Assembly (NCBI GenBank): GCA_963720545.1
Contig: OY970399.1
Coordinates: forward strand, 1,632,001-1,696,000
From: an uncultured Acidobacteriota bacterium
Lineage (GTDB): Bacteria; Acidobacteriota; Vicinamibacteria; Fen-336
DNA: 64,000 nt
Direction of reading: 5' to 3'
The notes below the pieces were generated by a model. That model made no database searches, was not told where the DNA came from, and was given only the letters and a program-made list of their open reading frames with translations. Numbering within the stretch: the stretch's first letter is position 1; the number at the start of each line of letters is the position of its first letter. Position numbers and translations under genes: made by a program. Below, in pieces: positions 1 to 64,000 of the stretch.

Positions 1-2
1 TG

Positions 3-476
3 GTGACGCTCCTCGGCACACTCAAGGGACTGCCGATCGGCTACAACCGCGACCTGCAGGAAACCAAGCCGCCGCTGTTCGCGGCGGCCGATGCCGTGCG
101 CGGCGCGGTTGCGGCCATGACCGCCGCCGTCGCCGGCATGCGCGTCGATCGCGCCCGCATGGCGGCCGCCGCCGCCGATCCGGCGCTGGTGGCGATCGAC
201 CTCGTCGAACACCTGGTGACGAACGGCGTGCCGTTTCGCCGCGCGCACGGCATCGTCGCGCGCGTCGTGCGCGACTGCGCTGCCGCGTCGCGGCCGCTGC
301 TGTCGCTGAATGCCGCCGAATGGCGCCGCTACTCTCCAGCCCTCACCCCCGCAGTCGCCGCACGCCTTACGCCCGCGGCCTCCGCCGGCAAGCGCCGTTC
401 CCCGGGCGGCACCGCGCCGTCTCTGGTGGCGGCGCGGGCCCGGAGCTTGATGAAGCACGCAAGGAGGTCCGCATGA
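3..476 (+). CDS. argH: Argininosuccinate lyase, C-terminal part (5' end outside the window)
   Basis: LKGLPIGYNRDLQETK and GVPFRRAHGIV motifs; first gene of the arg cluster. Confidence 0.93.
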   Translation: MTLLGTLKGLPIGYNRDLQETKPPLFAAADAVRGAVAAMTAAVAGMRVDRARMAAAAADPALVAIDLVEHLVTNGVPFRRAHGIVARVVRDCAAASRPLLSLNAAEWRRYSPALTPAVAARLTPAASAGKRRSPGGTAPSLVAARARSLMKHARRSA

Positions 477-1501
477 AGTCGCAGACGCCGTCGCCGATCC
501 TGGTTCCCGTCACCTATTTCGCCTCGGTCACCACGCCGCTCCGCCTCACGAACCCGGTCGAGCTCGATGGCGAAGCGAACGTGACGCCGGGACAGGTCGT
601 CGTGGTGCGCGCCCTCGGCGAGAACCCGAAGTATCCGGAGCTCGAGCTGTGCGACGGCAGCCGGGTGGTGGTGCGCGCCGGCGACGTCATCGCCACCACG
701 GTCGGCAGCCGCCAGGCGCTGCGCGGCTTCGTCGGCGAGTCGCCGAAGCGGGTCGCCACAGGCGACGTGCTCGGCCTCCTCAACCTCGGCGGCGTCGTCG
801 GCCGGCCGATCTCGGGCAGCGCCGAAGTGGGCATGCCGGTGCCGGTGGAAGTGCTCGGCGTGTCGCGCCTGCACCTCGCCGATGTCGCCTTGCCCCGGCC
901 GCGCTCGCTCGCCTCGATCCCGCCCATCGTCCTGGTCGCCGGCTCGTGCATGAACGTCGGCAAGACGGTCACCACCGAGAAGCTGATCGCCGGCCTCACG
1001 GCGCGCGGGCTCAAGGTCGGTGGCGCGAAGATCACCGGCGTCGGCTGCCTCAAGGACCAGATCCGCATGCTGGCCGCCGGCGCCGTGAAGGCGTACACAT
1101 TCCTCGACTGCGGCGTGCCTTCGACCGTCGACAGCGACGACGTCGCCGGCATCGCGCGCGCGATCGCGGCGGCGCTGCAAGGCGCCGACGCCATCGTCAT
1201 GGAGATGGGCGACGGCATCGTCGGCCACTACCGCGTCGACCGGCTGTTCGACGACAAGGAGCTGATGGCGCGCATCGACTCGCTGGTGTTCGTAGCCAGC
1301 GACCTGACCGCGGCCTGGGGCGGCAAGGAATTCCTGGCACGCCGCGGCGTGACGATCACGGCCGTCACCGGTGCGGCCACCGACAACGACTCCGGCGTGA
1401 ACTTCATCGAGCGCGAACTCGGCATCCCCGCCGCCAACTCGGTGCGCCAGACCGAGAAGCTGCTCAACACGCTGTCGCTGTCGCTCTCGATCGCCGTTTG
1501 A
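473..1501 (+). CDS. DUF1611-like P-loop protein embedded in the arg operon
   Basis: ATG at 473 after AAGGAGG, ATGA overlap with argH; GSCMNVGKT P-loop, AKITGVG, DCGVPST and EMGDG motifs. Confidence 0.7.
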   Translation: MKSQTPSPILVPVTYFASVTTPLRLTNPVELDGEANVTPGQVVVVRALGENPKYPELELCDGSRVVVRAGDVIATTVGSRQALRGFVGESPKRVATGDVLGLLNLGGVVGRPISGSAEVGMPVPVEVLGVSRLHLADVALPRPRSLASIPPIVLVAGSCMNVGKTVTTEKLIAGLTARGLKVGGAKITGVGCLKDQIRMLAAGAVKAYTFLDCGVPSTVDSDDVAGIARAIAAALQGADAIVMEMGDGIVGHYRVDRLFDDKELMARIDSLVFVASDLTAAWGGKEFLARRGVTITAVTGAATDNDSGVNFIERELGIPAANSVRQTEKLLNTLSLSLSIAV

Positions 1502-2481
1502 GCGTGGTTCGTACTGTCGTCTGCGGTGCGTCCGGTTACATTGGCGGCGAAGCCGCGCGCCTGCTGCTCGCCCATCCCGACTTCGAGCTCGTTGGCGTCT
1601 GCGGCAGCGAGACGGCTGGCCAGCGCCTCGACGCGGTGATCCCGGCGCTGCGCGGCTTCACCGACCTGGTGGTGGCGCAGGACGTGCCGCCCGCCGATGC
1701 CTACGTGCTTGCGATGGGCCACGGCGAAGCGATGCGCCTCGCGCCGACCCTTGGAGGCAGGATCGTCGACCTCTCCGGGGACTTCCGCCTGCAGGACCCG
1801 GCGGCCTACGAGCGCTACTACAAGCGCCCGCACGGCGCCACGGAACTGCTGCCGCAGTTCGCCTATGGCGTCCCCGAGATCAACGCGGCTGCGATCCGCG
1901 AGTCGCGCCACGTGGCGGCCGGCGGCTGCTTCGCCACCGCCGCCATCCTGTCGCTGTGGCCGCTGCGCCGCCTCACGGTGGGCACGGCGATCGTCGACGG
2001 CAAGACCGGGTCCTCCGGCAGCGGCGTGCGGCCGGGAGAGAAGACCCATCATCCGTTTCGCGACGGGGCCTTCTTTCCCTACGAGCCATTCCACCACCGA
2101 CACGTGCCCGAGATCGAGCAGGCGACCGGCGTCAAGGTCCTGTTCCAGCCGCACTCGACGCCGCTGGTGCGCGGCGTGTTCACCACCAGCTACATCACGC
2201 TCGCCGAAGCGGCCACCACCGACATGCTGCTCGACCTGTTCAGTGCCGCCTACACGGGCTCGCGCTTCGTGCGCGTGGGCAAGGGCGCGGTGAACGTCAC
2301 CAACGTCCGCGGCTCGAACTTCATCGACATCGGCGTCGTCTCCGAGGGGCGCACGGCGATCGTGTTCGCGGCCCTGGACAACCTCGTCAAGGGCGGCGCA
2401 GGCCAGGGGATCCAGTGCCTGAACCTGATGTTCGGCTTCGACGAGACGCGCGGCCTGTTGCAGGCGCCGGCGCGGCCATAA
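1498..2481 (+). CDS. argC: N-acetyl-gamma-glutamyl-phosphate reductase
   Basis: GASGYIG, DLSGDFRL, GGCFATA, GSSGSG, DNLVKGGAGQ; TTGA overlap with the upstream gene (GTG 1504 is an alternative start). Confidence 0.93.
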   Translation: MSVVRTVVCGASGYIGGEAARLLLAHPDFELVGVCGSETAGQRLDAVIPALRGFTDLVVAQDVPPADAYVLAMGHGEAMRLAPTLGGRIVDLSGDFRLQDPAAYERYYKRPHGATELLPQFAYGVPEINAAAIRESRHVAAGGCFATAAILSLWPLRRLTVGTAIVDGKTGSSGSGVRPGEKTHHPFRDGAFFPYEPFHHRHVPEIEQATGVKVLFQPHSTPLVRGVFTTSYITLAEAATTDMLLDLFSAAYTGSRFVRVGKGAVNVTNVRGSNFIDIGVVSEGRTAIVFAALDNLVKGGAGQGIQCLNLMFGFDETRGLLQAPARP

Positions 2482-2514
2482 AAAAGCATAGAGAAGGGAA
2501 CCGCGAAGCAAGAC

Positions 2515-3651
2515 ATGGGACTGCTGAAGACGTTCAAGACGCTGCCGCTCGAAGTGGAGCGCGGCGCCGACGTGTGGGTCTGGGACTCCGCCGGGCGGCG
2601 CTACCTCGACCTCTACGCCGGCCACGCCGTCTGCTCCACCGGCCACTGCCATCCGAAGGTGGTGGCCGCGATCCAGCGGCAGGCGGCGACACTCATCTTC
2701 TATTCGAACGTCGCCGGGTCGCGGCTGCGGGACGCGGCCGCCGAGCAGCTGCTCGCGCATGCGCCGCACTTTTCTTCGGTGCTGTTCGCGAACTCGGGCG
2801 CCGAGGCCAACGAGAACGCGCTCAAGATGGTGCGGCGCCTCACCGGCCGCGAGCAGGTCATCGCCATGGACGGCGGCTTTCACGGCCGCACCGCCGGCGC
2901 CATGTCGGTGACCGGCGTCGCAAAGTACCGCGCGACCTCGCAGCCCCTGCTCCCCGGCGTCACCTTCGTGCCATTCGGCGCAACGCCGCGGGTGGGCACC
3001 GACGTGGCGGCGGTCATCGTCGAGCCGGTGCAGTCGATGGCGGGTATGAAGACTGCGCCGCCGTCCTGGTTTCGCGAGCTGCGCGCTGCCTGCGACGCGG
3101 CGGGCGCGCTCCTCATCTTCGACGAAGTGCAGACCGGCATCGGCCGCACCGGCACCATGTTCTTCTCCGGCCGCGACGGCGTGAACGCGGACCTCGTCAC
3201 GCTCGCGAAGGGCATCGGCAGCGGCTTTCCCCTGTCGGCGGTGCTGGCGACGGCGCCGGTGGCGGCGAGCGTGCAGTACGGCGAGTACGGCGCCACCTAC
3301 GGCGCCGGCCCGCTCGCGATGGCGGCGATGCAGGCGACTCTCGAGGTCGTGGACGGGCTGCTGCCGTCGGTGCGCGAAGTCGGCCGCTATCTTGCCGGGC
3401 GCTGTGCCGCCGTTCCCGGCGTCGCCGAGGTGCGCGGGCTCGGTCTCCTCCTCGGGCTGAAGCTGCAGGGCGGCGCGGATGCCGGTGCGGCGCAGCGCGC
3501 GCTCCTCGCTGCCGGCTTCATCACCGGCACCGCGGACGAGCCCTCGGTGCTGCGGCTGCTGCCGCCCTTGACCCTCACGCGCGAGCACGTCGATGCGTTC
3601 GTGCCGGCTCTCGAATCGGTCCTGCAGGCGTGGGCGGCGCCTGTTTCCTGA
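2515..3651 (+). CDS. argD: Acetyl/succinyl-ornithine aminotransferase (class III PLP)
   Basis: NSGAEANE, FHGRT, IFDEVQTGIGRTG, TLAKG. Confidence 0.92.
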   Translation: MGLLKTFKTLPLEVERGADVWVWDSAGRRYLDLYAGHAVCSTGHCHPKVVAAIQRQAATLIFYSNVAGSRLRDAAAEQLLAHAPHFSSVLFANSGAEANENALKMVRRLTGREQVIAMDGGFHGRTAGAMSVTGVAKYRATSQPLLPGVTFVPFGATPRVGTDVAAVIVEPVQSMAGMKTAPPSWFRELRAACDAAGALLIFDEVQTGIGRTGTMFFSGRDGVNADLVTLAKGIGSGFPLSAVLATAPVAASVQYGEYGATYGAGPLAMAAMQATLEVVDGLLPSVREVGRYLAGRCAAVPGVAEVRGLGLLLGLKLQGGADAGAAQRALLAAGFITGTADEPSVLRLLPPLTLTREHVDAFVPALESVLQAWAAPVS

Positions 3652-4655
3652 TGGCCGTGCCGCGCGACTTCATCAGCACGCTCGACTGGTCGAAGCCGCA
3701 GCTGACGGCGCTGCTGCGCGACGCGGCGGCCCTGAAGAAGTCGCGGCGCAGCGGCAACGCCAGGGCACGGCCGCTCGCCGGCAAGAGCATGGCGCTCCTC
3801 TTCTTCAACCCGTCGTTGCGCACCCGCGTCTCGTTCCAGGTGGCGCTCGCCGAACTTGGCGCAACTGCCGTCGCCTCGACCGTCGGCGCCGATTCCTGGA
3901 CGCTCGAGCATCGCGCCGGCGCCGTCATGGACCAGGACCGCACCGAGCACGTCAAGGATGCCGCCGCGGTGCTCTCGCGCTACGTCGACGCGATCGGCGT
4001 GCGTTCGTTTCCCGGGCTGCAGTCGCTCGCTGACGACATGGCCGATCCGGTGATCGCCGCTTTCCGCAGCTACGCGTCGGTGCCCGTCGTCAACCTCGAG
4101 TCCGCGTTGTGGCATCCGTGCCAGGCCCTGGCCGACGCCATGACCGCGGCCGAGCGGCTGGGCCGTGGGGCCTTCGACCCCGGCGTGCTCAAAGGGGCGC
4201 GGGTGACGCTCACGTGGGCCTATCACCCCAGGGCGCTGCCCACAGCGGTCGGCAACTCGTTCGCGGCCATCATGTCGCAGCTGGGCGCCGACCTCACGAT
4301 CGCGCATCCGCCGGAGTTCCCGCTTCCCGAACAGGTGCTTCGGGCGCTGCCGCGGGCGCCGCGCATCGTGCACAGCAAGCAGGACGGACTCGCGGGCGCG
4401 CAGATCGTGTGCGCGAAGTCGTGGGGTGCGCTTGGCTACTACGGGCGCTGGGCTGCGGAAGCAAAGCTGCGCAACACCTTGCGCAGCTGGATTTGCGACA
4501 CCGTGCCTGCCAAGGCGACCTTCCTCCATTGCCTGCCGGTGCGCCGCAACGTGGAAGTGGCCGACGCCGTGCTCGACGGTCGCGGCAGCGCCATATATGA
4601 CGAGGCCGAGAACCGGCTGCACGTGCAGAAGGCGATCCTCAAGAGGCTCTTGTGA
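3651..4655 (+). CDS. argF: N-acyl(acetyl/succinyl)-ornithine carbamoyltransferase (ArgF' type)
   Basis: SLRTR, HPCQALAD, TWAYHP, KSWG and HCLPVRRN motifs typical of AOTCase/SOTCase; TGATG overlap. Confidence 0.9.
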   Translation: MAVPRDFISTLDWSKPQLTALLRDAAALKKSRRSGNARARPLAGKSMALLFFNPSLRTRVSFQVALAELGATAVASTVGADSWTLEHRAGAVMDQDRTEHVKDAAAVLSRYVDAIGVRSFPGLQSLADDMADPVIAAFRSYASVPVVNLESALWHPCQALADAMTAAERLGRGAFDPGVLKGARVTLTWAYHPRALPTAVGNSFAAIMSQLGADLTIAHPPEFPLPEQVLRALPRAPRIVHSKQDGLAGAQIVCAKSWGALGYYGRWAAEAKLRNTLRSWICDTVPAKATFLHCLPVRRNVEVADAVLDGRGSAIYDEAENRLHVQKAILKRLL

Positions 4656-5542
4656 AGTCCGGCGACCTCGACACATTGCGCGAAGCGCTGCCCTACATCA
4701 ACCGCTTTCGCGGCACCACCTTCGTGGTGAAGATCGGCGGCGAGATCGCCGACCAGGCGGAGACGCTCGCGCCCTTCTGCCAGGAAGCGGCGCTGCTCGC
4801 GCGCGTCGGCATCCGCATGGTGGTGATCCACGGCGGCGGCAAGCAGGCGAGCGAACTGCAGCAGCGGCTCGGCATCGAGCCACGCATGGTGCAAGGCCGG
4901 CGCGTCACCGACTCGGACACGCTCGACATCGTGATGATGGCGTTCGCGGGCAAGGTCAACACCGAGATCCTCTCGTCCTTCCGCAAGTCAGGCGTCGACG
5001 CGGTCGGCCTCTCCGGCATCGACGGCGGCATCGTCCATGCCGTGCGCCGGCCGCCGAAGCAGGTGCGCGATGAAAAGACCGGTATCGACGAGATGGTCGA
5101 CTACGGCCACGTCGGCGACATCGAGAGAGTGGACCCGCGCCTGCTGACGGCGCTGCTCGACCAGGATTTCGTGCCGGTGATCGCCTCGCTCGGCGGCGAC
5201 GACGACGGCGCCATCTTCAACATCAACGCCGACACTGTGGCGGCGAAGATCGCCGGCGCGCTGCGCGCCGAAAAACTCATCCTGGTGACCGACGTCGAGG
5301 GCATCCTCGACGGCGGCGGAGCCCTCATCTCGCGCGCCACACCCGAAGAGGTCGACAGCGCCATCCGGGGCGGCGTCATCCGCGGCGGCATGGTGCCGAA
5401 GGCGCAGTCGGCCGTAGGCGCGCTCGGCGAGGGGGTCGGCACCGTGCACATCATCAGCGGCAAGCGCCCCTCGACGCTCCTGGGCGAAGTGTTCACCGAA
5501 AAGGGCTCGGGCACCATGATCACGCGCACGGCGCTTCGGTGA
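4652..5542 (+). CDS. argB: Acetylglutamate kinase
   Basis: VVKIGG, IHGGG, GRRVTD, NINADTVA, GGMVPK. Confidence 0.94.
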   Translation: MKSGDLDTLREALPYINRFRGTTFVVKIGGEIADQAETLAPFCQEAALLARVGIRMVVIHGGGKQASELQQRLGIEPRMVQGRRVTDSDTLDIVMMAFAGKVNTEILSSFRKSGVDAVGLSGIDGGIVHAVRRPPKQVRDEKTGIDEMVDYGHVGDIERVDPRLLTALLDQDFVPVIASLGGDDDGAIFNINADTVAAKIAGALRAEKLILVTDVEGILDGGGALISRATPEEVDSAIRGGVIRGGMVPKAQSAVGALGEGVGTVHIISGKRPSTLLGEVFTEKGSGTMITRTALR

Positions 5543-5578
5543 CGATAACGCGGCTCGTCTTGTGGTATCTGTTGCGTC

Positions 5579-6604
5579 ATGGCTCGACCGCGAGACCGGA
5601 CGCAGCGCCGCACCGTTGACGCAGCTTCGGCCGCGCTCCTGGCACTCGCCGCGGCGGCGCTCGCCGCCCTCGGTAGCGCCGCCGCGGGCAGCGTCGCCTA
5701 CAGCGCGCCGGCCGCACCCGGCTTCGGCATGCTGCACCTCGGCCCCGAACGGCTCGTGATCTCCTATCCCGACGCGCAGGGCACGGTGAAGGGGCACCTC
5801 GTCGCACGCATCAACCGCGACCGGCAGCTGCACGGCGTGCCGCCGCTGCGCTACGACGCGCGACTGGCGCTCACCGGCGACCGCTTCACCCACGACCAGG
5901 CGCTCGCGGCCTCGAACGGCCACTGGGACCCGGCGGGCCGCCCGCCTTACGTGCGCTGGGGCCTCGCCGGCGGCGTCGACTTCCACTCGCAGAACGCCGG
6001 CTCCTATTCGAACAGCGGCGGCATCGTCCCGGACGCGATCGAGGCGATCGCGCTGCAGATCCACGAGAGCATGATGGACGAGAGGCCGCCCGACGACGGC
6101 CACCGCCAGACCATCCTCAATCCCCTGCTGACCCACGTGGGTATCGGCCTGGCGCAGGTCGGCGGCGAGTTCCGCATCACCGAGGAGTTCAGCCGCGTCG
6201 CCTTCGAGTGGCTCGAGGTTCCCGATCGGCCGCTGCGGCCAGGCACCATCGCCGCCTTCTCGGGCAAGCCGCTCGCCGGCTTGGAGGTCGGCGTTGTCGA
6301 AATCGCGTTCGAGCCGCCGCCGCGCAAGCTCACGACGCGCGAGTTGAACAGCCGCGGCAGTTACTCGTACCCGCGCGCCTACAAGACGCTCTACCCGAAG
6401 CTGCGTAACGGCGGGTTCTATCGCAGCGGCGAAGCCGGCGAGTTCGACATCAGGCAGGACGGCGCCTTCTCGCTGCAGTTTCGCTGCGACCAGGGCCCCG
6501 GCTACTACTTCGTCCTCTGTTACGTGCGCAAGCGCGGCGAGCGGAACCCGCAAATGTTCCCGGCCACCGCGGCCATGGTCACCGTGGTCGCAAATAAGGG
6601 CTGA
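5579..6604 (+). CDS. CAP/SCP-domain exported protein
   Basis: INRDR...PL, GHRQTILNP..THVGIG motifs; N-terminal hydrophobic segment. Confidence 0.75.
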   Translation: MARPRDRTQRRTVDAASAALLALAAAALAALGSAAAGSVAYSAPAAPGFGMLHLGPERLVISYPDAQGTVKGHLVARINRDRQLHGVPPLRYDARLALTGDRFTHDQALAASNGHWDPAGRPPYVRWGLAGGVDFHSQNAGSYSNSGGIVPDAIEAIALQIHESMMDERPPDDGHRQTILNPLLTHVGIGLAQVGGEFRITEEFSRVAFEWLEVPDRPLRPGTIAAFSGKPLAGLEVGVVEIAFEPPPRKLTTRELNSRGSYSYPRAYKTLYPKLRNGGFYRSGEAGEFDIRQDGAFSLQFRCDQGPGYYFVLCYVRKRGERNPQMFPATAAMVTVVANKG

Positions 6605-6663
6605 GGCTGCTAGGCTTTTCTGCAGCGCCGCGGGCGTTCGATTCTCGTAACCCACTCACTTAT

Positions 6664-8735
6664 ATGACATTAGCTCAAGAACGCATCGACGCTGCTGCCG
6701 CCTCCTTGCGCCCGCCGAAGGCTCAGGAAAGACCGCACCAGGACACCTTCCACGGCGAAGTGCGCGACGACGACTACTTCTGGCTGCGCGACAAGGACGA
6801 TCCGGCGGTGCGCGAATACCTCGAGGCCGAGAACGCCTACGCCGACGGCATCATGGCCGGCACCGGCGAGCAGCAGGAGCGGCTCTACAAGGAGATGCTG
6901 TCGCACATCAAGGAAACCGATCTCTCGGTTCCCTACCGCGACGGCGGCCACTTCTACTACTCGCGCACCGAGGAGGGCTTGCAGTATCCGATCTACTGCC
7001 GCAAGCAGGGTTCGCTCGACGCGGCCGAAGAAGTGGTCCTCGACCTCAACGCGCTCGCCGCAGGCCAGCCGTTCATGGCGCTCGGCGCCTACGACGTCAG
7101 CAACGACGGCACGCTGCTCGCCTACTCGCTCGACAACACCGGCTTCCGCGAGTACACGCTCTACGTGATGGACCTGCGCACCCGCGCGCTCATCGGCGAA
7201 CCGATCCCGCGCACGGGTTCGGTTGCGTGGGCGCAGGACGGCAAGACGCTCTTCTACACCGTCGACGACAGCGCCAAGCGTCCGTACCGGCTGTACCGCC
7301 ATGTGCTCGGCACCGCAAGCCACGACCTGGTGCACGAGGAGAACGACGAGCTCTTCCGCATCGGCGTGGGCCAGACGCGCAGCCGCAAGTACATCCTGAT
7401 GTTTGCCGGCAGCCACACCACCAGCGAATGGTCGTACCTCGACGCGTCGGCGCCGCAGGGCGAGTTCCGTCTGGTGAGCCCGCGTCAGCACCAGCACGAA
7501 TACGACGTCGAGCATCACGGCGAGCGCTTCTTCATCCGCACCAACGACAGCGGCCGCAACTACCGACTGGTGGAGGCGCCGGTCGCGACTCCCGGCCGCG
7601 AACACTGGAAGGAAGTGGTGGCGCACCGGCCCGCGGTGATGCTCGAGGGCATCGAGTGCTTCGCGGGGTTCTACGCGCTGCTGGAGCGCGAGGACGGCGT
7701 GCCGCACGTGCGCATCACCGACATCGCCAGCGGCAAGTGGCACCGCATGGCGTTCCCGGAACCGGCGTATTCGGTGTTCCCCGCCGCCAACGTCGAGTGG
7801 CAGACCAGCCTGTTCCGCTACTCGTACCAGTCGCTCGTGACGCCGAACTCGATCTACGACTACGACGTCGCCGCGCGCAGCGCGACGCTCCTGAAGCAAA
7901 TCGAGGTACCGGGCGGCTTCGACGCCGCGAACTACGTGTCGGAGCGGCTGAGCGCGCGCGCCGCGGACGGCGTCGAAGTGCCGATCTCGCTCGTCTACCG
8001 CCGCGACCGGCGGCCCGCGGGCGGCGCGATGCCGCTTTACCTCAACGGCTACGGCTCCTACGGCTTTTCGCTGCCGGTCGCGTTCTCGGCGACGCGCCTG
8101 GTGCTGCTCGACCGCGGCGTCGCCTTTGCCATGGCGCACATCCGCGGCGGCGGCGAGATGGGCAAGCCGTGGCACGACGACGGCCGGATGCTGCGCAAGA
8201 TGAACACGTTCACCGACTTCATCGCGGTTGCCGAGCACCTGATCGCGGCGGGCTACACGACGCCCGGGACGCTGGCGATCGAAGGCGGCAGCGCCGGCGG
8301 CTTGCTGATGGGCGCCGTCTGCAACCTGCGCCCGGACCTCTTCCACGTGGTCGTCTCCAAGGTGCCGTTCGTGGACGTCATCAACACCATGATGGACGGC
8401 TCGCTGCCGCTGACGGCCGGCGAGTGGGAAGAGTGGGGCGACCCGCACAAGCCCGACGAGTACGCCTGCATCCGCCGCTATTGCCCGTACTCGAACCTCG
8501 AGGGCAAGGCGTATCCGCGCATGCTGGTGAAGACGGCGCTGAACGACAGCCAGGTGATGTTCTGGGAGCCGGCAAAGTACGTGGCGCGAATGCGGGCGCT
8601 GCGCCATGACCCGAACCTGCTGCTGCTCAAGACCAACATGAACGCCGGCCACGGCGGCTCTTCCGGCCGCTACGACTACCTGCGCGAGATCGCGTTCGAC
8701 TACGCCTTCGTCCTCAACCAACTGGGAATTGAGCC

Positions 8736-8739
<4 letters not shown>
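6664..8739 (+). CDS. ptrB: Oligopeptidase B (S9A prolyl oligopeptidase family)
   Basis: DDYFWLR, GYGSYG, HIRGGGE, GGSAGG nucleophile, DSQV, AGHGG. Confidence 0.92.
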
Positions 8740-10260
<1,521 letters not shown>

Positions 10261-10283
<23 letters not shown>

Positions 10284-10908
10284 CGGACGGACGCACGATC
10301 ATCGCGGCGATCGATGCCGCGATGCCGCCGACCGCGACGGTGAAGGCGATCCACAGCGTCAACTGCGGAAGCACGCCGATCAGCACCCAGCGCATCACAG
10401 GGCTCATCGCCATCAATTGCTCGGCCGCGGGACCGGTTCCGACGACGTCGTAATGGGTGCCCCAGGAGCCCATGATCGCGAAGAACATGACGATGACGAC
10501 GGGGATGCGCGCAGCGAATGCGTACTTGAACAGCGTCGAGAACAGCGCCGGCCAGGTGCGCGACGCGATCCAGAGGGACACTGCGGAGCCGACGACGAAG
10601 GCGCCGAGAAGGCCCGTCGGCATGCCGAAAGCTTTCAAGAGCCCGAACATGATGGCGGCGAAGGCTAGGAGCGCCGCAACGTAGATGCCCAGAGACTTGG
10701 CCGCCGAATCCGGCCCCTTGCCTTCGCCTGCGAGCTGCGCGCCAAACCACGCGCCGAACACGAGCACCAGCCATGAGATGCCGACGAGGGCGAAGCCGCC
10801 GCCGGCGCTGCGGTTGAACAAGGCAGGCGACCAGCCCTGCAGTTCACCGACGAGCCGCAGGATGGTGACCGCCAGAGTGATCAGCGCGGGAACAAGGATA
10901 CGTCCCAT
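10261..10908 (-). CDS. Multi-pass membrane protein, function unknown
   Basis: About six hydrophobic segments; AAGGAG RBS upstream. Confidence 0.7.
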
Positions 10909-11076
10909 GAGTTGTCTCCTTTGTCTTTACGGCGGGACGACAATACACCGGACCGCGGCCCGAAGGCGCGCGTGCCGCGGCCGGAAACCGCGGCAGCGGT
11001 GTAGTACACTCGCAACCGGAAAAAACCACCACGTTTTTTTCGTCGCCCGCTGCGCTAAACCAGCGACGGAGGCCTC

Positions 11077-12093
11077 GTGACCCCCAATCCAAAACAGCGG
11101 AAAAAAGTCGCCGCGCGGACCGCCGCCGGGCCGGTGTCGACGTTCATCGAGCGCCACTACCGGCACTTCAACGCGGCGACGCTGCTCGACGCGGCGCGCG
11201 CCTATGCGTCGCACGTCGATCGCGGTGGGGCCATGTTCATGACCCTGGCCGGGGCCATGAGCACCGCCGAACTCGGCCTGTCGCTTGCCGAGATGATCCG
11301 CAAGGGCAAGGTGCACGCCATCTGCTGCACCGGCGCCAACCTCGAAGAGGACGTCTTCAACCTGGTGGCGCACGACTACTACGTGCGCGTGCCCCACTAC
11401 CGCGACCTCACGCCCGGGGACGAGCAGGCCCTCCTCGACCGCCACCTGAACCGCGTCACCGACACCTGCATCCCCGAGGCGGAGGCCATGCGCCGCGTCG
11501 AGAAGGTGATGATCGACGAGTGGCGCGCCGCAGAGAAGCGCGGCGAACGGCTGTTCGCGCACCAGTTCCTGTACCGCGCGCTCAAGCGCCGCGAGCTGAT
11601 CCGCCACTTCCAGGTGCCGACCGAAAGCAGCTGGCTGCACGCGGCGATGGAGAAGAACCTGCCGATTTTCGTGCCCGGCTGGGAAGACTCGACGCTTGGC
11701 AACATGTACGCCGCCGAGTGCATGAATGGCGAGCTGAGCGGCGCGCACACAGTGAAGACCGGCGTCGAGACCATGATCGAGCTGGCCGGCTGGTACACGA
11801 AGGCGTCGAAGCGCCAGTCGATCGGCTTCTTCCAGATCGGCGGCGGCATCGCCGGCGACTTCCCCATCTGCGTCGTGCCGATGCTGCGCCAGGACCTGCG
11901 CCGCGACGTGCCGCTGTGGGGTTACTTCTGCCAGATCAGCGACTCGACCACCAGCTACGGCTCGTACTCGGGCGCCTCTCCCAACGAGAAGATCACCTGG
12001 GAGAAGCTCGCCATCGACACGCCCAAGTTCATCGTCGAGTCCGATGCCACGATCGTGGCGCCGCTGATGTTCGCGCACGTCCTCGGCTGGTGA
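11077..12093 (+). CDS. Deoxyhypusine synthase-like protein (possible homospermidine synthase)
   Basis: CTGANLEED, GGGIAGD, GSYSGASPNEKITWEK. Confidence 0.88.
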   Translation: MTPNPKQRKKVAARTAAGPVSTFIERHYRHFNAATLLDAARAYASHVDRGGAMFMTLAGAMSTAELGLSLAEMIRKGKVHAICCTGANLEEDVFNLVAHDYYVRVPHYRDLTPGDEQALLDRHLNRVTDTCIPEAEAMRRVEKVMIDEWRAAEKRGERLFAHQFLYRALKRRELIRHFQVPTESSWLHAAMEKNLPIFVPGWEDSTLGNMYAAECMNGELSGAHTVKTGVETMIELAGWYTKASKRQSIGFFQIGGGIAGDFPICVVPMLRQDLRRDVPLWGYFCQISDSTTSYGSYSGASPNEKITWEKLAIDTPKFIVESDATIVAPLMFAHVLGW

Positions 12094-13070
12094 ACGAGCC
12101 GGTCCTCGTCACCGGCGGCGCCGGCTTCATCGGCAGCGCGCTGGTGCACGGCCTCAACGCGCGCGGTGCCGAGCGCATCCGGGTGGCCGACTTCCCGGGC
12201 GACCCGCTGAAGGAGCGCAACCTCGCGCCGCTGCGCATCGACGGCTTCATCGACGCGCACGAGCTGCCCGCCCTGCTGGAGCGCGGCGCTCTCGACGACG
12301 TCCGCACGGTGCTGCACATGGGTGCCTGCTCGTCCACCACGGAGACGGATGCCCGGTACCTGATGCGGAACAATTTTGCCTACACGGTGAGCCTCGCCGA
12401 GTGGGCGCTGCGGCGCGGCGTTCGTTTTGTGTACGCGTCGTCCGCCGCCACGTACGGGGCACTCGAAGGCGACCTCTCCGACAGCGCCGACCTAGGCGAG
12501 TTGCGACCGCTGAATCTCTACGGCTATTCGAAGCAGCTGTTCGACCAGCTGGCCGCCGCGCGCGGCCTGTTCGACTCGATCACCGGCCTCAAGTACTTCA
12601 ACATCTTCGGCCCCAACGAAGCTCACAAGGGCGACATGCGCAGCATGGCCAGCAAGGCGTTCGAGCAGGTCATGGCCAACGGCCGGGTGCGCCTTTTCAG
12701 GAGCCACCGCTCCGAGTTCCGGGACGGCGAGCAGCTGCGCGACTTCCTCTACATCAAGGATGCGGTGGCGATGACCCTGCATGTCGCCGAGCGCCCGCAG
12801 GCGACCGGGCTCATCAACGTCGGCTCCGGTGAGGCGCACACCTGGCTCGAACTGGTGCGGCCTGTTTTCGCGGCCCTGGGACGGCCGGTGGACATCGAGT
12901 TCATCGACATGCCCGAGGCGCTGCGCGGCAAGTATCAATACAAGACGCGTGCGGTCCTCGACCGCCTGCGTGCCTCCGGCTACGATGCGCCGGTGACTCC
13001 GCTCCCCGACGCCGTACGCGAGTACGTGGCGTCTTACCTCGAACCCGATCGCCGGCTCGGCGAACGCTAG
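12090..13070 (+). CDS. hldD: ADP-L-glycero-D-manno-heptose 6-epimerase
   Basis: [51 protein letters not shown] overlap. Confidence 0.92.
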
Positions 13071-13084
13071 AGACAGCAGGCAAC

Positions 13085-14095
13085 TTGGAAAAGAACGTCA
13101 CTCCCGAACACATCATGCAGGTGGGCCTCGGCTTCTGGGGGTCGAAGGTGCTCCTGAGCGCCGTCGGCATGGAACTCTTCACCGTGCTCGCGGATAAGCC
13201 CCTGGACGGCGAGGCATTGCGCACGCGGCTGGGCCTGCATCCGCGCGCGGCGCGCGACTTCTTCGACGCGCTCGTGGCGCTTGGCTTTCTCGAGCGCGAG
13301 CAAGGCGCGTACCGCAACACCGCTGCGACCGGCCTGTTCCTCGACAAGGGCAAGCCGTCCTACATCGGCGGAATGCTCGAGATGGCGAACGAACGCCTGT
13401 TCCGCTTCTGGCACGACCTCCCCGAGGCGCTGCACACCGGCCTGCCGCAAAACGAGGTGAAGCAAGGCGGCGCCTTCTTCGCCGCGCTCTACGCCGAGCC
13501 CGCGCGGCTGCGCGGCTTCCTCTCCGCGATGACCGGCATCAGCCAGCCCGCGAACCAGGCGATCGCCGCGAAGTTCCCCTTCAAGGACCACAAGACGTTC
13601 GTCGATGCCGGAACCGCGCAGGGCGACCTCGCTGCGCAAGTGGCGCTCGCCCACCCGCACCTGCAAGGCACCGGCTTCGACCTGCCGCAGGTCGCATCGA
13701 TCTTCGAAGAGTACGTGAACCAGCTGGGCCTCTCCGGCAGGGTCAAGTTCACGGCCGGCGACTTCTTCAAGGACCCGCTGCCGAAGACGGACGTGGTGAT
13801 GATGGGCCACATCCTGCACGACTGGGACCTCGCGGAGAAGAAGGCGCTCATCCGCAAGGCGTGGGATGCCCTGCCCGCGGGCGGCGCGCTCATCGTCTAC
13901 GAGTCGATCATCGACGACGAGCGCCGCAAGAACGCCTTCGGCCTGCTGATGAGCCTCAACATGCTCATCGAAACTCCGGGCGGCTTCGACTACAGCGGCG
14001 CCGACTGCAGCGGCTGGATGAAGGAGTGCGGCTTCCGCGAGACGCGCGTCGAGCACCTGGTCGGGCCCGACTCGATGGTGGTCGGCATCAAGTAG
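13085..14095 (+). CDS. O-methyltransferase (dimerisation domain + Methyltransf_2)
   Basis: DAGTAQG, FDLP, GDFF, ILHDW. Confidence 0.88.
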
Positions 14096-14099
14096 GCGG

Positions 14100-14909
14100 T
14101 CACTTCGCTGCGAGAGCGTCGGCGCCCGCCGCCACGCTCAGCATCGATATGGAGCCGCCATCGACGCCCTCGACCGGAAAGGAAATGGCGTCGCCGGCTT
14201 GCTGCGTGCCGGCCACGTACAGTAGCGGCAGGTAGTGCTCGGGAGTCGGCACCGCAAGCTGCGCGTCGCTGCCGAGCTTCTCGTAAGCGACGAGCGGACG
14301 GTGGTCGCCGGCGAGCAGCAGGCTCCGGGCCTCGGCCTCGAAGCGCACCGCCCAGTCGTACGGCTCGGGTGCGTGACGCCCCCATGCGTACGCATGCAGG
14401 TTGTGCACCAGGTTGCCGCTGCCGACGATCAGCACGCCTTCGGCGCGGAGCGGCGCGAGCTTCCTTCCGATTTCGTAATGGAACGGCGCCGGCTGCGACT
14501 CATCGATGCTGAGCTGCACCACCGGCACGTCGGCCGCGGGGTAGACGTGGCGGAGCACCGACCACGTGCCATGGTCGAGCCCCCACGAGTCGTCGCGCGC
14601 GACCGCAAGCGGTGCGAGGAGTTGCTGCACTCGCTGCGCCAGTTGCGGATCGCCCGGCGCCGGGTACCGCACCGCGAATAACTCCGGCGGGAACCCGCCG
14701 AAGTCGTGGATGGTGCGCGGCGCGGTGCTGACGGTGACGGCTGTCGACGGAACGAACCAGTGCGCCGAGACCGAGAGGATCGCTCTCGGCCGCGGCGTCA
14801 CCGCGCCGATCCGGCGCCAGCCCTCGGTGTAGGCGTTCGTCGCCAGCGCGTTCATCGGGTTGCCGTGGCCGAAGAAGATCGCCGGCAGGTTGTGCGCGTC
14901 GTCCGTCAT
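14100..14909 (-). CDS. ygiD: 4,5-DOPA dioxygenase-like extradiol dioxygenase (LigB family)
   Basis: GHGNPM, SAHW, HDFGGFP, GLDHG, GSGNLVHNL, PEHYLPL. Confidence 0.9.
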   Translation of the reverse strand: MTDDAHNLPAIFFGHGNPMNALATNAYTEGWRRIGAVTPRPRAILSVSAHWFVPSTAVTVSTAPRTIHDFGGFPPELFAVRYPAPGDPQLAQRVQQLLAPLAVARDDSWGLDHGTWSVLRHVYPAADVPVVQLSIDESQPAPFHYEIGRKLAPLRAEGVLIVGSGNLVHNLHAYAWGRHAPEPYDWAVRFEAEARSLLLAGDHRPLVAYEKLGSDAQLAVPTPEHYLPLLYVAGTQQAGDAISFPVEGVDGGSISMLSVAAGADALAAK

Positions 14910-14924
14910 GCGTATCGCAGTATG

Positions 14925-15455
14925 TCACCGTCCCAGTGCAGCGCGGATCGCTGCCAGGTGATGGTAGCTGTGGCGCACGGCGTGATCCTCGAGAAAGAAC
15001 TGGCACGTCAGGGGCGCGTCGGCGTTCAGCGACACGGCGGCCGCGCTGTCGAGCTGCTGGTCCGATAGCGAACGGATCGCCGCCGCGGCGGCGGCGCTGT
15101 TTCGGTACAGCAAGTCGAGCGCGGCATCCGGGCCCACCGACTCGTGCTTGCGTGCGTGCTCGGCGTTCATCGCGTGCACCGCCGCCCAACTGACGCCGGC
15201 GATCGGGTTGCCGCCCGCCAGGCTCAGGGCCAGCTGGATCTCCAGCGGATACATCGTGGCGACGTGGTGTACCACGACGCCTACCGGGCGCCCATCGCCG
15301 GGCAAGCGCTTTTGCCACTGGGCATCGTCAAGCGATTCAGCAAGCTCAGCGAGCGCGCGAGCGCCGCGCTCCAGCCGTTCGGCCAGCGCCTCGGCGCGCG
15401 AACTTGAAATTTCCTTGTCACCCTGTTGCTGCACGACATCCAAAACGGTGGTCAT
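14925..15455 (-). CDS. DinB/DUF664-like four-helix protein
   Basis: VVHHVA and HSYHH His motifs; ATG at 15455 with AAGGA RBS. Confidence 0.7.
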   Translation of the reverse strand: MTTVLDVVQQQGDKEISSSRAEALAERLERGARALAELAESLDDAQWQKRLPGDGRPVGVVVHHVATMYPLEIQLALSLAGGNPIAGVSWAAVHAMNAEHARKHESVGPDAALDLLYRNSAAAAAAIRSLSDQQLDSAAAVSLNADAPLTCQFFLEDHAVRHSYHHLAAIRAALGR

Positions 15456-15625
15456 CAACTTGTCCTTTCGGGCCGCCGAAAGCGGCACTGAGAACCACTA
15501 CGTTTGGTTTCGTCGGATTGCTGACAGCCCAGCGTTTTTTTGCACGGCCTGAGAAAGGACTCAGAAATCGATCAGTAGGCCAGCTTTGGCATGCATCATG
15601 GAGTAGAGAGGCAAGGCAATGAACA

Positions 15626-16753
15626 ATGCGGATCCTGAGATGGAGCGGCGTGCCGTTGGTCGGGCTCGCGGCAATCGGCGGGGTGTGGCTCCTCTCCCTG
15701 CCGCAAGCAGCCGCGACCACGGCCGCGACGCCAATCTCGCCGCAGGAGGCAGAGACAATTCTCGAAGCGCTCAAGCCGCCAAAGCGCGCGCGGCCGGTTA
15801 TTGCAATCGTTGGCATCAACGACGCCACGGAAGTGACCGACTACCTCATGCCTTTTGGGGTGCTGCGGCGCGCGGATGTCGCCGACGTGACGCTGCTGGC
15901 AACGGGGCCGGGGCCGGTGAAGCTATTTCCGGTGCTCACGGTCGAACCGGAGGCGACTGTGGCGGCGTTCGATGCACAAAGCCCGCAGGGCGCCGATTAC
16001 GTGATCGTCCCAGCCATGAGCCGCGACAACGATCCGGTAGTCCTCGCATGGCTCAAGAGCCAGGCTGCGAATGGCGCGACCATCATCGGCGTGTGCGCCG
16101 GCGCCAAGGTCGTCGCCGCAGCCAGGCTGCTGGACGGCAAACGGGCGACAACCCACTGGTATTACCTCGACGAGTTGCGCAGGAAGCATCCTGCGGTTCA
16201 CTACATCGCCGATCGGCGACTGGTGGTAGACAAAGGAGTCGCCACCACCACTGGAATCAGCGCGTCATTACCCGTGGCGCTGACCTTGATTGAAGCGATC
16301 GCGGGGCGCGCGAAGGCCGAGGCTGTCGGCCGCAGCATCGGCGTTCCGCGATGGGATGCACGGCACAATAGCGGCGCCTTCCGGTTCACGCGACCATTCG
16401 CCATGGCCGCCATCGGCAATACCGCAGCCTTTTGGAATCGCGAGCGTCTCGGCATCGAGCTGACGCCCGGCATCGACGAAGTCTCGCTCGCACTGGCCGC
16501 CGATGCCTGGACACGCACGTACCGGTCGCACGCCATCACGTTCTCTCCCACCGCTGGCGCTCAGCGGTCGCGCAACGGCGTCGGCGTCCTGCCCGACAAG
16601 ATCATGGCGAACTGGCCCGCGCAAACACTGCTTCCAGCCATTGGCGAGCGCCAACCGGCCCTCGTCCTCGACGACACACTTCAGGCCATCGGCGCCCGCT
16701 ACGGCGCGCGCACCGCGGACTTCGTCGCAATGCAGCTCGAATACCCGCGATAA
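15626..16753 (+). CDS. DJ-1/PfpI family protein with N-terminal signal or anchor
   Basis: GVCAGA, ATTHW, TTTGISAS; C-terminal QLEYP. Confidence 0.8.
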   Translation: MRILRWSGVPLVGLAAIGGVWLLSLPQAAATTAATPISPQEAETILEALKPPKRARPVIAIVGINDATEVTDYLMPFGVLRRADVADVTLLATGPGPVKLFPVLTVEPEATVAAFDAQSPQGADYVIVPAMSRDNDPVVLAWLKSQAANGATIIGVCAGAKVVAAARLLDGKRATTHWYYLDELRRKHPAVHYIADRRLVVDKGVATTTGISASLPVALTLIEAIAGRAKAEAVGRSIGVPRWDARHNSGAFRFTRPFAMAAIGNTAAFWNRERLGIELTPGIDEVSLALAADAWTRTYRSHAITFSPTAGAQRSRNGVGVLPDKIMANWPAQTLLPAIGERQPALVLDDTLQAIGARYGARTADFVAMQLEYPR

Positions 16754-16759
16754 TCGCGC

Positions 16760-16903
16760 ATGCGGATCGCCGGCGCCGGTCATGCGGTTTTCGCGGCGAC
16801 GATGATCACGCTGGCAATCCTTGGACTGGTCACGGGGGATTTCGCGCCGATATGGCAGCCAGTGCCCAAAGGGCTGCCTGCGCGCGAGACGCTCGCCTAT
16901 TTG
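16760..16903 (+). pseudogene. 5' fragment of a DoxX-like membrane protein gene
   Basis: First 48 codons ([15 protein letters not shown]...[11 protein letters not shown]...ARETLAYL) parallel the N-terminus of ORF 18930-19694, then similarity stops. Confidence 0.75.
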
Positions 16904-18675
16904 ATCAGCGTGTTCCTGCTCCGGCAGGGCGTGCCCCGGAGGGGCGACGCGGCCCCTTGCGGCAACGAGTACGGCTCCTGGGGTGCTGCCGCTGTGAGCT
17001 CTTTCATTTTTTCCGGGCTCCGAACCTTCAGAAGGTATCCCGGCACCCGACGGAGCGGCGAGAAGTACGCGGCCATACTCGCGCGCAGGCTCCAGGCCGC
17101 TTTCGGGTTGACAGCGAAGAAACCAACCCGCTCGCCGTTCGGCGGCACTTCGACCTCACCGACCTTGATCCACTCGCTTGGCACCAGAGGAACAACCCAG
17201 CTCCATCCGAGCGAGACGATTGCGATCGTGGGCCGGTTTTTCGCCGTCCAGGTCAGCACGTCCCTGCTTGTGTAGTGGCCCGTGCGCCGCATAATCTCGA
17301 GCGGTTCTATGTCGCCCAGAGCAGCAAGGTCCAGTATCCTGGCCTGGGTGTAGTAGGTGACCGCGCCAAGATCGTTGACGATCACAGCCTCGCCAGGATA
17401 GTAGGTTCGGATGAACAGCGCCGTTTGATACTGCTCGAGATAGGTATTTCGCATTCCGCGGATCTCGGCGGCCGCAGTAAGGCCCTCCCGGACGTCGGCA
17501 ACGATCCCCACCAGCGAAGCCACGAGAAGCGCCGGCACGAAGTGTTGGGCGAGAACTCCCGGCGTGCGCCACTCGGCCAGCACGACGGTCGTCACAAAGA
17601 TCCCAAACGCGACAAGATAGCCGTCGTACCGGTACGCCCAGTACATTGGTGAGAAGACGTAGTGCCCGTGCGCCACGATCATCACGGCGAGGAGGAGCGG
17701 AAACAGGACTTGCGGCCGCCAGAAGTCACGGTACGAATACCACTGCACGAGCGCGCTGATCAAACCGATTGCAAGGAGGATCGGCAGCGCGCGGTTATTT
17801 TGCAGAAACGCCAGATCTTCGGCGCCGAAGGGCTTGATGAGGGCCGAAACCGTCGACACCGACTGGCCGGCGGCTTTGAGCATCAACGAGTTTGGCAGGA
17901 AAAACCCGCCGTTCGCCACGGAGATCGCGCCAAAGGCCACAACCGGGACAAGCGCAGCGGCGCCGATCGAGACTCCCCGGAAGAACTGGCGACGGGCAAG
18001 GAAGCCGAGGCAAGCTGGACCAACGAGGAAGAATCCCTCGTACCGCGCCGCGCCAAGCAGCGCGCCCAAGACGCACAACCCGATTGTCCGGCGGCGCTGG
18101 GCCAGCGGATCCTCGGGCCGGCTCGTCAATGCTTCGACCGCTGCCGCCGCAAACCAGATCGTCACCAGAAGGTGAAGAATGTGTTCCATCCCCATCAGCA
18201 CCATTCCGGTCATGGGAACCGCGACCACGAGTCCGAGCAGCGCCGCCGCTCGCAGGACCGGCAACGCGCCGAAACGGAGCAGGTAGCGGTTGGTTACCGC
18301 CAGCGTCACCACGACAAGGGCAATGTTGAGGACGAGCGGTATCGCGTCGTGCACGTGGAACGCCCGATCGGCCATGCCGAGGACGAATGTCCACAGCAAC
18401 GACGAAGACGATGAAGAGAAATGAAAGGGAGTGCAGCCCCAGATACCGTGGCTTGCGAAGTTCTTGGCCACGGCCATGTGAATGTAGGCATCATCAAGGG
18501 CGTAGATGAGATGGCCGTCCGTACACCGCATCGCGGCACGCAGGGCGGCGGCGAGGGATACCAGGAACCCCGTCACTGGGAGCAGCAACGGAGACCGCCA
18601 CAGGCGACGCAAACGCATCGCGCTCGGTTTGCCTGTGAGATCGAAGAACGCGGCGCTCAACCTTGGCGTCTCCAC
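16897..18675 (-). CDS. Polytopic membrane protein, probable GT-C-fold glycosyltransferase
   Basis: DDAYIH after the first TM helix, GME, RYEG, LPNS, many TM segments, DLGAVTY. Confidence 0.7.
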
Positions 18676-18882
18676 CGTTCACACAGCCTTCGCCGCCTCG
18701 ACGTTCGGCGCGTGGGTTCGAGCGCGACGGAAAGCCCGTCGGAGGGTAACACGACGCGAGTCGGCTGCGCCCCAGCGCCGGACGCTGGTTCGGGCGCCGG
18801 CAAGCCTTTGAAACAAGAGCATCAAGCTGCGCCGGGCTTAATCGGCAGACGAATCCGTGGGAATTGTCGCGGCCCCGGGTGA

Positions 18883-18906
18883 AATTGGCTCCTCAGGTAG
18901 GATTCG
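18883..18906 (-). repeat. Copy of the tRNA-Asn 3' end (att-like direct repeat)
   Basis: aattggctcctcaggtaggattcg matches 25959-25982 at 23/24 positions. Confidence 0.85.
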
Positions 18907-18929
18907 GCGGGCTGCCGGAGGAGAGGACG

Positions 18930-19694
18930 ATGCGCCTTGCAAGCGTTGGTCATGCGGTTTTTGCGGCGACCCTGATCGCCCTCGGAATCCTGGGCTTGGT
19001 CAAAGGCGATTTCGCCCCGATATGGCAGCCGGTACCCACGGGAGCACCCGCACGCGAGGCCCTCGCCTATCTCTGTGTCGCTATCTCTCTGGCTTGCGGC
19101 ATTGGCCTCTTCCTCAGGCGTACCTCCGCCGCCGCTTCCCGCGTGTTGTGGATCTATCTGGCGCTCTGGTTGTTGCTCTTCAAGGTGCGCTTCATCCTGC
19201 GCGCTCCCTTGGTCGAAGGTTCGTATCAAACGAACGGCGAGACCGCAGTGATCGTGGCCGGCGCCTGGGTCCTCTACGCCTGGTTCGCGAACCCGTGGGA
19301 CAGGCGATGGCTGGGCTTCGCCGTCGGCGACAGGGGTGTTCGCAAGGCGCGTGTGCTCTATGGCCTCGCCATGATCGCCTTCGGCTTGTCGCACTTCGTA
19401 TACCTGAACCTGACCGCGCCGCTGGTCCCGAGGTGGCTGCCAGCGCCCGTGTTCTGGGCGTACTTCACCGGTGGCGCTTTCCTGGCCGCGGGTGCGGCGG
19501 TGCTCACGGGTGTGTGTGCGCGCTTGGCAGTCGCGCTCACGACACTGCAGATCGGCCTCTTCACCTTGCTGATCTGGGTACCGCTTGTCCTGGCCGGAAA
19601 CATCAGCCCGGGCCAATGGGGCGAGTTCGTGGTCTCGTGGACGATCACGGCCGGCAGCTGGGTAGTCGCCGACTCCTACCGCCGCAATCCTTAG
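18930..19694 (+). CDS. DoxX-like membrane protein
   Basis: Multiple TM helices; FGLSHF and LVPRWLP..FWAYFTG motifs; GAGG RBS. Confidence 0.75.
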   Translation: MRLASVGHAVFAATLIALGILGLVKGDFAPIWQPVPTGAPAREALAYLCVAISLACGIGLFLRRTSAAASRVLWIYLALWLLLFKVRFILRAPLVEGSYQTNGETAVIVAGAWVLYAWFANPWDRRWLGFAVGDRGVRKARVLYGLAMIAFGLSHFVYLNLTAPLVPRWLPAPVFWAYFTGGAFLAAGAAVLTGVCARLAVALTTLQIGLFTLLIWVPLVLAGNISPGQWGEFVVSWTITAGSWVVADSYRRNP

Positions 19695-19713
19695 GATGCA
19701 GGACCGAATAGAC

Positions 19714-19745
19714 TTGACAAACCTGTACGGACGACTTAATTTGTC
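19714..19745 (+). promoter_or_regulatory. Sigma70-like promoter with inverted-repeat operator
   Basis: TTGACA at 19714; GACAAA...TTTGTC dyad just upstream of the HTH gene. Confidence 0.5.
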
Positions 19746-19769
19746 CGTCCAAAGCCAATAACCGTCCAC

Positions 19770-20405
19770 ATGAACGCGGACCGCCTCGACATCATCGACG
19801 ACCCCGCCCGCGCCCGGGTGGCGCTGCAGCCGATACGGTTGCGGCTCCTCCATCTGCTCGAGCGGCCGCAATCGGCGCCGCAAGTCGCGAAAGCCATGGG
19901 CATGCCCCGCCAGCGGGTGCTGTATCACCTGCGGACGCTCGAGGCGCAGCGGCTGGTGGAGGCGCAAGAGCACGGCAGCGTCGGCCGCCGCATCGATCGC
20001 TCCTACGTCCGCACCGCGACGTCGTACGCCATCGCGCCGAAGACGCTGGGAGGCGTCGCCGTCGATGCGCGGACGGTCGCCGACGCGTTTTCTTCCGCCT
20101 ACCTGTCGGCGGTGGCGGGCCGGGCGCTGAACGACCTCGCCGCGCTCGGCCGAGCCGCCGCCGCTCGCGGCAAGCGCGTGCCGACGCTCACGCTCGAAAC
20201 CGAAGTGCGGTTTGCAACGCCGGCCGATCAGCGACGGTTCGCCGACGAGCTCACCACTGCTCTCGCCACCCTGGCCGCGAAGTACCACCACCCCGACGCG
20301 ACAAAGGGCCGCACGTTCCGGGTGTTCGCGTGCGGCTACCCCGCCGTGCCGTCACGCGCGGCCGAACCCGAAGGCGGCCGTGAGGCCGACATGGAGGCGA
20401 AGTGA
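19770..20405 (+). CDS. Winged helix-turn-helix (ArsR-like) transcriptional regulator
   Basis: PIRLRLL..L, SAPQVA, VLYHLRTLE..LV. Confidence 0.8.
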   Translation: MNADRLDIIDDPARARVALQPIRLRLLHLLERPQSAPQVAKAMGMPRQRVLYHLRTLEAQRLVEAQEHGSVGRRIDRSYVRTATSYAIAPKTLGGVAVDARTVADAFSSAYLSAVAGRALNDLAALGRAAAARGKRVPTLTLETEVRFATPADQRRFADELTTALATLAAKYHHPDATKGRTFRVFACGYPAVPSRAAEPEGGREADMEAK

Positions 20406-21210
20406 CCAACGACCGCAAGCCCACCGACCGAGGATCGACCTGACCATCGACATCGACGCCACACTCGAGGAGGTGTGGCAGGCGCTGACGACCGGCGAGG
20501 GCATCGCCCGCTGGTTTGCGCCGCTACGCCGCCGTGACGCCGGGCGAAGGCGGCAGCGTCAGCGTCGGCTGGGACCCGAAGGAGATGTGGAGCGCAGCCG
20601 ATCACGGTGTGGGAGCCGCAGCGGCGGATGCAGACCGCCGGTGAGATGCCGGCGGCCGACGGCCGCATGGTGCGCCTCGCCGTCGACTATCACCTGGAAG
20701 TCCAGGGCGGCCGAGTGCGGGTCCGCCTGGTGCACTCGGGCTTCGACGACAGGCTCCTGGGACGACTACATCGACGGGCTCGACGCCGGCTGGACCTTCT
20801 TCCTGTTCAACCTGAAGCACGCGCTCGAACGCCATCGCGGCGTCGATCGCCAGCAGCTGTCCGCACGCTTCCGCACCACCGCGCGCGCCGGCGAGGACCA
20901 TCCGGTCTTCGGCGCGAAGGGCTTGCGCGTGCAACCTGCAGTTGGCGAGCTACGGCCGGGCGACGCCTGTCGCCTCTCACTTGGCGGCGTCGAGGTCGAC
21001 GCCACCGTGGCCGTGCGGCACGCAGCGCGCACCATCGCCTTCGTCGTACCGGCGTGGAACGATGCGCTACTGTTCGTCGAACGCGAAGGGATGAAGGAGA
21101 CGCACCACGTGGGCGTCTGGCTGTCGCTCTACGGAGTGCCCGAGACGACCGCGGCGCCGCTGCGGCAGGGACTGGCCGACTTGCGAGTCGGCGCTCGAGG
21201 CGCCGAAAGA
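20402..21210 (+). pseudogene. SRPBCC/AHSA1 domain gene with four indels (pseudogene or sequence errors); 3' end approximate
   Basis: IDATLEEVWQALT..EGIARWF, VRLVHSGF and GWTFFLFNLKHALE pieces in shifting frames. Confidence 0.7.
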
Positions 21211-21479
21211 ATGAAGCTTGAGGTTCTCCGGCCGGAATTGACGGCGGCGATCAATTGCGCGTCCGGAACTCGAAGTTCGCGTAGCGCTCCGCGATCAGCG
21301 CGTCGTTGTACGCCTAACCGGTCGACGTCAGACGATTGGCGTGGTCAGCAGCGCCGAGGATATCCACGGTGTCGTTCCACGCGCCTGCCACCAACCGCGC
21401 TGCGGATGCGTGGGCACGCTTAAATACTTGATTCTCGCCGCAACCGCGACGCCTGACGTTCGATTCGACACGTCGCCGC

Positions 21480-22094
21480 TCAGTTCATTCGCTGGAATCG
21501 GCAGTAGACGAGGGACTGTGCGACACCCCATGGGGTCGTGTGGACGTGCGGAACGAACTCGAGGAGCTGCAAGTCGGGTCCGAGTTCTTCTGCCAGCGTG
21601 GCTGGTGAATAGCGCTGCACCGGCAGGCCACTGCATCGGTCTGGCCCATCCAAGGCGAATGTCGCGAATATCGCCGTTCCCCTTTGTTTGAGGATCGCCA
21701 AGAGTCGCGAACGATAACGATGCCGATCCTCAGGAGCCGTCAAGAAATGGAACACTGCGCGGTCGTGCCAAATGTCCATCGGCTTCAAAGACCAATCTGA
21801 GGTGACATCCGCTTCAATCCAAATCGGCACGGAGGCGGCACTGCCGAGGCGCGAGCGCGCGCGTTTCAGCGCGGATCCGGAGACGTCGAGGACGGCCAGA
21901 CAATCGAGGCCACGAGCCGCCAGCTGGTCGACGAGACGCGAGTCGCCTCCGCCGACATCGATGACGCAGGTGTCGGTGGCAAGTCCTGCGGATTCCATCA
22001 TGCGCAGAGACACCTCCGGGAACGCCTCGAACCAGCTCACCTGCTGTTCGCCCTTGTTGCTGTAGACCGATTCCCAATGCCGCTGTCGATGCAT
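21480..22094 (-). CDS. Class I SAM-dependent methyltransferase
   Basis: HWESVY, IDVGGGDS, WHDRAVFHFL, CSGL. Confidence 0.85.
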   Translation of the reverse strand: MHRQRHWESVYSNKGEQQVSWFEAFPEVSLRMMESAGLATDTCVIDVGGGDSRLVDQLAARGLDCLAVLDVSGSALKRARSRLGSAASVPIWIEADVTSDWSLKPMDIWHDRAVFHFLTAPEDRHRYRSRLLAILKQRGTAIFATFALDGPDRCSGLPVQRYSPATLAEELGPDLQLLEFVPHVHTTPWGVAQSLVYCRFQRMN

Positions 22095-22232
22095 GTGCGT
22101 CTCCCAATGCCGGACTCGTCAGCAGCTCGATCCTACGCGCAGTCTGCCGGACCATGACCGACTTGGCTGTGGAGACGAAGCAGGACCGCTAACCGCGACA
22201 ATTCGGCGCTTGCCTACACCTGGTCTAGGAGC

Positions 22233-22877
22233 CTACCGTCCCACCACCAAGTGCATCGCCGCCTCGGTGGAGACGTGCTCCTTCACTCTGTAGCCGAGCG
22301 CGGGAAGGTCCATGCCTTCGAGCAGGGGCTCGCCTTGGCCGAGCAGGATCGGTGAGATGGCGACATGCATCTCGTCGAGTAGTCCGGCCCGCAGATACTG
22401 GCGGATGGTGGCTGCTCCGCCGCCGATTCGCACATCCTTACCTCGAGCTGCCGCTCGCGCCTCGCCCAGCGCCGCCTCGATCCCCTCGGTGACGAAATGG
22501 AAGACGGTGCCGCCCTCCATCTCCAGCGCCGGGCGCGGATGGTGGGTCAGGACGAAGACCGGCACATGGTACGGTGGATTGGCGCCCCACCAACCCTTCC
22601 ACTCATAGTCCGGCCAGGGTCCGCGCACAGGTCCGAACATGTTGCGGCCCATGATCCAGGCGCCGAGATTCTCGAACGAGCGCGCCGCGAAGTCGTTGTC
22701 GATGCCGGTCGTCCCGCCGTCTCGCCTCTGGACGTCCCGCTGGAAGGTGCGGGTCGGAAGAACCCACTGGTGCAGTTGTTCGCCGCCTCGGCCCAGCGGT
22801 TGGTCACGGCCCTGGTTGGGGCCGGCGCCGAAGCCGTCGGTCGACACGCTAAAGGCATTCACGCGAAGTTTGGACAC
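22233..22877 (-). CDS. Dihydrofolate reductase-like (RibD C-terminal) protein
   Basis: SVSTDGF, IMGRNMF, VFVLTH, GGGAAT, LLDE, PILLGQG. Confidence 0.85.
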   Translation of the reverse strand: MSKLRVNAFSVSTDGFGAGPNQGRDQPLGRGGEQLHQWVLPTRTFQRDVQRRDGGTTGIDNDFAARSFENLGAWIMGRNMFGPVRGPWPDYEWKGWWGANPPYHVPVFVLTHHPRPALEMEGGTVFHFVTEGIEAALGEARAAARGKDVRIGGGAATIRQYLRAGLLDEMHVAISPILLGQGEPLLEGMDLPALGYRVKEHVSTEAAMHLVVGR

Positions 22878-22912
22878 GGGCGTCTCCTTGACTGTCCCTG
22901 CATGGAACTATC

Positions 22913-24169
22913 TCACTGCCGAACCTCCTCCGGCGGTCGGGACTCCACGAACTGCCCGAAGAGCACGATGTCGTAGACGATCTTGAGCGTTCCCGCGAGG
23001 AAGAACGGGAGACTCCACAAGGCGGGCCGGGCAAACATGAGGCCCACGAGGAACGGACTGATTGAAGCGCCGACGGTGCGAGCGACGCTGGTAAAGCCTC
23101 CGGCCGCCGCCCGTTCCTCCGGTGCCACGACGGCCATGACGTACGACTGTCTGGCCGGCACGTCCATCTGGCTGATGCTGAACCGGAGAAGGAGCACGGC
23201 GACCGCCCACCACAACGACGGCATCAGCGGAACCAGAATCAGCAGGACGTTCGACGGCAGGTGCGTGAAGACCATCGTCTTGATCAAGCCGATGCGCGCC
23301 GCAAGACGCGATGCGAGCAAGGCTGAGAGGCCGGCGAAAACGTTGGCCCAAAAAAAGATCGCGCCAAGTGCAGCGACATCGACGCCAAACCGCAGGTGGA
23401 ACCAATAGGCCGCGAACGCCTGGACGACGAAGCCACCTCCGAACGAGTCGAGCGCAAACAGCGCCGACAGCTTCATCACGACGCCACGCGAACGATCGAG
23501 TCCTGAGAGCCCGCTGATCATCGTTGCCCTCGACCTCGCGTCCCCGTACGGCCCCGCCTCGGTTCGGTGCGACAGTCCTGCAAAGGTCACGGCGAGCACA
23601 ACGCCCAACACCGCGTACAAAATGACCACGGCCCGATAGCTGTTGAGCGGCAGCATGGCCGCTGCCTGCAAGACGCTGGTGATGACTCCGGCCGACAGCG
23701 CCCCGAGCGCGGTCGCGAAGGACCCCGTGAGCGTATACCAGGCAAACACTTCCGTTCTGTTGCGATCAGTGACCACCTGGGAGAGTGCCGCTTGCTCAAT
23801 CGGCAGGAACGGTCCCACCTCGTGTCCACTTGGACTCAGTACGCCGATTGTCCCCGCAAGCAGAAGCACCCACAGACTTGCCGTCGACGCGAACACGAGT
23901 CCCGCGCCCGTCATGAGTAGCGCGCCAACGATGAGCATGCGTCGACGCCCCATTCGGTCCGCGCGAGTCGTGATCGCCAGGGAAATAACGGTGTCACCAA
24001 GCAGCGTCAGCGTGAGCAGCACCCCGACTTGCTGTTCGCTGAGACCAAGGCGTACCAGGTAGAACACAAGCACGACCGACAACGACCCGTACGCGAAGAG
24101 CCGGATGAACCGCGTCGCAAAGAGCAACTGGGTGTCACGGGCCAAATGCGGGAGAACTGGTCTCAACAT
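22913..24169 (-). CDS. MFS transporter
   Basis: About 12 TM helices, ADRMGRRR motif; ATG at 24169 with GAGG RBS. Confidence 0.85.
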   Translation of the reverse strand: MLRPVLPHLARDTQLLFATRFIRLFAYGSLSVVLVFYLVRLGLSEQQVGVLLTLTLLGDTVISLAITTRADRMGRRRMLIVGALLMTGAGLVFASTASLWVLLLAGTIGVLSPSGHEVGPFLPIEQAALSQVVTDRNRTEVFAWYTLTGSFATALGALSAGVITSVLQAAAMLPLNSYRAVVILYAVLGVVLAVTFAGLSHRTEAGPYGDARSRATMISGLSGLDRSRGVVMKLSALFALDSFGGGFVVQAFAAYWFHLRFGVDVAALGAIFFWANVFAGLSALLASRLAARIGLIKTMVFTHLPSNVLLILVPLMPSLWWAVAVLLLRFSISQMDVPARQSYVMAVVAPEERAAAGGFTSVARTVGASISPFLVGLMFARPALWSLPFFLAGTLKIVYDIVLFGQFVESRPPEEVRQ

Positions 24170-24215
24170 GTCCTCAGCAATTTCGCCGGTCGATGGCACA
24201 AATCGACGTCGTAGT

Positions 24216-24629
24216 TCACCCGCCCGTGGATTGACGCCACCCTTCGTGCTCGAGGAGCCTCTCGACCCGCTGTCGTATCTCGTCCCGAATTTCCCTGACT
24301 CGAGCGAGCGGTTTGCCCTTGGGATCCTCCAGCGGCCAGTCCTCGCGCTCCAGGCCAGGCACGACCGGACACTGATCGCCGCAGCCCATGGTAATCAGCA
24401 TCTGAGCGCCCTGCGCCAGGGCCGGCGTCAGTTTGGATGTCGAGGCTTCTGACAGATCGACGCCGACCTCGGACATGGCGACGACTACTTCCGGATGGAC
24501 GCGCGGCCCCGGCTCCGTGCCGGCGGAGATCGCGCGCGCCCGGGTCGGCTCGGATAACAGATTGAACCACGCAGCGGCCATCTGAGATCGGCCGGCATTG
24601 TGGACGCAGGCGAAGAGCACCGTCTTCAC
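24216..24629 (-). CDS. arsC: Arsenate reductase (LMW-PTP family)
   Basis: CVHNAGRSQMA, SAGT, TMGCGDQCP, DPKG; GTGA overlap with arsR. Confidence 0.9.
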   Translation of the reverse strand: MKTVLFACVHNAGRSQMAAAWFNLLSEPTRARAISAGTEPGPRVHPEVVVAMSEVGVDLSEASTSKLTPALAQGAQMLITMGCGDQCPVVPGLEREDWPLEDPKGKPLARVREIRDEIRQRVERLLEHEGWRQSTGG

Positions 24630-25048
24630 GACGGGGAGATACGAGGTGCACAGCACGTTCCGCCCGCGGGACTGTTGAGGACGTACAGCTGCCCGAATGA
24701 ACGTTGAAACTGCTTCCGGTCCTGCGTCGTGGCTGGCAACTGCTGCAACGCGTCGACTGCAGCCGCGACCACGCGGCGCATCACGGGATTCAGCGATCTC
24801 GACACCTGGTAGTGCATCCACACCCCGTCGCGGCGGGCGGTGACGACACCGCCCTTGCGCAGATACGCAAGATGGCGAGAGACCGTCGGTTGCGGGAGGC
24901 CAAGGCTGTCGTGCAGGTGGCAGACGCACACCTCGTTGTTCCCCAGAAGGGCGAGGATACGCAGGCGCGTAGTGTCGGCGAGAGCCTTGAACAGGCTCTC
25001 CATCTCGTCGACGGCGGCCCGGGATCTGGATTTCGTTGCGTGCTTCAT
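24626..25048 (-). CDS. arsR: ArsR/SmtB family repressor
   Basis: FKALADTTRLRIL, EVCVCHL, VSRHLAYL; C-terminal CC. Confidence 0.9.
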   Translation of the reverse strand: MKHATKSRSRAAVDEMESLFKALADTTRLRILALLGNNEVCVCHLHDSLGLPQPTVSRHLAYLRKGGVVTARRDGVWMHYQVSRSLNPVMRRVVAAAVDALQQLPATTQDRKQFQRSFGQLYVLNSPAGGTCCAPRISPS

Positions 25049-25101
25049 ATATTTGCCTTGACGAATGTACCATCAGTTAATATATTCCCAAAGGCGAATA
25101 T
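25049..25101. promoter_or_regulatory. Divergent arsR/arsM promoter with two palindromic operator boxes
   Basis: ATATTTGCCTTGACGAATGT (25049-25068) and ATATTCCCAAAGGCGAATAT (25082-25101). Confidence 0.65.
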
Positions 25102-25115
25102 CAAAGGAGTAGCCC

Positions 25116-25940
25116 ATGGACGCCGTCAAGGCAGCGGTGCAACAGAAGTATGGCGAGGCAGCGCAGCAGGCCCGTAGCGGAGCGAGGGCAGGTTGTGGAT
25201 GCGGGACGACCTGTGGGCCCGATCCGATCACTTCGAATCTCTACGACGACGCGCAGGCAGCGGGCGTGCCCGCTGAGGCTTTGCTTGCTTCCCTGGGCTG
25301 CGGCAACCCAACTGCGCTGGCGGAGCTGCAACCCGGCGAGGTCGTCCTCGATCTCGGCTCTGGCGGTGGCATCGACGTGCTCCTGTCGGCCAGGCGCGTG
25401 GGCCCGAACGGAAAGGCCTATGGCCTGGACATGACAGACGAAATGCTCGCGCTGGCCCGCGAGAACCTGGCCAAGTCTGGCCTCACGAACGTCGAGTTTC
25501 TCAAGGGCGAGATCGAGCACATCCCGCTTCCCGACAACTCCGTCGATGTGATCATCTCGAATTGCGTGATCAATCTTTCCGCCGACAAGGACCGCGTGCT
25601 CGCGGAGGCGTTCCGCGTTCTAAGGCCAGGCGGTCGTTTCGCCGTGTCGGATGTGGTCGTCAGAGGGGACGACATGCCCGCGGAAGTGCGCCGAAGCATG
25701 GAGCTCTGGGTCGGCTGCGTCGCGGGTGCGCTCGAAGAATCGACCTACCGGAGCAAGTTGTCGAGAGCCGGCTTCGAAGCGGTCGAACTCGAGCCAACGC
25801 GCATCTATCGTGCGGCTGACGCAAAACAGTTTCTTGAAGCGGCAGGATTGTCGGACGACGCAACACTCGCGCAAGTCGACGGCCGGATCATGAGTGCCTT
25901 CGTGCGCGCCCACAAACCGGCTGCGAGCGCCTTGCTCTAA
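25116..25940 (+). CDS. arsM: Arsenite S-adenosylmethionine methyltransferase
   Basis: [31 protein letters not shown]. Confidence 0.9.
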
Positions 25941-25961
25941 GTTCCTTCCTGAGAGAGGAAT

Positions 25962-26036
25962 TGGCTCCTCAGATAGGATTCGAACCTATAACCCTCCGGT
26001 TAACAGCCGGATGCTCTACCATTGAGCTACTGAGGA
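25962..26036 (-). tRNA. tRNA-Asn(GTT)
   Basis: TCCTCAGTAGCTCAATGGTAGAGC..CTGTTAAC..GGTTCGAATCC..GAGGAGCCA; cloverleaf with encoded CCA. Confidence 0.97.
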
Positions 26037-26091
26037 ACGGCGTTTCGGCGCAACTGCGGAAACGCCAGTATATTAGCGGGCCCGAAGGCGG

Positions 26092-27063
26092 TCAACGAGC
26101 GCGGTCGAGACCTGCCGCGGGGCTCATCGACTGGTGCAGGATGGCCGGCAGCGCGGGTGCCGCGGTTTGCGATTCCCGTCCCGCCACCGTCAGCGGGTCC
26201 CGTTCCAGCGTGATCCCGTGCTCCTGCGCCCAGCGGGTCCACAGGTCCTTGAACGAGTCGCTCAGGCGGTCGATGACGAGCGGCAGGTAGTGGGCGAGGT
26301 CGTTCTGCGGCGTCACCTGCGACGGAGTGGTGACCTTTGCGATCTGCTCGCCGGCTTTCTCAGCTGGTTCGGTCTTCGCGATCGGCGTCTTCTCGGGAAC
26401 GAGCTGCTGGCGGGTCAGGTCGCCGAATACCTTCGTCGCCGCCTGGACGCGTTCGTCGAGCGAACGATTCGGGTCGAGCAGGACGCGCAGCGCGTCGGGG
26501 GACACTCTCGCATCCGTGATGTAGGGGCGCATCTCGGCGGTGGCTTTCTCGGGGTTGCCGGTCTGCGCCATCGTCGACTGGGCGCGGGCAAAGCCTTCGC
26601 TGAGCGCCGCCCGGGCGCCCGATAGGTAAAGCTCGGCGAGGGAATTCGGATCCTGCGGCAGCCTGCCTTCGCTCGCGGCGCGCTGTATTGCGGACAGACC
26701 GCCCATCTGCGAGATCTGGGACAGTTGCTGAGCGATCCTCGGATCGGCGAAGACGGCGGCGCTTGAAGCCTGCGGACCGGCTTGCGACGGGACCTCGGCC
26801 TTGCCGGGCACGGGGACCTGGCCCCTGGGGTTGAGGCGCTCGAGCAGGCTCTTGATGACGGGTGAAGCCGCATTGAACAGCTGGATCGCGGCGGCGGCGT
26901 AGCGCAGCGGCGGGACGAACCTGGGAATGGTCCTGGTGATGAGGCCCACGCCGAGCTTGCCGACCATGCCGGAGATGAAGCCGCCAAGGACGTTTTTCTC
27001 TTTCTTGTCGAGATCGGGCCTGGCGAGGCTTGCGGCTATCGAAGAGACGGTATTCGCGCTCAT
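26092..27063 (-). CDS. Hypothetical protein
   Basis: Long ORF, ATG at 27063 preceded by GGAGG; no recognisable motif. Confidence 0.6.
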   Translation of the reverse strand: MSANTVSSIAASLARPDLDKKEKNVLGGFISGMVGKLGVGLITRTIPRFVPPLRYAAAAIQLFNAASPVIKSLLERLNPRGQVPVPGKAEVPSQAGPQASSAAVFADPRIAQQLSQISQMGGLSAIQRAASEGRLPQDPNSLAELYLSGARAALSEGFARAQSTMAQTGNPEKATAEMRPYITDARVSPDALRVLLDPNRSLDERVQAATKVFGDLTRQQLVPEKTPIAKTEPAEKAGEQIAKVTTPSQVTPQNDLAHYLPLVIDRLSDSFKDLWTRWAQEHGITLERDPLTVAGRESQTAAPALPAILHQSMSPAAGLDRAR

Positions 27064-27263
27064 GGGAAAACCTCCAATGCACATGGAGGCAAGCCCCGGG
27101 CCCGCCATCGCCCGCTCGTTAAATGCCCTCAACAAAGGCCTTTGTCAGGTTTTTTTGGGCGCGCGTGTGCGCGAGCCGCACAGTTCTGCGGGGCGCTCGC
27201 GGCCGCCCGCACCACCGCTGCGGCGACTTGACGAGGCACGGGGGCAGAACGCACTATGCGCGG

Positions 27264-29303
27264 ATGTCTCTGCCTCCTGAAATCGAATCCCTCCGCGACC
27301 GCCTGGACGCCGTCGACCAGGCGCTTCTCGACGCCCTTACCGAGCGCACCCGCATCGTCCGCGAAGTGGGACGTTTCAAGGCCGAAAGCGGCGCCAACCT
27401 GCGCGACCTGCCGCGCGAAGAGGAGATCCTGACGCGCCTGGTGGCGCGCGCCGAAGAGGCCGGCCTCGACCGCTTCTTCGTGGCGCGACTCTACAAGGAG
27501 ATCCTGGGCCATTCGATGCGGCTGCAGGAAGCGGCGCTCGGCACCGCCGCGGTGCACGAAGGCCCGGCCCTGCGCGTTGGTTACCAGGGCAGCGAAGGCG
27601 CCTGGTCGCACCTGGCCGCGCAGCGACATTTCGGAGCGCACGACGGCGATGTGTCGCACGTTGGCTTCGACTCGTTCGAGGAGATGCTGCAAGCGGTGCG
27701 CGACGGCGAGGTGGAGCGCGCGCTGTTGCCGGTCGAGAACACGATCTCCGGCTCGATCCCGGCATCCTTCGACCTGCTCGCGGCTCTCGAACTGTCGATC
27801 GTCGGCGAGGAGGTGCAGGAGGTGCAGCACTGCCTGCTGGCACTCGAAGACGTGCCCCTGTCGCGGCTGCGGCGCATCTCGTCGCATCCGGTCGCGCTGG
27901 CGCAGTGCGGCAAGTTCCTGGCGACGCTCGGCAACTGCCACGTCGAGGCGTTCACCGACACCGCGATGGCCGCGCGCCGCGTGCGCGACGAGGCCGACCC
28001 CACGCAGGCCGCGATCGCGAGCGAGGAGGCCGGCCGCATCCACGGGCTCACCGTCATCCGCCGCGGCATCGCCGACCAGCGCGAGAACTTCACGCGCATG
28101 CTGGTGGTGGCGGTGCGGCCGCAGCCCGTCGACCTGCGCGTGCCGTGCAAGACGACGCTGCTCTTCACCACCCGCCACGAGGAAGGCGCCCTCGTCACAT
28201 GCCTCAGCATCCTCGCGGCGCATCACCTCAGCATGACCCGGCTCGAGTCGCGGCCGCGCCCGCACAACCCCTGGGAATACCAGTTCCATCTCGACTTCGA
28301 AGGCAATGTCGCCGACCCGGAAGTGGCGGAGGCGCTGCGCGAGATGGCGACGCAGAGCGGCTACGTGCGCGTCCTCGGGTCGTACCCGGCGCGCACCACC
28401 GCGAGCGTTCGCGCCGCCGAGCCGCGCCCGGCTGTCAGCCCGGCCAAGCGTAGCGCGCAGAAGCCGGTGATCGAGGTTGGCGCTCCCGCGGCGGCGCCCG
28501 CGTCAGGAGGAAGCGCGCCGCCAATGGCCTCGCGCACCTACCGGCGCGAGGACACGGTCATCCCGGTCGGCACGGCCCTCATTGGCGGGCCGGTGCCGGT
28601 GATCATCGCCGGACCGTGCGCGGTGGAGTCGGAGGAACAGATCCAGGCGTGCGCGCGCGTCGTGAAGGCGATGGGCGCGCAGATCCTGCGCGGCGGCTGC
28701 TTCAAGCCGCGCACCTCGCCGTACTCGTTCCAGGGCCACGGCTTCGAGGCGCTCGCCTGGCTCGCCGACGCCGGGGCCGAGGCGGGCCTGCCGATCGTCA
28801 CCGAGGTGATGCATCCGCAGGACGTCGGCCCGGTGGCCGAGCGCGCCCACATCCTGCAGATCGGCGCACGCAACATGCAGAACTTCTCGCTGCTGAAGGA
28901 AGTGGGCAAGGTGGACCGGCCGGTGATGCTGAAGCGCGGCATGATGGCGTCGATTGAGGAATGGCTGTCGGCGTCGGAATACATCCTGAGCCACGGCAAC
29001 CAGATGGTGTTCCTGTGCGAGCGCGGCATCCGCACCTTCGAAACCGCGACCCGCAACACCCTCGACCTCAGCGCCGTGCCGGTGCTGCGCGAGCGCACCC
29101 ACCTGCCGGTGATCGTGGACCCGTCGCACGCGGTCGGCGTGCGCCGCTTCATCCCGCCGATGGCCGAGGCGGCGCTCGCGAGCGGCGCGCAGGGCGTAAT
29201 GCTCGAGATCCATCCCGACCCGGAGAAGGCGCTGTCCGACGGTCCGCAGGCCCTGACGTTCGAAATGTTCGAACAGCTCATGGCGCGGATCGGCGGCGCG
29301 TGA
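27264..29303 (+). CDS. Fusion: chorismate mutase + prephenate dehydratase/ACT + type I-beta DAHP synthase
   Basis: LRDRLDAVD (CM); [25 protein letters not shown] (PDT/ACT); [36 protein letters not shown] (DAHPS). Confidence 0.92.
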
Positions 29304-30499
29304 GCCGGGAGTTGGCCGTCAACCCGCGCCTCGCGCGGGTGCCGCCCTACATCCCCGAGCGGCTGAGGGCGCTGCTCGCGGGCATCGTTCCCAAACCGGA
29401 TCCCGCAAAGCCACCGGTGGTACTCGCGGCCGGCGAGCCGCGGCACGAGTCGCCCGCCGCTGTGCGTGCCGCCCTGCACGAAGCGTCGGCGCGGTTGCAG
29501 GACTATCCGGACGCCCGTGGCGAGGCTGCGCTGCGTGAAGCGATCGCCGGCTGGCTCGGGCGGCGGTTCGCGCCGCTGCGGCTCGATCCCGCGAGCGAAG
29601 TGCTGCCGACGCTTGGCAGCCGTGAGGCCATCTTCGACATCGTGCAGTGCCTCGTCGATCCCGCTGCCGAATCGGTCGCCGTCATCCCCAACCCGCTCTA
29701 CCCTATCTACGAGGGGGCTGCGATCCTTGCCGGCGCCGTGCCGTATTTCGCGGCCGACGTGCTGGCCGTCGCACCGGACGTGCTGGAACGAGCGGCGCTC
29801 CTGTTCGTCTGTTCGCCGAGCAACCCCACCGGACGCGTGCTCGGGCAGGACGAGTGGGCGCGGCTCTTCGAGCAGTCCGATCGTCACGGCTTCGTGCTGG
29901 TGGCCGACGAGTGCTACTCGGAGATCTATCCGGACGAGTCAAGGCCGCCGGTGGGCGCGCTGCAGGCCGCGGCACGGCTGGGTCGCGGCTTGCGCAACAT
30001 CGTGAGCCTCGGCAGCTTGTCGAAGCGCTCCAGCGTTCCCGGCCTGCGGTCGGGCTATGCCGCGGGCGACCCTACGGTGCTGGCCGCGTTCCTCCACTAC
30101 CGCACCTACAGCGGCAGCGCGATGGGTCCGCCGGCGCAGGCGGCAAGCATCGCCGCGTTCGACGACGACGCGTACGTGGTTGCGAACCGCGAAGCCTACC
30201 GGCGCAAGCTCGTCGCGTTCCACGCGATCGTCGCTCCGGTGGCGGCACTGCCGATGCCCGAAGGCGGCTTTTATTTCTGGATGCCGACGCCAGGCGACGA
30301 CCTCACCTTCGTGCAGCGGCTCTATGCCGAAGAGAACGTCAAGGTGCTGCCCGGTTCCTTCTTCGGTCGAGACGGCAGCGGTGCTGCTGGCGGTGCCAAC
30401 CCCGGTTCCGGACGCGTCCGCATCTCGATGACCGCGCCGTACGACGAATGCGTCGAGGGTGCGAAACGCATCGCGGCGCTGCTGGGCCGCTGGCGCTAA
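29300..30499 (+). CDS. dapC: Succinyldiaminopimelate transaminase-like class I/II aminotransferase
   Basis: [47 protein letters not shown]. Confidence 0.8.
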
Positions 30500-30562
30500 A
30501 GCTCTCCAGGTCAACAGTTTGAATCCAGAGTAGTGAGAGGGCGCCTGAGCTAGTCTTGCGCC

Positions 30563-32431
30563 ATGAGGCTGCGCCTTGTGGCAGGCATTGCGTGCGCGCT
30601 GGCCGGACTCGCGGCACTCGGCGCAGGCACACCAGCGACGCCGCGCACCGCCTCGCCACTCGCGCCGGAGATCGCGCGCCTCCGCGCGGTACTCGATGCC
30701 GCGCCGCAGAGCGACGAAGTGAAAGAGACGGCTCCCGGGCTGCGCGACGCGCTCGACCGCGCCGCGGCTCACGAACGCGCGGGGCGGTTCCTCGCCGCGG
30801 TGGACACGCTCGAGTACGCACGCAGCACCATCCTCGCCCTCGACACCATGGCGCGGCAGACGCCTGCCGACGGCGGCGACCTCGACCGCTTCACTGCGGC
30901 GTGGCAGGCGGCGGGACCCGGCCTCGAGAAGGACGCGCGCACGTGGGCCGGACAGTCGTGGGCGGGAGTTCCGGCAGCCGTGCGCGCGGTTGCCGAGAGC
31001 GCCTTTGGCCGCTCACAACACCTCTACCAGGCAGCCGACTCCTACGCGCGTGTGACCTCGCCGGCCGCCGGCTACTACTACATGGGCGAAGCGCAGGGCA
31101 CCATGACTTCCGCACTCTTCGTACGCGGGCTCGGTGCACCGCGAAGCGGCGCCGCGGCTCCGGCCGCGCGCAGCCTCAAGGGCGAGCGCACATCGCTCGC
31201 GAAACGCATCGAGGCGATCTACAAGCCGCCGCTGGCGATCGACCGCCATCCCGACTTCATCCGCACCAACTCCGCGCTCAAGCTGGCCGGCGAGCTCGAC
31301 GATGCCGGCCTGCGCTACGGCGCGCTCCTCGCCTACCTCAAGGCGGAGCGCGGGCTCGGCGAGCTGCTCCTGCCGGTGCCGCAGGCGGGCGAGCGCGGTG
31401 CGATCGAGGCGCGGCTCAAGGAAGCTCACGAGCGCCATGCCACGGCGCAACGCGACGACAGCATCGCGCTCGTCCTCATCGAGGCGGCGCAAGGCGGCAT
31501 CGAGAGCGCGCGTGACGATGCGGCGCGCGGTACGGCGCTGCGCACCGCGAGCGCCGTGCTCGACCAGGCGCTGCCGGCGTATCGGGCGACTCTCGAGGAT
31601 TCGGTCCCGGAAAAGCTCACTGCGGCGACGGCCGCGCCCGCGGTCAGGGTCACGCTGGTGCGCTGGCCGTACACCTGAAACCTGTCCGATCCGGCAAGTT
31701 TGCTGGCCAGGGAAGTCGCCGACCGTTATCAGGGCCGTGTCGAGTTCGTCAGCGAGAACTTCGGCGAATCGGAACTCGCCCGCAGGTTCGGGGTTACCCG
31801 CTACCCGGCCATCTTCGTCGACGACGTGCTCGTCGCCCGGCCCATCGACTTCGGCTTCTTCGCGAAAGGCGAGACCGCCGGCCGCTATACGCCGTTTCGC
31901 GACCCGAAGAGCCACGCGCGCTTCCAGGCCGATCTCGCACGCATGATCGACCTGGTGCTCGCGGGCCGCAAGGAAGATCTGCGCGCCGAGCGCACGGGTG
32001 AAGCGCCGGCGGAGATCGCCTCTCTGCCGGCGGTGAGCGCGGCGGGACTCAGCGGCGAACCGCTGCAGCTTGCCGGGCTGAAGGACAAGGTGGTGCTGGT
32101 CGAGTTCTGGGCCACCTGGTGCCCGCCGTGCCGCTCCACGCTGCAGTGGCTCGGCGAGCTGAAGAAACAATACGGCGACAAGCTCGAGGTGGTTGCGTTC
32201 GCGGTCGAGTCGCCCGACGACCAGGTGCGCAGCCTGGTCGCGCAGCTGAGCCCCGAGGTGCGCTGGGCCATCGCGAGCCCGGAGCTGGCCCGCGAGTTCG
32301 GCGACGTCTCAGCGGTGCCGACGCTCTTCGTCTTCGATGGCACGGGGCGCACCGCCCGGATCGCCTACGGCGCTCCGCCCGACCTGCACGACACGGTCGG
32401 CAAGCTGGTCGCGGAGTTGACGCAGCGCTAG
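30563..32431 (+). CDS. Putative exported selenoprotein (622 aa): signal peptide, helical region, thioredoxin-like U-x-x-S domain, TlpA-like CxxC domain; Sec at TGA 31676-31678
   Basis: Two ORFs in the same frame separated by one TGA; Trx fold spans the TGA; SECIS-like hairpin; WATWCPPC in the last domain. Confidence 0.8.
31679..31711 (+). promoter_or_regulatory. Bacterial SECIS-like element
   Basis: CCGGCA-AGTT-TGCTGG hairpin whose loop starts after 18 nt following the UGA; lower stem CCTG/CAGG. Confidence 0.75.
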
Positions 32432-32451
32432 ATCTGCTAACTTCTGCGGCC

Positions 32452-33648
32452 ATGACCATGACCACCCGCAGAGAGCTGTTGCTGTCGGCACTCGGCGCCT
32501 CGAGCGCCGCGCTCCTCCCCCGCTTCGCGCGTGCCGCACAAGCCCCGGCTGCGGCCGCGGCGGCGCCGGCCAGGAACTATTCGGCGCGCGCGGTGACATT
32601 GGTCCGCGAAACGACGGTCATCGACATGCTGAGCCCGTTCTCGCTCGACTTCGACACGCTCGCGAAGTGGACCGCGAACCCGGAGATGTTCACCTCTGCC
32701 ATGCTGCAGCGCTACCTCGATTCGGGGATCAACGTCTTCCACATCGCGGTGGGCACCGGCGGCCAGAACGCCTACGACGAGACGCTGCAGTTCGTCGCCG
32801 GCTGGGACTCGTTCATCGCCGGCCAGGACGGCGCGTTAATGCGCATCGACAGCAGCGGCGACTTCGACCGCGTGAAGGCCGCACGCAAGGCCGGCATCCT
32901 GGTGGGCGTGCAGAACTCGGAGCATTTCCGCAAGCCTGACGACGTCGACCTGTTCCACGGCCTCGGGCAGCGGGTTTCGCAACTCACCTACAACAGCCGC
33001 AACCTGATCGGCGACGGCTCCACCGAGCGCACCAATGCCGGCCTCAGCGACTTCGGCGTCGCCATCGTCGAGCGCATGAACAAGGTCGGCATGGCGGTCG
33101 ACGTCTCGCATTCGGGAGAAGCCACCTCGATCGACGCCTGCACCGTCTCGAAAAGGCCGGTGCTGTTCACGCACGCGAATGCGCGCGCCCTCAACCCGAA
33201 GCAGCCGCGCTGCAAGAGCGACGAGGCGATCAAGGCGATGGCAAAGAGCGGCGGCGTCATGGGCATCACCGGCGTGCGCATGTTCGTGAAGCCGGACGAG
33301 CCCACCACCATCGAGCACGTGCTCGACCACTACGACCACGTCCGCGACCTGGTGGGCGTCGAGCACCTCGGCATCGGCAGCGACATCGACCTCGACGGCT
33401 ACGACGACATGCCGCCCGAACTCAACAAGCAGCTGCGCGCGGGCTACAAGGCGAGCTACGCGTTCCGCGACAAGATCGACATCGAGGGGCTCGACCACCC
33501 GAAGCGCGTCTACGACCTCACCGAGGGCCTGATCTCGCGCAAGTACGCGGACGAACAGATCCGCGGCATCCTCGGCGGCAACTTCCAGCGAGCGCTCGGC
33601 GAGATCTGGAAGCCGCAGCCGGCAGCGGCGGAAGCGCCGAAGAAGTAG
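32452..33648 (+). CDS. Tat-exported membrane dipeptidase (peptidase M19)
   Basis: TRRELL Tat motif; QLTYN, GLSDFG, DVSH, THAN, GIGSD, GGNF. Confidence 0.88.
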   Translation: MTMTTRRELLLSALGASSAALLPRFARAAQAPAAAAAAPARNYSARAVTLVRETTVIDMLSPFSLDFDTLAKWTANPEMFTSAMLQRYLDSGINVFHIAVGTGGQNAYDETLQFVAGWDSFIAGQDGALMRIDSSGDFDRVKAARKAGILVGVQNSEHFRKPDDVDLFHGLGQRVSQLTYNSRNLIGDGSTERTNAGLSDFGVAIVERMNKVGMAVDVSHSGEATSIDACTVSKRPVLFTHANARALNPKQPRCKSDEAIKAMAKSGGVMGITGVRMFVKPDEPTTIEHVLDHYDHVRDLVGVEHLGIGSDIDLDGYDDMPPELNKQLRAGYKASYAFRDKIDIEGLDHPKRVYDLTEGLISRKYADEQIRGILGGNFQRALGEIWKPQPAAAEAPKK

Positions 33649-33655
33649 GGCCGGC

Positions 33656-34246
33656 TCAGGAGCCGGCTTTGGTCAGCTCCTGCAGCACCAGCTTGGCGAC
33701 GCCGCGCAGCGTGTCGAAGACGCCTACGCCCTTCGATGCGACCGCCTCGATGACCGGCTCGTGGTCGCGCAGCAGGTGGCGCTTCAGGTCGTCGAGCGGC
33801 AGCGCGGTGGGCAGGTCGCGCTTGTTGAGTTGCAGCACGTAAGGCACGGCGTCGAGGTCGTAGCCCTGCAGCTTCAGGTTATGGCCGAGGTTGTCGAGCG
33901 ACTCGAGGTTCGCGTCGAGGCGCTCTTCCTGGCTGTCGGCCACGAACACCACCCCGTCGACGCCCTTGAGGATGAGCTTGCGGCTCGCGTCGTAGAACAC
34001 CTGGCCGGGAACCGTATAGAGGTGGAAGCGCGTCTTGAAGCCGCGCACCGTGCCGAGCTCGAGCGGCAGGAAGTCGAAGAACAGGGTGCGGTCGGTCTCG
34101 GTGGCGAGCGAGATGAGCTTGCCCTTGGCGTTGGGGTTGGTCTTGTCGTAGACGTACTGCAGGTTCGTGGTCTTGCCGCAAAGGCCCGGCCCGTAGTAAA
34201 CGATCTTGCAGTTGATCTCGCGCGACGCGTAGTTGATGAAGGTCAT
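33656..34246 (-). CDS. mglA: MglA small GTPase
   Basis: [41 protein letters not shown]. Confidence 0.95.
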
Positions 34247-34263
34247 GGGTGCGTGGAGGTCGC

Positions 34264-34764
34264 CTACTCGCCGCTGAACAAGCTGTCGATGTCCTCGTCG
34301 GTGATCTCGGCGAACGGGCTGTCGAAGCGCCCGCTTGCCGCTTTCTCCGTCTCGAGCTTGCTCATCATCTTGGTGAAGATGTCCGTCAGCTCCACCGAAG
34401 CCTTCTTCACGCGCAGGCGCACGAGTCCGAGGCTCGAACGCTCGTCGAAGATGACCACGAGGATTACCCGCTGCGCCACCACGGAGATGTGGATGTTGTC
34501 CTTCTCGCCCTCGTGGAACAGGATCGAGAACTCCTTTTCGCCGATCAGCTTGGCGAGGCCGTCGGTCGCCGCCACGTTGCCCGCGGTCAGCGAGGCGAGC
34601 GAGGTGGTGTCGAGGTCGGCGGTGTCGCCATGCGAGGCGATCTGCTGCCCATTCTTGTCGACCAGGAAGACCACCTTGGCATTCGCATCGGCGCGCAGCT
34701 TGCCGATGACGTGCTTGATCTGGTTGAATTCCTCCTCGTACATGACGATGTCGGGAGACGGCAT
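34264..34764 (-). CDS. mglB: MglB roadblock/LC7 GTPase-activating protein
   Basis: [49 protein letters not shown]. Confidence 0.95.
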
Positions 34765-34875
34765 TCGGACAGCAACCTCCAGTGATGACGGCTCGGGGGA
34801 GTCTAGCGCGCTTTGGCCGCTTCCCCGCTTCTACGCGCGTGACGGCGCTCACGCCGCGCGCGGCGGCCGGAGGCG

Positions 34876-35472
34876 CTAGAAGTCGCGCCGCCCCGATATG
34901 GAACGGGCCATCGTGACCTCGTCGGCCCAGTCGAGATCGGACCCCACCGGCACCCCCATGGCGATGCGGGTGAGCTTCGGGCCGAGCGGCCGCAGCAGGC
35001 GCGCCAGGTAGGCGGCCGTCGCCTCGCCTTCCACGGTGGGCGAGGTCGCAAGCAGCACCTCCTCCACCCCGCCCGCGCGCACGCGCTCGATGAGGCCACC
35101 GATCTTCAGGTCGTCCGGGCCCACCCCGGAGAGCGGTGAGAGCACTCCCTGCAGCACGTGGTAGCGGCCCTTGAACTCGTGGGTGCGCTCGACGCTCATG
35201 ATGTTGTGGGCTTCCTCGACCACGCAGATGAAGCGGTCGGAGCGGTTCACGTCCGAGCACCAGCCGCAAACCTCCTGGTCGGTGATGGCGTTGCAGATGC
35301 GGCACGAGCGCAGGCTGTCGAGCAGCGTGCCCACCGCGTTCGCAAGCCGCGTGGCGTCGTCCTTCGAACCCTTCAGCAGGTGGAAGGCGATGCGCTGTGC
35401 CGATTTCGGCCCGATCCCCGGCAGGCGTTTCAACTCGTCGACGAGGCGCTGCAGCGGTGCGGGAAATTCCAT
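34876..35472 (-). CDS. recR: Recombination mediator RecR
   Basis: [12 protein letters not shown]4 zinc finger, TOPRIM (CVVE, TVEGEAT). Confidence 0.96.
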
Positions 35473-35526
35473 CGCGGAGCGGCCATTCTAGACGCGCTCG
35501 CGCCGCGGTCCCTTTCTCCCTGGCGC

Positions 35527-35565
35527 AAAAAGAAACGGCCGGCGCCCTTGCGGACAGCCGGCCGT
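35527..35565 (-). terminator. Intrinsic terminator after the TonB-dependent receptor gene
   Basis: ACGGCCGGC/GCCGGCCGT stem followed on the minus strand by TTCTTTTT. Confidence 0.75.
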
Positions 35566-35606
35566 GATGCTGCGAACAGCCATGCGGGAACTCGCCCGCG
35601 GCGGCG

Positions 35607-38600
35607 CTACCAGATGAGGCGGACGCCGACCTGCGCCTGGCGCGGGTCGCCGAGGCCGGCACGGATGGTGCCGTCGAAGTTGAAGATCAGGTTGGTCGTC
35701 TGCGGCGTCAGCAGGTTCTTGCTGTTGAGCAGGTTGAACACCTCGAAGATCGGTTCGAGGGCCACACGCTCGTTGAGCCGGAACTCGCGCGACAGGCGCA
35801 GGTCGACCGACGAGTAGGTGTTGTCCTTGCGGCCGCTGTTGCGTTCGACGATGGAGCCGTCAGCGCGGATGCGGTCGGACGCCGGACCGAACGGCGTCGC
35901 CGAAATATCGCCGTTCGCGGCCAGGGACACCGGCTGCGCGGAGCGGTACGAGTAGCGCAGGTTGATGTTGACGTCGCCCGGCCCCTTCCAGACCGCGAAG
36001 CCGTTGAAGCGATGGCGCTGGTCGCGGTCGGAATAGCCGTACTCGGCGTCGAGGTTGTTGATGTTGATGTAGCGGTAGGTGAACGGGTCGCGCTCGTTGT
36101 CGTCGTCCGACTTGTCCCAGGACAGCGTGTAGTTGGCCTGGAACTGGAAGTTGTCGGCGTAGCGGCGGTTCAGCCCCAGGGTGATGCCCTTGTAGGTACT
36201 GCGCGCGTTCGACGCCACCACGGTCAGGCCGGCGCTACCGGACGTGCCCGCCGAGATGCCATTGGTGCCGCCGGGGCCGATGCCGGTGGTCCAGGGGCTG
36301 CCGAACACGGCGTCGTTGCCTTCCTGGAAGCGCGTGATGTGCTGGCCCTTGGAGTAGTTGAACTGCACCAGCGCCGCGAGGTTCGGGACCAACTCGCGTT
36401 CGACGCCGATGGAGCCCGACCAGGTGCGCGGGTTGGAGAAGTCCTTGTCGAAGACGAAGACGCCGGGATGGTCGGGTACCTCATTGGCGGCCGGGGCCGG
36501 CACCAGGCTGGTGTACGCAGGCGGGGTCACGCCGAAGCCGTTGAAGAAGCTGGCGCGGAATATGTTCTGGCCGCGGCTGCCGTTCGTGGAGCGCGACGAG
36601 GCGAGCGACAGGCCAGGAATGCGCCCGTAGAACAACCCGCCGTTGAGGCGCACCACGGTGCGGCCGTCGCCCTTGGGGTCCCAGGTGATGCCGACGCGCG
36701 GCTGGAACATCTTGTAGTCGGATGGGATCTCGCCGTTCGACGGAAATTCGAACGTGCCGAAGGCGTTCGTCACCGACTTGCCGATGAGCGGCGCGTAGAA
36801 CACTTCGGATACGGGCGTGATCATGTCCGCCTGCTTCTGCATCTCCCAGCGCAAGCCATACTGGATGGTCAGCTTGTTGTTGGGCTGCCACTTGTCCTGC
36901 GCGAACAGGGCGAACTCGGTCTGCGGGATGTCCTGGGTGCCGGCTTCGTCCGGGGTCAGGCCGCCGACGCCGACCTGCTGCAAGAAGAGGAGCAGCGGAC
37001 CGGTGATGCCGGTGCCCGCCGGGCAGGTGCCCACCTGCGACGAGGAGCCGTCCGAACACTCGACGTAGCGCGGGTTGGCGGCATAGTTCAGGAAGCCGTC
37101 GGTCGAACCGAAGATGAAGCGGCCGTTCTGGAAGCCGCGGAACGTCTGGTTCGAGTTGACGCGGTTGAACTCGGCCCCGAACTTCATCTGGTGGCGGCCC
37201 CTGATCATCGACAGGTTGTCGTTCAACTGGATGCGCTTGTCGAAGTAGTCGACCGGGATGAAGAACGGCTCGCCGAAGCGGTAGGAACGGCCAAAATCGA
37301 AAGCCGTGTCGGGCAGCGGCCGGCTCTGGCCGGTGATGGACGGGCCGTCGTAGGGCCGCGGCCGCCACTCCTTCGCCCACTGGAAGCGGAACTCGTTGAG
37401 GGTGGTCGCCGACAGGTTCGAGATGGCCGAACCGGTGACCGCGTGCGAGTAGTCCTTTTCGGTGGCGTTGGCGCTCACGCCCCACGAGTCGACGTCGAAG
37501 GTGCCGTTCTTCTGCTCTGACCAGGTGTAGTTGTAGCGCACGGTCAGGAGGGTGCTGGAGCTTGCCTGGTAGTCGATCTTGCCGAGGAACACGCGCGCGT
37601 CGTTGGTGCGCTCGATCGGGCCGTTCTCGTTCGGGCTGCCGAGGTTCGCGAAGAAGTCCACGAGGCGCTGCTCGATGCGGGTGGGGTCGGTCTGCTTGGT
37701 GCTGCTCGCGTTCTGGTAGTCGAGCGCCAGGAAGTAGAACGCCTTGTCCTTTTGCAGCGGCCCGCCGAGCGTGAAGCCGCTCTGCAGCTGGTTCGAGTCG
37801 AACTTGTCGCCCTTGGTGCCGTCGGCTTTCTTGGGCGCCGACGAGAGGCTGTCGTTCTTGAAGAAGACGTGCGCCGTGCCGTGGGTCTCGTTGGTGCCCG
37901 ACTTGGTGACGACCGTGACGAAGCCGCCGTTGCTGCGGCCGAACTCGGCGTTGGCGCCCTCGGCGACGACCACCAGCTCCTTGACCGCGTCGAGGTTGAA
38001 CGTGAACGCGGGGCGCTGGCCGCCCCGCTGTTCGCCGAAGAACGGGTTGTTGAAGTCGGCGCCGTCCACCGAGATGTTGTTGGCGATGCCCTTCTGGCCG
38101 TTGATCGACAGCTCGTCGCCGTCGGGGCCCTGCACGATCGCGACTCCCGGAGTGAGCTTGGTGAAGTCGAGGAAGTTGCGGCCGTTGTTCGGCAGGCCCT
38201 TGATCGAGCGCTGGTCGATGAGCGTCGAGCCCTCGGCGCGCGCGGTGTCGACGACCGGCAGCTCGCCGGTGACGACCACTTCTTCCTGCACCGCCGACAC
38301 CTTGAGGCTCAGCCGCAGGTTGACGGCCTGGCCGACCGCGAGGTCGATGCCTTCGCGGATGACGGTGGCGAAGCCGGTGAGCGAAGCGACCACGCGATAC
38401 GGGCCGAGCGGCAGCAGCAGGCCGCGGAAACGGCCGTCCGCATCGGTCGCCACGACGCGTTCGAAGTTGGTGCCCGTGTTGCGGATCGTGACGTTGACGC
38501 CAGGGACGGGCGCGCCTGATTCGTCGACGACCGTGCCTTCGATGACGCCGGTGGTCGCCTGGGATTGGGCAAACGCACCAGGAGCGAGGGCGCCGAGCAG

Positions 38601-38639
38601 AAGAGCGAAGGTGAGAAACACATGAAACGACTTGCGCAT
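35607..38639 (-). CDS. Oar-like TonB-dependent receptor with carboxypeptidase-regulatory-like N-domain
   Basis: Signal peptide, [50 protein letters not shown]-terminus. Confidence 0.9.
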
Positions 38640-38674
38640 GGCCGCCTCCGGAAAGAGATCTTGCGGCGGCGAGC

Positions 38675-38989
38675 TTACATCAAGCCGGGTATGCGCAGGC
38701 CGCCCGTGAGGGCGCCTAATTTCTCCTTGACGGCGTCGTCCACCTGGCGGGCGGCTTCGTTGACCGCGGCGAGTACAAGATCCTGGAGCATCGCGACATC
38801 GTCCTTGCTGACGGCCTCGGGATCGATGGTGAGGCTCTTCAGGTTTTTCTGGCCGTCCATCACCACCTTGACCACGCCGCCGCCCGAGCTCGCCTCTATT
38901 TGCAGCGCCTCGATTTCGGCCTGGGCGCGCTCCTGCATCTGCTGCATCTGCTTCATGAGCTTGCGGGGATCGCCGAACGGGTTGGCCAC
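38675..38989 (-). CDS. ybaB: YbaB/EbfC nucleoid-associated protein
   Basis: MKQMQQMQ, SSGGGVVKV, LQDLVLAAVNEA, IPGLM; GTG with AGGAG RBS. Confidence 0.93.
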   Translation of the reverse strand: MANPFGDPRKLMKQMQQMQERAQAEIEALQIEASSGGGVVKVVMDGQKNLKSLTIDPEAVSKDDVAMLQDLVLAAVNEAARQVDDAVKEKLGALTGGLRIPGLM

Positions 38990-38999
38990 TGGTGTCTCC

Positions 39000-40694
39000 T
39001 TACTTGGCTTCGCGCACGTCAACGATACGCCCGCCGAACAGGTCGAGCGCCTCGCGCACCGCGGGCTCCTTCGACGCCTCGGCGATGAGCTGTTCCTTGT
39101 TCTTCGCGGCGGTGTCGACGGCGGCCGCCTCGGGCGCCGCGACGGCTCCGTCGCCGGCGATGCGCAGCTTGATCTTCCGCCCCATGGCCTCGCTCGCCAT
39201 CGTTTCGTATTCAGCGGTGTGCATCTGCGCCATCTGCACGAAGGCCGGGTCGAGGAACAGGGTGCAGACGTCGCCGGCGCTCTCGGCGCGGGCGCGGCGC
39301 AGCGGCATGGCGAGCGACGGGCGCGACGCGGTGGCGGCTTGCAGCGCCACCAGCACGTCGTCGTTGCCGACCGTGCCGGTGACCGGCGCCGACGCGGGTG
39401 GCGCTGCCGGCGCTGCGGCCGGTGCCGCACTGGCTCGGGCCGGCGCCGAAGGCGCGGCAGCGGATGCGCGCGCGGGTGCGGCGGCAGCAGGCCGGGGCGC
39501 AGGAACGGCGGCAGCAGGCCGGGGCGCAGGAACGGCGGCCGGCAGCGCGCCCGCGGTTCCCATGACCCGCGCCACCAGCTCGGCGAACGGCACCAGCCGG
39601 CGCAGGTGAGCCATCTTCATCAAGGCAAGTTCCATGGTGACCCGCTGGTCCTGCGCCTGCCGCAGGTCGGTGTCGGCCTTGGCCAGCACGTCGATCATGC
39701 GCAGCAGGTCGTCTTCCGAGAATGCGGTGGCGATGGGCTGCAGGCGCTCTCTTTCCTCGGGAAGCACCTGCGCCAGCAGCGGGCTCTCGTGAGGCGCGAT
39801 CTTCACGAGCAGGATTTCGCGGAAGTGCAGCAGCAGCTCGCGTGCGAAGTTGCGGTGGTCGGCGCCGTAGTCGGAAAGCCGCTCGACGAGGGTCAGCAAG
39901 CGCAGCGCATCGCTCGCCGCAACGGCGGAGGACGCCTCCAGCAACAGCTCGCGGTCGATGAGACCCAGCAGCGCGGTGATGTCTTCGTCGGCAATGTCGT
40001 CGCCGCTGAAGGACAGCACCTGGTCGAAGAGCGACAGCGAGTCGCGGACGCTGCCGTCGGCCGAGCGCGCGATGCGCGCCAGCGCCTCGTCCGAGACCTT
40101 GATGTTCTCGCCCGAGGCGACGGCGCGCAGGTGCGCCTGGATCTCGCGCGCGGGCACCAGACGGAAATCGTACTGCTGGCAGCGCGACAGGATGGTGTCG
40201 GGGATCTTGTGGTACTCGGTGGTGGCGAAGATGAACTTGACCCGCGGCGGCGGCTCTTCGAGCGTCTTCAGCAGCGCGTTGAAGGCGCCGGTGGACAGCA
40301 TGTGCACTTCGTCGATGATCCAGATCTTGTAGCGGTCGCGCGACGGGTTGTAGCGAGCGCTCTCGCGCAGCTCGCGCACCTGCTCGACCCCGTTGTTGGT
40401 GGCGCCGTCGATCTCTTGCACGTCGATGGCCGTGCCGGCCGCCACCTCGACGCACGACGAGCACACGCCGCACGGGTCGGGCGTCGGCGCGTCGCCGCGC
40501 GAGCAGTTGAGCGCCTTCGCGAGGATGCGGGCCGTGGTGGTCTTGCCGACGCCGCGCGCGCCCGACAGCAGGAACGCGTGGCCGATGCGGCCCGAGGCGA
40601 GCGCGTTCTTGAGCGTGCGCACCACGGTCGCCTGGCCGACGATCTCGTCGAACGTCTTCGGTCGCCACTTCCGGGCGAGAACCAGATAGGACAT
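39000..40694 (-). CDS. dnaX: DNA polymerase III subunit gamma/tau
   Basis: MSYLVLARKWRP, GARGVGKTT, IIDEVHML, LKTLEEPP, SRCQ. Confidence 0.96.
   Translation of the reverse strand: MSYLVLARKWRPKTFDEIVGQATVVRTLKNALASGRIGHAFLLSGARGVGKTTTARILAKALNCSRGDAPTPDPCGVCSSCVEVAAGTAIDVQEIDGATNNGVEQVRELRESARYNPSRDRYKIWIIDEVHMLSTGAFNALLKTLEEPPPRVKFIFATTEYHKIPDTILSRCQQYDFRLVPAREIQAHLRAVASGENIKVSDEALARIARSADGSVRDSLSLFDQVLSFSGDDIADEDITALLGLIDRELLLEASSAVAASDALRLLTLVERLSDYGADHRNFARELLLHFREILLVKIAPHESPLLAQVLPEERERLQPIATAFSEDDLLRMIDVLAKADTDLRQAQDQRVTMELALMKMAHLRRLVPFAELVARVMGTAGALPAAVPAPRPAAAVPAPRPAAAAPARASAAAPSAPARASAAPAAAPAAPPASAPVTGTVGNDDVLVALQAATASRPSLAMPLRRARAESAGDVCTLFLDPAFVQMAQMHTAEYETMASEAMGRKIKLRIAGDGAVAAPEAAAVDTAAKNKEQLIAEASKEPAVREALDLFGGRIVDVREAK
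39481..39539. repeat. 27-bp tandem repeat (2.2 copies) in the dnaX Ala/Pro linker
   Basis: gcggcagcaggccggggcgcaggaacg twice; encodes AAVPAPRPA repeats. Confidence 0.85.
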
Positions 40695-40699
40695 TGATT

Positions 40700-40870
40700 T
40701 TCGGGGGTTTCGTGCCGCGACCGGGCCCACGTGAATCCCGGCTGTCCCGCGGCACACCCAGGAGCGCCTGACCGTTGCTCCCTTCCGGGCCTGGCGGGGT
40801 TGGGGCGTCCCACGTTGCGCGGGGCCGGGATCCACGTGCGACCGGCCGCGAACTTCTAGGTTACCCCGAA
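40700..40870 (-). ncRNA. ffs: Signal recognition particle RNA (elongated stem; ends approximate)
   Basis: Helix-8 motif CAGGCCC-GGAA-GGGAGCAAC on the minus strand inside a long hairpin; conserved position upstream of dnaX. Confidence 0.9.
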
Positions 40871-41066
40871 GGCCTGCGCGGCGAGGACCGCCAGAAAAGA
40901 CTCCGACGAACGGCCCCCGCCCCTCCTCAGATACCGGGAACCGCTCGTCGCGAGACAGATTCGACCGGCTTGCGCCAGGCCGTCCATCTCATGCCGGGAA
41001 GATACGCCCGACGCCCGCGGCAAGTCTTCAGCGAGTTCTCAGGGAATCCTCAAGAGTATCGGGCGC

Positions 41067-41942
41067 TCAGCGGCTGGCGCGGCGCACCACCCAGGCGCCG
41101 AGCAGGCACAGAGCAGCGCCGGCGATGGCGAGTGGCGCGACGCGTTCGCCCAGAACGATCACGCCCAGCAGCAACGCGACGCCCGGCATGAAGAAAGTGG
41201 TGGTGGAAGCGCGGGCGGCGCCGAGGCGGCCGGCGGCCAACGCCGAGAGGACGTTGGCGATTGCGGTGCCGCCGGCGCCGAGCGCCAGGAGCGCCAACAC
41301 CGAACGCAGGGACCAGTGCCGGGCGGCGAGGACGGCCGGCACGCCCAAGGGTGCCGTCAACAACAGCGCGACCGCCTGGGCGCGCCATACGACCGGCAAC
41401 GCACCGTTGCGGATTTGCAGCGGACGGGCGAGGTTGACGGCAACACCGTAGGAAAGCACCGCAACCAGGATCAGCACGATGCCGAGAGCGCTGCTGCGGC
41501 CGGCGCCGATACCGGGCACTGCCATCGCAGCCGCGCCAAGGACGCCGAGCGCGACGCCGGCGAGCACGCCAGGCGTCGGGAAAGTGCGCGCCAGCAGGCT
41601 CGCGACGGCGACGGCGAAGATCGGTGTCGCGGCATTGAGCATCCCGGTGAGCGCGGACGAGACGTGCTGCTCGGCGAACGGAAACATGCTGAGTGGGAAC
41701 GCGAACCAGAGAAGGCCGAGGAGCGCTATACCACCGCGGTCGCTGCGCTCGACCGGTCGGCGTGCGGCCGGAACGAGTGACAAGGTGAGGAACCCGATGA
41801 GGATGCGCAGGAACGTCACGCCGTTTGGTCCCACCGACTCGAGGCCCATGGCGATGAACAGGAACGACGCGCCCCAGATGAGCCCGGGAACGATGATGAG
41901 GAGCCAGTCCGAGAAGCCGGGAGATGCGGTGCGCGCGTTCAT
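41067..41942 (-). CDS. EamA/DMT family transporter
   Basis: IWGASF, about 10 TM helices, LGE near the C-terminus. Confidence 0.88.
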   Translation of the reverse strand: MNARTASPGFSDWLLIIVPGLIWGASFLFIAMGLESVGPNGVTFLRILIGFLTLSLVPAARRPVERSDRGGIALLGLLWFAFPLSMFPFAEQHVSSALTGMLNAATPIFAVAVASLLARTFPTPGVLAGVALGVLGAAAMAVPGIGAGRSSALGIVLILVAVLSYGVAVNLARPLQIRNGALPVVWRAQAVALLLTAPLGVPAVLAARHWSLRSVLALLALGAGGTAIANVLSALAAGRLGAARASTTTFFMPGVALLLGVIVLGERVAPLAIAGAALCLLGAWVVRRASR

Positions 41943-42010
41943 CGATAGGTAAAAGGATAATGTCCGAAAACCGCGAGCGGAAAACGCCTGAACGTGAGAA
42001 CGTGGCGGAG

Positions 42011-43495
42011 ATGGACCTGCTCGACCGACGCGCCTGCTACCGCGCCTTGCAAACCCACGACGCGCGCTTCGACGGCCGCCTCTTCTTCGGCGTGACTTCG
42101 ACCGGGATCTACTGCCGGCCGGTGTGTCCGGGACGTGCGCCGAAGTTCGAGAACTGCGTCTACTTCGCGTCGGCGGCCGCGGCGCAGGCCGCCGGCTTCC
42201 GGCCATGCCTGCGCTGCCGGCCCGAAACGGCGCCCGACCTCGCGTCGTGGCACGGCACCTCCAACACCGTCTCGCGCGCGCTGGCACTCATCGCCGATGG
42301 CGCTCTCGACGGCGGCGACGCCGGTGTCGCGGCGCTCGGCGAGCGGCTCGGCGTCGGCGATCGGCAGCTGCGCCGCTTGTTCGCGCAGCACCTCGGCGCA
42401 TCACCAGTGGCGGTGGCGCAGACTCGGCGCATCCTGTTCGCGAAACAACTGCTGCAGGAAACCCGCATGCCCATGGCTGCGGTGGCCATGGCCTCCGGCT
42501 TCGGCAGCATCCGCCGCTTCAACGAGACGTTCCGCACGATGTTCCGCCGCGCGCCGAGCGCGCTGCGCCGACTCGACCGCATCAAGGAACCGGCCGGTCC
42601 CGTGGCCGAGGTGGGTGTGACGCTGCGGCTGCGCTACCACCCGCCTTACGACTGGACCGCGATGCTCGGCTATCTCGACGCCCGCGCGGTGGCGGGCGTC
42701 GAACATGTGGAACGCGGCGTCTATCGCCGCGCGGTGACGGACTCCGGCAAGCTCGGCACCGTCGAGGTTCGCCACGAACCGGCGGCGCACAACCTGGCGA
42801 TGACCGTGCGCTTCCCTGAAGTGCGCTCTCTGCCGGCAATCGTCGCGCGCGTGCGGCGCGTGTTCGACCTCGGCGCCGACATCGCGACCATCGAGACGCA
42901 CCTGTCGCAAGACCCGTTCCTGGCGCCCCTCGTCGCGATGCATCCCGGCTTGCGGGCGCCGGGCGGATGGGACGGCTTCGAGCTCGCGGTGCGCGCCGTC
43001 CTCGGCCAGCAGATCTCCGTGGGCGCCGCGCGCATTCTGGCCGGCAAGCTGACGGCGCTTTGCGGCGAGCCACTGAAGGCGCCGAGCGGCTTCCCCGCCA
43101 TCACGCGCGCCTTCCCCACCGCGAAGCGCGTGGCCGCCGCCGACCTGCGTGCGCTCGGCATGCCGCAATCGCGCCGCGACGCGCTGCTCGCGCTGGCGCA
43201 GGCCGCGATGGACGACCCGCAGCTCTTCAAGCCGTTCGGCACGGTGGAAGAGGCGATCGCGCGGCTGCGCCAGATTCACGGCGTCGGCGAGTGGACCGCG
43301 CAGTACATCGCGCTGCGGGCGCTGCGGGAAACCGATGCCTTCCCGGCAAGCGACATCGGCCTGCTGCGCGGCGCCGCCGATGCGGGCGTGCGTCCGCTGC
43401 CCGCGCAACTGCTCGAGCGCGCCGAGCCGTGGCGCCCGTGGCGCGCGTATGCTGCGCAGCATCTGTGGGCCGCCGACCAGGGAGTGTCTCGATGA
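42011..43495 (+). CDS. alkA: Ada-Zn/AraC-AlkA DNA-3-methyladenine glycosylase fusion (start may be 41960)
   Basis: TGIYCRPVC, FRPCLRC, SGFGSIRRFN, GQQISV, GVGEWTA, WRPWRAYAA. Confidence 0.9.
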   Translation: MDLLDRRACYRALQTHDARFDGRLFFGVTSTGIYCRPVCPGRAPKFENCVYFASAAAAQAAGFRPCLRCRPETAPDLASWHGTSNTVSRALALIADGALDGGDAGVAALGERLGVGDRQLRRLFAQHLGASPVAVAQTRRILFAKQLLQETRMPMAAVAMASGFGSIRRFNETFRTMFRRAPSALRRLDRIKEPAGPVAEVGVTLRLRYHPPYDWTAMLGYLDARAVAGVEHVERGVYRRAVTDSGKLGTVEVRHEPAAHNLAMTVRFPEVRSLPAIVARVRRVFDLGADIATIETHLSQDPFLAPLVAMHPGLRAPGGWDGFELAVRAVLGQQISVGAARILAGKLTALCGEPLKAPSGFPAITRAFPTAKRVAAADLRALGMPQSRRDALLALAQAAMDDPQLFKPFGTVEEAIARLRQIHGVGEWTAQYIALRALRETDAFPASDIGLLRGAADAGVRPLPAQLLERAEPWRPWRAYAAQHLWAADQGVSR

Positions 43496-44307
43496 CCCAA
43501 CGCAACGACCACGCCGCCGCCTTTCACGCGCTGCATCACGACGGCCTGCTGATCCTGCCCAACGCGTGGGATGCCGGCAGCGCGCGTCTCGTCGAGAGCC
43601 TCGGCGCACGCGCCATCGCAACGACCAGCGCGGGCGTCGCCTGGTCGCACGGCTACGCCGACGGCAACAACCTGCCGATCGAGCTGCTCACGATCACGGT
43701 GAAGACCATCGTGCGCGCGGTCAGCATCCCGGTGAGCGTCGATTTCGAGGGCGGCTACTCCGACGATCCGGCCGCGGTCGAGCGCAACATCGCGCCGATC
43801 CTCGACGCCGGCGGCGTCGGCATCAACATCGAAGACGGCCATGGCGACCCGTCGCTGCTCTGCGCCAAGATCGAAGCCGTGAAGCGCGCCGCATCACGCT
43901 CCGGCACTTCGTTGTTCGTGAACGCCCGCACCGACGTCTACCTTCGCGAGCTGGTTGGCGCCGAGCTGGCCCTCGAAGAAACGCTGGCGCGCGCGAAGCG
44001 CTACCAGGACGCCGGCGCCGACGGCCTGTTCGTCCCCTGGGTATACGACGACAACACCATTCGCCAGCTGGCCACGGGCACTCCCCTTCCCCTCAACGTC
44101 CTCGCGCGCACCGATCTTCCGGCCGCCGACAAGCTGCGCTCCCTCGGCGTGCGGCGCCTCAGTGCCGGCTCCGCCCTCGCGCGCCGTTCCTTCGACAACA
44201 CAGGCGCCCTCGCCACCCGCTTCCTCAAAACCGGCGAATCGGAAGGCATGGTCGACGGCCCCCTCACCCACGCCGTCATCAACACCCTGGGTTGGCCCCC
44301 GCCTTAG
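43492..44307 (+). CDS. Isocitrate lyase/PEP mutase family protein
   Basis: PNAWDAGSA, ATTSAG, DFEGGY, NIEDG, VNARTD. Confidence 0.88.
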   Translation: MTQRNDHAAAFHALHHDGLLILPNAWDAGSARLVESLGARAIATTSAGVAWSHGYADGNNLPIELLTITVKTIVRAVSIPVSVDFEGGYSDDPAAVERNIAPILDAGGVGINIEDGHGDPSLLCAKIEAVKRAASRSGTSLFVNARTDVYLRELVGAELALEETLARAKRYQDAGADGLFVPWVYDDNTIRQLATGTPLPLNVLARTDLPAADKLRSLGVRRLSAGSALARRSFDNTGALATRFLKTGESEGMVDGPLTHAVINTLGWPPP

Positions 44308-44417
44308 TCATCGACGGATTGCCGGTCGTTCGCATCCAATCCGTCGATTTCGTTCCTCCGTTCTTTTCCCAGGCGCTTGCGTCAACGTCCGTTCCCTTCC
44401 CGCCATTCCGATCTCCT

Positions 44418-44457
44418 GCTACTGCGTCCGGACGCAGTAGCTATGTCCGGACGCAGT
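44418..44457. repeat. Perfect 24-bp palindrome plus partial tandem copy
   Basis: GCTACTGCGTCCGGACGCAGTAGC (44418-44441); GTCCGGACGCAGT repeated at 44445-44457. Confidence 0.8.
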
Positions 44458-44519
44458 GGGATCCCTCGGTCGTGGCGCAAGCGCTGCGCTCCTCGGGAAA
44501 ACGGAACTGAGTAGCAGCC

Positions 44520-44694
44520 GCCGCAGGCGACTCGCGCGGAACTGAATCCCTCTCGATCCGACACGACTGAGCGCAGCGAAGGAGAGGCGGTCTTTGCGGA
44601 GGATTCGATTACGTCGGCGAGGAGCCGCAGGCGACTCGCGCGGAACTGAATCCCTCTCGATCCGACACGACTGAGCGCAGCGAAGGAGTGGCGG
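44520..44694. repeat. 71-bp direct repeat (period 104) of the tRNA-Ser 3' end and trailer
   Basis: 44520-44590 versus 44624-44694, one mismatch. Confidence 0.9.
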
Positions 44695-44778
44695 AGAGAG
44701 AGGGATTCGAACCCTCGGTAGAGTTACCCCTACACGTGATTTCCAGTCACGCCGATTCAGCCGCTCTCGCATCTCTCC
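44689..44778 (-). tRNA. tRNA-Ser(GGA)
   Basis: GGAGAGATG...GTGACTGGAAATCAC...long variable arm...GGTTCGAATCC...CCGCCA. Confidence 0.96.
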
Positions 44779-44861
44779 GCAAGCAGAAATGGCGCTGAAA
44801 CGAAGGGCGATTGTAACAGCCTGGCGGCGGACAGCTTTGTAATACACTCGAACGGAACACC

Positions 44862-45887
44862 ATGAGCACCATGAAGGCGGTCGGCTACATCGAAAGCCGG
44901 CCGATCAGCGACGAGCGCTCGCTGTTCGACTTCGAGGCGCCGAAGCCGATTCCCGGGCCGCGCGACGTGCTGGTGAAGATCGAGGCAATCTCGGTCAACC
45001 CCATCGACACCAAGGTGCGCAAGCGCAAGGCAGGGACCGCCGAGAGCCCGGTGATACTTGGCTGGGACGCGGCCGGCACCGTCGAGACGATCGGTGCCAA
45101 CGTCACCCGCTTCGCAATCGGCGACCACATTTACTACGCCGGCAACTCGCTGCGGCCGGGCAGCAACGCCGAGTACGGCCTGGTCGACGAGCGCATCGCC
45201 GGCCACATGCCGACGACCATCTCGTTCGCACACGCCGCGGCCCTGCCGCTGACCGCGTTGACCGCATGGGAGTGCCTGTTCGACCGCCTGCTGGTGCCGG
45301 CGCGCAAGACGCACAGCGGCGACGCCATCGTCATCATCGGCGCGGCCGGCGGCGTCGGCTCGATCGCCGTGCAGATCGCGCGGCGGCTCACCGGGCTCAC
45401 GGTGATCGGCACCGCGTCGCGTCCGGAATCGCGCGACTGGGTGCGGGCGCTCGGCGCCCACAAGGTCATCGACCACTCGAAGCCGCTCGCGGACGGCCTG
45501 GCGCGCGCCGGCCTCGGCGCGGCGCGCTACGTGCTGTCGCTCACCCACACCCACGAGCACTGGGACGAGATCGTCAAGATCCTGGCGCCGCAGGGCGACA
45601 TCTGCCTCATCGACGATCCGGCGGAGCCGCTCGACGTGATGAAGCTGAAGAGCAAGTCGGGCGCCTTGCACATAGAGCTGATGATGACGCGCTCCACCTT
45701 CCAGACGCCGGACATGGAACAGCAGGGATTCATCCTCGACGAGGTCGCGGCGATGGTCGACGAGGGGCTGTTGAAGACCACGTTCGGCGCGAACTTCGGC
45801 GTCGTCAACGCCGCTAACCTGCGGCGCGCGCATGCCGCGATCGAGTCGCACCGCACCGTCGGCAAGATCGTCCTGTGCGGCTTCTGA
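44862..45887 (+). CDS. Zinc-type alcohol dehydrogenase-like / quinone oxidoreductase (MDR family)
   Basis: SVNPIDTK, LGWDAAG, PLTALTAWE, GAAGGVGS, GKIVL. Confidence 0.9.
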   Translation: MSTMKAVGYIESRPISDERSLFDFEAPKPIPGPRDVLVKIEAISVNPIDTKVRKRKAGTAESPVILGWDAAGTVETIGANVTRFAIGDHIYYAGNSLRPGSNAEYGLVDERIAGHMPTTISFAHAAALPLTALTAWECLFDRLLVPARKTHSGDAIVIIGAAGGVGSIAVQIARRLTGLTVIGTASRPESRDWVRALGAHKVIDHSKPLADGLARAGLGAARYVLSLTHTHEHWDEIVKILAPQGDICLIDDPAEPLDVMKLKSKSGALHIELMMTRSTFQTPDMEQQGFILDEVAAMVDEGLLKTTFGANFGVVNAANLRRAHAAIESHRTVGKIVLCGF

Positions 45888-46405
45888 TCCTCGCGGGCGT
45901 GCTCGCTGCAAGCATTGCATGCCGCACCGGAGAGGCGCCGCCGCCGGCCGCGCAAGCTTCGGCTGCGCCCAGCGCCCCCGCCTGGACGGTGACCGACGCC
46001 GGCGTCGGGCCGGTGGCGATCGGGATGACCGACATCGAGCTGCGCACCGCAACCGTCGATCGCGTGGAGAAGCCCGACCTCGAGGCCGGCTGTTCGATGG
46101 TGCGGCTCCTCGATGCGCCGGGCGACGTGCTTGCGATGGTCGCCGATCAGCATGTGGCGCGCATCGACGTACTCACCCCTGGCGTGCGCACCGTGGAAAA
46201 CATCGGCATCGGCGACAGCGAGGCGCAGGTCCGGGCGGCCTACACAAAGGTTGCGGTGCAGCCGCACAAGTACACCGACGGGCACTATCTCAGCGTACAG
46301 CGACCGAACAAGCTCCGGCTGGTGTTCGAGACCGACGGCAATGTGGTGACCCGCTACCGCTTCGGCGCGGTGCCCCAGGTGGATTGGGTCGAGGGCTGTT
46401 CCTGA
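45875..46405 (+). CDS. Putative lipoprotein
   Basis: Signal peptide ending IAC; GVGPVAIGMT and GIGDSE..V..AY; C-terminal EGCS. Confidence 0.7.
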   Translation: MRLLILAGVLAASIACRTGEAPPPAAQASAAPSAPAWTVTDAGVGPVAIGMTDIELRTATVDRVEKPDLEAGCSMVRLLDAPGDVLAMVADQHVARIDVLTPGVRTVENIGIGDSEAQVRAAYTKVAVQPHKYTDGHYLSVQRPNKLRLVFETDGNVVTRYRFGAVPQVDWVEGCS

Positions 46406-46454
46406 AAAAGGAACTGAGCTCCTCCCCGCCCCCCGGCAGGAAGGAGCTCAGTTC
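46406..46454. terminator. Hairpin between convergent genes (probable terminator)
   Basis: GAACTGAGCTCCT / AGGAGCTCAGTTC 13-bp inverted repeat, A-tract on the left. Confidence 0.7.
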
Positions 46455-46502
46455 ACAGGGGCTGCCACGCGCGCGGGGCAGCTTGTGACAACGTCCGAGC
46501 AG

Positions 46503-47045
46503 CTAGCTTTTCGAGTCTGCGATCGTTACTTCGCTCGACACGCGCTTCACGCCCTTGACTGCACGCGCCGCCTCGATCGCGTAGAGGTGCGCATCGACGC
46601 TCTTCGCGCTGCCCTTCAGCAGCACCACGCCGTCGTTGACCGAAGCCACCGAGACGCCGCTGTCGGCGAGCTTCTTGTCGGTCTTCCAGGCGCGCTCGAG
46701 GCCCGACTTCAGCGCGTCGTCATTGGCCTCCACGGCATTGCTCTCCGCCTGCGCCACCACCTGCAGCAGGTTCTTGACGCTGGCCACGCCCTCGATGCCC
46801 TTCGCGACTTCCTCGGCCTTCGCCTTCTCCGCGTCGGTCGGCACTTTGCCGTGCAGCGTGACGACGCCGTTCACGGTGTCGACGTTGAGCCCGAACGCGC
46901 GCACGCCGTCGGTCGTCATCAGGGCGATCTTCGTCTTGGTGGTGAGCCACGCGTCCTTCGCCGTGTCGGCGAGAACCGCGGTCGCGGCGCCGGCGCTGAG
47001 AGCGAGCGCCAGGAAGGATGCGGCAAATGCCTTGTGAATCTTCAT
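46503..47045 (-). CDS. OsmY-like dual BON domain periplasmic protein
   Basis: DAWLTTKTK, VDTVNGVVTLHG, GVASVKNLL; second BON repeat. Confidence 0.88.
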   Translation of the reverse strand: MKIHKAFAASFLALALSAGAATAVLADTAKDAWLTTKTKIALMTTDGVRAFGLNVDTVNGVVTLHGKVPTDAEKAKAEEVAKGIEGVASVKNLLQVVAQAESNAVEANDDALKSGLERAWKTDKKLADSGVSVASVNDGVVLLKGSAKSVDAHLYAIEAARAVKGVKRVSSEVTIADSKS

Positions 47046-47276
47046 GAATGAGTCTCCTTAAGAATCTGCACGTCGGAAAACCTCTTCAATAGCAAGATCC
47101 AGTCCCGGGCATACCGTTTCGTAAGTTGCTTCGCTTCAGCACTTAAACCCAGCCGCTGGCCAGCCTGGGCCTCCGGCTTCGGCGGCCCTTTCTACATTCG
47201 TCCCGAGCAGCCACGCGGCTATCTTCTTTGAAGCACGCGACTTGCGGCTGGTCCCGATGTTGCTTCGTCAGTGAGC

Positions 47277-47441
47277 ATGGCGATTCGTTCGCAAGCCGGA
47301 ACGCCCGTACCCGGTCGGCCGCCGGGAGATCCTCTGCCAGGACCCGACCGGCCGGTTCCGCCGTTGCCGCCCGACGAGCCGACGCCGCCGCCGGTCGACG
47401 ATCCACCGGCCGAACCGAAGCCGCCGTACACCGTCCGTTGA
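47277..47441 (+). CDS. Small proline-rich protein (54 aa)
   Basis: ATG 47277 to TGA 47441; 21 Pro; directly upstream of csbD. Confidence 0.5.
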   Translation: MAIRSQAGTPVPGRPPGDPLPGPDRPVPPLPPDEPTPPPVDDPPAEPKPPYTVR

Positions 47442-47470
47442 ATGAACAAATTGATGATGAGGAGGCAATC

Positions 47471-47722
47471 ATGAACAAGGAAACTCTCGCCGGACAGTGG
47501 CGGCAGCTGAAGGGTGAAGCCAAGGCCAAGTGGGCGAAGCTCACCGACGACGACATCAGCCGCATCGGCGGCAACTACGACAAGCTGGTCGGCAGCCTGC
47601 AGGAGCGCTACGGCTACATGAAGGAAGACGCGATGAATGCGATCGACGAGTGGAGCGACCGCAAGTCCGACTCGATCGCCGGCGACGACACGCAGCCGCT
47701 GCCGCGCAAGAAGCCGGCCTAA
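47471..47722 (+). CDS. csbD: CsbD family stress protein
   Basis: GQWRQLKGEAKAKWAKLTDDD, GSLQERYG; GAGGAGG RBS. Confidence 0.9.
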   Translation: MNKETLAGQWRQLKGEAKAKWAKLTDDDISRIGGNYDKLVGSLQERYGYMKEDAMNAIDEWSDRKSDSIAGDDTQPLPRKKPA

Positions 47723-47778
47723 GCCCTTCCCACCCTGCACCTTGCTCTGACGGCGCTTAGATGATGTGATCGGTAGCC

Positions 47779-49056
47779 GTGCCTACCGACACCCAACGCG
47801 CCATCGATGCCGTCTGGCGCATCGAAGCGCCGAAGTTGATCGGCGGGCTCACCCGCATCGTTCGCGACGTGGGCCTGGCCGAGGACCTGGCACAGGACGC
47901 TCTGGTCGCTGCGCTACAACAGTGGCCGGACGACGGCATCCCGCGCAACCCGGGCGCCTGGCTCATGGCCGCGGCCAAGAACCGCGCCATCGATCATTTC
48001 CGCCGCGACAAGCTGCTGGCGCGCAAGCACGAGGAGCTGGGGCACGCGGGAGTGCCAGCGGCTGCATCATCTGGCCGGCCCGCGGCCGCGGACATCGAGG
48101 CGGCACTCGACGATCCCGTGGGCGACGACGTCCTTCGGCTGATGTTCATCGCCTGCCATCCAGTGCTGCCCATGGAAGCGCGCGTCGCGCTCACCCTGCG
48201 CCTCGTCGGCGGCCTCACCACCGCGGAGATCGCGCGCGCCTTCCTTTCGTCGGAACCGACGATCGCGCAGCGCATCGTCCGCGCCAAGCGCACGCTCGCC
48301 GAAAAACAGGTGCCGTTCGAGACGCCGCAGGGCGAGGAGCTGAAGGGCCGCATCGACGCGGTGCTGGGCGTCGTCTACCTCGTCTTCAACGAAGGCTATG
48401 CCGCGACGGCGGGCGACGAGTGGATGCGCCAGCCGCTCTGCGACGACGCGTTGCGCCTGGGGCGCATCCTGGCGGAACTCGTGCCCAATGAGTCTGAGGT
48501 GCTGGGCCTCGTGGCGCTGATGGAGATCCAGTCGTCGCGGGCCCGGGCGCGCGTCTCACCCACCGGCGAACCCATATTGCTGCTCGACCAGAACCGCGGC
48601 CAGTGGGATCAGCTTCTCATTCACCGCGGCCTCACCGCGCTCGACCGCGCGCTGCGCCTCGCAGGCAACACGCCTGGTTCGTACACGCTGCAGGCCGCCA
48701 TCGCCGCATGCCACGCGCGCGCGACGACGGCGGCCGAAACCGACTGGAGCCGAATCGCGGCACTCTACGCTCAGCTCGCGCAAATAGCGCCGTCGCCAGT
48801 GGTCCACCTCAACCGCGCGGTGGCGGTGAGCATGGCGGACGGTCCGCAAGCCGGGCTCGACATCGTCGAGGAATTGCTCGCCGAGCCGGCGCTGCGCGGT
48901 TATCACCTGCTGCCCACCGTCCGCGGTGACCTGCTGTCGAAGCTGGGGCGCTTCGCGGAAGCACGGCCGGAGTTCGAGAAAGCCGCGTCGCTGACGCGCA
49001 ACGCGCGCGAGCGTGCGGTGTTGCTGGAGCGGGCACGTGGCTGCGCCAGATCGTGA
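47779..49056 (+). CDS. ECF sigma factor with C-terminal TPR-like extension (ECF42-like)
   Basis: AEDLAQDA, LRLMFIACHP, LVFNEGY, SPVVHLNRAVA. Confidence 0.88.
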   Translation: MPTDTQRAIDAVWRIEAPKLIGGLTRIVRDVGLAEDLAQDALVAALQQWPDDGIPRNPGAWLMAAAKNRAIDHFRRDKLLARKHEELGHAGVPAAASSGRPAAADIEAALDDPVGDDVLRLMFIACHPVLPMEARVALTLRLVGGLTTAEIARAFLSSEPTIAQRIVRAKRTLAEKQVPFETPQGEELKGRIDAVLGVVYLVFNEGYAATAGDEWMRQPLCDDALRLGRILAELVPNESEVLGLVALMEIQSSRARARVSPTGEPILLLDQNRGQWDQLLIHRGLTALDRALRLAGNTPGSYTLQAAIAACHARATTAAETDWSRIAALYAQLAQIAPSPVVHLNRAVAVSMADGPQAGLDIVEELLAEPALRGYHLLPTVRGDLLSKLGRFAEARPEFEKAASLTRNARERAVLLERARGCARS

Positions 49057-49159
49057 AGCTCGACGTCAAGACGCTGGAAAAGGCCGATAAAGCCGCGTAG
49101 CACAGCGATTTTTCGCGAAGACAAAGTCGGGAGTCCCGGAGTTAAGATCGTGAAACTCC

Positions 49160-49540
49160 ATGGACCTGGCGTACCTTAGATTCTGCGGCACGCCCGCGTT
49201 CGGGCGAGACGGGCTACGCCGTGCGCTCGACGCTCCAGCCGTAAATCCAGCACCGCTGTTCGCGATTCCGGCGTTCCCCGCGATGGTCCTCGAACGGGCT
49301 GGCCTCGACCCCCGCTGCTACCGCGACGTGCCGCTGGCGCGCCGCACCGCCGCTTGTGTGCGCGCGCTGCGCGCGCCTTCTGTCGGCGCGGCCGGAGAGC
49401 GCCGCGCGGCCGAGATTCTCACGCGCATCTCGTCGCAGCTGGCGCCGCGGGGACTGCTGGTCGTCGGCAAGGCGGAGCGCCCGCCGGCGGCGCTGCCGCT
49501 GCGCAGCCTTGCCCGCTGCATCTACCAGACCCATGGTTAG
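49160..49540 (+). pseudogene. Internally deleted CheR-like methyltransferase
   Basis: CheR N-domain-like GLDPRCYR..LARR joined directly to C-terminal LAPRGLLVVGKAE. Confidence 0.55.
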
Positions 49541-51539
49541 GCCGCGCCTGGCGCTGCCGCGCCGCCCCTCGCGCGTGCTCGGCGCCGCCATCAGCATGGC
49601 GCTGGTGCTCGTGTGGGCCTACGTGCGCCTGGTGTTGTTCGAAACCACGATGTTCCCGCTCACCTACGCGATCCCGCTGCTCTTCTGCGTCTGGACCTGC
49701 GACCGCATCGCCCTCTGGCTGATGACGGCGAGCTTCGTGGCTATGCACGCCGCGAAGGTGTTCTGGGTGATGCCGCCAAGCGCGGTGCCGGCCGGCGATC
49801 CCTGGGTCAACTTCATCGCCACCGCGCTCAACATCGTCGCCTCCGCCGCTGCGGTGCACGCGATCATCGCGCTGCGGGAGCGGCTGGAGACTGCAGTGCA
49901 CGAGGTGACGTCGCAAGGCGAGGAACTGGAGCAGCAGAACGAGGAGCTGCAGTCGCAGTCGGAGGAGATCGGCGCGCTCAACACGGCGCTCGAGCGCCGC
50001 GAGCTGCTGCTCGAGACGCTGCTCGACACGGCGCGGCTGTCAGGCAGCGAACAGGCAGCGGTGCAGCACATTGCCGCGGCCGCGCTCGACCTGTTCGGCG
50101 ACCTCGCCGGCGGGGCCGCGGTGTACGAGAACAACGGCGACACCCTGCGCTGCCACACATCGACGAGCGAGCTCGCCGCCGACGCGCAGGACGGCTTCGC
50201 GGCGGTCGTCCTGCAACAAAACCGCGCCGCCGCCCTCAACGACGTCTCGCTGCGCCCCGACCTCGCGTTCCCTGCCGCCGCGGGACAGCCGCCGGTGCGT
50301 TCGGCCCTGTGCGCCCCGATCGCCTTCGACAACCAGGTCGCCGGAGTGTTCTCGATCTACGGCACGCGCGTGCACGACTGGAGCGACGAGGAATTCCGCC
50401 TCGCGATGTGGCTGGCCGACCAGAGCGCGCGCGCCCTGCACGCCATCCGCGTCCAGGCAGGCCTGCGCGATGCCGATCACCGCAAGGGCGAGTTCCTGGC
50501 GACGCTGTCGCACGAGCTGCGCAACCCGCTGGCGCCCATCCGCTACGCGGTGGAGCTGATCGAACAGGGGCCGGCGCAGCAGGGCACCGCCGTGCGCATC
50601 ATGCGCCGCCAGCTGCAACAGCTGGTCCGTCTGGTCGACGACCTCCTGGACGCGACCCGCGTATCGCGCAACAAAGTGCAGGTGCGCAAGAGCCGCGCCG
50701 ATTTCGGCGCGGTCGTACAGCACGCGATCGACGCGTCGCGCGCCGACATCGAGCTTGCCGGCCACGTTCTCGACGTGGACATGCCGCGGCAACCGGTCTG
50801 GCTCGAAGCCGACCCGGAACGCCTGGCGCAGGTGGTCGCGAATTTGCTCAACAACGCCACGCGCTACACACCCCGAGGCGGCCGGGTGGGCGTCAGTGTC
50901 GAAGCACTGCCCGGCGAGGTGCGGCTGCGGGTCACCGACACCGGTGTCGGCATCGAGCCCAGGAACCTCAGTCGCATCTTCGAGATGTTCACGCAGGTGG
51001 GCGGACCAGGCAGCGGCGGGCTCGGCATCGGCCTCGCGATCGTGCGCGGCATCATCGACCTGCACGGCGGCACGGTCGAGGCGCACAGCGAGGGAGTCGG
51101 CCACGGCAGCCAGTTCGTGGTGACGCTGCCGCGCTCGGCCACGGCAGCGGAAGCCGGCGGCACCGCCACCACCAGGATCGTTGCGCCTGTGGCGCGCCGC
51201 GTGCTGGTCGTGGACGACAACACCGACGCCGCCGCGATGCTCGGCGCCTTCCTCGAGCTGCATGGGCACACCGTGTTGATCGCGCACGACGCGCGAGCAG
51301 CGCTGACGGCGGCGGGAGAGGCGGTGCCCGACGTCGCCCTCCTCGACATCGGCCTGCCGGGCATGGACGGCTACGAGCTTGCGCGGCGCCTGCGCGAGGG
51401 CGACGCGACGCGCCACGTGCGCCTCGTCGCGCTCACCGGCTGGGGTCAGGACGGCGACCGCGCCCGCGCCCGCGAGGCCGGGTTCGACGCGCACCTCACC
51501 AAGCCCGCCGAACCGCACATGATCCTGGGCGTGCTCTAG
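49533..51539 (+). CDS. Hybrid sensor histidine kinase (TM, coiled coil, GAF, HisKA, HATPase, REC)
   Basis: LSHELRNPL, NLLNNA, DTGVGI, GLGIGL, VLVVDD, LLDIGLP, TKP. Confidence 0.92.
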   Translation: MVRPRLALPRRPSRVLGAAISMALVLVWAYVRLVLFETTMFPLTYAIPLLFCVWTCDRIALWLMTASFVAMHAAKVFWVMPPSAVPAGDPWVNFIATALNIVASAAAVHAIIALRERLETAVHEVTSQGEELEQQNEELQSQSEEIGALNTALERRELLLETLLDTARLSGSEQAAVQHIAAAALDLFGDLAGGAAVYENNGDTLRCHTSTSELAADAQDGFAAVVLQQNRAAALNDVSLRPDLAFPAAAGQPPVRSALCAPIAFDNQVAGVFSIYGTRVHDWSDEEFRLAMWLADQSARALHAIRVQAGLRDADHRKGEFLATLSHELRNPLAPIRYAVELIEQGPAQQGTAVRIMRRQLQQLVRLVDDLLDATRVSRNKVQVRKSRADFGAVVQHAIDASRADIELAGHVLDVDMPRQPVWLEADPERLAQVVANLLNNATRYTPRGGRVGVSVEALPGEVRLRVTDTGVGIEPRNLSRIFEMFTQVGGPGSGGLGIGLAIVRGIIDLHGGTVEAHSEGVGHGSQFVVTLPRSATAAEAGGTATTRIVAPVARRVLVVDDNTDAAAMLGAFLELHGHTVLIAHDARAALTAAGEAVPDVALLDIGLPGMDGYELARRLREGDATRHVRLVALTGWGQDGDRARAREAGFDAHLTKPAEPHMILGVL

Positions 51540-51541
51540 GT

Positions 51542-52477
51542 CTACGCCGCCCGCAGCCCGTCGGCTGCCGCCGCCATCGCACGAATGCCTTCGTGGTAGC
51601 TGCGGAACCGCGGCTGCCAGCCCAGTTCGCGCTTCGCCGTGGCGTTGCTGACGCGCATCGACGTGCCGACGGCGACGCGCGCGGCGTAGGGAGCCGCAAT
51701 CCGGAGCAGCCAGCGCGGCAGCACTCGCGGCCGCGGCGCGCCGAATGCCTCGGCCATCGCGGTGAACACCTCACGCCAGGTGGCGGGCTGGTCGTCGACG
51801 ATGTTGTAGGCACGCGAGGCGCGGCCCCGCTCGAGCGCGGCGACGGTGGCCATGACCGCGTCCTCGTGGTGCACCCAGCCGAGCAGGCCGCCCGCAACAA
51901 CCGGCAGGCGCCGCCGCTTGAGCATCGGCTGCATCAGTTCGCTGTCGCCGCCGTAGAAGAGCCCGTAGCGCAGCGCAATGCCTTCGGGCATGCTCATCGC
52001 CTGCCGCTCCGCCGCGAGCATCGCCGCCATGTGGGCGTCGAACGCGTCACCCGCGGGCATGCCGAACGGCACCTCCTCGGTGAGCAGCGAGGTGCCGTGA
52101 TCGTAGTAGCCGTAGCCGAAGACGATCGACTGCGTCACGAACCGCTTCGCCCCGAGCGCGTGCGCCGCCGCCACCAGGTTCGCCGAGCCCTCGATGCGCA
52201 GCCGGTTGGTCATCGCCATGCCGCTGTGGTGATACGGCGGCTTCTTGAGGGCGGTCAGCTCGTCGACGATGGCATCGGCGGCGCGTCCGCGAACCGCGCG
52301 CAACAAGGAGTCGCGATCGAGCGCATCGGCGACGAGCGGCGTGGCGCCGATGGCCTCAAGCGATGCAGCGCCGGCGGGGTTGCGCGCGAGACCAAGAACC
52401 TCGTGCCCGCGCTGGATCAGCATGCGCGTCAGGGGTACCCCGATGGCGCCGGTGGCACCCGCCAGGAGCACTTTCAA
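51542..52477 (-). CDS. NAD-dependent epimerase/dehydratase family protein
   Basis: TTG start with AGGAGG; LAGATGAIG, LRYGLFYG, ELGWQP. Confidence 0.85.
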   Translation of the reverse strand: MKVLLAGATGAIGVPLTRMLIQRGHEVLGLARNPAGAASLEAIGATPLVADALDRDSLLRAVRGRAADAIVDELTALKKPPYHHSGMAMTNRLRIEGSANLVAAAHALGAKRFVTQSIVFGYGYYDHGTSLLTEEVPFGMPAGDAFDAHMAAMLAAERQAMSMPEGIALRYGLFYGGDSELMQPMLKRRRLPVVAGGLLGWVHHEDAVMATVAALERGRASRAYNIVDDQPATWREVFTAMAEAFGAPRPRVLPRWLLRIAAPYAARVAVGTSMRVSNATAKRELGWQPRFRSYHEGIRAMAAAADGLRAA

Positions 52478-52589
52478 ACAACCCTCCTGTTTCCAAAGAT
52501 AGGTCGATTTCACGGGGTTGATGAAAAAGATCGTTGCTACGCCCAGGGCGCGCCAGCGGCCGGCACCGCGCGCTAAGGTAGGAGTGGTC

Positions 52590-54209
52590 ATGCTCGACCA
52601 CCTTCAGGAAGGGCGTGAGACGTATGCGCGTCGTGCGTGGCGTGGCGCCTATGAGGCACTGCTCTGCGCCGACGACGCGACGCCCCTGGAAGCGGTCGAT
52701 CTCGAACGGCTGGCAACAGCGGCATACCTCGTTGGCCGCGACCTCGAGTTTCAACGGTTCATCGAGCGCCTCCACAACCTCCATGTCGAGAGCGGCGACC
52801 GGCACCGTGCCGCCCGGTGCACGTTCTGGCTGGCGCTCACCTTGCTGTTTCGCGGCGAAGCGGCTCAGGCGAATGCCTGGACCGCGCGCGGGCAACGGCT
52901 CATCGAGGGCAGCGACTGCGTCGAGCGCGGCTACCTGTTGCTGCCGGCCGCGGCGCAACAGCTTCAGGATGGCCACGCCGAAGCCGCAGAGGCAACGGCC
53001 GGCGACGCGATGGCCATCGGCGAGCGCGGTCGCGATGCCGACCTGACGGCGGCCGCCCGCCACCTGCAAGGGCGCGCCCTAATTCACCGGGGCCTGGTGC
53101 GGCCTGGCCTCACGTGCCTCGACGAGACGATGCTGGCCGTGGTCAGCGGCGAGTTGTCGGCGATCATGACCGGGCTGATGTACTGCAGCGTGATCGAGGC
53201 ATGCCGTGACGTGCACGACCTGCGGCGAGCGCGCGAATGGACGTTCGCGCTGTCCAGCTGGTGCGAGGAACAGTCGGAGATGGTGGCATTCACCGGCGCG
53301 TGCCTGGTGAACCGCGCGGCGATCCTGCAGTTTCACGGCGCGTGGCAAGACGCCCTGACAGAAGCATTTCGTGCATGCGAGCGCGCCGAGCACGCCAACC
53401 GCAGACCCCCGGGCGCTGCGCTCTATCAGCAAGGCGAAATTCACCGCCTGCGGGGCGAGTTCGCCGCGGCGGAGAAGGCCTACCGCGCTGCCAGTCGTCT
53501 TGGCTGCGAGCCGCAGCCCGGCCTGGCATTGCTGCGCCTCGCCCAGGGCCGCACCGATGCCGCGTCGGCGGCAACCAGGCGAATCCTGAGCGTGGCCGGC
53601 GAACATCTGCAGCGCGCGCGGCTGCTGCCAGCCCATTTCGAGATCATGCTGGCCGCAGGCGATCTCGAAGCGGCGCAAAGCGCTTGCGATGAAATCCAGG
53701 GGCTGTCGGAAACGTTCGACACCGATGTCCTCGTGGCGCTTGCAGCTCAGGCGCACGGCGCTCTCGCACTCGGACGCGGCGACGCACGAACCGCGCTCGG
53801 CCGGCTGCGCGAGGCGTTCCGGTTGTGGCAGCGGCTCGAGGCGCCATACGAAGCGGCGCGCGTCCGCGTGCTGGTCGGCGAGGCGTGCCGGGCACTGCTC
53901 GATGGCGAAGCCAGCGCGCTCGAGCTCGATGCCGCCCGCTCGGCGTTCGAGCGCCTGGGCGCCCGGGCCGACCTTGCGCGCCTCGACGCCCCGACCGCAC
54001 CGGGTTCTCCGCCCGCCGGCCCGCTCACCGTTCGCGAACGCGAGGTGCTTCGCCTGATCGCGGCGGGCCATACCAACAAGAGCATCGCCGGCGAGCTGTG
54101 TGTCAGCGAACGCACCGTCGACCGGCACGTGAGCAACATCCTCGCCAAGCTCGCTGTGCCGTCGCGGGCTGCGGCCACAGCGTACGCCTGCACGCACCAG
54201 ATCCTCTGA
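52590..54209 (+). CDS. Large LuxR-family regulator (helical repeats + C-terminal HTH)
   Basis: LTVREREVLRLIAAGHTNKSIA..L.VSERTVDRHVSNILAKL. Confidence 0.9.
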   Translation: MLDHLQEGRETYARRAWRGAYEALLCADDATPLEAVDLERLATAAYLVGRDLEFQRFIERLHNLHVESGDRHRAARCTFWLALTLLFRGEAAQANAWTARGQRLIEGSDCVERGYLLLPAAAQQLQDGHAEAAEATAGDAMAIGERGRDADLTAAARHLQGRALIHRGLVRPGLTCLDETMLAVVSGELSAIMTGLMYCSVIEACRDVHDLRRAREWTFALSSWCEEQSEMVAFTGACLVNRAAILQFHGAWQDALTEAFRACERAEHANRRPPGAALYQQGEIHRLRGEFAAAEKAYRAASRLGCEPQPGLALLRLAQGRTDAASAATRRILSVAGEHLQRARLLPAHFEIMLAAGDLEAAQSACDEIQGLSETFDTDVLVALAAQAHGALALGRGDARTALGRLREAFRLWQRLEAPYEAARVRVLVGEACRALLDGEASALELDAARSAFERLGARADLARLDAPTAPGSPPAGPLTVREREVLRLIAAGHTNKSIAGELCVSERTVDRHVSNILAKLAVPSRAAATAYACTHQIL

Positions 54210-54227
54210 CAAGACCGCGGCCTGGCG

Positions 54228-54269
54228 GAAATTACCCACGCCGCTGCGGCGGGCAATTTGGGTGGTTTC
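54228..54269 (+). promoter_or_regulatory. Nested inverted repeat, candidate LuxR operator or leader
   Basis: GAAATTACCCA ... TGGGTGGTTTC enclosing CGCCGC-T-GCGGCG. Confidence 0.45.
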
Positions 54270-54346
54270 GCCGATGCGCGCCCGCGGCGCGCGTGCCACT
54301 TTCTAAGGGCGGGAATCTTCCCGCGCTTCGGACGCGAGGAACTGCC

Positions 54347-55258
54347 ATGAACACGACGTACGCGCATTCAAACCAAACCCCGGCGGCGCAGGACGTGCGG
54401 GACCGACTGCTCGCGCGCTTGCCGGCGATCGAACGACGGTTGTCGCTCAACGGCATCGCGACGGCTGTCCTGGACGGCGGTGCCGACGGCACGCCGGTGG
54501 TACTGCTGCACGGTCCGGGCGCGTGCGGCGCCCAATGGGCGCGCTCGATCCGCGCCCTGGTCCCGACCCACCGGGTCATCGCTCCCGACCTGCCGGGCCA
54601 CGGCGCGACGGCCATGTTCGACGGCGTGCCGGACCCTGCGCGAGTCTCCGGGTGGCTCGAGGACCTCATCGACTGCACGTGCGCAGTGCCGCCGGTCCTG
54701 GTCGGCCACACGCTGGGCGGCGCTGTCGCGGCACACTTCGCCAGCACTCACGGCGACAGCGTGGCCGCCCTCGTGCTCGTCGATGCGCTCGGCCTCGTGG
54801 AATTCAGTCCCACACAGGCATTCGGGTCGGCCCTGCATGCATTCCTGTCGGCACCCACGGCGCTCAGCCACGACCGCCTCTGGAGCCAGTGCCTGTTCGA
54901 TGCCGCCGCCGTCGCAAAGCGGTTCGGTGAGGAGTGGGCCCTCATCAAGGCGTACAGCCTCGCGTGCGCGCAACAGCCGGAGAGACTCGCAGCACTCGGC
55001 GCGTTGATGGCGCAGTTCGGCCTGCCGGCCATCTCGCCGGCGACATTGAAGGCCATCAAGCCGCCCACGACGCTCATCTGGGGCCGGCACGATCGCGCGA
55101 CCGCACTGGCGGCGGCTGAGGAATGCGCCAGGCGCTATCGATGGAACCTTCTGGTGATCGACGGGGCCGCGGACGATCCGACACTCGACCAGCCCGAGCT
55201 CTATCTCGCCGCACTGCGCCGGGTTCTCGAATCGGCGGCCATCCGCCGCGCGAGCTGA
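54347..55258 (+). CDS. Alpha/beta hydrolase fold protein with atypical triad
   Basis: VLLHGPG, PDLPGHG, GHTLGG, IWGRHD, AADDP. Confidence 0.82.
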   Translation: MNTTYAHSNQTPAAQDVRDRLLARLPAIERRLSLNGIATAVLDGGADGTPVVLLHGPGACGAQWARSIRALVPTHRVIAPDLPGHGATAMFDGVPDPARVSGWLEDLIDCTCAVPPVLVGHTLGGAVAAHFASTHGDSVAALVLVDALGLVEFSPTQAFGSALHAFLSAPTALSHDRLWSQCLFDAAAVAKRFGEEWALIKAYSLACAQQPERLAALGALMAQFGLPAISPATLKAIKPPTTLIWGRHDRATALAAAEECARRYRWNLLVIDGAADDPTLDQPELYLAALRRVLESAAIRRAS

Positions 55259-55262
55259 CGCC

Positions 55263-56489
55263 ATGTACGACGCGATCGTCATCGGCGCGCGATGCGCCGG
55301 CTCGCCAACGGCAATGCTCCTTGCGCGCAAGGGGTATCGGGTGCTCCTGCTCGACAAGGCAGGTTTTCCAAGCGACACGCTCTCGACGCACATCGTCTGG
55401 CCGCACGGCGCCGAACTCCTGAATCGCTGGGGGTTGCTCGATCGGCTCGCGGCGACTGGCTGCCCGCCTATCGCACGCCGAATGATCTTCGACCTCGGCC
55501 CGTTTGCGTTGCGGGGTGCGGTCACGGACGCGAACGCCGGACGCGGCGGGTTCTGCCCCAGGCGGACCGTGCTGGACAAGCTGCTGGTCGACGCCGCGGC
55601 TGCGGCCGGTGCGGAGCTGCGAGAACGGGTGGCCGTGGAGGAGCTCACGTGGGACGGTAACCGCGTCTGCGGCATCAAGGCGCGCACCGCTGCCGGCGCG
55701 TCGCTGGCCGAGCGGGCACGAGTGGTGATCGGAGCCGACGGTGTGCACTCACTGGTGGCGAGAGCCGTGCACGCGCGCGAATACGACGTCAAGCCGCCGA
55801 TCGCGACGTACTACTACAGCTACTACAGCGGCTACCAGGCCGACGACATCGAGCAGTACGTGCGCCCCCAGCAAGGCGCAGGCTTCTTCCCGACGCACGA
55901 CGGCCTGACACTCGTCGCGGGGGTGTGGCCGAACCGGAAGTTCCCGTCGATCCGCGAGGACATCGAAGGGCACTTCCGCAAGCTGCACGAGTCCGCGCCG
56001 AGCGCGGCGGAACGGCTTCGGCGCGCCCAGCGTGTCGACAAATGGTTCGGCACGGCCGGCGTCGCCAACTACTTCCGCAAGCCGTACGGTTCCGGCTGGG
56101 CGCTGGTCGGCGACGCGGGCTACGACAAGGACCCGCTCACGGCCCAGGGAATCAGCGACGCGTTCGTCGACGCGGAGTCGCTGTCCGTGGCGCTCGACGA
56201 AGCGTGGTGCGAACGACGCTCGTTTGACGACTCGCTGCACGACCATCACTCGCGCCGCGATCGCCGTGTCAAGCCGATGTACGACTTCACGTGCCAGTTG
56301 GCGCTGCTGGAGCCGCCGCCGCCGCATTTGCAGGAGTTGTTCGCGGCCTTGAACGGCAATCAGCAAGCCACGAACGATTTCTACGCGGCGCTGACGGGCG
56401 CGGTCCCGCTGCCAACCTTCATGAACCCCGAGAATGTCGCGCGCATCATTGCGCAGTCGCAGCCTGAGGTGTCGGGCCGACTAGTGTAG
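55263..56489 (+). CDS. FAD-dependent oxidoreductase (geranylgeranyl reductase/halogenase-like)
   Basis: IGARCAGS, IGADG..S, LVGDAG..DP..QGI. Confidence 0.85.
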   Translation: MYDAIVIGARCAGSPTAMLLARKGYRVLLLDKAGFPSDTLSTHIVWPHGAELLNRWGLLDRLAATGCPPIARRMIFDLGPFALRGAVTDANAGRGGFCPRRTVLDKLLVDAAAAAGAELRERVAVEELTWDGNRVCGIKARTAAGASLAERARVVIGADGVHSLVARAVHAREYDVKPPIATYYYSYYSGYQADDIEQYVRPQQGAGFFPTHDGLTLVAGVWPNRKFPSIREDIEGHFRKLHESAPSAAERLRRAQRVDKWFGTAGVANYFRKPYGSGWALVGDAGYDKDPLTAQGISDAFVDAESLSVALDEAWCERRSFDDSLHDHHSRRDRRVKPMYDFTCQLALLEPPPPHLQELFAALNGNQQATNDFYAALTGAVPLPTFMNPENVARIIAQSQPEVSGRLV

Positions 56490-56515
56490 GTTGGCGGCCA
56501 TCCAGGGGGTAAGAG

Positions 56516-58554
56516 ATGGCTGAGCTGCGGGTCTCAATGCGCGCGCTGTCGGTGCTGTGCATGTCGCTCGCGGCCTTTGCCCCCTCCGTCGCGGCACAGG
56601 AGCGGCTGCAGAGCAGTGACTTCCTGCGCCTGCGTTCGGTCGGGGCGGTCCGGTTCTCGCCGGATGGTTCGAAGATCGCCTACACGGTCACGAATAACGA
56701 CGGACCGGGCGGCCCGTACTCGCAGCTGTGGCTCGTCGAGACCGCTACCGGCAACTCGACGCGCGTTGGCGACGCGACGAGCCGCGGCAGCCAGCCCGTG
56801 TGGTCGCCGGACGGCCGCAGCATCGCCTACATGGGTTCGACGAGCGGCAGGTCGGGCCTGATCGTCGCGCGCGGCAACGGAACATCGCCGTCATGGATCG
56901 CCGACGTCGCCGATACCAACAGCAGTGCGCTGACGAACACCGGCCGGACCATTGCCTGGTCGCCCGACTCGAAGACGATCGCGTACGTGCACGCGACACC
57001 CGGACCGGAGACGAAGGACGCGAGCGGCGACCCGATGGTAATCACGCGCTTTCTCTACAAGCCCACGTTGACCGAGGGCAACACGCGCTTCAACGACAAT
57101 CGCCGCCTGCATATCTTCCTGCTCGACGTGGCCACCGGGCGTTCGCGCCAGCTGACGGATGGCGTAAGCGACGAGCACTCGATCGACTGGTCGCCGCAGG
57201 GTGACGAGATCGTGTTCGTCTCGAACCGCGAGCCGGACGCGGACCAGTTCTTCAACAACGACCTGTTCACGGTGCGCGTCGCAGACGGCACGACAAGGCG
57301 CCTCACCGCGACCGAGAACGCAGAGTACTGGCCCGTGTGGTCGCCCGATGGGCGAACGATCGCCTACCAAGGAACGAAGCGCGGCCTCACCGATCTCGAG
57401 ACGACGATGGAAGACACGCACGTCTGGCTGATCGATGCCGATGGCGGCAATCGCCGCGAGGTCGGGATCGGAATCGACAACCGTCAGGGGCCGCCAGCCT
57501 GGGCGGCCGACGGCAAGTCGTTGTACTTCACCGTACAGGAGCGCGGCACCGTGAAGCTGTGCCGTTTGCCAATCGCCGGCGGCGATGTGCAGCCCGTGGT
57601 GGCCGAACGCGGCACCGTTGGCCAGTTCGACGTGGCGGGCGACCGCGTCGCGTACTCGCTTGCGACCACGCGCGACCTGCCACAGCTTTACTTCGCAACC
57701 GCTGCCGGCACGGCGCCCAAACAAGCCACCGACCTCAATGCCGCGGTGCTGGCGGGCAAGACGTTGGGCGAGGTCGAGTCTTTCAGCTTCGTCAGCAACG
57801 ACAACAAGTTCAACGTCGAAGGCTTCCTGACAAGGCCCGTGGGCATGAGCGCCTCTTCGCGGCATCCGCTCATCGTGATGATCCACGGCGGACCCCACGG
57901 CCAGCAGGGGCCCGCGTTCAACTTTCAGAGCCAGGCCTATGCGGCGCGCGGTTGGGCAACGCTCATGGTGAACTACCGGGGTTCGACCGGATACGGACAG
58001 GCGTTCACCGACGCCATCTTTCGCGACCAGGACGGCGACGAGGCCCAGGACGTGCTGTACGGCGTGAACGCGGCTATCAGGCGCAACCCGTGGATCGATC
58101 GCGGCCGCCTCGGCATCGAGGGCGGCAGCTACGGCGGCCAGCTTACGGCGTGGCTCATCACCCAGACGCACATCTTCAAGGCGGCGATTCCCAACCGCGC
58201 CATCATCAACCTGGTCAGCTACAACTACATGACTTACTACAACCAGTACGAAGAAATGGAGTTCGGCATGCGTCCGCACCAGGCGGACCTGATGGACGAA
58301 CTATGGAGGCGCTCACCGCTGCGCTACGTCGCGCAGGTGAAGACCCCGACGATGTTGATTCACGGCGAGAACGACAACGACGTGCCGATCGCCGAGTCCG
58401 AGCAGTTCTACATCGGCCTCAAAGACGTGGGCGTCGAGACCGTGATGCTGCGCTATCCGCGCGAAGGCCACGGCCTGCGCGAGCCGAAACACGTGGTCGA
58501 TGCCATCGATCGCTCGGTCGCCTGGTACGAGCGCCACTTTCCGGCGCAGGCGCG

Positions 58555-58558
<4 letters not shown>
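56516..58558 (+). CDS. Exported S9 family peptidase with PD40 repeats
   Basis: WSPDG repeats, IHGGPH, NYRGSTGYG, GGSYGG, HGEND, EGHG. Confidence 0.92.
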
Positions 58559-60917
<2,359 letters not shown>

Positions 60918-60921
<4 letters not shown>

Positions 60922-62444
60922 GGCTGCGAGCGAGTGAAGGTGAGCGTCTGGATCTGCGGCGCCTTCGTGGGCGCGAGCAGGACGTGCCCCTTCACGCGAC
61001 CGCGCTCGCAGGTCCAGGTGAAGTCGCCCGCAAGCGCACCTGTCGGCACGATCGGTGCGGCGGTTTCACAGGCGCCCACCTCTGCCTTCAGCTCGGCGAG
61101 GTCGCGAGCCCGCTGGTCCGCGTCGCGGTCCATCAGGAAGTTCATCGCCAGCACATCCCCGGCGGACGCTACCGATCCCGCAGCGAACATCTTCACGGCC
61201 GCGCCGTAGGCACTGGTCAGCGCGGCTGACGGCGTCGAGGATCGCTGCTTCAATCGGGCCGCGCGCAACAGCGTGACTGCCGCATCCCGCACCCGCCCAC
61301 CCGGCCCTGCGTAGGTGCGATTGGCAAATGCGAAGATGCCGACGCCGTAATCCGGCAGCAGCAGCAAGTTCGATCCGTAGCCTGGGTAACCGCCGCTGTG
61401 ACTCAGCGTGAAGGCGAACTCACAGTCGGTCGCCGCGACAAAACCCATCCCGTAGGTCGACGCTTCACGACAGACCTCTGCTCCATTCGCCCCCGGGCGC
61501 TGCCGAATGGACGCGAAGTTCGCTCCTTGCGCCAGCTCACGCACGCTCGAACGTCGCACAGGCCCGCTGTCCGCGTCGTCGCGGGGGGGCCACGCGGAGA
61601 GGAGATAGGAAACCCACCTGGCGTAGTCGGCGGCGCTCGTCTGGACACCGCCGATCGAGCCGAAGGCACCGTGCGCCATGGTCGGCTCGAGTTTCCACTT
61701 GTTGTCTTCCCAGCGGTACCCGAGCGCACGACGATCCTGAGGAGAGGCCGACACGTCGTACCCGCTGGCCGTCATGCCAAGGGGTTTCATCAGCATTCCC
61801 TCGACGAAGTCCTTGTAGGGCTGACCGGAAACGTTGGCGACGACGCGGCCGAGTATCGCGTAGCCGAGATTCGAGTACTCCATCGCCGTTGCCGGCGGTC
61901 GCGTGAATGGCACGCCGTCGCTGAGAAGTCGGGTGAAGTCGTCCTCGGGCATCGGCGTCTGCCGATCGCCCCACGGATCGTCGGTGACCAGGCCTGCGGT
62001 GTGCGTCAGCAGCTCGCGCACTCGAATCTTCGGCGAGTCGGCGGTCGGGTACTTCCACCCTCGCATTTCCGGCACGTACGTTTCGACGGGTGCATCGAGC
62101 GACAGCTTGCCCTCGTCCCGCAGCTTCAGGATCGACAACGCCGTGAACGCCTTGGTCATCGACGCGATGCGAAACAGCGAATCGGCATTCACGGGCCGCT
62201 TCTTTTCCAGATCCTGCACGCCAGCGCCCTTCACATGCACCAGCCGGCCATCCTGTACGATGCCCCACACCATGCCGGGAATGTGCGCATCGAGCCGGTA
62301 GTTCTCCATCGCCTTGTCGATGTCGTCGAACACTGCGTCGTCCTGTGCGACGGCGGTCTGGACGAAGACTCCGCTGATGACCATTACCGCAATCGCGGTG
62401 GCCGGACCAAGGACGCGACTGGGGCGACCTGACAGCTTTGACAT
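60918..62444 (-). CDS. Serine hydrolase, beta-lactamase family
   Basis: FRIASMTK (SxxK), LLTHTAG, YSN, HSGG; signal peptide; GAGGAG RBS. Confidence 0.88.
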
Positions 62445-62538
62445 GACACTCCTCAAACCGTTCAAGACGATTGGTGCGAAAGCCGGCCAGGCGTGATCGC
62501 GACTGGATGGCTACACACGACGGAGCGTAGCGACGGAG

Positions 62539-62628
62539 TGGCGGAGAGGGTGGGATTCGAACCCACGATACCCTTACGGGTATAGCAGTTTTCGAGACTG
62601 CCCGCTTCAACCACTTGCGTACCTCTCC
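62539..62628 (-). tRNA. tRNA-Ser(CGA)
   Basis: GGAGAGGTA...GCAGTCTCGAAAACTGC...long variable arm...GGTTCGAATCC...CCGCCA. Confidence 0.96.
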
Positions 62629-62684
62629 GTTGCTGCTGGCTCTTGCGGAAGGGCGATTCTACCAGCGTTCAGGGGCCGTTCCCG

Positions 62685-63155
62685 TTAGCGGCGGCGGGCG
62701 AAGAAGGCGGTGACGAGGGCTCGGCATTCCTCTTCGGCGATACCGGAGCGCACCGCGAAACGGTGGTTGCCGGGAAGGCGTTCGGCGTCCATCACGGACT
62801 CGATCGCGCCGAACTTCGGCTCGACGGCGCCGTACACGACCTCGGCGACGCGGGCCTGCATCAGGGCGCCGACGCACATCAGGCACGGTTCGAGCGTGAC
62901 GTAGAGGGTCGCTCCCACGAGACGATAGTTGCGGATGCGCCGCGCGGCACTGCGCAGTGCGACGATCTCCGCGTGCGCCGTCGGGTCGCGCGCGCTGATC
63001 GGCCGGTTGAAGCCGGCTGCGAGGACCGCGCCGTCCAGGGCGAGCACCGCGCCGATCGGCACCTCCCCCGCCCGCTCCGCGCGTCGTGCTTCGCGGAGCG
63101 CAAGCGCCATGCCGCGTTCGTCATCGAGCGGTGCGAGCGGCGATTTCAATGCCAC
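62685..63155 (-). CDS. tadA: tRNA adenosine(34) deaminase (start uncertain)
   Basis: GEVPIGAV, DPTAHAE, TLEPCLMC, FFARRR. Confidence 0.93.
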   Translation of the reverse strand: MALKSPLAPLDDERGMALALREARRAERAGEVPIGAVLALDGAVLAAGFNRPISARDPTAHAEIVALRSAARRIRNYRLVGATLYVTLEPCLMCVGALMQARVAEVVYGAVEPKFGAIESVMDAERLPGNHRFAVRSGIAEEECRALVTAFFARRR

Positions 63156-63270
63156 GTTGAGTTTTTGATAATGCGATGTTGCAGATTTGATGACACGCGA
63201 CCTCAAGTCCTGCCGCAACGAGTGGGCCTAACTGTATGCCATGTCTACGAATCGCGTTTTGGTTGTGTGC

Positions 63271-63286
63271 TGGCATGCGCCCTGCA
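63271..63286 (+). promoter_or_regulatory. Sigma54-type -24/-12 promoter
   Basis: TGGCATG-CGCC-CTGCA with GG-N10-GC spacing. Confidence 0.55.
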
Positions 63287-63306
63287 GTATCAAGCGGCAG
63301 ACGGAT

Positions 63307-63480
63307 AGGGATCGTAAGCCCAAGGCGCACAGGCGCGAGAGCTTCGGTACCCATCGATCGAGGTCGGCGTGGTTTGGAGGGAGCTGCGCCGGCGTCGTCG
63401 AAACGCCACGGTCAAGCGATCGTGGCGGGGTTGAGCCGAAGAAGCAACTGGTCGCCGTAAGCCCGATCCCTTTATTTTTT
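63307..63480 (+). ncRNA. Candidate structured non-coding RNA or leader
   Basis: Long nested hairpin closed by AGGGATCG/CGATCCCT and followed by TTATTTTTT. Confidence 0.5.
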
Positions 63481-63500
63481 CCCCTGCTATCCTTCGGCGC

Positions 63501-64000
63501 ATGCACTTTTCGCGCACTTGCGCCGTCCTTGCCGCAGCGTTCCTCTGCTGGTCCTCTCCGGCGCAAGCCGCCGAGCGCAGTCGCGAATTCTGGCGCGACA
63601 TCATTAGTAAGGACTACGCAGTGCCTGCCGGCGAGACCGCCGCGGGGCTGCTGAACGAACTGCTCGATTCGCTCGGCTCGCCCGACCCCGAGGTGCGCGA
63701 CAAGTTCTGCTACGAGATCCCGGCCACGTGGATCTATCGCGACGGCAAGTTGTCGCCCGCCGAACTGGAAGCCTTGCGCCGGCGGCTGCAGGGAAACCTC
63801 GCCGAGAAGATTGGCAGCGCCGGCGACGACAGCGTCTTGCTGCGTTCCTTCTCAGCGCTCGACCTGTCGGTGATCGCTGCGTACGAGAACAAGTCGCCTT
63901 ATCTCGCCCCGGCCGCATTCGCCGACCTGCTGGACGCGGCGCTCCAATACCTCGCGAACGAGAAGGACCTGCGCGGCATCGACCCCGACAAGGGTTGGAT
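63501..64000 (+). CDS. DUF2785-like exported protein (3' end outside the window)
   Basis: Open frame from ATG 63501: signal peptide, LGSPDPEVRD, DDSVLLRSFSAL, EKDLRG.DPDKGW. Confidence 0.75.
   Translation, partial: MHFSRTCAVLAAAFLCWSSPAQAAERSREFWRDIISKDYAVPAGETAAGLLNELLDSLGSPDPEVRDKFCYEIPATWIYRDGKLSPAELEALRRRLQGNLAEKIGSAGDDSVLLRSFSALDLSVIAAYENKSPYLAPAAFADLLDAALQYLANEKDLRGIDPDKGW

Follow-up and report, generated by a model that had tools for sequence, protein, structure and literature searches.

A likely single gene, divided in databases at an in-frame TGA, for a predicted exported selenocysteine-containing redox protein of uncultured Acidobacteriota

Two consecutive ORFs in an uncultured Acidobacteriota bacterium (genome G000) raise the question of whether they are two genes or one, and, if one, what its product might do. 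In the window (the whole 64,000-nt stretch of DNA analyzed), ORFs of 371 aa (30563–31678) and 243 aa (31700–32431, with a TTG start) lie in one frame with a single TGA, at 31676–31678, between them, as the first-pass annotation had described. Reading that TGA as selenocysteine (Sec, U) reproduces its proposed read-through peptide and gives one gene on the + strand (30563–32431, stop codon TAG) for a protein of 622 aa with its sole U at position 372; full-length homologues are 42–47% identical. The expectation that gene callers would cut such a gene at the UGA is borne out: all 38 N-terminal database proteins, the window's own included, stop at WP[YF]T, and among the 120 post-UGA fragments listed none starts with the RWP motif and 119 have the CxxC site of a TlpA domain. 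A public example of the outcome is the consecutive “hypothetical” genes QOJ16_188 and QOJ16_189. The ORFs that databases keep apart are likely one gene, whose predicted product is an exported redox protein of 622 residues. One sample contig (run X2, record 10; 595 letters, 6 differences) also bridges the TGA, and among the variant rows listed none falls at 31676–31678; this contig was not counted as evidence.

What occupies codon 372 in other members of the family? The homologue pool consisted of 134 loci, drawn from related genomes, GTDB contigs, the phylum sample, and metagenomes (the best 80 of 369 matches); rows L045 (no Sec-domain match), L046–L053 (TlpA-only), L070 (a duplicate of the window) and L075 (an unpublished genome) were removed before counting. 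A single motif match was found at 131 of the 134, and in this pool, which is skewed to close relatives that are not independent of one another, the codon is TGA in 126 of 127 distinct copies (the window's gene counted) and TGC in one (L055); TGG, TAA, and TAG do not occur. Homologues have TGA or Cys at the position, as foreseen, and never Trp. The three loci with two pattern matches, read apart and set aside from this count, likewise carry TGA: L136 and L139 are one TGA gene, and L167 has two tandem full gene copies (at 1259 and 3033), each with TGA and a GGTC hairpin. TGA terminates ordinary genes in these genomes, and so has not been reassigned genome-wide.

Cysteine replaces the putative Sec in 11 database proteins, five of them full-length three-domain chains, and several of the 11 deviate from the Ser/Gly-Leu that the hairpin described below imposes. 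On a rough tree the Cys forms are dispersed, with at least five changes on supported branches, the tree being unrooted and the direction of change not fixed. One TGA copy (L090) reads UxxC, which marks position 375, a serine in the window's protein, as the resolving site. In one database protein, P0104, the nucleophile is replaced by Asp.

The region just downstream of the TGA resembles a bacterial SECIS element. The upper stem-loop proposed in the first-pass annotation, CCGGCA-AGUU-UGCUGG, is present at 31691–31706 (+ strand) with its loop beginning 18 nt past the UGA, and it contains the TTG (31700) that gene callers take as a false start. Of the lower stem CCUG/CAGG (31681–31684 and 31708–31711), the complementarity stands for this locus but not for the family: it varies in homologues, and the consensus fold retains the upper stem only. 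The codons of this stretch were correctly flagged as atypical, GCA accounting for 6.3% of Ala, AGT for 2.1% of Ser, TTG for 4.6% of Leu, and AGG for 3.4% of Arg codons in the genome. The suggested likeness to E. coli fdhF also held when the fdhF sequence was compared (TGA, 18 nt, then loop GGTC within GCA-GGTC-TGC); in 34 of the 126 TGA copies the 10-nt stem-loop GCA-GGTC-TGC and its offset are identical to those of fdhF, whereas the window and 88 of the 126 copies have an AGUU loop, there is no conserved lower stem, and the protein is unrelated. The numerical bSECIS criteria (loop of 3–9 nt, stem of 4–16 bp, G in the first two loop positions, 16–37 nt from the UGA, MFE ≤ −7.5; PMC13188914 Fig. 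2, in excerpt), applied by hand as published, agree with what is found here: a 4-nt loop starting A-G, a 6-bp stem, 18 nt, and −12.2 kcal/mol for 45 nt.

The energy of the hairpin is no better than that of shuffled sequences (z −0.22 to +1.06), so that the evidence for it is conservation rather than stability. In the TGA copies the hairpin is kept 18 nt downstream, with near-frozen synonymous sites (Ala+6 is GCA in 125/126, Leu+9 is CTG in 126/126, and Pro+5 is CCG or CCA only), whereas control codons vary: a control Ala codon reads GCA in 9 of 118 copies, and the control Pro codons are of all four kinds. Loops are AGTT in 88 copies, GGTC in 34, GGTT in 2, and GGGA in 2, so that the first and last loop bases co-vary (A/U 88, G/C 34, G/U 2, G/A 2), this being one pair with few events on the tree. 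The TGC copy reads CCC GCC AGC CTG ATC at the hairpin site: the element is lost. A geometry scan over all 78,847 TGA triplets of the genome, with a pattern derived from the window locus itself, gave two matches, this locus and one judged by eye to be non-coding. No SECIS family among the Rfam covariance models matches the element, and blastn of its 45 nt against E. coli genomes gave no match.

The genome carries the genes of the Sec machinery, so that its absence, one of the refuting outcomes named in the first-pass annotation, does not apply: selA (E 8.5e-128), selB (1.5e-106), and selD (2.3e-102) are all over cut-off, as is a selC tRNA-Sec with a TCA anticodon. Among genomes carrying the TGA form, 40 of 41 have selA, the one miss being in a genome that is 75% complete; this is consistent with the Sec reading but a weak test of it, selA being frequent across the phylum in any case (in the phylum sample 297 of 401 genomes exceed the cut-off, a count that includes the unpublished genomes G083, G107, and G209). 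Taken with the codon counts and the conserved hairpin, the TGA at 31676 almost certainly encodes selenocysteine.

The same genome has at least three Sec candidates, the two outside the window coming from known families. A deiodinase-like gene (L185; G000:C1:401472-402152) reads FGSCT-U-PPF at TGA 401754, matches Pfam T4_deiodinase at E 4.7e-35, and has both a hairpin with a G-rich loop about 20 nt downstream of the TGA and an N-terminal hydrophobic stretch; by these features it is likely the second selenoprotein of the genome. A BCP/PrxQ-type peroxiredoxin (L186; G000:C1:2575482-2575943) reads TPG-U at TGA 2575617, with a strong hairpin whose AGUU-type loop lies 16 nt downstream, and is likely a third. 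Formate dehydrogenase was considered as a further Sec user and rejected: the three TGA codons of the formate-dehydrogenase-like molybdopterin gene (L066; G000:C1:2511819-2513066) stem from a mid-gene frameshift, which may be an assembly error, and from its motif we take the gene to carry Cys at the usual Sec site. On the selA count, Sec use in the phylum looks much commoner than one would expect from how little it figures in the selenoprotein literature.

The architecture proposed in the first-pass annotation (signal peptide, helical region, UxxS thioredoxin, and CPPC TlpA domain) is recovered by structure prediction and domain matches. Hydropathy predicts a signal peptide with a basic N-region and a hydrophobic core (30563–30628, + strand, cleavage site approximate), and an N-terminal hydrophobic stretch is found in 33 of 38 homologues, two control stretches each giving 0 of 38; the chain is thus very probably exported, as far as sequence can indicate. 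An AlphaFold2 model built with 23 sequences (pLDDT 85.7, pTM 0.75) has a disordered N-terminus, a helical region at residues 33–345, a small thioredoxin at 361–477, and a TlpA domain at 482–621, with a low-confidence linker at 478–483.

The all-helical domain (30659–31597, + strand; 313 aa) contains no conserved Cys; in the alignment Y173, G175, F232, and D298 are invariant, and the conserved polar residues are R141, E145, Y173, H229, K240, and D298. Folded alone it gives a pLDDT of 96 and a pTM of 0.93. It matches no Pfam or NCBIfam family, apart from an MIT domain match in 2 of 70 members (E 0.0017), and BLAST finds no alignment between its halves that would indicate an internal repeat. Foldseek gave no match at E ≤ 0.001 and no whole-domain match, which does not show the fold to be new; VIA-align gave three-helix sub-matches only, the best of which (Z 10.8, rmsd 1.7, 73 residues aligned) is within the range of common bundles.

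The Sec-bearing domain (31643–31993, + strand) has the motif RWPYT-U-NL-S-DPA, YP at the cis-Pro position (P415), and a family-specific insert, P.DF...GRY.P. Its sequence matches to thioredoxins are weak (best E 0.011–0.024). The placement of U at the first and Ser at the second active-site Cys, claimed on first reading, agrees with the weak alignments (E 0.024–0.14), which set W-P-Y-T-U against W-A-P-W-C and S375 on the second Cys. In the whole-chain model the domain runs strand-helix-strand-helix-strand-strand-helix, with the nucleophile starting helix 1 and a cis-Pro position present; weak sequence scores and modeled topology together suggest that it is a thioredoxin. A search of a viral structure library returned generic thioredoxins only. 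The C-terminal TlpA/ResA-like domain (32006–32425, + strand), with the motif WCPPC (C520 and C523, at 32120–32131), is more easily placed: it matches Pfam Redoxin at E 1.4e-11 and superimposes on 3gl3_A (Z 20.5, rmsd 1.9, 138 residues aligned) and on ResA 2f9s_A (Z 18.7).

How widespread is this arrangement? The post-UGA fragment alone falls into 1,540 clusters (90% identity) at E ≤ 1e-10 among 1,792 candidates. In the phylum sample the family is carried by 23 of 401 genomes, all with TGA, and these 23 are also the ones with the helical domain, an overlap to be expected in part because the two domains are mostly fused (the unpublished G083 is included in both counts, but no statement on sequence depends on it or on the other unpublished genomes). 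Of 12 titled GTDB matches 10 are Acidobacteriota, and the window's genome presumably belongs to that phylum too, since locus L061 is the same gene as one in G452, a genome of that phylum. Across loci the helical partner is joined to the front of the Sec domain in 96 and to its back in 1; in 19 it has its own gene upstream, one of these cases probably reflecting a frameshift, and in 11 it was not detected, 10 of them having insufficient flank. Consistent occurrence as two genes, which the first-pass annotation had held would speak against its reading, is not what the loci show: 19 do split, with the break lying ahead of the Sec domain rather than at the UGA. Where the unit is split, the gene for the Sec and TlpA domains begins with a signal-like stretch of its own, a further point in favor of export; in 10 of 11 genomes, all from a single genus, we take this stretch, from its Tat motif, to be twin-arginine-like. 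A permuted order (signal, Sec-thioredoxin, TlpA, helical) is found at L089 and in proteins P0011, P0094, P0147, and P0167. Database relatives without a TlpA domain (P0006, P0007, P0081, P0168, P0180), and others consisting of the thioredoxin domain alone (P0064, P0074), also exist. Two single cases are of separate interest: P0092, a database protein in which an ECF-type sigma factor is fused to a Cys form of the Sec domain, and L064, in a Latescibacterota genome, where a transposase-like ORF (L064:2868-3851), presumably IS30-like, lies between the helical gene and the Sec-TlpA gene.

Does the protein belong to a described selenoprotein family? The first-pass annotation recognized none, and a 2026 list of 119 families (PMC13188914) likewise lacks it. 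Against NCBIfam (June 2026), neither the complete protein nor the Sec domains of 28 members nor the Cys forms score above the cut-off of any model; the curated selenoprotein models tested include TsoX, TsoB, SaoT, WAxxUGC, and PDO_seleno_TRX, and scores against cut-offs were 16.8/185 for TIGR02187, 15.3/52 for TsoX, and 30/300 for WAxxUGC, with a best E of 0.024 over the 28 Sec domains. The UxxS entries in the 119-family table are rhodanese (form 1), arsenate reductase TIGR00014, and Prx-like cd02970, none with the architecture seen here (PMC13188914); the Sec domain has no rhodanese, ArsC, or AhpC/TSA match. The families of Haft and Tolstoy (2025) were compared through that table and NCBIfam. 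No description of the family was found in the literature, including the available portions of PMC13326102, PMC12013277, and PMC13745706, and two papers matching the motif are, to judge by their titles, unrelated; BSepDB or supplements may file members under a generic Trx label. The family is apparently uncatalogued, the new elements being the domain arrangement and the uncharacterized helical domain, and the known one a thioredoxin-fold selenoprotein.

Its nearest points of comparison each cover one part of it. With TlpA, ResA, and CcmG (DsbE) it shares WCPPC and the fold of the C-terminal domain, but here these make up the last 140 residues only, not the Sec-bearing domain, and that domain scores far below the NCBIfam cut-offs for ResA (51.6/170) and TlpA (51/230). 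Small-thioredoxin selenoproteins (TsoX NF045809, HUIPC NF047660, SaoT NF040730, Sec.1/Sec.2 of PF13192, PDO TIGR02187) have a similar fold with Sec in the active-site motif, PF13192 and TIGR02187 each giving weak scores in 4 of 28 Sec-domain members, none near cut-off; those proteins, however, are listed as UxxC, CxU, or UxC in PMC13188914, as against UxxS with RWPYT and SDPA flanks here, and the window's protein adds a signal peptide, the helical domain, and TlpA. In the Caulobacter ScsB-TlpA-PprX pathway and in TlpA-Msr fusions, an exported TlpA feeds a partner redox enzyme and is sometimes fused to it (PMC3322552, in excerpt); here the partner would be a monothiol Sec-thioredoxin rather than a Prx or Msr, and the donor in G000 looks like CcdA. 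The CxxS protein disulfide isomerases (PDIs) ERp44 and AGR2 likewise have one nucleophile, Ser at the resolving position, and a place in the secretory compartment (PMC12384036, in excerpt), but they are eukaryotic Cys proteins: the comparison is one of analogy, the shared fold being the extent of the homology shown.

A dapC-like aminotransferase gene ends 63 nt before the selenoprotein start, and an M19 dipeptidase gene (32452–33648), presumably with a twin-arginine-like signal to judge from its motif, begins 21 nt past the stop; neither is conserved beside homologues. No sigma-70-like promoter was found for the selenoprotein gene. At 22913–25940, adjoining a tRNA-Asn (25962–26036), are genes for an arsenite methyltransferase (above the NF008823 cut-off and free of TGA), an arsC/LMWP-like protein, and an MFS transporter; no link between these genes and the selenoprotein was found. 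Among 83 neighbor ORFs from part of the loci, there is no conserved neighborhood pointing to a substrate.

What, then, might the protein do? The reading favored here, at a probability of roughly one in two, is that it is an envelope oxidoreductase in which Sec attacks an oxidized client and is recharged by the protein's own TlpA domain, fed in turn by CcdA. SelB would bind the hairpin and insert Sec at the UGA, and the chain would be exported to the cell envelope, where U372 could form a Se-S bond with a client disulfide or oxidized Cys. Because the resolving position is occupied by Ser, that bond must be resolved by the client or by another dithiol: the former would amount to isomerization, the latter, here presumably through C520-C523, to reduction. 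The TlpA domain might then be re-reduced by the CcdA-like protein of G000, which has a CcdA-sized gene of the DsbD family, while the helical domain would select or hold the client and so give specificity; overall, the protein would be a self-recharging envelope disulfide isomerase or repair enzyme. A TlpA-to-Sec relay is rather probable: in almost every locus the Sec domain has a CxxC TlpA domain behind it, in Caulobacter a TlpA takes electrons from ScsB and hands them to an enzyme in the periplasm (PMC3322552, in excerpt), and the CxxS PDIs both isomerize and hold clients, from which another Cys can release them (PMC12384036, as excerpted). The relatives without TlpA mean that the relay is not obligatory in cis. 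That the client of U372 is a protein is about an even bet.

The least unlikely of the alternatives is an envelope selenoperoxidase, U372 reducing H2O2 or organic peroxides and the fused TlpA regenerating it, which would condense the ScsB-TlpA-PprX pathway into a single chain. Having Sec in the first Cys position and a hydroxyl residue in the second makes the site similar to the UxxT of GPx-like proteins (Table 1 of PMC13188914), the peroxiredoxin PprX is a periplasmic substrate of TlpA (PMC3322552, in excerpt), and two heme-copper oxidase subunit I genes imply that G000 likely meets oxygen. The Sec domain is, however, a small thioredoxin lacking the Prx PxxxTxxC motif and matching no GPx or Prx model, and a peroxidase would not need the 313-aa helical partner that is present in 116 of 117 loci with enough flank or a match.

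Slightly less likely again would be a small-molecule or metal(loid) enzyme, in which U372 reduces or captures a ligand bound by the helical domain (organoarsenic, sulfane sulfur, sulfoxide, Cu, or Hg). The conserved polar residues listed above for the helical domain were counted in favor of ligand binding; P0187, the closest outsider that the profile search turned up (E 5e-4), scores best to the small thioredoxins TsoX and MTH895/ArsE; arsM and an arsC-like gene lie 5–6 kb upstream in the window; and selenoproteins of the arsenate reductase and rhodanese families have UxxS in the 2026 table (PMC13188914). The arsenate reductase model TIGR00014 nevertheless gives no match, and metal or arsenic genes do not recur beside homologues, the one multicopper oxidase neighbor being at the Cys locus L055.

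A pure holdase or redox sensor, forming long-lived Se-S adducts beside a TlpA domain that acts separately (e.g., in cytochrome or oxidase assembly) with no internal relay, is improbable. It would accord with the TlpA-less forms, with the Cys form fused to an ECF sigma factor in P0092, with the structurally ordinary ResA/DsbE character of the TlpA domain, and with descriptions of CxxS PDIs as holdases (PMC12384036, in excerpt); on the other side, the Sec and TlpA domains remain one chain through gene splits and domain permutation, which suggests that they are coupled. Finally, the idea that translation truly stops at the TGA, whether in a pair of coupled genes or in a shared pseudogene, or that the codon stands for Trp or Cys, has very little left to recommend it beyond the two-gene database calls, the TTG start at 31700, and the lack of an Rfam SECIS match, given that the codon is always TGA and never TAA or TAG in 126 copies, would cut a thioredoxin fold after its first strand, is bridged by continuous Cys forms, goes with a hairpin tied to TGA copies, and is not reassigned genome-wide.

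The finding adds a large family (1,540 clusters by the post-UGA fragment) to the bacterial selenoproteome. By cutting the gene in two, public annotation has made a predicted exported selenoenzyme look like an orphan next to a TlpA that seems to be cytoplasmic. Its Sec forms greatly outnumber its Cys forms, which may be why screens based on Cys/TGA pairs missed it; deep-Sep work, in the portion available, notes this blind spot. As the SECIS-like element is nearly that of E. coli fdhF, expression in E. coli and trapping of clients look directly feasible. No other kind of selenoprotein is as common as the thioredoxin-fold one, and novel chemistry is therefore improbable. A 2026 review states that aerobic bacteria rarely retain selenoproteins (PMC13188914, in excerpt); G000, in contrast, combines two genes for oxidase subunit I with at least three Sec candidates. 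A fuller picture, more tentative than the oxidoreductase reading and put at somewhat below even, is that of a self-contained, Se-based envelope repair machine common in uncultured Acidobacteriota, in which the helical domain picks a specific client, a selenol free of a resolving Cys attacks it, and the built-in TlpA domain resets the enzyme with electrons from CcdA. If true, bacteria would have their own self-recharging equivalent of the CxxS PDIs, concealed among more than a thousand database clusters, and Sec would be present in the oxidizing envelope of oxidase-bearing bacteria.
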